Assembly: GCF_003010495.1 (NCBI RefSeq)
Contig: NZ_CP027570.1
Location: forward strand, 2,190,001-2,222,000
From: Megasphaera elsdenii DSM 20460
GTDB lineage: Bacteria; Bacillota; Negativicutes; Veillonellales; Megasphaeraceae
DNA length: 32,000 nucleotides
Reading direction: 5' to 3'
A program made the translations under genes and the position numbers. Under the pieces are notes generated by a model, which saw only the letters and a program-made list of their open reading frames with translations, made no database searches and was not told where the DNA came from. Shown here piece by piece: positions 1-32,000 of the stretch (its first letter is position 1; the number at the start of each line of letters is the position of its first letter).

Positions 1-1
1 A

Positions 2-646
2 CAGGGCTGGCTTTCATTTTGGTTTGATGAAGCCCGGCGGTTGGCAGTAGCAAAACACTTTCAACAACAGCGCTGTTCATTTTTGCAGCGCACTTGGGAG
101 AAAGACCGGGAACTTTCCGATTACGGTTTTTATTTTGATGATCCTGAAGTAGAAGATGCAATAACACTTTATAAAAAAGGAATCGAAAAGGCGGCGTCGA
201 TTTCGGAGTTATTGAGCAAAGAAGCTGCTTTTACGAAGAAACTGTACAAATATGCGGCTGCATTGACGGATTTTCCGGATTTTTCTCGAAATAGAGACAG
301 CGGTGATTGGGCCAATATCTTTTTAAATCACGGTAATTATCTGGCTTACGGCTTAGCGGCTTGTACGCTCTGGGTTTTGGGCATTCCTCATGGTTTTGCG
401 GTAATGCACGGCAAGACGCGGCGCGGTGCCCTGGTCTTTGATGTTGCCGATTTAATTAAGGATGCTATTGTATTGCCCTGGGCTTTTATCTGTGCTTACG
501 AAGGAATGGCCGGACAGGAATTTCGTCAGACTTGTCTGCAGAAATTTACGGAACATCATGCCATGGATTTTATGTTTGAAGAAGTAAAGCAATGCAGTCT
601 TATGTACTATAAAGCAGGTGATTCTCATGATGGTATTATTTACTAG
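2..646 (+). CDS. cas1: CRISPR-associated endonuclease Cas1, subtype I-F type (C-terminal part only; 5' end lies upstream of the window)
   Basis: Frame 2 is open from nt 2 (QGWLSFWFDEARR... precedes the ORF-track TTG at 41), so the gene is cut by the window edge. It carries the conserved block MHGKTRRGALVFDVADLIKDAIVLPWAF. It is directly overlapped by a Cas2-Cas3 fusion gene, the arrangement diagnostic of type I-F. Confidence 0.85.
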   Translation, partial: QGWLSFWFDEARRLAVAKHFQQQRCSFLQRTWEKDRELSDYGFYFDDPEVEDAITLYKKGIEKAASISELLSKEAAFTKKLYKYAAALTDFPDFSRNRDSGDWANIFLNHGNYLAYGLAACTLWVLGIPHGFAVMHGKTRRGALVFDVADLIKDAIVLPWAFICAYEGMAGQEFRQTCLQKFTEHHAMDFMFEEVKQCSLMYYKAGDSHDGIIY

Positions 647-3600
647 CCGAAGTGAAAAGAAAGCGATTCCTATCGTGCGGCGGATTTTGGATTGTTTTGC
701 CGACCGGATTGGAAACGATACGTGGCAAACGGTCATTACCCATGAAGGCCTGCAGGCAGTGAATAGACTGCTGCGTCGGACTGCGACGAAGAGTACCGCT
801 GTTTCCTGCCGTTGGATACGCTCCCGCAGCCGCAGCCAGCTTTTGTGGATTGTCGGCAATCGGCAGCGCTTTGACAGTGAAGGCCGGGTCCCTGTGAATT
901 GGACTGCTAAAAATATCTTGCACAACGAACGGGAAAATGAATGGTCGCGTATGCCCGAGCTGAAGGCGCTGACTGCACTGGCTTCGTTACTGCACGACTG
1001 GGGGAAATGCTCGGATTATTTTCAGGCTAAACTGCGGGAACATCGCCTTAGTGCCGATCCATTCCGGCACGAATGGATTTCGTGTAAGCTTCTGGAAGCC
1101 GTCGTGCACCTTAGCCAGGCGGAAAACGATGATGCAAAATGGCTGACGAATTTGGCTAGTGGGAATATCCGCGATACGGACCTGCAGCAGACTATGATGG
1201 AGACAGAGCAAAGGCGATTGGAACCGCTGCCGCCTGTAGCGGAATATTTGGCGTGGATTATTTTGTCCCACCATCGTTTGCCGCTGTTGGATAAGGAAAC
1301 GAGAAACGAATATCGGGAGGAAGCTGCATTATCGTTTGAAGAGATGTTCCGTCGCCTGCAGGCCCATTGGGGCTATGAAACGGAGACGGGCAAAGCGGAA
1401 AGAGAAGCTTGTTTTACATTCTCTCATGGTTTACTGTGTGATGATGGGAAGCGCTGGCAAAAGGAAGTTAAAAAATGGGCGGGACGATTGGCAGGTATGA
1501 AACTCGATGTTCCGGATAAAATACGGCCGCTCCTTTTGTACAGCCGTCTGTGCCTGATGCTGGCGGACCATTATATTTCATCGCAAGCGGCAGAGGATGC
1601 TAAAAATTGGGATGTCCCTGCCCTGTGGGCGAATACGGACGGCACTAAGAAGAGAAAACAGTATTTAGAGGAACATCTTGTCCGTGTTATGAAGCAGGCT
1701 TTGACGATTGCTCACTCTTTGCCGCAGCTGCAGCAGAAGATGGAAAGGGTCTGTGAAAATGCTTTTTTAAAAAAGCAGAGCAAAGAACGGCGCTTTCAGT
1801 GGCAGGATAAAGCCGTTGCGGCGATTCACCATTTTCGCAGTCAGCAAGAAGGCGATACGGCGTATTTTGTAGTGAACATAGCGAGCACGGGCTGTGGGAA
1901 AACAATGGCGAATGCGAAAATAATGCAGGCTCTTTCGAAAGATGAGAAATCACTGCGCTATATATTGGCCTTGGGATTGCGTACGCTTACGCTGCAGACG
2001 GGTGATGAATATAGAGAACGGATTGGCTTGGATAATAACGAATTAGCCGTATTGATTGGTTCTGTGGCAGTTAAAAAACTTCATGATATAGAAAAATACA
2101 GAGATGCAGGCTGTGATAATCTGATGCAGGATGAAGCAGAAAGTGCTGTAACCGGCGATGTAGAAACGCTGCTGGATGGGACTATTGTTTATGAAGATAC
2201 TTTTTCAGATGCTCAAAAGCAATTTCTTGAACTCTTTTTCAATCCCGCACGCAGCGAAGAGGGAGATAAAAATCGAGCTTTTTTGAATAAACCTGTCCTC
2301 GTTGCCACTATTGACTACTTGATGCGGGCGACAGAAACGATACGGGGCGGCAAATACATGCTGCCGCTTTTACGTCTTTTATCATCGGACCTGGTCATTG
2401 ACGAAATCGATGATTTTGGTGAAAAAGATTTGATAGCAGTTTCGCGGCTTGTTCATTTAGCTGGGATGCTGGGACGGAATGTCGTCCTGTCTTCTGCGAC
2501 GATTCCACTGGACTTAGCGATTGGCATGCATCGGGCATATATGCAGGGCCTGAAGTGTTATAATCAGTTCTTTGCAGAACATAAATACGGGGCTGCTGTT
2601 TTATGTGATGAATTCAAGACCTCTGTGGCAGCGATGCCTTTTTCGGAGGCCGATGAGGGATATATACGTTTCCATCGTGAATTCATCAAAAGACGCGCAG
2701 CTAAACTTATGAAACAACAAGTACGGCGGAAAGGATATATCACTCCCGTGGCAACTTCGGCAGAGGACTTGCATGAGAAACAACAGGCTTATTTTGAACA
2801 GATACGGATACAAGCAGAGAAACTGCACGATACACATCATTGTCTTGATAAACGGACGGGCAAGGAAGTTTCATTTGGACTTATCCGTATGGCGAATATT
2901 GATCCCTGTGTAGCACTGTCCCTATATTTATTGAAACATGCGGCGCCTGAAGGATATGCGTTTCGCGTGATGGTCTATCACAGCCGGCAGCTACTGCTGC
3001 TGCGCCATGAACAGGAAGCATATCTGGATAGCGTATTAAAGCGGAAAGGAGAGGACGGAGACATAATCGATGTCCAGAATCCTGTTTTACGGCAGCATAT
3101 CGACAAAGCTGCTGAAAATAAAATTTTATTTGTTTTGGTAGCCACTCCGGTGGAAGAAGTCGGACGCGACCATGATTTTGACTGGGCGGTCATTGAGCCG
3201 TCGTCGTATCGTTCTATCATCCAACTGTCAGGGCGGATTCTTCGTCATCGCTCATTGAAAAAGGATATTTCGTCACCGAATGTTGCCGTCATGCAGTATA
3301 ATCTGCGTGCTTTTTTACGAGATAAACAAATTGCTTTTTGCAGGCCAGGCTATGAGTCATCTAAACATTCTTTAGTCAGTCATGATATGATGAAGATTAT
3401 TGACGTGACTGCGTTACGTCAGCGCATCGATGCGGTGCCGCGGATAGAAAAGAGAAATCCCTTGCACCCGGAAATGAGTCTTGTGGATTTGGAGCAGCGT
3501 GTGATGGAAGATTTTAATTCAGATACAGCCCAAGGGCCTGAATGCTGCAACGGTTGGTTAAAAGAGTATTGGTGGCTGACGGCACTGCCCCAGGTATTTA

Positions 3601-3950
3601 ATCCGTTTCGGGAAAATACCCTGCAGGAAATCACTGCTTATCGGGTTTACCAAGATGGAAAAATGAGTTTTCGCTGGTATGATGGCCACGAATTTATACT
3701 GAAAGAAAATTGCTGGGATATTTCTATGTATCCGGATATGACGCTTGCGATGGAAGCGAATTTGTGGTTGCGGCGGGATTATATGGCAGCTTTGAAACGG
3801 TATACCTCTTTACAGGAGGATGAAAGTGAAGAGAAAGGAATTGAGAGAACGTCGAAGCAATTTGGTGAAATCGTATTTCCTGCTTCTGAAAATATTTCTT
3901 GGTATTATTCAGATCAGTTAGGACTTTTTAAAACGAAAGCAGTTCAATAA
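627..3950 (+). CDS. cas3f: Cas2-Cas3 fusion protein (Cas2/3, subtype I-F): Cas2 domain + HD nuclease + SF2 helicase
   Basis: The N-terminus MMVLFTSRSEKKAIPIVRRILDCFADRIGNDTWQT...LLWIVGN is Cas2-like. HD nuclease motifs are LLHDWGKCSDYF and ILSHHRLP. Helicase motifs are I ASTGCGKT, II VIDEIDDF, III SSATIP, V VATPVEEVGRDHDFDW and VI QLSGRILRH. The ORF opens at GTG 618; ATG 627 follows an AGGTG Shine-Dalgarno and fits the family N-terminus as I recall it. It appears intact. Confidence 0.92.
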   Translation: MMVLFTSRSEKKAIPIVRRILDCFADRIGNDTWQTVITHEGLQAVNRLLRRTATKSTAVSCRWIRSRSRSQLLWIVGNRQRFDSEGRVPVNWTAKNILHNERENEWSRMPELKALTALASLLHDWGKCSDYFQAKLREHRLSADPFRHEWISCKLLEAVVHLSQAENDDAKWLTNLASGNIRDTDLQQTMMETEQRRLEPLPPVAEYLAWIILSHHRLPLLDKETRNEYREEAALSFEEMFRRLQAHWGYETETGKAEREACFTFSHGLLCDDGKRWQKEVKKWAGRLAGMKLDVPDKIRPLLLYSRLCLMLADHYISSQAAEDAKNWDVPALWANTDGTKKRKQYLEEHLVRVMKQALTIAHSLPQLQQKMERVCENAFLKKQSKERRFQWQDKAVAAIHHFRSQQEGDTAYFVVNIASTGCGKTMANAKIMQALSKDEKSLRYILALGLRTLTLQTGDEYRERIGLDNNELAVLIGSVAVKKLHDIEKYRDAGCDNLMQDEAESAVTGDVETLLDGTIVYEDTFSDAQKQFLELFFNPARSEEGDKNRAFLNKPVLVATIDYLMRATETIRGGKYMLPLLRLLSSDLVIDEIDDFGEKDLIAVSRLVHLAGMLGRNVVLSSATIPLDLAIGMHRAYMQGLKCYNQFFAEHKYGAAVLCDEFKTSVAAMPFSEADEGYIRFHREFIKRRAAKLMKQQVRRKGYITPVATSAEDLHEKQQAYFEQIRIQAEKLHDTHHCLDKRTGKEVSFGLIRMANIDPCVALSLYLLKHAAPEGYAFRVMVYHSRQLLLLRHEQEAYLDSVLKRKGEDGDIIDVQNPVLRQHIDKAAENKILFVLVATPVEEVGRDHDFDWAVIEPSSYRSIIQLSGRILRHRSLKKDISSPNVAVMQYNLRAFLRDKQIAFCRPGYESSKHSLVSHDMMKIIDVTALRQRIDAVPRIEKRNPLHPEMSLVDLEQRVMEDFNSDTAQGPECCNGWLKEYWWLTALPQVFNPFRENTLQEITAYRVYQDGKMSFRWYDGHEFILKENCWDISMYPDMTLAMEANLWLRRDYMAALKRYTSLQEDESEEKGIERTSKQFGEIVFPASENISWYYSDQLGLFKTKAVQ

Positions 3951-3972
3951 ATCGTGTAAGTTGTGGTATAAT
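3943..3972 (+). promoter_or_regulatory. Putative sigma-70 promoter with extended -10, driving the mini-CRISPR
   Basis: TGgTATAAT lies at 3964-3972, with a weak -35 TTCAAT at 3943-3948 and an 18-nt spacer. It starts inside the cas2-3 stop region and lies only about 22 nt upstream of repeat 1. Confidence 0.5.
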
Positions 3973-3993
3973 AAACCAATGTTGAAGTTATCC

Positions 3994-4069
3994 GCTGTCT
4001 GCCGTACAGGCAGTTTAGAAATTTAAGAGATAAATCTCAGCATTATCTGCCGCACAGGCAGTTTAGAAA
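3994..4069 (+). CRISPR. Degenerate two-repeat mini-CRISPR (I-F-type repeats, 20-nt spacer)
   Basis: R1 at 3994-4021 is gctgtCTGCCgtacaGGCAGtttagaaa. R2 at 4042-4069 is attatCTGCCgcacaGGCAGtttagaaa. Both resemble the canonical I-F repeat GTTCACTGCCGTATAGGCAGCTAAGAAA, keeping the Cas6f stem CUGCC/GGCAG and an 8-nt handle. The spacer at 4022-4041 (tttaagagataaatctcagc) is 20 nt, not about 32 nt. Confidence 0.75.
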
Positions 4070-4072
4070 AGA

Positions 4073-4116
4073 GGCTGTGCATGATGTTTTTTTATCATGC
4101 ATAGCTCTTTTTCTTT
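4073..4116 (+). terminator. Intrinsic terminator immediately after mini-CRISPR repeat 2
   Basis: A 13-bp stem pairs ggctgtgcatgat (4073-4085) with atcatgcatagct (4094-4106), with two G-U pairs and loop gttttttt. It is followed by ctctttttctttt. Confidence 0.7.
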
Positions 4117-4123
4117 TATGTGG

Positions 4124-4153
4124 TTGCAAAAATGGGGCAGTTCACGGTATAAT
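4124..4153 (+). promoter_or_regulatory. Putative yicC-operon promoter
   Basis: -35 TTGCAA at 4124-4129, 18-nt spacer, -10 TATAAT at 4148-4153. The block around the -10 is a near copy of the mini-CRISPR promoter block (see findings). Confidence 0.55.
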
Positions 4154-4199
4154 AAAGCATTGAAGTAAAACAAATCAAATTCGTAAGGGGGTTCGAACT

Positions 4200-5087
4200 T
4201 TGCGAAGTATGACTGGGTTTGGCAGCGGCTCCGGCAACGACGGGAAGCTGGCTGTCACCATTGAAATGCGCGCTGTGAACCAACGTTTTTTGGAATTAAA
4301 TATCCGTATGCCTCACGCCTACCTGGCCCTGGAAGACCGGCTGCGCAGCGGCATCAAGGCCGTCCTCAAGCGGGGCAAGGTCGATGTCTTTGTCACCGTA
4401 CAGGATTTGGATCCGGCAGCGCCTGACGTCCGCGTCGATGACGCTGCCTTAGGCGCCGTCAAGACGGCCCTGCAGGACGTGAACGACCGCTTTTTTGCCG
4501 GCAAGGCCGTGACCCTCGGCGATGTGACGTCCCTGACCAAGGACTGGTTCGTCCAGACGCCGCCGGCTATCGACGCCGAGGCCAGCTGGCCGCCCTTTGA
4601 AGCGGCCCTGCAGGGAGCCCTGGACAGCATGGTCGCCATGCGCGAACAGGAAGGAGCCAATATCGGCCGGGATCTCCTCAGCCGGGCTGATAAGATGGCG
4701 TCCCTCGTCGAAACCATTGCCAGCCGCAAGGACCTCATCGTCCAGGCCTATGAAGAACGGCTGGAAAAGAAAATCCTGGCCCTCATGGACAAGGTCCAGG
4801 CCGCCGTTCCCGACGAGGACCGGCTGTTGCAGGAAGTGGCCATTTATTCGGATAAAGTCGATTTCACGGAAGAAGTCGTCCGTTTCCGCAGCCATCTGAA
4901 CCAGCTGCACACGATGCTCCAGAGTTCCGGTGAAGTAGGGCGCAAGCTCGATTTCCTCATCCAGGAAATGAACCGCGAGACCAATACCATCGGCTCTAAA
5001 GCCGGCGACCTGGCCGTGACCGAAGCAGTCCTGCAGCTCAAGAATGAAATCGAAAAGATTCGCGAACAGGTGCAGAATATCGAATGA
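4200..5087 (+). CDS. yicC: YicC/YloC-family stress-induced protein (endoribonuclease family)
   Basis: N-terminus (M)RSMTGFG, central [11 protein letters not shown], and C-terminal [22 protein letters not shown]...IREQVQNIE are typical of TIGR00255/YicC. TTG start sits 8 nt after AAGGGGG. Confidence 0.9.
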
Positions 5088-5383
5088 TGAACTTCAATTT
5101 ATTAAATATCGGCTTCGGCAATGTCGTCATGGGTGACAAAGTCGTGGCCATCATCAGTCCTGAATCGGCGCCCATCAAGCGCCTTGTCCAGGACGCCCGT
5201 GATGGGAATACCCTCATCGATGCGACCTTTGGCCGCAAGACCCGGTCGGTCCTGGTCATGGATAACGGCTGGATCATCTTATCGGCCTTGCAGCCGGAAA
5301 CGATTTCCCATCGCATCGTCCCTGCCGGCAGTGATGCCGTCCTGGAAGAGGATACGGAAGCAGGGGAAGAAGAAAAGGAGTAG
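5084..5383 (+). CDS. remA: RemA/YlzA (DUF370) family regulatory protein
   Basis: [62 protein letters not shown] is the DUF370/RemA signature. The ATGA overlap with the yicC stop matches B. subtilis yloC-ylzA. Confidence 0.9.
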
Positions 5384-5390
5384 TTGTGTC

Positions 5391-6005
5391 ATGAATGATT
5401 CCGGATTGCTCATCGTTGTGTCCGGCCCGTCCGGAGCCGGCAAGGGGACGATTTGTTCCGCTCTGCGGGAACAGTTCCCGAATATCCAATATTCTATTTC
5501 CATGACGACCCGAAAACCCCGTCCTGGGGAAGTGGACGGCGTCAATTATTATTTTGCCGATAACGCGCGGTTCGAGCAGCTCCTGGCAGAAGATGCCTTC
5601 CTGGAACATGCCAAGGTCTACGACCATTACTACGGCACGCCGAAGAAGTACGTTTATCAGATGCTGGAAGAAGGCAAACACGTCATGCTGGAAATCGACA
5701 TCCAAGGGGCCATGCAGGTCAAGAAACGGTATCCCCAAGGCGTCTTCATCTACATCGTACCGCCCAGCCGGGACGTCCTGGAAAAACGCCTCCGCGGCCG
5801 TCAGACCGATTCGGACGACGTCATCGCCGGCCGGCTGGCCAAGGCCCGGGCAGAACTGGACTGGATCGACCGCTATGATTACGTCATCGTCAACGACGAA
5901 CTAGAGAAAGCCGTCGATGAAGCGGCGTCCATCTTGAAAGCCGAACAGTGTAAAGTGACGCGCAATGCCCATCGCATCGCCCATACGAAAGAATTGTACA
6001 AATAA
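5391..6005 (+). CDS. gmk: Guanylate kinase
   Basis: It carries the P-loop LLIVVSGPSGAGKGTI, plus TTRKPRPGEVDGVNYYF and YDHYYGTPK. The real ATG is at 5391; the ORF-track start at 5121 is an upstream extension overlapping remA. Confidence 0.95.
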   Translation: MNDSGLLIVVSGPSGAGKGTICSALREQFPNIQYSISMTTRKPRPGEVDGVNYYFADNARFEQLLAEDAFLEHAKVYDHYYGTPKKYVYQMLEEGKHVMLEIDIQGAMQVKKRYPQGVFIYIVPPSRDVLEKRLRGRQTDSDDVIAGRLAKARAELDWIDRYDYVIVNDELEKAVDEAASILKAEQCKVTRNAHRIAHTKELYK

Positions 6006-6020
6006 TAGGAGAGATGAACT

Positions 6021-6230
6021 ATGTTAATTAAACCGACCCTCGAATCCTTGATGACTAAAGTAGACAGCAAGTACACGCTGGTTACGCTGGCTGCCAAACG
6101 GGCCCGTCAGCTCACCGATGGCGACGAACCCCTCGTCGACGTCGATACGACGAAAGTAGTTTCTATTGCCATGGAAGAAATCGACCAGGGCAAGATCACG
6201 TATGAAGCACCGCGTGACGGCATTAAATAA
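6021..6230 (+). CDS. rpoZ: DNA-directed RNA polymerase subunit omega
   Basis: The 69-aa product begins MLIKPTLESLMTKVDSKYTLVTLAAKRARQL (typical RpoZ) and sits in the conserved position after gmk. Confidence 0.9.
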   Translation: MLIKPTLESLMTKVDSKYTLVTLAAKRARQLTDGDEPLVDVDTTKVVSIAMEEIDQGKITYEAPRDGIK

Positions 6231-6246
6231 CACGGAGGTGTTTTTC

Positions 6247-7461
6247 ATGAGCTTGGAAAAGAAAAAGATTGTCTTAGGTATCACTGGCGGCATCGCTGCT
6301 TTTAAAGCCGCATCCATTGCCAGCCAGCTCCGCAAGCAGGGTGCTGAAGTCAAATGCATCATGACCGACCATGCGACGAAACTGATCACGCCGCTGACGA
6401 TGCGGGAAATCTCGGGCAATCCCGTTGCCGTATCCATGTTCGACGATGTACCCGAATTTAACGTAGAACACATCGCCCTGGCCCGCTGGGCCGACGTCTT
6501 CGTCATCGCCCCGGCGACGGCTGATATCATCGGCAAGATCGCCAACGGCATTGCCGATGACATGCTGTCGACGACGGTCATGGCTACGACGGCACCGGTC
6601 CTCATCGCACCGGCAATGAATACGAATATGTATCTGAATCCTATTACCCAGGATAATATGGTCAAGCTGAAGAAATTCGGCTACCATTTCATCGAACCTG
6701 ACAGCGGCCATCTGGCCTGTGGCATCGACGGCGTCGGCCGCCTGCCCGAACCGGATACCATCGTCGATTACATCGAACTCCTGGCCTGCCGCAACGACCT
6801 CCTGAAAGGCAAGAAGGTCCTCGTCACGGCTGGCGGTACGCGGGAACCCATCGATCCGGTCCGCTTCATCGGCAATCATTCCAGCGGCCGCATGGGTTTT
6901 GCCATCGCCAAGGCTGCCGTCATGGCCGGCGCAGAAGTCACATTGGTCGCCGGGACGACGGATAACCTCAAGACGCCGGTCGGCCTGGCCCGCCGCGTCG
7001 ATGTCGGCAGTACGCGCGACATGAAAGCCGCCGTCGACTCCTATTACGATGACTGTGACCTGGTCATCAAATCGGCAGCGGTTGCCGATTACCGTTCGGC
7101 TCATCCGGCAGAAAACAAGATTAAGAAGAACGACGATACCTTGACCCTCGAAATGGCCAAGAATCCCGATATCCTCTATGGCCTGGGCCAGCGCAAGACC
7201 CATCAGACCCTGGTCGGTTTTGCCGCTGAAACGACGAACGTCATCGAATACGGTACGAAGAAGCTCAAGAAGAAGAACCTCGACATGCTCGTCGCCAACG
7301 ACGTCAGTGCCGAAGGGGCCGGCTTCAAAGGGACGACGAACATCGCCACCTTGCTTTTCCCGGACGGCTCTATGGAAAAATTAGATAAAATGGATAAAGA
7401 CGAACTCGCTGCCATCATCGTAGCCCGCGCTGCGGCTATCATGGCGAAAAAACAGGGTTGA
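6247..7461 (+). CDS. coaBC: Bifunctional phosphopantothenoylcysteine decarboxylase / phosphopantothenate-cysteine ligase
   Basis: Motifs are KKIVLGITGGIAAFKA, APAMNTNMY, VTAGGTREPIDPVRFIGNHSSGRMG and KSAAVADY. ATG 6247 follows GGAGGTG; the ORF-track start at 6166 is an extension. Confidence 0.95.
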   Translation: MSLEKKKIVLGITGGIAAFKAASIASQLRKQGAEVKCIMTDHATKLITPLTMREISGNPVAVSMFDDVPEFNVEHIALARWADVFVIAPATADIIGKIANGIADDMLSTTVMATTAPVLIAPAMNTNMYLNPITQDNMVKLKKFGYHFIEPDSGHLACGIDGVGRLPEPDTIVDYIELLACRNDLLKGKKVLVTAGGTREPIDPVRFIGNHSSGRMGFAIAKAAVMAGAEVTLVAGTTDNLKTPVGLARRVDVGSTRDMKAAVDSYYDDCDLVIKSAAVADYRSAHPAENKIKKNDDTLTLEMAKNPDILYGLGQRKTHQTLVGFAAETTNVIEYGTKKLKKKNLDMLVANDVSAEGAGFKGTTNIATLLFPDGSMEKLDKMDKDELAAIIVARAAAIMAKKQG

Positions 7462-7481
7462 TGAGAGTTTGTAGGTTGCAG

Positions 7482-7515
7482 AAAAAGGACTGTCGCATAT
7501 GCGACAGTCCTTTTT
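7482..7515. terminator. Bidirectional intrinsic terminator (A5 - perfect 10-bp stem - T5)
   Basis: aaaaaGGACTGTCGCatatGCGACAGTCCttttt lies between the convergent coaBC and the minus-strand CDS. Confidence 0.85.
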
Positions 7516-7548
7516 AGTGGCTAGTGGCTAGTAGTTAGGGGTTAGCAG
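7514..7548 (+). repeat. Tandem heptamer array (5 x YTAGNNG)
   Basis: TTAGTGG CTAGTGG CTAGTAG TTAGGGG TTAGCAG, read directly from the sequence. Confidence 0.8.
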
Positions 7549-7562
7549 ATGGTTTTAATGTT

Positions 7563-7589
7563 GTAGGGGCCGTCCCAAAGGGCGGCCCG
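7563..7589 (+). repeat. REP-like element, copy A (GTAG head + GC-rich imperfect palindrome)
   Basis: GTAGGGGCCGTCCcaaagGGCGGCCCG, with a stem of about 9 bp and one bulge. It is intergenic. Confidence 0.75.
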
Positions 7590-7617
7590 CCACGAACCAC
7601 GAGCCACTAACCACTAA
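7590..7617 (-). repeat. Tandem heptamer array, inverted relative to 7514-7548
   Basis: The plus strand reads CCACGAA CCACGAG CCACTAA CCACTAA, whose reverse complement is TTAGTGG TTAGTGG CTCGTGG TTCGTGG. It overlaps the last codons and stop of the minus-strand CDS. Confidence 0.8.
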
Positions 7618-8878
7618 CCCGCCCTACGATGGCTTTGGCGAAGCCGTTGAGGTTGGTCGGGCCGATGGAGAGGATGGGGCAGCCTTTTTCTTTGGCTTCC
7701 GTAATGGCCCAGCGGACGAGGGGCGTCTTGCCATCTTCCATATTGACGACTAAGAGGGCCGATTCTTTCAGCAGCCGGTCATCCCCTGGCTGGCCGCTGA
7801 TGAGGAGAATAGCACCAAAACGGCGCTGGATGCGGCGCTGCCAGTCTGGGTCGCCGCCGGCCAGGGCAAGCTGGCGCCCCGTGAGGAAGCGGTCGAGCTG
7901 ACGCGTATAGTCGCGCTGGGTCATGAAGGAAGGCAGGTCCAGGCCGCGGTCTTCCGGCTCCCGGGCCGACCGAGACGCTTCCTGAGGCGTCACTTTCCGG
8001 TGCGCCTGTCCGCTGGAAAGGTCCGGCCGTACCTGACGCTTGTTGAGTTCCTTGCGCAGGGCCAGGAGTTCGGCGATTTGGCCGGATGCCGTTTCCTTGA
8101 TCTTTTCGATATACTGTTCCTGCTTGCGGATGCGGTCTTCATATTGCTTGCGCTCCTGTTCGCGGCCGGCCCGTTCGCTTTCTAATTCCTGGCGCAGCCG
8201 TTCCAGTTCGGCCAGGACCGTCGTACGGTTTTTTGCTTCCAGGCGCAGGCGCAGGAGCTCTTCCTTATCGGCGTCCATCTGGGCCTTTTCCTCCCGCAGC
8301 TGCTGAAGTTCTTCTTTTTCCTTGCCCATCATCATGGCCGGCGTTTCCTGGCCGCCTGTGACGGCTTCGTCAGACCAGGGCTGGTCGCAGATGGCCATGA
8401 GATAAATGCCCAGGGCGTGGGCCACAGCGTGCTTGGCCATCTGTACATCTTCAAAGACGTTGGTCAGCTCAAGAATCTGGCTGTCCGTCTGGAGCATGAG
8501 CAGGTCGATGATGCCCATATAGGAAAAGGATTCCATGGTCTGCGCCATGTCGTAGCGTTCGAGGTGAATCGTGCCGGCGTAGATTTCTTCCGGGTTTTGT
8601 TGGGACGTATAATACGTATTGATGAGCAGCCGGTCTGCCGTCCGTTCGTAGATCCGCAGGACCAGGGCGTCTTCCTTGTTCGTGCCGGTGTAGCGGCTGA
8701 AGGTCAGCCGTTCCTGGGACAGGAGGGTCGTCACCAGGTTTGGGGTCTTATACCACTTGCCGAATACTTCGACTCGTTTGGCCAGCCGCAGGTCGCCGGG
8801 TTTGCTGCAGGTGGCATAATCAAAATAAGGGTCGTTGAAGAATATATCTCTAGGCCGCAATTTGGTCATATCTATCAT
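7607..8878 (-). CDS. Hypothetical protein: unknown N-terminal domain + about 90-aa charged coiled coil + C-terminal DUF2325-like domain (tentative)
   Basis: The 423-codon ORF has host-like codon usage. Residues about 190-280 are heptad-like and E/K/R/Q/L-rich (EELQQLREEKAQMDADKEELLRLRLEAKN...). The C-terminus reads LALAGGDPDWQRRIQRRFGAILLISGQPGDD...LVVNMEDGKTPLVRWAITEAKEKGCPIL. The start may instead be the second ATG (8869), 9 nt after GAAAGG. I recognised no family for the N-domain. Confidence 0.6.
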   Translation of the reverse strand: MIDMTKLRPRDIFFNDPYFDYATCSKPGDLRLAKRVEVFGKWYKTPNLVTTLLSQERLTFSRYTGTNKEDALVLRIYERTADRLLINTYYTSQQNPEEIYAGTIHLERYDMAQTMESFSYMGIIDLLMLQTDSQILELTNVFEDVQMAKHAVAHALGIYLMAICDQPWSDEAVTGGQETPAMMMGKEKEELQQLREEKAQMDADKEELLRLRLEAKNRTTVLAELERLRQELESERAGREQERKQYEDRIRKQEQYIEKIKETASGQIAELLALRKELNKRQVRPDLSSGQAHRKVTPQEASRSAREPEDRGLDLPSFMTQRDYTRQLDRFLTGRQLALAGGDPDWQRRIQRRFGAILLISGQPGDDRLLKESALLVVNMEDGKTPLVRWAITEAKEKGCPILSIGPTNLNGFAKAIVGRVSG

Positions 8879-8959
8879 CCTTTCTATCTTCTGTAGACAT
8901 TATACCCCTGCCTGTAGGGAGGCGTCTAGTAGACAATGTTTTTTGGACATAAAAAATAC

Positions 8960-8988
8960 TTGCAAAATAGGCAGACTTGAATTATAAT
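8960..8988 (+). promoter_or_regulatory. Promoter of the SAM riboswitch-metK unit
   Basis: -35 TTGCAA at 8960-8965, 17-nt spacer, -10 TATAAT at 8983-8988. Confidence 0.7.
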
Positions 8989-9007
8989 GGATGAGCAAAA
9001 CAAATAA

Positions 9008-9110
9008 AGAACCATCAAGAGACGACGGAGGGACTGGCCCTGTGATGTCGCAGCAACCTTCAGCTATGAAAGGTGCTAATTCCAGCAGTGATATACTGGC
9101 AGATGGGGAT
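9008..9110 (+). promoter_or_regulatory. SAM-I (S-box) riboswitch
   Basis: ccAUCAAGAGacgacGGAGGGACUGGCCCugugaugucgCAGCAACCuucagcuaugaaaGGUGCUAAUUCCAGCAgugauauacuggcAGAUGG matches the conserved S-box cores. P1 pairs CCAUC with GAUGG. Confidence 0.9.
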
Positions 9111-9115
9111 TAGAA

Positions 9116-9154
9116 GCCCCTCTCATGAAGTCATGGATGAGGGGAATTTTTTTT
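9116..9154 (+). terminator. Riboswitch expression-platform terminator
   Basis: gCCCCtcTCATgaagtcatggATGAGGGGaattttttttt sits directly before the metK RBS AAGGAGG. Confidence 0.8.
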
Positions 9155-9168
9155 AAGGAGGATCACTC

Positions 9169-10359
9169 ATGGCTAAAAATCGTGAATTCTTTACATCCGA
9201 ATCCGTCACCGAAGGCCATCCCGATAAAATGGCCGACCAGATTTCGGACAGCATTTTGGATGCCATTCTTGCAAAAGATAAAAACGCCCGCGTTGCCTGC
9301 GAAACCTTGGTAACGACCGGCATGGTACACGTCGTCGGCGAAATCTCTACGACGTGCTACGTCGATATTCCGCACATCGTCCGCGAAACGATCCGCGATA
9401 TCGGTTATACCCGCGCTAAATACGGCTTTGACTGCGATACCTGCGGCGTCCTCGTCTCCTTGGACGAACAGTCTCCGGATATCGCCATGGGCGTCGATGA
9501 CGCCTTGGAAAAGAAGGAAGGCAATACAGATAAGTTCGATACCATCGGCGCTGGCGACCAGGGCATGATGTTCGGCTATGCTTCCAACGAAACGGACGAC
9601 TACATGCCGCTGCCTATTTCTTTGGCACACCGTTTGGCCCGCCGCCTGGCAAAGGTCCGCAAAGACGGTACCTTGCCGTATCTCCGTCCCGATGGCAAGA
9701 CTCAGGTCACTGTCGAATATGAAGACGGCAAACCCGTCCGCATCGACACCATCGTCATTTCGGCACAGCACAGCCCGGAAGTCAGCCGCGAACAGATTGA
9801 AAGCGATCTCCTCGAATTCGTCATCAAACCGGAACTTCCGGAAGGCTTGTTCGACGACAAGACGAAACTCTTCATCAACCCGACAGGCCGCTTCGTCATC
9901 GGCGGTCCCCAGGGCGACTCGGGCCTCACGGGCCGCAAGATCATCGTCGATACCTATGGCGGCATGGCTCGTCATGGCGGCGGTGCTTTCTCTGGCAAGG
10001 ACCCCACAAAAGTCGACCGTTCGGCTGCCTATGCAGCTCGTTACGTCGCCAAGAACGTCGTCGCTGCCGGCTTGGCTGACAAATGCGAAATCCAGCTGGC
10101 TTATGCCATCGGCGTAGCCCGCCCGGTTTCCATCCACGTCGAAACCTTCGGCACGGGCAAAGTCCCGAACGAAAAGATCGTCGAACTCATTGAAAAGAAC
10201 TTCGACCTTCGTCCGGCTGGCATCATCGCCATGCTCGACTTGCAGCGCCCGATTTACAAACAGACCGCTGCCTATGGCCACTTCGGCCGCAACGACCTCG
10301 ACCTGCCTTGGGAAAAGACAGACAAAGCCGATACGCTCCGCAAAGAAGCCGGCTTATAA
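9169..10359 (+). CDS. metK: S-adenosylmethionine synthetase
   Basis: [53 protein letters not shown] and [19 protein letters not shown] are canonical MetK motifs. Confidence 0.97.
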
Positions 10360-10385
10360 GAGGCGGTTCGATAAACTGAACATCC

Positions 10386-10425
10386 AAAAAAAGGGGACTG
10401 TCGCATCACTGCGCGGTCCCTTTTT
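10386..10425. terminator. Bidirectional intrinsic terminator after metK (same stem family as 7482-7515)
   Basis: aaaaaaaGGGGACTGTCGCAtcacTGCGCGGTCCCttttt forms an 11-bp stem with one bulge. Confidence 0.8.
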
Positions 10426-10440
10426 AAGTGTCATTGTTTG

Positions 10441-10468
10441 CGGGCCGCCTTGACAGGACGGCCCCTAC
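10441..10468 (-). repeat. REP-like element, copy B (inverted copy of A)
   Basis: The plus strand is CGGGCCGCCttgacaGGACGGCCCCTAC; its reverse complement is GTAGGGGCCGTCCtgtcaaGGCGGCCCG. Confidence 0.75.
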
Positions 10469-10492
10469 GAACCACAAACCACGAACTACGGA
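10465..10492 (+). repeat. Tandem heptamer array (4 x CYACNRA)
   Basis: CTACGAA CCACAAA CCACGAA CTACGGA. The last unit runs into the priA Shine-Dalgarno GGAGG. Confidence 0.7.
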
Positions 10493-10501
10493 GGTGTTTC
10501 T

Positions 10502-12859
10502 TTGTTTGCTGAAATCATCATCAATACGACGGCGAAGCGGCTGCAGCAGACCTTTTCCTATATCGTCCCCGAGGGGATGGCTGTCCGCGTCGGCAGCCGC
10601 GTCCTCGTGCCTTTCGGTCATCGCCGGGAAGAAGGCATCGTCGTCGCCCTGCAGGAACACCTGGCGGAGCCGGCTGATTTCACGCTGAAGCCCATTGAAG
10701 GCCTGCTCTCGACGCAGACCGGCTTCCAGGAAGAGATGATCCGCACGGCCCTTTGGATCCGCGATTACTACGTCTGCAACTTGTCCGATGCCCTGCGCCT
10801 GTTCATGATCGATAAGAAAGGACTGGTCCGCCGCGATGTCGTATCGGCCGGACCGGCCCAGCCGCAGACAGCGGACGAAGCGCGGCTACAAACCTATGTG
10901 GCCGGAAAAGGGCGCTGTGAAAAAGGCGCACTGAGCCGCCGGTTCGGCCAAGACCTCGTCGAGAAGGCTTTGGCCAGCCAGGTCCTGACCAGCCGGATTT
11001 GTTATAAGAACCAGATTGCCGACAAGATGGAAGACTGGCTTTCTTTTGCTGCCGACGATACGGAAGCTATTCTCCATGGCCGTCGCCGCCAGCAGGAACT
11101 GCTCCAGGCCTTGAAAGCCAAGGGCGAAGGCCCTGTCTCTTATTGGCAGGGACAAGGCTACAGCCGCAATCTCATGCGCCGCCTCTGTGCGACGGGATTG
11201 GCCTGCTGGAGCCAGCGGCCGGCCAGGACGACGAATGTCTTGCCGAGCCTTGCCCGGGACGAAGCTTTTTCCCTGACAGCGGAACAGCAGCAGGCATTAA
11301 AGGTTATCGGAAGCGATGAGCATGGTAAAACCTACGTCCTCCACGGTATCACCAGCAGCGGCAAGACAGAAATCTACATGCAGTTAACCAGCCAGGCCCT
11401 GAAAAAAGGGAAACAGGTCGTCGTCTTAGTGCCGGAGATCGCCTTGACCGGCCAGATTGTCCGCCGCTTCCTGCGCCGTTTCGGCGACGATGTCGTCGTC
11501 ATGCACAGCCAGCTGTCCCAGGGGGAGAAGCGCAACAACTGGCTGCGCATGCAGAACGGGACGAGTCATATCTGCATCGGTGCCCGGTCGGCGGTCTTCG
11601 CGGCGGCTCAGTCCATCGGTTTGTTCATCGTCGACGAAGCCCACGACAGCTCGTACAAGCAGGACGAGGCGCCGCGCTATCATGCCGTCGCCGTCGCCCG
11701 CCAGCGGGCCGCGTATTACGGCTGCCCCGTCGTCCTGGGCAGCGCGACGCCGGCGCTGGCTGACTATTATCGAGCCTTGCAGGGAGAATACGTCCTGGTC
11801 GAACTAAAAGAACGAGTCGGCCATCGCCCGCTGCCGGCTGTCCAGGTCGTCGACATGCGGGATGAGCTGGCCCGGGGCAATTACCGCGTTGTCTCCGATG
11901 CCCTGCTCACTCTCTTGGAAGAGACCTTGGCAGCCCGTCAGCAGGCCATCATCCTCCTCAACCGCCGCGGTTTCTCGACCTTCGTCATGTGCCGCAAGTG
12001 CGGCTACGTCGTCAAGTGCGACACGTGTGATGTGGCCATGGTCTACCATCGCCAGGCAGCTCATCTGCGCTGCCATTACTGCGATGCCGAAAAGCCGATT
12101 CCTACCGTCTGTCCTTCCTGCGGCAGCAAGTATATCAAGTTCTTTGGTAGCGGTACGGAAAAAGTGGAAGCCCAGCTCCACGAACTCCTGCCGACGGCCC
12201 GCATCATCCGCCTCGACCAGGACACGACGAGCCGCAAGCACAGCGGTGACCGCATCATCGAAGCCTTCCGTCGCCACGAATACGATATTCTCCTGGGAAC
12301 GCAGATGGTCGCCAAAGGTCATGATTTTCCCGGCGTCAGTGCCGTCGGCATCTTGTCGGCAGACAGCCTGCTCAACATCCCGGCTTACTGGGCTGGCGAG
12401 CGGACCTTCCAGCTCCTGACCCAGGCAGCCGGCCGGGCCGGCCGCGGCGATATCCCGGGCCGCGTCATCATGCAGACCTATGCACCGGACCACTACGTCA
12501 TCCAGTGCGCAGCCCGTCAGGATTACCGGGCTTTTTATGACCAGGAAGTCCAGTTCCGGAAGGAATTGGGCTATCCGCCGTTCCAGGAAATGGCCAAGAT
12601 ACTAGTCCAGGACGAATCGGAAGAACAGGTCTGGCGCAAAGCCAACGACGTCGCAGCGGCCTTGAACAGCTGGAATCAGGACCACGGTGATGAAGTTGCC
12701 GTCATTGGCCCCTACGAAGACGTCATCAAGAAGATACGCAATAAGTACCGCGTCGTCCTCTCCCTGACCGGGAAAGACCTGACAGCCATCAAAAAAGCCA
12801 TGCAGCACCTTCCGGCCTGCTGGCAGACCGGCGTCATCATCGACATCGACCCCATGTAA
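10502..12859 (+). CDS. priA: Primosomal protein N' (replication restart helicase PriA)
   Basis: Evidence includes FAEIIINT...TFSYIVPEG, Walker A HGITSSGKTEIY, DEAH (FIVDEAHDSSYK), and Cys-rich zinc fingers CRKCGYVVKCDTCDVAMVYH...CHYCDAEKPIPTVCPSCGS. TTG start follows GGAGGTG. Confidence 0.95.
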   Translation: MFAEIIINTTAKRLQQTFSYIVPEGMAVRVGSRVLVPFGHRREEGIVVALQEHLAEPADFTLKPIEGLLSTQTGFQEEMIRTALWIRDYYVCNLSDALRLFMIDKKGLVRRDVVSAGPAQPQTADEARLQTYVAGKGRCEKGALSRRFGQDLVEKALASQVLTSRICYKNQIADKMEDWLSFAADDTEAILHGRRRQQELLQALKAKGEGPVSYWQGQGYSRNLMRRLCATGLACWSQRPARTTNVLPSLARDEAFSLTAEQQQALKVIGSDEHGKTYVLHGITSSGKTEIYMQLTSQALKKGKQVVVLVPEIALTGQIVRRFLRRFGDDVVVMHSQLSQGEKRNNWLRMQNGTSHICIGARSAVFAAAQSIGLFIVDEAHDSSYKQDEAPRYHAVAVARQRAAYYGCPVVLGSATPALADYYRALQGEYVLVELKERVGHRPLPAVQVVDMRDELARGNYRVVSDALLTLLEETLAARQQAIILLNRRGFSTFVMCRKCGYVVKCDTCDVAMVYHRQAAHLRCHYCDAEKPIPTVCPSCGSKYIKFFGSGTEKVEAQLHELLPTARIIRLDQDTTSRKHSGDRIIEAFRRHEYDILLGTQMVAKGHDFPGVSAVGILSADSLLNIPAYWAGERTFQLLTQAAGRAGRGDIPGRVIMQTYAPDHYVIQCAARQDYRAFYDQEVQFRKELGYPPFQEMAKILVQDESEEQVWRKANDVAAALNSWNQDHGDEVAVIGPYEDVIKKIRNKYRVVLSLTGKDLTAIKKAMQHLPACWQTGVIIDIDPM

Positions 12860-12885
12860 TCATGGCGACCTAGCATTACATAATG

Positions 12886-12911
12886 GTAGGGGCTCGCACG
12901 TGGCGAGCCCG
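12886..12911 (+). repeat. REP-like element, copy C
   Basis: GTAGGGGCTCGCacgtgGCGAGCCCG has a perfect 8-bp stem and lies in the priA-def spacer. Confidence 0.75.
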
Positions 12912-13053
12912 TCAGGCATATGAACTCATTCCTCCATCGGGCAGAAACGGGCGTCCCGCCGTTTCCTAAAAAGATATGATAGCAAAAATGTCAGATTTGT
13001 TATATAATAAAACAGAATAAGCATTTTTACTATTACAATGAGGTGAAAGTTAT

Positions 13054-13515
13054 ATGGCAGTACTCAATATTATTAAAGCCGGTGACCCCGTCTTGAAAGC
13101 GACGGCGAAACCCGTTACAAAAGTGAATAAACATATAAAGAAATTGCTCGACGACATGGCAGAAACGATGTATGCTGCTGAAGGCGTCGGCTTAGCCGCA
13201 CCGCAGGTCAATGAATCGCTGCAGCTCATCGTCCTCGACGACGGCCATGGTCTCATCGAGCTCATCAATCCGGAAATCCTGGAAAAGTCGGACGAAACCA
13301 ACGTCGACACCGAAGGCTGCCTGAGCATCCCCGGATATTACGGCAAGGTAGAACGGGCTTCGAAAATCAAGGTCCGTTCCCTGACGCGCCATGGCAAGAC
13401 GGTCATTTATGAACCGGAAGGCTTCCTGGCCCGCATTTTCCAGCATGAAATCGACCATCTCTATGGTCATCTGTTCATCGAAAAAGCAGCGGATTTACGG
13501 AAAGTAGGGGACTAA
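13054..13515 (+). CDS. def: Peptide deformylase
   Basis: GVGLAAPQV, EGCLSIPG and QHEIDHL are the three deformylase motifs. Confidence 0.97.
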   Translation: MAVLNIIKAGDPVLKATAKPVTKVNKHIKKLLDDMAETMYAAEGVGLAAPQVNESLQLIVLDDGHGLIELINPEILEKSDETNVDTEGCLSIPGYYGKVERASKIKVRSLTRHGKTVIYEPEGFLARIFQHEIDHLYGHLFIEKAADLRKVGD

Positions 13516-14450
13516 TGGATAAGTTACGCATTGTATTCATGGGGACGCCGGATTTTTCCGTCCCGTCCCTGGAAAGCCTGGCCCAGGCCGGTTATGATAT
13601 CGCCGCCGTCTACAGCCAGCCCGACAAGCAGCGGGGACGGGGCAAAAAGGTGACTTTCTCGCCGGTGAAAGAAAAGGCCATGGAACTGGGAATCCCCGTT
13701 TTCCAGCCCGATTCCATGCGCCGTGACGACGTCATCGAACAGCTGCGCAGCCTGGCACCGGATGTCATCATCGTCATCGCCTACGGCAAGATTTTGCCGA
13801 AAGCCGTCCTCGACATCCCCAAATACGGCTGCCTCAACGTCCACGGCTCGCTGCTGCCGAAATACCGCGGCGCGGCTCCTATCCAGTACGCTGTCAAGGA
13901 CGGCGAAGCTGAAAGCGGCGTGACCATCATGCTCCTCGATGAAGGCATGGATACGGGGAAGATGCTGAAAAAAGCGGCCATTCCCCTGGATGCCAAGGAA
14001 ACGACGGGCACTTTGTTCGATAAATTGTCCCTCCTCGGGGCCCAGACCCTGCTCGACGTCCTGACGGACCTGGAGGGCTATGAAAGCCGGGCTGTCGACC
14101 AGGATGAGAGCCAGGCGACGTATACGGCAAAAATTACCAAGGAAGAAGCCCAGATCGACTGGACCCAGGATGCTGTCGTGCTGGAACGGCTCATCCGGAC
14201 GCTGGATCCTCATCCCGGCGCATATACGATCTGTCACGATGGCAAGCGCCTGAAAATCTGGTCGGCTGATGTCGTCGAAGGTACCGGGGCCGAACCGGGA
14301 ACCATCTTGGATGTGACCAAGAAGCAGTTCACCATCCAGACCGGAAGCGGCGCCCTGCGCATCCGCGAAGTCCAGCCGGAAAGCCGGAAGCGGATGGCTA
14401 CTGCCCAATATCTCCAGGGTGTGACCTTGACGGCTGGGGAACGGCTATAA
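13515..14450 (+). CDS. fmt: Methionyl-tRNA formyltransferase
   Basis: It carries IVFMGTPDFSVPSLE, NVHGSLLPKYRGAAPIQ and the C-terminal domain. The TAATG junction overlaps the def stop by 1 nt. Confidence 0.95.
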   Translation: MDKLRIVFMGTPDFSVPSLESLAQAGYDIAAVYSQPDKQRGRGKKVTFSPVKEKAMELGIPVFQPDSMRRDDVIEQLRSLAPDVIIVIAYGKILPKAVLDIPKYGCLNVHGSLLPKYRGAAPIQYAVKDGEAESGVTIMLLDEGMDTGKMLKKAAIPLDAKETTGTLFDKLSLLGAQTLLDVLTDLEGYESRAVDQDESQATYTAKITKEEAQIDWTQDAVVLERLIRTLDPHPGAYTICHDGKRLKIWSADVVEGTGAEPGTILDVTKKQFTIQTGSGALRIREVQPESRKRMATAQYLQGVTLTAGERL

Positions 14451-14549
14451 ACAAGACTCCATGCAGAGAAGCGGGACAACTGCCGCAAAGAAGACGGTTG
14501 CCCTGCTTTTGTGCTGTTCACCCGTGCTTTTTGAAATAGGGAGGAATCT

Positions 14550-15890
14550 ATGAACGTACGTGAAATTGCCTTTCAGAGCCTGCTGACTATCTGCCGGGAC
14601 GAAGGGTATAGCAATATCGTCGTCTCTAAGGCGATACAGAAGCATCAATTTGCCGACAGGGACCGGCGTTTTTATACAGAACTCGTTTACGGTACCTTGC
14701 GCTGCCTCAATTACCTGGACTGGATCATTTCCCAGATCAGTACGCGCAAGCTGAAAAAGCTCGACCCCGTCTGCCTGGCCATTATCCGCCTGGGCTTGTA
14801 TCAGATTTTCGGCATGACCAAAGTCCCCGAATCGGCAGCCTGCAACGAAGCTGTCAAAATGGCGACGAAATTCGGCAATAAAGGCATGGCCAAGTTCGTC
14901 AATGCCATGCTGCGCAACAGTATCCGCCGGCGGGACCAATTCATCATTCCCGATAAGGACAAAAACCTGACAGCCTATCTGGCCCTGACGTATCATCAGC
15001 AGGGCTGGCTCGTTCGCCGCTGGCTGGAAGAATATGGCCCAGACGATACAGAACGGCTCTGCCAGTATTTCGATACCATCCCGGCACTGTGCCTGCGCGT
15101 CAATACGGCCGTCACCAGTCGCGAAGACCTGTTGGCTGAGCTGGAAAAGCAAGGCCAGCCGGCCCGTCCGGCTGCCATTTCGCCGGATGGCATCTATCTC
15201 GATGGCAATCCGGGCATCCACGAGCTGACCTGCCTCCGCGATGGCCGGGCTATCATCCAGGATGAACCGTCCCAGCTGGTCGCCCATATCGTCGATCCCC
15301 AGCCGCACGAAGTCGTCTTCGACGTCTGCGCTGCTCCCGGCGGCAAGACGACCCATTTGGCTACCCTGGGCGGCCCCTCGTGCGTCGTCTACGGCGGCGA
15401 TATCCACGAACATAAGCTGCGGCTCATCGAATACAATGCCCAGAAGCTGGGTCTCAAGAATGTGCGGACCCTGCTCCAGAACGGCTGTACCATCGGCCAG
15501 AAATATGCCGGCAAAGCCGACCGGGTCCTGGTCGATGCGCCTTGTTCGGGTCTCGGCGTCCTGCGCCACAAAATCGACTTGCGCTGGCGCAAGAATCCCA
15601 GCGATCTGCGGACCCTGCCGGCCCTGCAGCGGCGCATCCTGGACAGCGCCTCGCAATGCGTCCGCCCGGGCGGTGTCCTGGTCTACAGCACTTGTACCAT
15701 GAATGATGATGAAAACAGCCGCATTGTGGCTGACTTTTTGAAGAACCATCCGGAATTTCACGTCGAAAATGCGACGCAGTGGCTGACCGTCCCTGGTCAT
15801 GAAGGCCCGTTCATCCAGCTCCTGCCGCAGCGCGACAATCTGGACGGCTTCTTCATTGCCCGCATGAAAAAGGAGGGTGGACATGAATAA
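14550..15890 (+). CDS. rsmB: 16S rRNA (cytosine967-C5)-methyltransferase RsmB/Sun
   Basis: It has a NusB-like N-domain and the SAM methyltransferase motifs DVCAAPGGKTTHL, DAPCSGLGVLR and VYSTCT. Confidence 0.92.
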   Translation: MNVREIAFQSLLTICRDEGYSNIVVSKAIQKHQFADRDRRFYTELVYGTLRCLNYLDWIISQISTRKLKKLDPVCLAIIRLGLYQIFGMTKVPESAACNEAVKMATKFGNKGMAKFVNAMLRNSIRRRDQFIIPDKDKNLTAYLALTYHQQGWLVRRWLEEYGPDDTERLCQYFDTIPALCLRVNTAVTSREDLLAELEKQGQPARPAAISPDGIYLDGNPGIHELTCLRDGRAIIQDEPSQLVAHIVDPQPHEVVFDVCAAPGGKTTHLATLGGPSCVVYGGDIHEHKLRLIEYNAQKLGLKNVRTLLQNGCTIGQKYAGKADRVLVDAPCSGLGVLRHKIDLRWRKNPSDLRTLPALQRRILDSASQCVRPGGVLVYSTCTMNDDENSRIVADFLKNHPEFHVENATQWLTVPGHEGPFIQLLPQRDNLDGFFIARMKKEGGHE

Positions 15891-16911
15891 CCTCTTCGAT
15901 ATGACGAAAAAGGAACTGCAAACGTTCCTCGTCGCCCAGGGAATGAAGAAATTCCGGGCCGACCAGATTTTCCATTATGTCTATAAAGAAAATATCTTTT
16001 CCTGGGATGAAATGGTCCTGCTGCCCAAGAAAGACCGGCAGCTTCTCAAAGACGTCCTGCCCATTCACTTTCCGGAAATCGTGTCCCGCCTGGACGCATC
16101 CGATGGCCAGACAGTCAAGCTGCTCTTGCAGCTCGCGGACGGCGAAACCGTCGAAACGGTGCTCATGATGCACGATTACGGCAATTCCATCTGCGTGTCG
16201 TCCCAGGTCGGCTGTGCCGTCAACTGCGCCTTCTGCGCGTCGGCCAAGAACGGCTTTGTCCGCAACCTGTCGGCCGGTGAAATGGTCGCCCAGCTCCTGG
16301 CTTTCCGTAAATACGTCATGCCGGAACTGCACTCCATCGTCATCATGGGGACGGGGGAACCGCTCCTCAATTATGACAACGTCATCCGTTTCATGAAGCT
16401 CATCCACGACAAGGATACGCTCTATCTGGGCTATCGCAACATGACACTGTCCACGTCGGGCATCGTCCCCAAGATGTATGACCTGGCCAAAGAGGGCATG
16501 CCCATCACCCTGGCCGTGTCCCTCCACGCGCCGAACGACGCCTTGCGGCGGCGGATCATGCCCATTGCCGAAAAATATCCCCTGGAAGCCGTCCTCCAAG
16601 CGGCACGTCACTATTTCGACGTCACAGGCCGAAAAGTCACCTTTGAATATATCCTCATCAAGGGCCTGACCTGCACTAATGCCTGCGCTAAGGAACTGGC
16701 CCGCCTCCTGGGCGGCCAGAACATCCTGGTCAACGCCATCCCCATCAATGATAATTATGACGTCGGTCTCTACCGGCCTGACGAAAAGACGATGAATGAA
16801 TTTGTCACCTATCTGCAGCGCCATGGCGTCCCTGTCACCTTGCGGCGGGAAATGGGCAGCAAAATCCAGGCTGCCTGTGGCCAATTGCGGATAAAACGCG
16901 AAAAAATTTGA
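15877..16911 (+). CDS. rlmN: 23S rRNA/tRNA (adenine-C2)-methyltransferase RlmN (radical SAM)
   Basis: It carries CVSSQVGCAVNCAFCASAKNG (CxxxCxxC), GTGEPLLNYDNV and the C-terminal AACGQL. It overlaps rsmB by 14 nt. Confidence 0.95.
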   Translation: MDMNNLFDMTKKELQTFLVAQGMKKFRADQIFHYVYKENIFSWDEMVLLPKKDRQLLKDVLPIHFPEIVSRLDASDGQTVKLLLQLADGETVETVLMMHDYGNSICVSSQVGCAVNCAFCASAKNGFVRNLSAGEMVAQLLAFRKYVMPELHSIVIMGTGEPLLNYDNVIRFMKLIHDKDTLYLGYRNMTLSTSGIVPKMYDLAKEGMPITLAVSLHAPNDALRRRIMPIAEKYPLEAVLQAARHYFDVTGRKVTFEYILIKGLTCTNACAKELARLLGGQNILVNAIPINDNYDVGLYRPDEKTMNEFVTYLQRHGVPVTLRREMGSKIQAACGQLRIKREKI

Positions 16912-16980
16912 CAGGTGACGGCGAATATGATATGAATTAAAGTGTACCTATAACGAAACACCGTGAGAGGACGTGAGAAT

Positions 16981-17688
16981 TTGGGCACATACGGTGAATC
17001 CAAAATCGGCTTGGTTCGGAAAGTGAATGAAGATTCCTTTTATATCAGCCACGAGAAAAACGTACTGGCCGTAGCTGACGGTATGGGCGGCTATGTAGGC
17101 GGTGAAATCGCCAGCAAGACGGCTGTAGAAGCCATCGCCTATTACTTCAAGAATTTCAGTTATGCGGCACCGGTACAACTGGAGAAGGCCATTCAATATG
17201 CGAATTCCAGTATCCTCAGCAAGACCTTGATCGACCCCTCGCTCAAAGGGATGGGGACGACTGTTTCTTTAGTGACGCTGGCCCGGCACATGGCTTTTTG
17301 GGGCCACGTCGGCGACAGCCGTATCTACTTATACCGCGACGGGGAGTTCACGCAGATTTCTGCCGACCATACCATCGTCCAGGTCCTGCTCGATAAGGGC
17401 AAGATCACGGAAGAAGAGGCCATGGACCATCCCCAGCGCCATGTGCTGACCAGAGCCGTCGGCGTCGATGAAAACCTGGTCGTCGACAGCGGAGCCTTTG
17501 AAGTACAGCCAAAGGACCGTATCCTGATTTGTTCTGACGGCCTGACGTCGTTCATCCGGAAACAGGAACTCTGCGATGCCATCGGCGATTATCGCCGGAC
17601 GGAACGGGAAATCATCAATGATCTCTTTGCCCGCGTTTATGAGAACGGGGCCAACGATAATGTTACCGCAATTTTAACGACCATATAA
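16981..17688 (+). CDS. prpC: PP2C-family Ser/Thr protein phosphatase (PrpC/Stp)
   Basis: Motifs are GLVRKVNEDSF, AVADGMGG, GMGTT, GDSRIY, CSDGL and NDNVTAI. The ORF opens at GTG 16963; TTG 16981 lies 9 nt after GAGAGGA and is my preferred start. Confidence 0.92.
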   Translation: MGTYGESKIGLVRKVNEDSFYISHEKNVLAVADGMGGYVGGEIASKTAVEAIAYYFKNFSYAAPVQLEKAIQYANSSILSKTLIDPSLKGMGTTVSLVTLARHMAFWGHVGDSRIYLYRDGEFTQISADHTIVQVLLDKGKITEEEAMDHPQRHVLTRAVGVDENLVVDSGAFEVQPKDRILICSDGLTSFIRKQELCDAIGDYRRTEREIINDLFARVYENGANDNVTAILTTI

Positions 17689-17724
17689 TCGCGAACGACT
17701 ATGAAAGTGGTGGAATAGCTAAAA

Positions 17725-19701
17725 ATGATTGGTCATATCTTAGATAACAGATACAAGATATTGGAAAAAGTAGGCACAGGCGGCATGGCCAGCGTGTACA
17801 AAGCACAGGATATCCTCCTGGACCGGATCGTCGCCGTAAAGATACTTCATTCAAAATACGGCAATGACCACGATTTTGTCGTCCGCTTCCGGCAGGAAGC
17901 CCAGGCGGCTGCCAAATTGTCACACCCCAATATTGTCAATATATACGACGTCGGCTACGATGAAAATGTCCATTACATCGTCATGGAATTCGTGCGCGGC
18001 GAAACGTTGAAAGAGTATATCGAAAAGCACGGCCATCTGCCGATCAATACGTCGATACAGATTGCCTTCGATATTGGCGAAGCTTTGGAAAATGCCCATG
18101 CCAACGGCATCGTCCACTGCGATATCAAGCCCCATAATATTCTGGTCACCGAAACAGGGCGCATCAAAGTCGCCGACTTCGGTATCGCCCGGGCCGTCAA
18201 TTCCGTCGAAAACAGCGACCGCACGGTCCTGGGTTCTGTCCATTATTTTTCACCGGAACAGGCCAGCGGCGGCCATATCGACGAACGGACGGATATTTAC
18301 TCCCTAGGCGTTGTCATGTATGAAATGATGACCGGTGTCGTTCCCTTCCAGGGCGATACAGCCATCAGCATCGCCCTGAAGCACGTCCAGGACGACATCC
18401 CCTTGCCGACCAAGTACAACCGCCGCATCCCGCGGCTCGTCGAACAGGTCATCCTCAAGGCCATGGCCAAGAACCCGGACGACCGTTTCCAGTCCATCGG
18501 CGAGATGATGTCGGAACTGCGCCTGTCCCAGGGTTTCATCAACACCAACGGCGCCCGGCCGATCATCAGCAAGGGCCCGTATAACTTCGGTACGCAGAAA
18601 CTGCAGCCTATCAAGGAAAAGGACCTGCCCGAAGACGAACCTCCGGAAAAGAAGAAGAACCCTTTTACGCGGTTCATGGATTCTATCAGCAATCATTCTC
18701 AGAAAACCATCATCATCGGTATGCTCGGCGTCTTCCTCGTCGCCTTTGTCTGGGCCTTCTTTTCCTTCGGGAATTTTTGGAGTACTGAAGACATTACCGT
18801 ACCGGATGTGACGGGTAAGCAGGTAGAAATCGCCAAGAAGATCCTCAAGGATAAGAAGCTCGACGTCTCCGTCAAGGAAGTGGAAAGCGACGAAGTGCCA
18901 GTAGGCGAAGTCGTTTCCCAGACGCCGTCGGGCGGAGCCGTTGTCAAGGCCAACCGGACGATTTACCTGACGGTCAGCAAAGGGAATAAAGGCGAAGAAG
19001 TCCTCATACCGGACCTGCGGAGCCTGACCCTCGATGAGGCCGAAAAGAAACTGAAGGAAATCGGTCTGTCTGTCGGCAAGGTGCGCTACAAAGAGAGCGC
19101 CCAGTATGCGGATGGGACCATCATAGACCAAGATCCGGAATCGCCGAAGAAAGTCGAAAAGGGGACGAAAGTCGATCTCGTCGTCTGCCGTAAGAGCGAA
19201 GCGGAAAAAGAAGCCGAAGCGGCTAAGAACGAAGCGCCCAATACGAGCGGCATGAGCCTCGACGCAGCCGTGAAAGCCTTGGAAAGCGCAGGGTACTCCG
19301 TCGGCAATGTGTCCAACCTCGATTCGTCGAAAGACAGCTCTCAGGCCGTCGTTACGGGTCAGACGTCGGAAGACGGCAAGGTCGTCAACTTGTCCGTCGA
19401 ATATCCGTCGTCCCAGAGCAGCCAGAGTTCGCCGTCGAGCAGTTCCGGCGGCTCCGATGGCAGTGCCAATAACCAGGAACCGGCCGGGACGCCCCATTAT
19501 GGGACCGTCAATATCAGCGTACCGTCCGGTGCTTCCAGCCAGCATGTCCAGATCGTCGTATCCGACGACAACGGCTCGCGCGTCGTCTATGACCGCAGTC
19601 AGGCCGGTGGCGATAACATCTCCAAGAGCGTCAGCGGCACGGGCAAGACGAGAGTCAAAGTCTATATCAACAATTCATTAGTACAGGATCAGTACATCTA
19701 A
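17725..19701 (+). CDS. prkC: Ser/Thr protein kinase with PASTA repeats (PrkC/PknB type)
   Basis: Kinase motifs are GTGGMASVY, VAVK, HCDIKPHNIL, DFGIA and SPEQ. A TM helix (IIIGMLGVFLVAFVWAFFSF) is followed by three PASTA-like repeats, a Ser-rich linker and a C-terminal beta-rich domain. Confidence 0.95.
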   Translation: MIGHILDNRYKILEKVGTGGMASVYKAQDILLDRIVAVKILHSKYGNDHDFVVRFRQEAQAAAKLSHPNIVNIYDVGYDENVHYIVMEFVRGETLKEYIEKHGHLPINTSIQIAFDIGEALENAHANGIVHCDIKPHNILVTETGRIKVADFGIARAVNSVENSDRTVLGSVHYFSPEQASGGHIDERTDIYSLGVVMYEMMTGVVPFQGDTAISIALKHVQDDIPLPTKYNRRIPRLVEQVILKAMAKNPDDRFQSIGEMMSELRLSQGFINTNGARPIISKGPYNFGTQKLQPIKEKDLPEDEPPEKKKNPFTRFMDSISNHSQKTIIIGMLGVFLVAFVWAFFSFGNFWSTEDITVPDVTGKQVEIAKKILKDKKLDVSVKEVESDEVPVGEVVSQTPSGGAVVKANRTIYLTVSKGNKGEEVLIPDLRSLTLDEAEKKLKEIGLSVGKVRYKESAQYADGTIIDQDPESPKKVEKGTKVDLVVCRKSEAEKEAEAAKNEAPNTSGMSLDAAVKALESAGYSVGNVSNLDSSKDSSQAVVTGQTSEDGKVVNLSVEYPSSQSSQSSPSSSSGGSDGSANNQEPAGTPHYGTVNISVPSGASSQHVQIVVSDDNGSRVVYDRSQAGGDNISKSVSGTGKTRVKVYINNSLVQDQYI

Positions 19702-19711
19702 GGGGAGGAAC

Positions 19712-20575
19712 ATGACAAAAGGACGCGTCATCAAGAACTATAACGGGTATTATTATGTCGATGTCGGCCGGGAGAACCTCGTCGAATGTCGCCGCCGCGG
19801 CAAATTGCTGAAAGCCAAGATCCTCGTCGGCGACGAGCTGGAAATCACCGAGCTGGGCCAGGATAAGGGCGTCATCGAAGCCCTGCTGCCCCGGCGCAAC
19901 CAGATCCGCCGGCCGGCGGTGGCCAATATAGACCAGCTGCTGGTCATCATGGCGGCCCAGTCGCCGGACCCGAACCGTTTCCTCGTCGACAAGATGCTCA
20001 TGACCTGTGAATACGGCGGCATCCATCCGACGCTGTGCTTCAATAAGTGCGACCTGGACCGGGACACAGCCGAAGCCTATAAAGCCTTTTATGAACGCTG
20101 CGGCTATGACGTCTATCTCGTGTCGGCCAAGACCGGCGAAGGCCTGGATACGCTGCGGGCTCTCCTGCCGCACCGCATGACGGCCTTTGCCGGCCCGTCG
20201 GGCGTCGGCAAGTCCAGCCTGCTGTCGCAGCTCCTGGGGCGGAAGGACTTGTCCGTCGGCGCCGTCAGCGAAAAGATCAAGCGCGGCCGCCATACGACGC
20301 GCCATTCGGAAATCATGCGCCTCGACAGCGACACGTACGTCGTCGATACGCCGGGCTTCAGTGCCCTCGATTTCGAGCACCTCGACCCCCGGGAAGTCCT
20401 GCGCTTGTTCCCGGATATGCTGCCCTACAGCGGCGGCTGCAAGTTCTCATCGTGCCTGCACCTGTCCGAACCGGAATGTACGGTCAAACAAGCCGTAGCC
20501 GACGGCCATATCCAGGCCGAACGCTACGATACATATTGTAAGATACTCACTTCCATTGCAGAAAGGAAACGATAG
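19712..20575 (+). CDS. rsgA: Ribosome small-subunit biogenesis GTPase RsgA (CpgA)
   Basis: It carries the circularly permuted GTPase motifs NKCDL, GPSGVGKSSLL and DTPGF, plus the zinc cluster CKFSSCLHLSEPEC. Confidence 0.95.
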   Translation: MTKGRVIKNYNGYYYVDVGRENLVECRRRGKLLKAKILVGDELEITELGQDKGVIEALLPRRNQIRRPAVANIDQLLVIMAAQSPDPNRFLVDKMLMTCEYGGIHPTLCFNKCDLDRDTAEAYKAFYERCGYDVYLVSAKTGEGLDTLRALLPHRMTAFAGPSGVGKSSLLSQLLGRKDLSVGAVSEKIKRGRHTTRHSEIMRLDSDTYVVDTPGFSALDFEHLDPREVLRLFPDMLPYSGGCKFSSCLHLSEPECTVKQAVADGHIQAERYDTYCKILTSIAERKR

Positions 20576-20577
20576 TT

Positions 20578-21222
20578 ATGGTAACCATTTGCCCCTCTAT
20601 ATTGTCGGCTGATTTTTCCCGCCTGGCCGAAGAAATCCAGGACGTTGAACGGAAGGGGGCCGACTGCATCCATCTCGACTTGATGGACGGCCATTTCGTA
20701 CCGAACCTGACCTTCGGCGTACCGGTCATCAAAGCCCTGCGCAGCTGCACGAAACTGCCTTTCGATGCCCATCTCATGGTCGAACATCCGGAAACCTATA
20801 TCGACGGCCTGGCGGCTGCCGGCGTCCAGTACGTCACGGTCCATCAGGAAGCCTGTGTCCACCTCGACCGGGTCCTGCAGCAGATCCGCGAAGCAGGCAT
20901 GAAAGGCGGCGTCGCCCTTAATCCGGCGACCCCCGTATCTTCCTTGTCCTGCGTGGCCGGGCAGTTGGATATGATCCTAATCATGAGCGTCAATCCCGGC
21001 TTCGGCGGCCAGAAATTCATCCCCTATGCCGTCGATAAGATCCGCCAGGCGAAAGCCCTCCTGGAACAGGCCGGCAATACGGCGGCCGTCATCGAAGTCG
21101 ACGGCGGCGTCAATGCCAAGACTGTCCAGGCCGTCAAAGACGCCGGTGCGACCTTCCTCGTCGCCGGCAGTGCCGTCTTCGGAGCTGAAGACCGGGCCGC
21201 AGCCATTGCGTCCTTACGATAA
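20578..21222 (+). CDS. rpe: Ribulose-phosphate 3-epimerase
   Basis: ICPSILSADFSRL, HLDLMDGHFVPN, HLMV, MSVNPGFGGQKF and VDGG. Confidence 0.96.
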   Translation: MVTICPSILSADFSRLAEEIQDVERKGADCIHLDLMDGHFVPNLTFGVPVIKALRSCTKLPFDAHLMVEHPETYIDGLAAAGVQYVTVHQEACVHLDRVLQQIREAGMKGGVALNPATPVSSLSCVAGQLDMILIMSVNPGFGGQKFIPYAVDKIRQAKALLEQAGNTAAVIEVDGGVNAKTVQAVKDAGATFLVAGSAVFGAEDRAAAIASLR

Positions 21223-21226
21223 GGAC

Positions 21227-21255
21227 TTGTATTTCTTCCTTGCATGTGCTAAAAT
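21227..21255 (+). promoter_or_regulatory. Promoter of the rib operon
   Basis: -35 TTGTAT at 21227-21232, 17-nt spacer, extended -10 TGcTAAAAT ending at 21255. Confidence 0.6.
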
Positions 21256-21282
21256 CATACATGTAGTTCAAGTGAATAAGGA

Positions 21283-21410
21283 TAGTCTTTGAGGCAAGGT
21301 GAGAAAGCGGCGCTTTCAATTCCTGACCGGCGGTGACAGTCCGCTAACCCGCAAGGGTTGAACCGATGCAATTTCGGTACCGACAGTACAGTCTGGATGG
21401 GAAAAGACGA
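21283..21410 (+). promoter_or_regulatory. FMN riboswitch (RFN element)
   Basis: GUCUUUGAGGCAAGGUGA...AAUUCCUGACCGGCGGUgacAGUCCGC...CCGACAGUacAGUCUGGAUGGGAAAAGAC matches the conserved RFN cores. P1 pairs GUCUUU with AAAGAC. Confidence 0.9.
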
Positions 21411-21433
21411 CAGATTGTGTTTTTGTTGCGCTC

Positions 21434-21471
21434 AAAAGGCTATGGGAATCTTACGTCCATAGCCTTTTTTT
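21434..21471 (+). terminator. FMN-riboswitch terminator
   Basis: aaaaGGCTATGGgaatcttacgtCCATAGCCttttttt. Confidence 0.85.
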
Positions 21472-21505
21472 ATCTTGCAAATCTGAATGGAAGGGAAGGA
21501 ATACA

Positions 21506-22642
21506 TTGGAACCGGCAGAGTATATGAAAAAAGCCCTGGACTTGGCAAAGACCGCCCTGGGCTATACGACATCTAACCCGGCTGTCGGCTGTGTCATCGT
21601 CAAAGACGGTGAAATCGTCGGCACGGGCTATCACCATAAGGCCGGCACGCCCCATGCGGAAGTATGGGCTTTGCGTGAAGCCGGCGAACGGGCTAAAGGA
21701 GCGACGGTCTATGTGACTCTCGAACCGTGCGCCCATTACGGACGGACGCCGCCCTGCGCCCGGACCCTCGTTGAAAAGGGCGTCGGCAAAGTCGTCATGG
21801 CCATGCTCGACCCGAACCCCTTAGTCGCCGGCAAGGGGGCCGCGATCCTGCGGCAGGCGGGCATCCCCGTCGAAGTCGGCCTCCTGTCGAAGGAAGCAGC
21901 CCAGCTCAACGAAGTCTTCATCAAGAACATGATGGTCCAGAAACCGTTCATCGCCATCAAATTGGCCCAAAGCCTCGATGGCCGCACGGCTTCGCGGACG
22001 GGGAAATCCCAGTGGATCACCAATGACTGGGCCCGCAGTTACGGGCACTACCTGCGCTCTATCTACGACGGCATCCTGGTCGGTATCAATACGGTCCTGA
22101 CCGATAATCCGCTCCTGACCAGCCGCATCGAACGGCCTGGCCAGGACGCACCGCATCAGCCTGTACGCGTCGTACTGGATACCAAAGGACGGACACCTTT
22201 GAATTCACTCGTCGTCACCGATAAGACGACGCAGACCCTTATCGTCACGACGTCTTTGTGCCCCGTAGAGAAGATGAAGGCTTTGAAAAACGCCGGCGTC
22301 CGCGTCATCCTGGCTCCGCTCCAGGACGGCAAGACCATCTACTTGCCTGACGCCTTGCAACTCCTGCATGATGAAGGACTGACCAGCATCCTCGTCGAAG
22401 GCGGCAGCACCGTCCAGGGGAGCTTCTTCGATGCCCGCCTGGTCGATAAGATTTATGCCTTCGTCGGCGACAAGGTTATCGGTGGTACTGGCGCATTGCC
22501 GTCGGTTGGCGGCTGCGGCGTCGATGAGCTCGATGAATGTATGCCGCTGCTCTATGATTCGGTAGAGCTCCATGAAAATAACATATTGATTACGGCATAT
22601 AATGCCAACAGGGAGGGTGCCTATGTTCACTGGCATCATTGA
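21506..22642 (+). CDS. ribD: Bifunctional diaminohydroxyphosphoribosylaminopyrimidine deaminase / 5-amino-6-(5-phosphoribosylamino)uracil reductase
   Basis: It has the deaminase zinc motifs HAEVWAL and PCAHYGRTPPC, plus the reductase domain (KLAQSLDGR...ILVEGGSTV). TTG start follows GGAAGGA. Confidence 0.95.
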   Translation: MEPAEYMKKALDLAKTALGYTTSNPAVGCVIVKDGEIVGTGYHHKAGTPHAEVWALREAGERAKGATVYVTLEPCAHYGRTPPCARTLVEKGVGKVVMAMLDPNPLVAGKGAAILRQAGIPVEVGLLSKEAAQLNEVFIKNMMVQKPFIAIKLAQSLDGRTASRTGKSQWITNDWARSYGHYLRSIYDGILVGINTVLTDNPLLTSRIERPGQDAPHQPVRVVLDTKGRTPLNSLVVTDKTTQTLIVTTSLCPVEKMKALKNAGVRVILAPLQDGKTIYLPDALQLLHDEGLTSILVEGGSTVQGSFFDARLVDKIYAFVGDKVIGGTGALPSVGGCGVDELDECMPLLYDSVELHENNILITAYNANREGAYVHWHH

Positions 22643-23267
22643 GGAACTGGGGACGATTGCCCATATGGACCGCCGCCCCGATTCTATCCGCCTGACCATT
22701 CAGGCGCACAAAGTATTAGAAGGCACGCAGCTTGGCGACAGCATTGCCGTCAACGGCGTCTGCCTGACCGTTACGGATATGACGGATTCGACCTTTTCGG
22801 CCGATGTCATGCATGAAACCATGCGCCGTTCGTCGTTCAGCACCATCAAGAGCGGCTCTAAAGTCAACCTCGAACGGGCCATGCAGGTCGGCGGCCGCCT
22901 GGGTGGTCACATCGTCAGCGGCCACATCGACGGCGTCGGCCATGTCGCCCGCATCGCGACGGACGGCATTGCCCGGGTCATCACCATTTCCATCCCGAAG
23001 GATATGGAACCGTTCATCGTCGAAAAAGGGTCCATCACCATCGACGGCATCAGCTTGACCGTCGTATCCGTCGGCAACAGCCAATTTTCCGTTTCCATCA
23101 TCCCCCATACCATGGCCAATACGACGCTTATGGATAAACATCCGGGGGCTATCGTCAATTTGGAAACCGATGTCATCGGGAAATACGTCCATAGCTTTAC
23201 CGTCGGTCATCCGTCGCAGGCTTCTTCGGGCCTGACGATGGAAAAACTGCTGGAAAATGGATTTTAA
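22623..23267 (+). CDS. ribE: Riboflavin synthase (alpha chain)
   Basis: It has MFTGIIEELG and a duplicated barrel (GDSIAVNGVCLTV / GSITIDGISLTV). ATG 22623 overlaps the ribD end. Confidence 0.95.
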   Translation: MFTGIIEELGTIAHMDRRPDSIRLTIQAHKVLEGTQLGDSIAVNGVCLTVTDMTDSTFSADVMHETMRRSSFSTIKSGSKVNLERAMQVGGRLGGHIVSGHIDGVGHVARIATDGIARVITISIPKDMEPFIVEKGSITIDGISLTVVSVGNSQFSVSIIPHTMANTTLMDKHPGAIVNLETDVIGKYVHSFTVGHPSQASSGLTMEKLLENGF

Positions 23268-23298
23268 CATAATTATTTCAGAATAGGAGTGTTTTACA

Positions 23299-23763
23299 AT
23301 GGTACAAGTCAAAGAAGGTAAATTAATCGGTTCTGGTGCGAAATTCGGCATCGTCGTCGCACGTTTCAACGAATTCATCTGCAGCAAGCTCCTCGGCGGC
23401 GCTTATGACGCTCTCCATCGCCATGGCGTCGATGACGCAGATATTACGACAGCCTGGGTCCCGGGCGCTTTTGAAATCCCCTTGATTGCTCAGAAAATGG
23501 CAGAATCGGGCAAATACGATGCCGTCATTTGCCTCGGTGCCGTCATCCGCGGCGCTACCAGCCACTATGACCTGGTCTGCGGCGAATCGGCTAAAGGCAT
23601 CGCCCAGGCATCCCTTAAGACGGGCATCCCCATCATGTTCGGCGTCATCACGACGGAAAATATCGAACAGGCCATCGAACGGGCTGGCACAAAAGCCGGC
23701 AACAAAGGCTTCGACGTCGCCACCAGCGCCATCGAAATGGTCAACCTCATCAAAGAATTATAA
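23299..23763 (+). CDS. ribH: 6,7-dimethyl-8-ribityllumazine synthase
   Basis: [37 protein letters not shown] and GVITT. Confidence 0.96.
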
Positions 23764-23772
23764 GAGACTGAC

Positions 23773-23800
23773 GTTCATCGTAGGTCGTTCATCGTTTGTC
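23773..23800 (+). repeat. Tandem heptamer array (4 units)
   Basis: GTTCATC GTAGGTC GTTCATC GTTTGTC. Confidence 0.7.
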
Positions 23801-23816
23801 GAAAAGCACGCCGTTT

Positions 23817-23844
23817 GCAGTCCGCAGTTCGCAGTTCGCTCGGA
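23817..23844 (+). repeat. Tandem heptamer array (4 units)
   Basis: GCAGTCC GCAGTTC GCAGTTC GCTCGGA. Confidence 0.7.
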
Positions 23845-23938
23845 CTCAGATGCGACGTACCGTCGCGACAGACTCAGGTTTGTATTACGACCATTTGCTG
23901 TCCGTCATAAATTCCGTGATAGATGCCATCAGTCACGG

Positions 23939-23964
23939 CGGGCTCGCCGCACGCGAGCCCCTAC
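23939..23964 (-). repeat. REP-like element, copy D1 (inverted copy of C)
   Basis: The plus strand is CGGGCTCGCcgcacGCGAGCCCCTAC; its reverse complement is GTAGGGGCTCGCgtgcgGCGAGCCCG. Confidence 0.75.
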
Positions 23965-24013
23965 GCACGAGCCTGCGGCTGTGGATTATTAAATATCGCC
24001 TGTATGCGATTTC

Positions 24014-24039
24014 GTAGGGGCGTCCATGCGGGACGCCCG
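24014..24039 (+). repeat. REP-like element, copy D2
   Basis: GTAGGGGCGTCCatgcgGGACGCCCG has a perfect 8-bp stem. Confidence 0.75.
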
Positions 24040-24105
24040 CGCGAATCCTGGGGATATCCCGAATTGTATTTGTGCGGAATTTCAACGAACGCCAAACGAA
24101 CCACG

Positions 24106-24145
24106 AAAAGGGGCTCGCCGCAGTGTGCGGCAGTCCCTTTTTTTT
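24106..24145. terminator. Bidirectional intrinsic terminator (A4 - stem - T8)
   Basis: aaaaGGGGCTCGCCGCAgtgTGCGGCAGTCCCtttttttt has the same architecture as the terminators at 7482 and 10386. Confidence 0.75.
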
Positions 24146-24163
24146 GTGCGGTCACTAAGCTGG

Positions 24164-24180
24164 GTAGGGGCGCCCACGTG
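24164..24180 (+). repeat. Truncated REP-like element, copy D4 (head, left arm and loop only)
   Basis: GTAGGGGCGCCCacgtg is followed by the unrelated AT-richer sequence aattatgtcatt. No right arm is present. Confidence 0.55.
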
Positions 24181-24292
24181 AATTATGTCATTAGCCTAGA
24201 ACGTATTTGTGTTGCCTTGCGAAGCACGAGCTGCTATGTTATATTGAAAATAAACATGTATGCTCGAACCATTATTCATTAGGAGGTGCGCG

Positions 24293-24448
24293 ATGGGACT
24301 TTACTTAAATCCATGGGCAGAAGCGTTTCTGGAAGCCGTGAATCCTGAAATTTACGTCGATAAGACTGGACCACTTCAAACATCAAACACGCAACATCAA
24401 ACAATGAAACAAAAGAGATTGTGCATAATGGCAGAAGCCTGTGTGTGA
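24293..24448 (+). pseudogene. N-terminal remnant of an AAA-ATPase-like (PF09820-type, 'predicted AAA-ATPase / PD-(D/E)XK') gene
   Basis: MGLYLNPWAEAFLEAVNPEIYVDKTG resembles the characteristic N-terminus (...LNPG...F....N.EIYVDKTG...) of this roughly 500-aa family, as I recall it. The reading frame then diverges and stops after 51 codons. It keeps an RBS (AGGAGG) and a plausible promoter. Confidence 0.5.
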
Positions 24449-24548
24449 CAATCTCCTTCCTGTACTTTGTTGGCTGGATGTGGTAAAATGTTACAAGATT
24501 ATGTAGGCTAACAGACGTGAAATTTTATAAAGGAAAGGGACGCTGCTC

Positions 24549-25304
24549 GTGAGTTCACTCGCCATTTTGATTTTGACCAAAAACGAAGAAGACAACGTCG
24601 TCGATGTTGTCGAGAATGCCAAGAAATGTACCGATGAAGTACTGATCATCGATTCCGGGAGTACGGACAAGACCGCCGAACTGGCCAAAGAACATGGAGC
24701 CAAGGTCTGCTTCCGCGCCTGGACCGACGATTTTGCGGCCCAGCGCAATTTCGCCTTAGAACAGACCGATGCCGACTGGGTGCTCTACCTTGATGCTGAT
24801 GAACGCCTGAACGATGAATTGATTGGCGATATCCAGCGCATCATCGCCGACGGAAAAATGAATACACAATATGCAATTACGCGTAAATCCGTCGCCTTTG
24901 GCGTTACGTTTAACCACGGCGTCCTCGACCCGGATCACGTACGGCGCATGTTTCCCAGGACGACCGTCACTTGGGTCAACAAAGTCCACGAACATCCAGA
25001 ATGTGATTTGCCGGATAAGCGGTTGAAAGGCTATATCGAACATCACACCTATCGCGATTGGCATGAGTGGGAAGAAAAACTCTGCCTGTATACAACGATT
25101 TGGGCCGAAGATGCCTACAAACGCGGCAAGCGGACCTCGATGCCAGGTATCCTCATGCACAGCATCGGCGGCTTCTTCAAGATGTTCGTCCTCCGCAAAG
25201 GCTTCCTGGACGGCGGCATCGGTTCCTATCTATGCTGCACCCACTTTTTCTACACCATGTTGAAATATTTGAAGTTGCATGAGTTGCAACGGAAGGGAGA
25301 GTAG
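24549..25304 (+). CDS. Family-2 glycosyltransferase, KdtX/WaaE-like (LPS core type)
   Basis: LAILILTKNEEDNVVDVVENAKKCTDEVLIIDSGSTDKTAELAKEHGAKV...DWVLYLDADERL has the layout of the KdtX/WaaE GT2 subfamily. GTG start. Confidence 0.75.
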   Translation: MSSLAILILTKNEEDNVVDVVENAKKCTDEVLIIDSGSTDKTAELAKEHGAKVCFRAWTDDFAAQRNFALEQTDADWVLYLDADERLNDELIGDIQRIIADGKMNTQYAITRKSVAFGVTFNHGVLDPDHVRRMFPRTTVTWVNKVHEHPECDLPDKRLKGYIEHHTYRDWHEWEEKLCLYTTIWAEDAYKRGKRTSMPGILMHSIGGFFKMFVLRKGFLDGGIGSYLCCTHFFYTMLKYLKLHELQRKGE

Positions 25305-25310
25305 TAAATA

Positions 25311-26438
25311 ATGCGTGTGGCTATTTTGGAATCGATTGTCATGCCGGCGGGGCATGAAGTTGAATTTGACCGGATACTGGTCGAAGAACTGAAAAAACAA
25401 GGTCATGAACCGGTTTTCTTTGTGCCGGAACGATTTCCCTTTAAGCTGGACTATCATTGCGATGTCGATTATCTGGACGGGGGAGAAGTCGTTACCTATG
25501 CAGGAGCAGGGAAATTAAAAAAACTCTTCTTATCTTTGCGTAGAGAAAAGCGCCGGGTAGCTTGGTTTAATTCAGCCTATCAGAAAGCCTGTGCCCATCA
25601 TTGTGACGCTATTATCATTCCTACTGGTACATGGCGTTATATCCGGACCCTATTACATAGCCATCTGAAAGATTCACCCGTTCCGGTGTACATGGTTTTT
25701 CACGGTATTAACCCACACGAACAGCCAAAATTTGAAAAACAGGCTCATAAAATTATGCCTTATAAGCAGATTCACTTGAAAGTCATTACCTTGCGCAATG
25801 ATTTCCAGCACAGTGGTTTGACTAATTTAGATCTTATGGCACCTCCTGTTTTTAAACCCCAGGAATTACCAGTCCAGAAACATCTCTCCTTTAAGCCGCC
25901 AATTAAAATCGGCTTTTTTGGTCAATTCCGTAAAGAAAAAAATCTCGGGTTCTTTTTAGAAGCTTTTACAAAGGCTCGTTTTTCGGTCCCTGTAGAACTT
26001 ATCGTCCAGGGAGCAACGGCTAAACCTGAAGATGGTGAATTGTTTGAGCAATTTGCTCGGGACTATAAGGACTATAAAAATATTACTTTCTGGCATAAAA
26101 ATCTCATCGGTATTGAGTGGCAGAAAGCCTTGCTTAGTGTCGACGCTATCATGATGCCTTATGCTGCCGAACGGTATCGGTATCATTGGGGAGCGATGTT
26201 GTTTACGGCTATTGGTTTCTATAAACCCGTTTTGGCTTCACCGGAACTTAATCCGGAAGTATTACAGCAATTCAATATCGGTAAAGCCGTCGATTTGACA
26301 TCCATTCCGGCTTTTACAAAACAATTGGAAGAATTCATCGATGACTTAGTTCAGAATACCGAAGTGTACCAAAAAAATCTGGATGCGGCTAATGAGGCAT
26401 ACAGTCAGGAAAACTTGATTAAGAATATTTTGCGATAG
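25311..26438 (+). CDS. Putative glycosyltransferase (GT-B fold, GT1/GT4-like, divergent)
   Basis: The 375-aa product has a two-Rossmann-like layout (MRVAILESIVMPAGHE...; IKIGFFGQFRKEKN...ELIVQG) and sits in a glycosyltransferase operon. The canonical EX7E motif is not obvious, so the call is tentative. Confidence 0.5.
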   Translation: MRVAILESIVMPAGHEVEFDRILVEELKKQGHEPVFFVPERFPFKLDYHCDVDYLDGGEVVTYAGAGKLKKLFLSLRREKRRVAWFNSAYQKACAHHCDAIIIPTGTWRYIRTLLHSHLKDSPVPVYMVFHGINPHEQPKFEKQAHKIMPYKQIHLKVITLRNDFQHSGLTNLDLMAPPVFKPQELPVQKHLSFKPPIKIGFFGQFRKEKNLGFFLEAFTKARFSVPVELIVQGATAKPEDGELFEQFARDYKDYKNITFWHKNLIGIEWQKALLSVDAIMMPYAAERYRYHWGAMLFTAIGFYKPVLASPELNPEVLQQFNIGKAVDLTSIPAFTKQLEEFIDDLVQNTEVYQKNLDAANEAYSQENLIKNILR

Positions 26439-26440
26439 GA

Positions 26441-27655
26441 ATGAAAATGATGAAAATATCCGGTAAATTGTGTCTATACATATGGGTAAGTGCGCTTTCA
26501 CTTTCTCTCTTCTTTTTTTCAACGACTATTTCGAATGCAGGGACTAGTATCTCTTATTCAATTGCAATATTGATGACTGTTTTTATTTATTATCATCAGG
26601 GATATAAGCTTAGTTTTCCCGATAAACGATTTCTATATCCCTATTTAATTTTCTTTTGTTTATTATTTATTTCAACAATTGCTATTGCTGATAAAATCTC
26701 TTTGCACTATTTATGGAAATATTTTACATGGTCTTTCCCGTTTTTTTTTGTTTTATTATGCTAGCTGTGTTAGATGTAATTGTTTAATCAAGGTTTATCA
26801 AACAACTACCTTCGGAATATTGGTTGCATTTAGTGCTGTTTCTCTTTATTTATTTTTAACTTCTCCATTAGGAACTAGGATTACTGGATTTTCTAATCAA
26901 GCTAATTTATACGCTATACTTATTGAATCCGTCTTGCCCTACGGTGTTTTTTCGATGGTTATGATATGGAAAAATAAATTATACATTGAGAAATATAGTT
27001 ATGTGGTAAGAGTTTTACCATGTTTTATTGTTGTTTTGGGAATCATTAGTCTATTACTTACAAAGTCCAGAGGTGCTTGTGCTGGTTTTGGGATAAGCTT
27101 TTTGTTTTTATTAGCTATTCAAATTTGGATAAGAAAAAATAATTTCAGTCCAACTATGAAAAAAATTTTTTTAGCTTGTATAGTGACTTTCGGCTTTACT
27201 GGGATATTATTCTTACATACAGGATATTTATCAAGGGGATATGATGGTGAGCGGATTTTATTGTGGAAATCTAGTTATCAGATGTGGCAGGACCATAAAT
27301 TATTGGGAGTAGGTTTTTCTGATTGGAAAGTAGAGTATGATGATAAATACATTTCTCCTCATGCTAAGGAGCCTGGGTTAACAATGCCACATAATGTTTT
27401 TATTTCATTTTTTCCAGAACAGGACTTATAGGTGGGGCTGGCTATGTGATTTTTGTTCTTGGGGAACTTGCATTTCTTATACAAAGAATAAAAAATGACC
27501 CTAATGACTTATCATATCAAGCTATGTTATGGGCTTTTCTGACAATTACATTGCATGGATTGGTTGATGCGGGCATTACTAATAAATTTGCAATGCAAAT
27601 ATTTTTTTCTTATTCAGGCATTGTCCTTGGTATCCACCAGGGACAAAAAGCTTAA
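26441..27655 (+). pseudogene. waaL: O-antigen ligase-like (Wzy_C/PF04932) polytopic membrane protein, split into three frames by two poly-T frameshifts
   Basis: Three consecutive ORFs (26441-26764, 26679-27431, 27446-27655) are all hydrophobic and multi-TM, and contain TKSRGACAGF and MPHNVFISFF/(S)RTGLIGGAGYVIF (the H-N...E/R-x-G-x-x-G loop typical of ligases). The frame changes at T9 (26741-26749) and T6 (27408-27413). T8 and T7 would give one ORF of about 404 codons. Confidence 0.7.
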
Positions 27656-27681
27656 AAAAAATTCAGGTGTAGGAGTAGACA

Positions 27682-28704
27682 ATGGCTTTTAACGAATTTT
27701 CATTAGTAAGCATTATTGTACCTGTGTATAATGTACAGGCATATATAGATAGATGTATTAAATCTTTATTGCAACAAGAATATAAAAATATTGAAATTAT
27801 ATTGATTGATGATGGTTCAACTGATAACTCTGGAAAAATTTGTGATCAATATACTAGTGATAGGAGAATTACCGTTATCCATCAAAAAAACGGTGGATTA
27901 AGCAAGGCTAGAAATAAAGGGCTTAATTTAATGCACGGTGATTATGTAGCTTTTGTAGATAGTGATGATTTTGTTTCCCCTTACTTTATTTCTCATTCAT
28001 TGGCTGAGATGCAATGTAAGGTGGCAGATATTGTTGTTTTTGATTTTCTTCATGTTAAAAATCAAATTAAAAGCTATCCCATTCCTGATTTACATAAAAA
28101 ATATGAGTTTGAACTAATGTCAGGAGGTGACGAAATAAAAAAGTTAATACTTACCGATTCTATTCCTAATTACATGTGTAACAAATTATATAAAAGCAAA
28201 TTATGGAGAAATCTTGTCTTTCCCGAAAAATATACATATGAAGATTTGTTCATATGGCCAGAATTGATAAATAAGGCTAAGACAATTACTTATTTACCAG
28301 AAAGTCTTTATTACTATAATCAAGACAATTTAAATTCTCTTTCTAGCGCGAAGGCTTCTTTGAATTCTTTTAATCGTTATTGCCATTTCAAAGGATTACA
28401 AAGTCATCTGAAAATTTTGGAAAACTGTTTTATGGAGGGGGATTTGGAGTATATAATTATTGGAAAGACACTAAAAGAAGCAATTGAAGCGATTGTTACT
28501 GAATTTGGAAATGCTTCATTAACTCAGTCAGAAATGGATGAAATCATTTATTTTATAAGTTCTAAAAGAAAATTAATTGGCCGAAAAATAGGCTTTAAGT
28601 CGGCTATTATTGCTTGGAGCGTTTGTTATTGTCTACCTATAGTTAAGATTTATGGGAAATATCGATATAGGCATAAATTAAAAAAGTGTGGTGTGCGTAA
28701 ATGA
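27682..28704 (+). CDS. Family-2 glycosyltransferase
   Basis: VSIIVPVYNVQAYIDRCIKSLLQQEYKNIEIILIDDGSTDNSGKICDQY...GLSKARNKGL...YVAFVDSDD is the classical GT2 (GT-A, DxD) signature. Confidence 0.9.
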   Translation: MAFNEFSLVSIIVPVYNVQAYIDRCIKSLLQQEYKNIEIILIDDGSTDNSGKICDQYTSDRRITVIHQKNGGLSKARNKGLNLMHGDYVAFVDSDDFVSPYFISHSLAEMQCKVADIVVFDFLHVKNQIKSYPIPDLHKKYEFELMSGGDEIKKLILTDSIPNYMCNKLYKSKLWRNLVFPEKYTYEDLFIWPELINKAKTITYLPESLYYYNQDNLNSLSSAKASLNSFNRYCHFKGLQSHLKILENCFMEGDLEYIIIGKTLKEAIEAIVTEFGNASLTQSEMDEIIYFISSKRKLIGRKIGFKSAIIAWSVCYCLPIVKIYGKYRYRHKLKKCGVRK

Positions 28705-29879
28705 ATATTGCAATTCTATGTTTTGGAATTTCTTCTATATCTAATGTATCAGGAACTGAAAAGGTGTTTGTTGAAATGGCCAATCAATTTTGTCAAAGAG
28801 GAGCATCTGTTTTGGCTGTATGGAATGATCAACCAGGAGTGGTTCCATACTATCCTTTTTTGCCTGAAGTAAGTCAAATTAATTTAGGACTTGGAAAAAT
28901 TAAGGCCCCTATATTCTATAAAGTTCTTCGTGAGGTATCCAAAGGATTACATCTGAATCTTGTGAATCGAGTAGATGCATATAAAACAAAAAAGCTTTGT
29001 CAGGCATTTAAGAAAAAAATTAACTTATCGGAAATTGATGTTATGATTTGTTATGAATTTAATAGTATCATGGTGGCTAATCAGCTATCAAATGGAAAAA
29101 TACCTGTAATTGCAATGTGCCATAATTCTGTAGAAAATCAAATTGCTTCTTTGACTCCGCTACAACGAAAAGAAGCTAGTAAAGTGACGGCTTATCAGGT
29201 GTTGATTCCGAGCTTTGTCGACAAAGCAAAAAAGTTTTTAAATACAGATATTTATTGTATCCCGAATGTTGTAAAAGTTATTCCTGATAATCTAGTTGCA
29301 GACTTGTCTCATTGTAAAAAAACATATAAAATTATTATGATAGGTCGTATTGATTCTCATCAAAAAAGACCTCTTATTGCTATTCGTGCTTTTCTTAAAA
29401 ATGCATCACGCTTTTCGAACTGGCAATTACATTTTTACGGACCTATCACAGATTCAGATTATAAGAAAGAAATTGATGAGTATATTAATGTGCATGATTT
29501 ACGCCATCAAGTCATTTATAAGGGTATTACAGATATGCCTTTAAATGTTTTACATGATGCAGATATATTTGCTTTTCCTTCAGCCTATGAAGGGTTTCCG
29601 TTGGCATTAGCAGAAGCTAATTCGGTGGGACTTCCAGCTGTCGGTTTTGCTACTGCTCCAGCCGTAAATGAATTGATAAAAGATAAAGTTACTGGCTTTC
29701 TGGCAACTGATGAGGATGATTTTGCAAGAAAACTGGTATTATTGATGGATAATAAAGCTTTGAGAGTACAAATGGGTAAAGAAGCACGTGAGGAGATGAA
29801 AAAATATTCTCCCAGTGTTGTTTGGGGGCAATGGGACGCATTGCTTCAGAAAGTGGTTCATAAAAAGATGGATGAATAG
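28701..29879 (+). CDS. Family-4 (GT1 clan, GT-B) glycosyltransferase
   Basis: The C-terminal FAFPSAYEGFPLALAEANSVGLPAVGF...ELIKDKVTGFL is the EX7E retaining-GT4 signature. An ATGA overlap couples it to the upstream gene. Confidence 0.88.
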   Translation: MNIAILCFGISSISNVSGTEKVFVEMANQFCQRGASVLAVWNDQPGVVPYYPFLPEVSQINLGLGKIKAPIFYKVLREVSKGLHLNLVNRVDAYKTKKLCQAFKKKINLSEIDVMICYEFNSIMVANQLSNGKIPVIAMCHNSVENQIASLTPLQRKEASKVTAYQVLIPSFVDKAKKFLNTDIYCIPNVVKVIPDNLVADLSHCKKTYKIIMIGRIDSHQKRPLIAIRAFLKNASRFSNWQLHFYGPITDSDYKKEIDEYINVHDLRHQVIYKGITDMPLNVLHDADIFAFPSAYEGFPLALAEANSVGLPAVGFATAPAVNELIKDKVTGFLATDEDDFARKLVLLMDNKALRVQMGKEAREEMKKYSPSVVWGQWDALLQKVVHKKMDE

Positions 29880-29891
29880 AAAGGAGCTTTT

Positions 29892-30899
29892 ATGAAAACA
29901 TTTGATAAAAATTTTTTTAATTTGAATAATTTTGTATTATTTCAAAAAAAAATTTCTTTCAGTTCTAAAGATGATCAACGCATTGTGACACATGTTTGTT
30001 ATAATGTTAATGAAAATTTTATTCCTATTATGGGGACATCGTTAGTTTCAATTGTCAAAAATAATCCGGATATGGCATTTGTATTCCATATTTTTACGGA
30101 TGGATTTTCAAAACAAAGTGAAAATTATATTTCTCAATTCGCTCAAAAATTTCATTGTACTTGTATCCTCTATGTTTTAAATATGGAGCCGTTTAATGAT
30201 TTTCATATTAAAGTAGCTCGTTTTTCACGTATCACTTATGGTAGGTTATATATGCCTAAAGTATTAAAAAATGTTACTTCTCGTTTTATTTATGTAGATG
30301 CTGATACAATGTGTGTAAATTCCTTACATGAGTTGTGGACTTTAGATATGGACAAAAAGGCAATGGGAGCTGTTTCTGAAACCGAGGATGCAGTAAAATA
30401 CCGGGCTGGACACCTTAAATTAAAAAGTGGGAAATATTTTAATGATGGCATTATGCTTATAGACATAGAACAGTGGGAAAAGCAGCATATTACGGAAAAA
30501 TGTTTTTCTTATCAATCTGAACCAAGGGAACGATTTTTAGGACAAGACCAAGATATTGTAAATCTTGTTTTTGATGGAACAAATTATTTCTTACCCGGTC
30601 GATATAATGTATATGGCGGTGGATATAAGGCACCAAGTGATAGTGTTTTTATTCATTGGACAGGACGCCGGAAACCTTGGCAAATGGTATTGACGAATTT
30701 TGACGCACAGTGGCGGAAATACAATGCACTATCGCCTTGGCCTACTATTACTAATATTTTACCGATAAAAAAGCCTGAAAATTATCATGATTTCCAGCAG
30801 TGGGGACGATATCAGAAAGCACATGGAAACATGGCAGGATATTTTAAATGTATTTTTTGGTATTCATGGTTACGGATTCGCTATAAATTACATATTTAA
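29892..30899 (+). CDS. Family-8 glycosyltransferase (RfaI/RfaJ/WaaO-like LPS hexosyltransferase)
   Basis: GT8 motifs are RLYMPKVL, FIYVDADTMCVNSLHELW, YFNDGIMLIDIEQW, DQDIVNLVF and IHWTGRRKPW. Confidence 0.88.
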   Translation: MKTFDKNFFNLNNFVLFQKKISFSSKDDQRIVTHVCYNVNENFIPIMGTSLVSIVKNNPDMAFVFHIFTDGFSKQSENYISQFAQKFHCTCILYVLNMEPFNDFHIKVARFSRITYGRLYMPKVLKNVTSRFIYVDADTMCVNSLHELWTLDMDKKAMGAVSETEDAVKYRAGHLKLKSGKYFNDGIMLIDIEQWEKQHITEKCFSYQSEPRERFLGQDQDIVNLVFDGTNYFLPGRYNVYGGGYKAPSDSVFIHWTGRRKPWQMVLTNFDAQWRKYNALSPWPTITNILPIKKPENYHDFQQWGRYQKAHGNMAGYFKCIFWYSWLRIRYKLHI

Positions 30900-30917
30900 G
30901 TGATTTATGTTATCATA

Positions 30918-30961
30918 ATATAGCCCTTATAGATTACGATAATAATCTATAAGGGCTATAT
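30918..30961. terminator. Perfect 19-bp inverted repeat (probable terminator / cassette boundary hairpin)
   Basis: ataTAGCCCTTATAGATTAcgataaTAATCTATAAGGGCTAtat has only a weak T tract downstream (ctattttt). Confidence 0.55.
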
Positions 30962-31054
30962 CTAAACGGCTATTTTTAAGTCATCGTGATGGTTTAAATG
31001 TAATTTCATGGTATAATAAAGATATAATGTGTTAAAAGGAAAGTAGGAATTTAT

Positions 31055-32000
31055 ATGAATATAGCGATTGCTGGGACTGGGTATGTCGGTCTTTCAAATA
31101 GTTTGTTGTTAGCTCAGCATAATGATGTCATTGCTTTAGATATTATTCCAGAAAAAGTAGCTATGTTAAATGAAGGGAAGTCGCCGATTGTCGATAGCGA
31201 TATATCGGCTTTTTTGCAGCGTGATGATTTACACTTTAAGGCGACCTTGGATCCCGTAGAGGCTTTTACGGATGCGGATTTCGTTATCATTTCAACGCCG
31301 ACCAATTATGATCCGCAGAAGAATTTTTTTGATACGTCTTCTGTAGAAGCGGTCATTGAAGAAGTACTGGACATTAATCCGGAAACGGTTATGGTCATTA
31401 AATCGACAGTCCCTGTCGGCTACACTCATCATATCAAAGAACGCTACCATACCGAAAATATTATGTTCTCGCCGGAATTTTTGCGGGAAGGAAAGGCCCT
31501 GTATGATAATCTCCATCCGTCGCGTATTGTCGTCGGTGAACGGTCGGAACGAGCTAAAGTCTTTGCCCATCTGCTGGCCGAAGGCGCGGTGAAGAAGGAT
31601 ATCCCCATGTTGTTTACTGGTTCTACAGAAGCGGAAGCCATCAAGCTCTTTGCCAATACGTATCTGGCCTTGCGCGTAGCGTATTTCAATGAACTCGATT
31701 CGTACGCTGAAATGCGCGGCCTGAGTACAAAGGAAATCATCGAAGGCGTCTGCCTCGATCCCCGTATTGGTGATTTTTATAACAATCCTTCCTTTGGCTA
31801 CGGTGGATACTGCCTGCCGAAGGATACGAAGCAGCTTTTGGCCAATTATCAGAACGTTCCGCAAAACCTCATTTCGGCTATTGTTGCTGCCAACCGGACG
31901 CGAAAAGACCATATTGCTGATATGATTATCGCCAAGAATCCCAACATTGTCGGCGTTTATCGGCTGACGATGAAGAGCCATTCGGATAATTTCCGGGCCT
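31055..32000 (+). CDS. ugd: UDP-glucose 6-dehydrogenase (3' end beyond window)
   Basis: It is not in the ORF track because no stop occurs before nt 32000. My own translation from ATG 31055 reads [30 protein letters not shown]...[24 protein letters not shown]...[15 protein letters not shown]...[14 protein letters not shown], with the GxGxxG and catalytic GGxCxxKD motifs. The RBS is AAAGGAAAG. Confidence 0.9.

Follow-up and report, generated by a model that had tools for sequence, protein, structure and literature searches.

[quoted passage not shown] The 3′ part of cas1 (1-646; Pfam Cas_Cas1) is followed by cas2-3 (627-3950), which encodes a type I-F Cas2-Cas3 fusion of 1107 aa with the Pfam families Cas3_I-F_Cas2, Cas3_HD, and Cas3-like_C_2. 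The exact cas2-3 product is recorded in M. elsdenii genomes with the ATG at 627 as its start; a GTG at 618 was considered as an alternative start and set aside, as no exact product beginning there is on record. A longer view of the locus is provided by L001, a sequence from the same genome that shares 13,950 identical nt with the window. L001 carries the full I-F gene set, with csy1-4, cas1 (327 aa, L001 9037-10020), and cas2-3 intact, arranged in the order csy1-4, CRISPR2, cas1, cas2-3, mini-array. This last element begins 43 nt after cas2-3, with which it is co-directional, and occupies the island's outer edge. It is chromosomal, lies between cas2-3 and yicC, and has no mobile-element genes nearby. 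The native yicC promoter (4124-4153; 10/12 in the promoter scan) forms the right border of the CRISPR-Cas island and is outside the element; its sequence is also found in strains that have no island.

The mini-array consists of two repeat-like sequences around one spacer-like sequence, and the cas locus next to it is of the same subtype. Repeat 1 (psiR1, 3994-4021; GCTGTCTGCCGTACAGGCAGTTTAGAAA) contains the hairpin CTGCC-GTACA-GGCAG and, after it, the 8-nt handle TTTAGAAA, as read from both sequence and fold. Repeat 2 (psiR2, 4042-4069; ATTATCTGCCGCACAGGCAGTTTAGAAA) shares 27/28 nt with the CRISPR2 repeat and scores 36 bits against Rfam CRISPR-DR4, for which the gathering score is 35. The two repeats are identical at 24/28 nt, with three differences in the 5′ five nucleotides and one in the loop, and are spaced 48 nt from start to start. 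Between them lies the guide (psiS, 4022-4041; TTTAAGAGATAAATCTCAGC), which is 20 nt long, compared with the 32-nt spacers of both resident arrays, and which matches a CC-flanked site at the csy1 promoter. The 23-nt repeat core occurs at only two sites in the 32-kb window and was matched in 0/100 shuffles. The preliminary description had read this unit as type I-F repeats at a 48-nt period with a 20-nt spacer, which the coordinates, the core search, and the CRISPR-DR4 score bear out.

The stem CTGCC/GGCAG and the handle are the same in both resident arrays, and RNA folding predicts that both Cas6f hairpins and the terminator form (z = -6.2). The mini-array repeats thus keep the hairpin and the 8-nt 5′ handle required for processing and loading. 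Cas6f is known to cleave a repeat where its hairpin ends at the 3′ base, and cuts at both repeats would release a 48-nt crRNA-like RNA (4014-4061) made up of an 8-nt 5′ handle, the 20-nt guide, and a 20-nt 3′ hairpin.

Signals for transcription flank the unit. The putative mini-array promoter is an extended -10, TGGTATAAT (3964-3972), that ends 21 nt before repeat 1; a consensus promoter scan does not list it because its -35 is poor. The sequence TGTGGTATAAT is common to the csy1 promoters of L001 and L019. We also considered that the mini-array promoter is a duplicated yicC promoter and rejected the idea: the two are alike, but strains without the island show only the yicC promoter to be native. 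Downstream, an intrinsic terminator (4073-4116) with a 14-pair stem (hairpin 4073-4106) and a T tract begins 4 nt after repeat 2, closing both the mini-array and the whole co-directional cas locus. Both the extended -10 and the strong terminator named in the preliminary description are therefore present in the sequence. The terminator is the sole strong + strand terminator in L001 2300-13600, and since none separates cas2-3 from the mini-array, read-through from cas2-3 may also transcribe the unit.

Sequence comparisons among strains distinguish the unit from the arrays beside it. The guide is invariant in every M. elsdenii copy examined and the same two-repeat unit is present in every strain, while CRISPR2 has 4, 16, or 28 repeats. 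A pattern scan of metagenomes returned only two further M. elsdenii copies, again with the guide unchanged. Repeat 1 varies in its 5′ five nucleotides (GCTGT or GACGT, depending on the strain), with the hairpin and handle constant, and in one strain variant a G-U pair of the terminator becomes A-U. The leader motif common to CRISPR1 and CRISPR2 is absent from the mini-array. With no shared leader motif, a 20-nt spacer, and content that is identical across strains, the unit does not have the makeup of an acquisition-competent array.

These observations bear on whether the unit is simply what is left of a CRISPR array that has decayed and lost its function, in which terminal repeats survive an internal deletion and any promoter match reflects chance or leftover homology. 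The near identity of repeat 2 to the CRISPR2 repeat would fit such an origin, and degenerate orphan repeats often occur close to cas loci, an observation made for type III loci (PMC10120712). However, CRISPR2 is 4,383 nt away, with cas1 and cas2-3 in between, and the unit stays constant over strains in which the arrays turn over and lacks the leader motif that both arrays share. An eroded array end, the outcome named in the preliminary description as fatal to its proposal, does not agree with this distance or with a two-repeat unit found in every strain next to an array of 4-28 repeats.

We searched for targets of the guide in L001 and the window. Within the window there is none, as the preliminary description had reported; the best matches there are runs of at most 8 or lack the PAM. 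That description had pointed to the csy operon promoter as one place to look for a partial match with a CC PAM, and one is found there, at L001 3487-3502 (CC plus 14 nt), 9,879 nt upstream of the mini-array and outside the 32-kb window. The full site, L001 3487-3508, reads CC-TTTAAAAGATAAATAATATT. Guide positions 1-5 and 7-14 match L001 3489-3502, so that position 6 is the sole mismatch within positions 1-14; this mismatched position is flipped out. From position 15 to position 20, 5/6 mismatch the target. The site adjoins the -35 element of the csy1-csy4 promoter (TTGAAT at 3507-3512, TG-TATAAT at 3527-3535, and a csy1 start at 3578, all in L001), which outranks every other promoter match in 11 kb of the locus. 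The paired stretch (1-14) stops 5 nt short of the -35; what overlaps this element is only the PAM-distal, unpaired remainder of the 20-nt footprint. As judged from sequence, the guide is thus partly complementary, from its PAM-proximal end and next to the cognate PAM, to a cas promoter, and the pairing is probably too short to license cleavage by Cas3.

This is the sole CC-flanked seed run of at least 9 in L001 and the window, and shuffled guides gave a run of at least 14 anywhere in 23 kb in 2/20,000 trials. From base composition, we estimate that the whole genome should contain ~0.003 such CC-flanked matches by chance. A PAM-flanked seed match this rare among shuffles argues against a remnant with a fortuitous match, and the match supports the proposal that the unit encodes a regulatory guide for the Csy complex. 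A different possibility is that such a guide has its main target elsewhere, in a host gene, a prophage, or the co-resident I-C or III-A system, and that the csy1 promoter is secondary or incidental. The search covered ~41 kb of the 2.47-Mb genome (HE576794.1), the strain does have I-C and III-A systems and prophages (PMC7708048), and binding is possible from short seed matches (PMC10120712). We nevertheless regard this possibility as distinctly unlikely, given the low genome-wide chance expectation, a site placed as in 20 related loci, and the lack of any other run of at least 9 in L001 and the window.

The position of the site also bears on the suggestion, one half of the CreR/CreA proposal made in the preliminary description, that the unit acts as the CreA antitoxin in a CreTA module. 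Its guide would then repress a small toxin gene, and loss of the Csy complex would kill or arrest the cell. I-F systems of P. aeruginosa and Acinetobacter have CreTA modules with similar mini-arrays (10.1101/2024.10.29.618823). In M. elsdenii, however, the Shine-Dalgarno sequence AAGGAGG and the GTG of csy1 come only ~36 nt past the predicted transcription start, so that there is no space for a toxin and no mini-ORF or RNA gene fits. Neither the 43-nt gap between cas2-3 and the mini-array nor the gap between the mini-array and the terminator holds a candidate. No toxin gene is associated with the mini-array or with the targeted promoter, which is the feature that separates CreR from CreA, and we consider an antitoxin role extremely unlikely.

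The architecture recurs in related systems. Among 80 related I-F loci, 22 have isolated two-repeat mini-arrays with 14-26-nt spacers, which together with the M. elsdenii locus gives 23 members. A 48-nt repeat period is shared by 12 of these 23, M. elsdenii included, and 18/23 have a CC-flanked match of at least 12/14 nt to their own promoter (shuffles: mean 0.28, maximum 1). Searches for natural protospacers of both arrays in a phage collection returned no match, and the assignment of the CC PAM therefore rests on a PAM-free search across the relatives, from which CC still emerges. Mismatches cluster at guide positions 6 (7/19), 12 (12/19), and 18 (10/18), a Cascade pairing signature that points to selection on pairing and not mere descent. 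Both this mismatch pattern and the recurrence of the architecture with lineage-specific matching targets in 18/23 loci speak further against a functionless remnant, which on all these grounds is very unlikely.

In 20 of the related loci the target lies beside an effector promoter, as it does in M. elsdenii. Guide and target are 9-98 nt apart in these relatives versus 9,879 nt in M. elsdenii; adjacency of the guide gene to its target is typical of the family, not defining, and is not found here. The relatives show lineage-specific guide-target pairs. The preliminary description had looked both to conservation of the unit and to covariation of spacer and target in related strains. The first held, with an invariant unit across strains, and the second is seen across the wider family only, not within the lineage, because the M. 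elsdenii copies are nearly identical. A protein search for close relatives jumps from a cluster at 100% identity to at most 55%, and the best relatives in the genome collection reach at most 53%.

The intact handle and hairpins would also fit a crRNA that serves ordinary interference against a mobile element and has an unusually short spacer. Its spacer, however, would not be expected to be fixed in all strains or to fall, at 20 nt, well under the 32 nt of both arrays. A viral contig collection has no match to a pattern that joins the handle to the 14 PAM-proximal guide nucleotides, and hence no phage-borne guide copies; the scan is weak evidence against an interference role because the pattern detects a copy of the guide gene, not a protospacer. 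We find an interference role barely credible.

Taken together, the sequence evidence makes it highly probable that the unit is a Cas-regulating mini-CRISPR, an autoregulatory CreR-type gene for a crRNA-like RNA that belongs to the type I-F system of M. elsdenii. Because its 20-nt guide matches the promoter of its own I-F effector, it most likely throttles CRISPR expression. Transcription would start from its own extended -10, possibly supplemented by read-through from cas2-3, and end at the terminator. Cas6f would then cut at the base of each repeat hairpin, consistent with its known biochemistry, to give the 48-nt RNA with handle UUUAGAAA, guide, and 3′ hairpin. Work on a 49-nt I-F guide, which assembles with four Csy3 subunits (10.1101/2024.10.29.618823), suggests that so short an RNA would nucleate a shortened Csy complex, probably with four and not six Cas7f/Csy3 subunits. 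This complex would read the CC PAM and pair through guide positions 1-5 and 7-14 with the matching site 9.9 kb upstream, where, by analogy to P. aeruginosa YL84, it may obstruct RNA polymerase as well as read-through from CRISPR1 and so lower effector expression. As only 14 PAM-proximal positions pair, the R-loop would remain incomplete, leaving Cas2-3 unlicensed and the chromosome uncut. The net effect would be negative feedback, with the promoter freed when few Csy complexes are available, when many crRNAs dilute them, or when an inhibitor blocks them.

The locus is permuted and its guide gene is far from its target, an unusual feature. Speculatively, and with more doubt than conviction, this arrangement may reflect a circular permutation of a canonical I-F locus, the break falling within repeat 2 of a mini-array that ancestrally adjoined the promoter. 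A regulator that sat in cis beside its target might thereby have become trans-acting, placed at the 3′ extremity of a ~10-kb co-directional unit (CRISPR1, csy1-4, CRISPR2, cas1, cas2-3, guide, single terminator). Since the last-transcribed element would repress the first promoter, the supply of guide could then hinge on transcription reading through the entire locus. The 20-nt, four-Csy3 guide might additionally leave the repressor complex unaffected by AcrIF24-like inhibitors; published host I-F regulators show the reverse trend, with 23-27-nt guides.

The autoregulatory reading predicts that I-F effector levels in M. elsdenii are kept low by a 48-nt RNA, which is relevant to native-system genome editing or phage resistance in this rumen and gut organism, which is used as a probiotic and for production. 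Among CRISPR-derived self-regulators the unit is a clear example from the Negativicutes, and it indicates that a guide gene need not adjoin the promoter it controls. Searches restricted to neighboring intergenic regions would miss such cases, and more members could be sought by a signature that combines the 48-nt repeat period, the CC PAM, and freedom to mismatch at positions 6, 12, and 18.

Several known systems resemble this one. In type II tracr-L/scaRNA systems, a repeat-derived RNA similarly redirects the effector to a promoter via a short match (PMC10120712), but the effector there is Cas9 and the RNA architecture and processing are different. The 20-nt guide falls within the 17-21 nt of viral I-F Cracr RNAs, whose complexes hold four Csy3 subunits (10.1101/2024.10.29.618823, PMC10651486); unlike viral Cracr/Racr RNAs, the M. 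elsdenii unit is chromosomal and inside a cas island, not on a phage, prophage, or plasmid. CreTA modules (I-B, I-F) also employ a crRNA-like guide of partial complementarity for Cascade-mediated transcriptional repression, whereas in M. elsdenii no toxin gene lies at or near the target and the targeted promoter drives csy1 directly. The CreR RNAs of I-B, I-E, and V-A (Liu et al. 2023; 10.1101/2023.03.10.532045) are likewise degenerate, toxin-less mini-CRISPRs that autorepress through a partial match to the effector promoter. The experimental cases in that study are I-B, I-E, and V-A, with I-F elements coming only from manual searches.

The I-F1 mini-array of P. aeruginosa YL84 and those of other I-F1 loci (Shmakov et al. 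2023; PMC10120712) likewise have two repeat-like sequences, a shortened spacer, and a position at the cas2-3 3′ end. These I-F1 elements further share the CC PAM, PAM-proximal pairing with tolerated mismatches at every sixth position, the csy promoter as target, and the lack of a leader. That work describes an I-F1 mini-array whose short spacer mismatches its target at positions 6 and 12 and which represses its Cascade promoter without restricting DNA, and repression dependent on Cascade and the guide was shown for other members, including YL84 (PMC10120712). The published I-F1 mini-arrays lie between cas2-3 and csy1, at most ~100 nt from their targets, and are described as transcribed opposite to cas3, in contrast to the M. 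elsdenii guide gene, which is co-directional with cas2-3 and sits on the island's outer edge, with 9.9 kb between it and its target. Megasphaera is absent from the main texts of PMC10120712 and 10.1101/2023.03.10.532045. The CreR-type regulator class is already known and has been shown experimentally for I-F1 in P. aeruginosa; M. elsdenii adds a new member to it.

The gene 5′ of the mini-array is cas2-3, and the first base of the window already falls within cas1. The unit comprises repeat 1 (window 3994-4021, + strand; GCTGTCTGCCGTACAGGCAGTTTAGAAA), a 20-nt spacer that we refer to as the guide (4022-4041, + strand; TTTAAGAGATAAATCTCAGC), and repeat 2 (4042-4069, + strand; ATTATCTGCCGCACAGGCAGTTTAGAAA), matching the preliminary description in coordinates and letters on re-reading. 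The 23-nt repeat core occurs twice in the window, both times as a mini-array repeat, and in 0 of 100 shuffles; repeat 2 also exceeds the gathering score of Rfam CRISPR-DR4. An extended -10 element (TGGTATAAT, 3964-3972, + strand) ends 21 nt 5′ of repeat 1 but is not called in a consensus promoter scan because its -35 is poor. A terminator consisting of a 14-pair hairpin and a T tract begins 4 nt 3′ of repeat 2, and the predicted fold of the transcript contains both Cas6f hairpins and the terminator (z = -6.2). The mini-array promoter region (3955-3993; GTGGTATAATAAACCAATGTTGAAGT) is similar to the native yicC promoter region (4135-4175; ACGGTATAATAAAGCATTGAAGT), and two M. elsdenii I-F loci have TGTGGTATAAT in common in their csy1 promoters; these likenesses could reflect either duplication or convergence.

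The Cas2-3 protein (start 627) is recorded in Megasphaera elsdenii genomes, and the window is identical across 13,950 nt to the M. elsdenii contigs HE576794.1 (L001) and CP198969.1 (L002). The full order in L001 is CRISPR1, the csy1 promoter, csy1-csy2-csy3-cas6f, CRISPR2, cas1, cas2-3, the mini-array, and the terminator. CRISPR1 contains 13 full repeats with 32-nt spacers and one degenerate terminal repeat, while CRISPR2, between cas6f and cas1, contains 28 repeats. All elements are co-directional on a single strand, on which the only strong terminator is the one 3′ of the mini-array. The island has a G+C content of 42-48% compared to 52-56% in its flanks. In island-less strains, NFACT lies immediately 5′ of yicC, and the yicC promoter is the only sequence that these strains have in common with the window. 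Elsewhere, the window contains a SAM riboswitch (9009-9109) upstream of metK (9169-10359) and an FMN riboswitch (21281-21412) upstream of an ORF (21506-22642) that is presumably a riboflavin gene; both riboswitches exceed their Rfam gathering scores. No Pfam family matches a 423-aa ORF (7607-8878, - strand) that is flanked by coaBC and metK, and a gene is called at its position in every retrieved M. elsdenii contig. A Wzy_C O-antigen ligase-like gene clusters with three glycosyltransferases (GT2, GT4, and GT8) at 26679-30899, where a TGAAAAAAATTTTTTTAGCTTGTATA-like repeat is common to the AT-rich intergenic stretches.

The guide matches a site at the csy1 promoter (L001 3487-3508; CC-TTTAAAAGATAAATAATATT) that starts 6 nt past the CRISPR1 terminal repeat. 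A CC PAM is followed by matches to guide positions 1-5 and 7-14, leaving position 6 as the lone mismatch within positions 1-14. In type I complexes, position 6 is flipped out and unpaired. The 20-nt target footprint ends within the -35 element (TTGAAT, L001 3507-3512), which together with a TG-extended TATAAT (3527-3535) constitutes the top promoter match across 11 kb of the locus; csy1 starts 43 nt further on, with AAGGAGG in between. Neither L001 nor the window contains a further CC-flanked seed run of at least 9. Of 20,000 trials with shuffled guides, 2 yield a run of at least 14 at some point in the 23-kb locus, and by our own calculation from base composition about 0.003 such matches are expected by chance per 2.47-Mb genome. 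The preliminary description had proposed a regulatory guide for the Csy complex and a genome search for a PAM-flanked partial target, with the csy/cas operon promoters among the places to focus on; the site supports the proposal. The same description reported no convincing target inside the window, in agreement with a site 5.9 kb upstream of the window's first base, where it could not be seen.

The best-supported reading of these sequences is that the mini-array acts as a CreR-type autorepressor of csy1-4. Once transcribed, it would be cut by Cas6f to free a 48-nt RNA (window 4014-4061) that could build a shortened Csy complex. This complex would bind the PAM-flanked site, occluding the csy1 promoter as well as read-through from CRISPR1. 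Because pairing is limited to 14 PAM-proximal positions, the bound complex is predicted not to license Cas2-3, so that repression would proceed without cleavage. The guide match, the PAM, the position at the promoter, and the pattern across the family are seen directly in the sequences; the steps from transcription to the absence of cleavage are extrapolated from other systems. In the I-F1 mini-array of P. aeruginosa YL84, the Cascade promoter is repressed by Cascade and the guide alone, without restriction (PMC10120712), and I-F guides of 49, 54, and 60 nt carry four, five, and six Csy3 subunits, respectively (10.1101/2024.10.29.618823).

A two-repeat unit of this kind might instead be what remains of an eroded array terminus. 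However, guide, hairpin, and handle sequences are identical in every M. elsdenii copy examined (repeats and spacing compared in L001-L009, L090, L093, L096, L099, and L100; sequence read directly in L090 and L091). Copies differ solely in the first five nt of repeat 1, which would be lost on processing and change from GCTGT to GACGT, and in the terminator stem, where a G-U pair becomes A-U (variants at L090 9020-9140 and L091 1650-1770). CRISPR2, by contrast, has 4, 16, or 28 repeats across strains, 11 or 13 full repeats are detected in CRISPR1, and the leader motif common to both arrays is not found at the mini-array. We therefore reject an eroded array end.

Cas2-3 has no close relative in the genome collection (at most 53% identity), and the protein database displays the same gap. 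All 80 of 80 related loci have the canonical gene order cas1, cas2-3, csy1-4, and isolated two-repeat mini-arrays are present in 22 of them, about a quarter (for example, L028 13282-13356, L059 7380-7455, and L032 3370-3445), or 23 with the M. elsdenii locus included. Nearly all lie directly 3′ of cas2-3, in either orientation relative to it; 12 of the 23 have a repeat spacing of 48 nt, and the others range over 42-54 nt. Each guide is unique, and in 18 of the 23 loci, 12 or more of the first 14 guide nt match a CC-flanked site particular to that locus (shuffle control: mean 0.28 loci, maximum 1). A PAM-free search yields best matches that are still preceded by CC in about 20 loci, at distances of 9-98 nt to the mini-array. 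Of the two checks raised in the preliminary description, conservation is seen among the M. elsdenii copies, whose guide is constant, and guide-target covariation across the wider family, as lineage-specific pairs in those 18 loci. Across 19 guide-target pairs, mismatches fall at position 6 (7/19), position 12 (12/19), position 18 (10/18), and past position 15, and almost never at positions 1-5, 7-11, and 13-14, a contrast that is partly a product of pair selection, although the free drift at exact sixth positions is not. Such drift at exactly every sixth position is the hallmark of pairing by Cascade-type complexes. Another M. elsdenii strain (L019) has a distinct I-F locus of canonical order with its own mini-array, whose cognate target covers the -35 of a promoter homologous to the csy1 promoter. 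In a Dialister MAG, the mini-array (L016 5291-5413) lies 5′ of cas1 rather than 3′ of cas2-3, its CC-flanked target follows 32 nt downstream, and almost no gap separates cas2-3 from csy1; the regulated promoter here seems to drive the entire cas1-to-cas6f operon.

The 9.9 kb that separates guide gene and target in the permuted M. elsdenii locus is the sole such case among the 23. The degenerate CRISPR1 terminal repeat (L001 3453-3488 region, outside the window) ends 6 nt before the target PAM, the same geometry as that of repeat 2 in co-directional mini-arrays of other species, with 6 nt in Selenomonas ruminantium and 7 nt in Sulfurimonas (sites compared: L028 13329-13364 and L059 7428-7464). 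Among the 23, the M. elsdenii mini-array alone retains an entirely intact 3′ handle on repeat 2. As both features fit, we infer that the locus may be a circular permutation with its breakpoint within repeat 2.

Shmakov et al. described mini-arrays close to cas3 in roughly 15% of I-F1 loci and noted CC PAMs, spacers of reduced length, and mismatches at every sixth position (PMC10120712), and Liu et al. named toxin-free elements of this kind CreR (10.1101/2023.03.10.532045). The main texts of both papers leave Megasphaera unmentioned, and a paper discussing the I-F system of this strain makes no mention of the mini-array (PMC7708048). Of the earlier CreR/CreA-like assignment, the CreR part is supported, given a promoter-matching guide and no toxin, while the CreA part is not: the toxin gene that would define a CreTA module is absent. 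Nor is the unit carried on a mobile element. Host I-F regulators are reported to have guides typically of 23-27 nt and viral I-F Cracr RNAs 17-21 nt (10.1101/2024.10.29.618823); unlike typical host regulators, the 20-nt M. elsdenii guide falls within the viral range, but chromosomal mini-arrays of the M. elsdenii Cas2-3 clade have guides mostly of 18-21 nt. Every testable sequence-level defining feature of the I-F mini-array/CreR class is present in the M. elsdenii unit, which, judged by sequence, is a further member of this already established class of autoregulatory mini-arrays, with a distal target.
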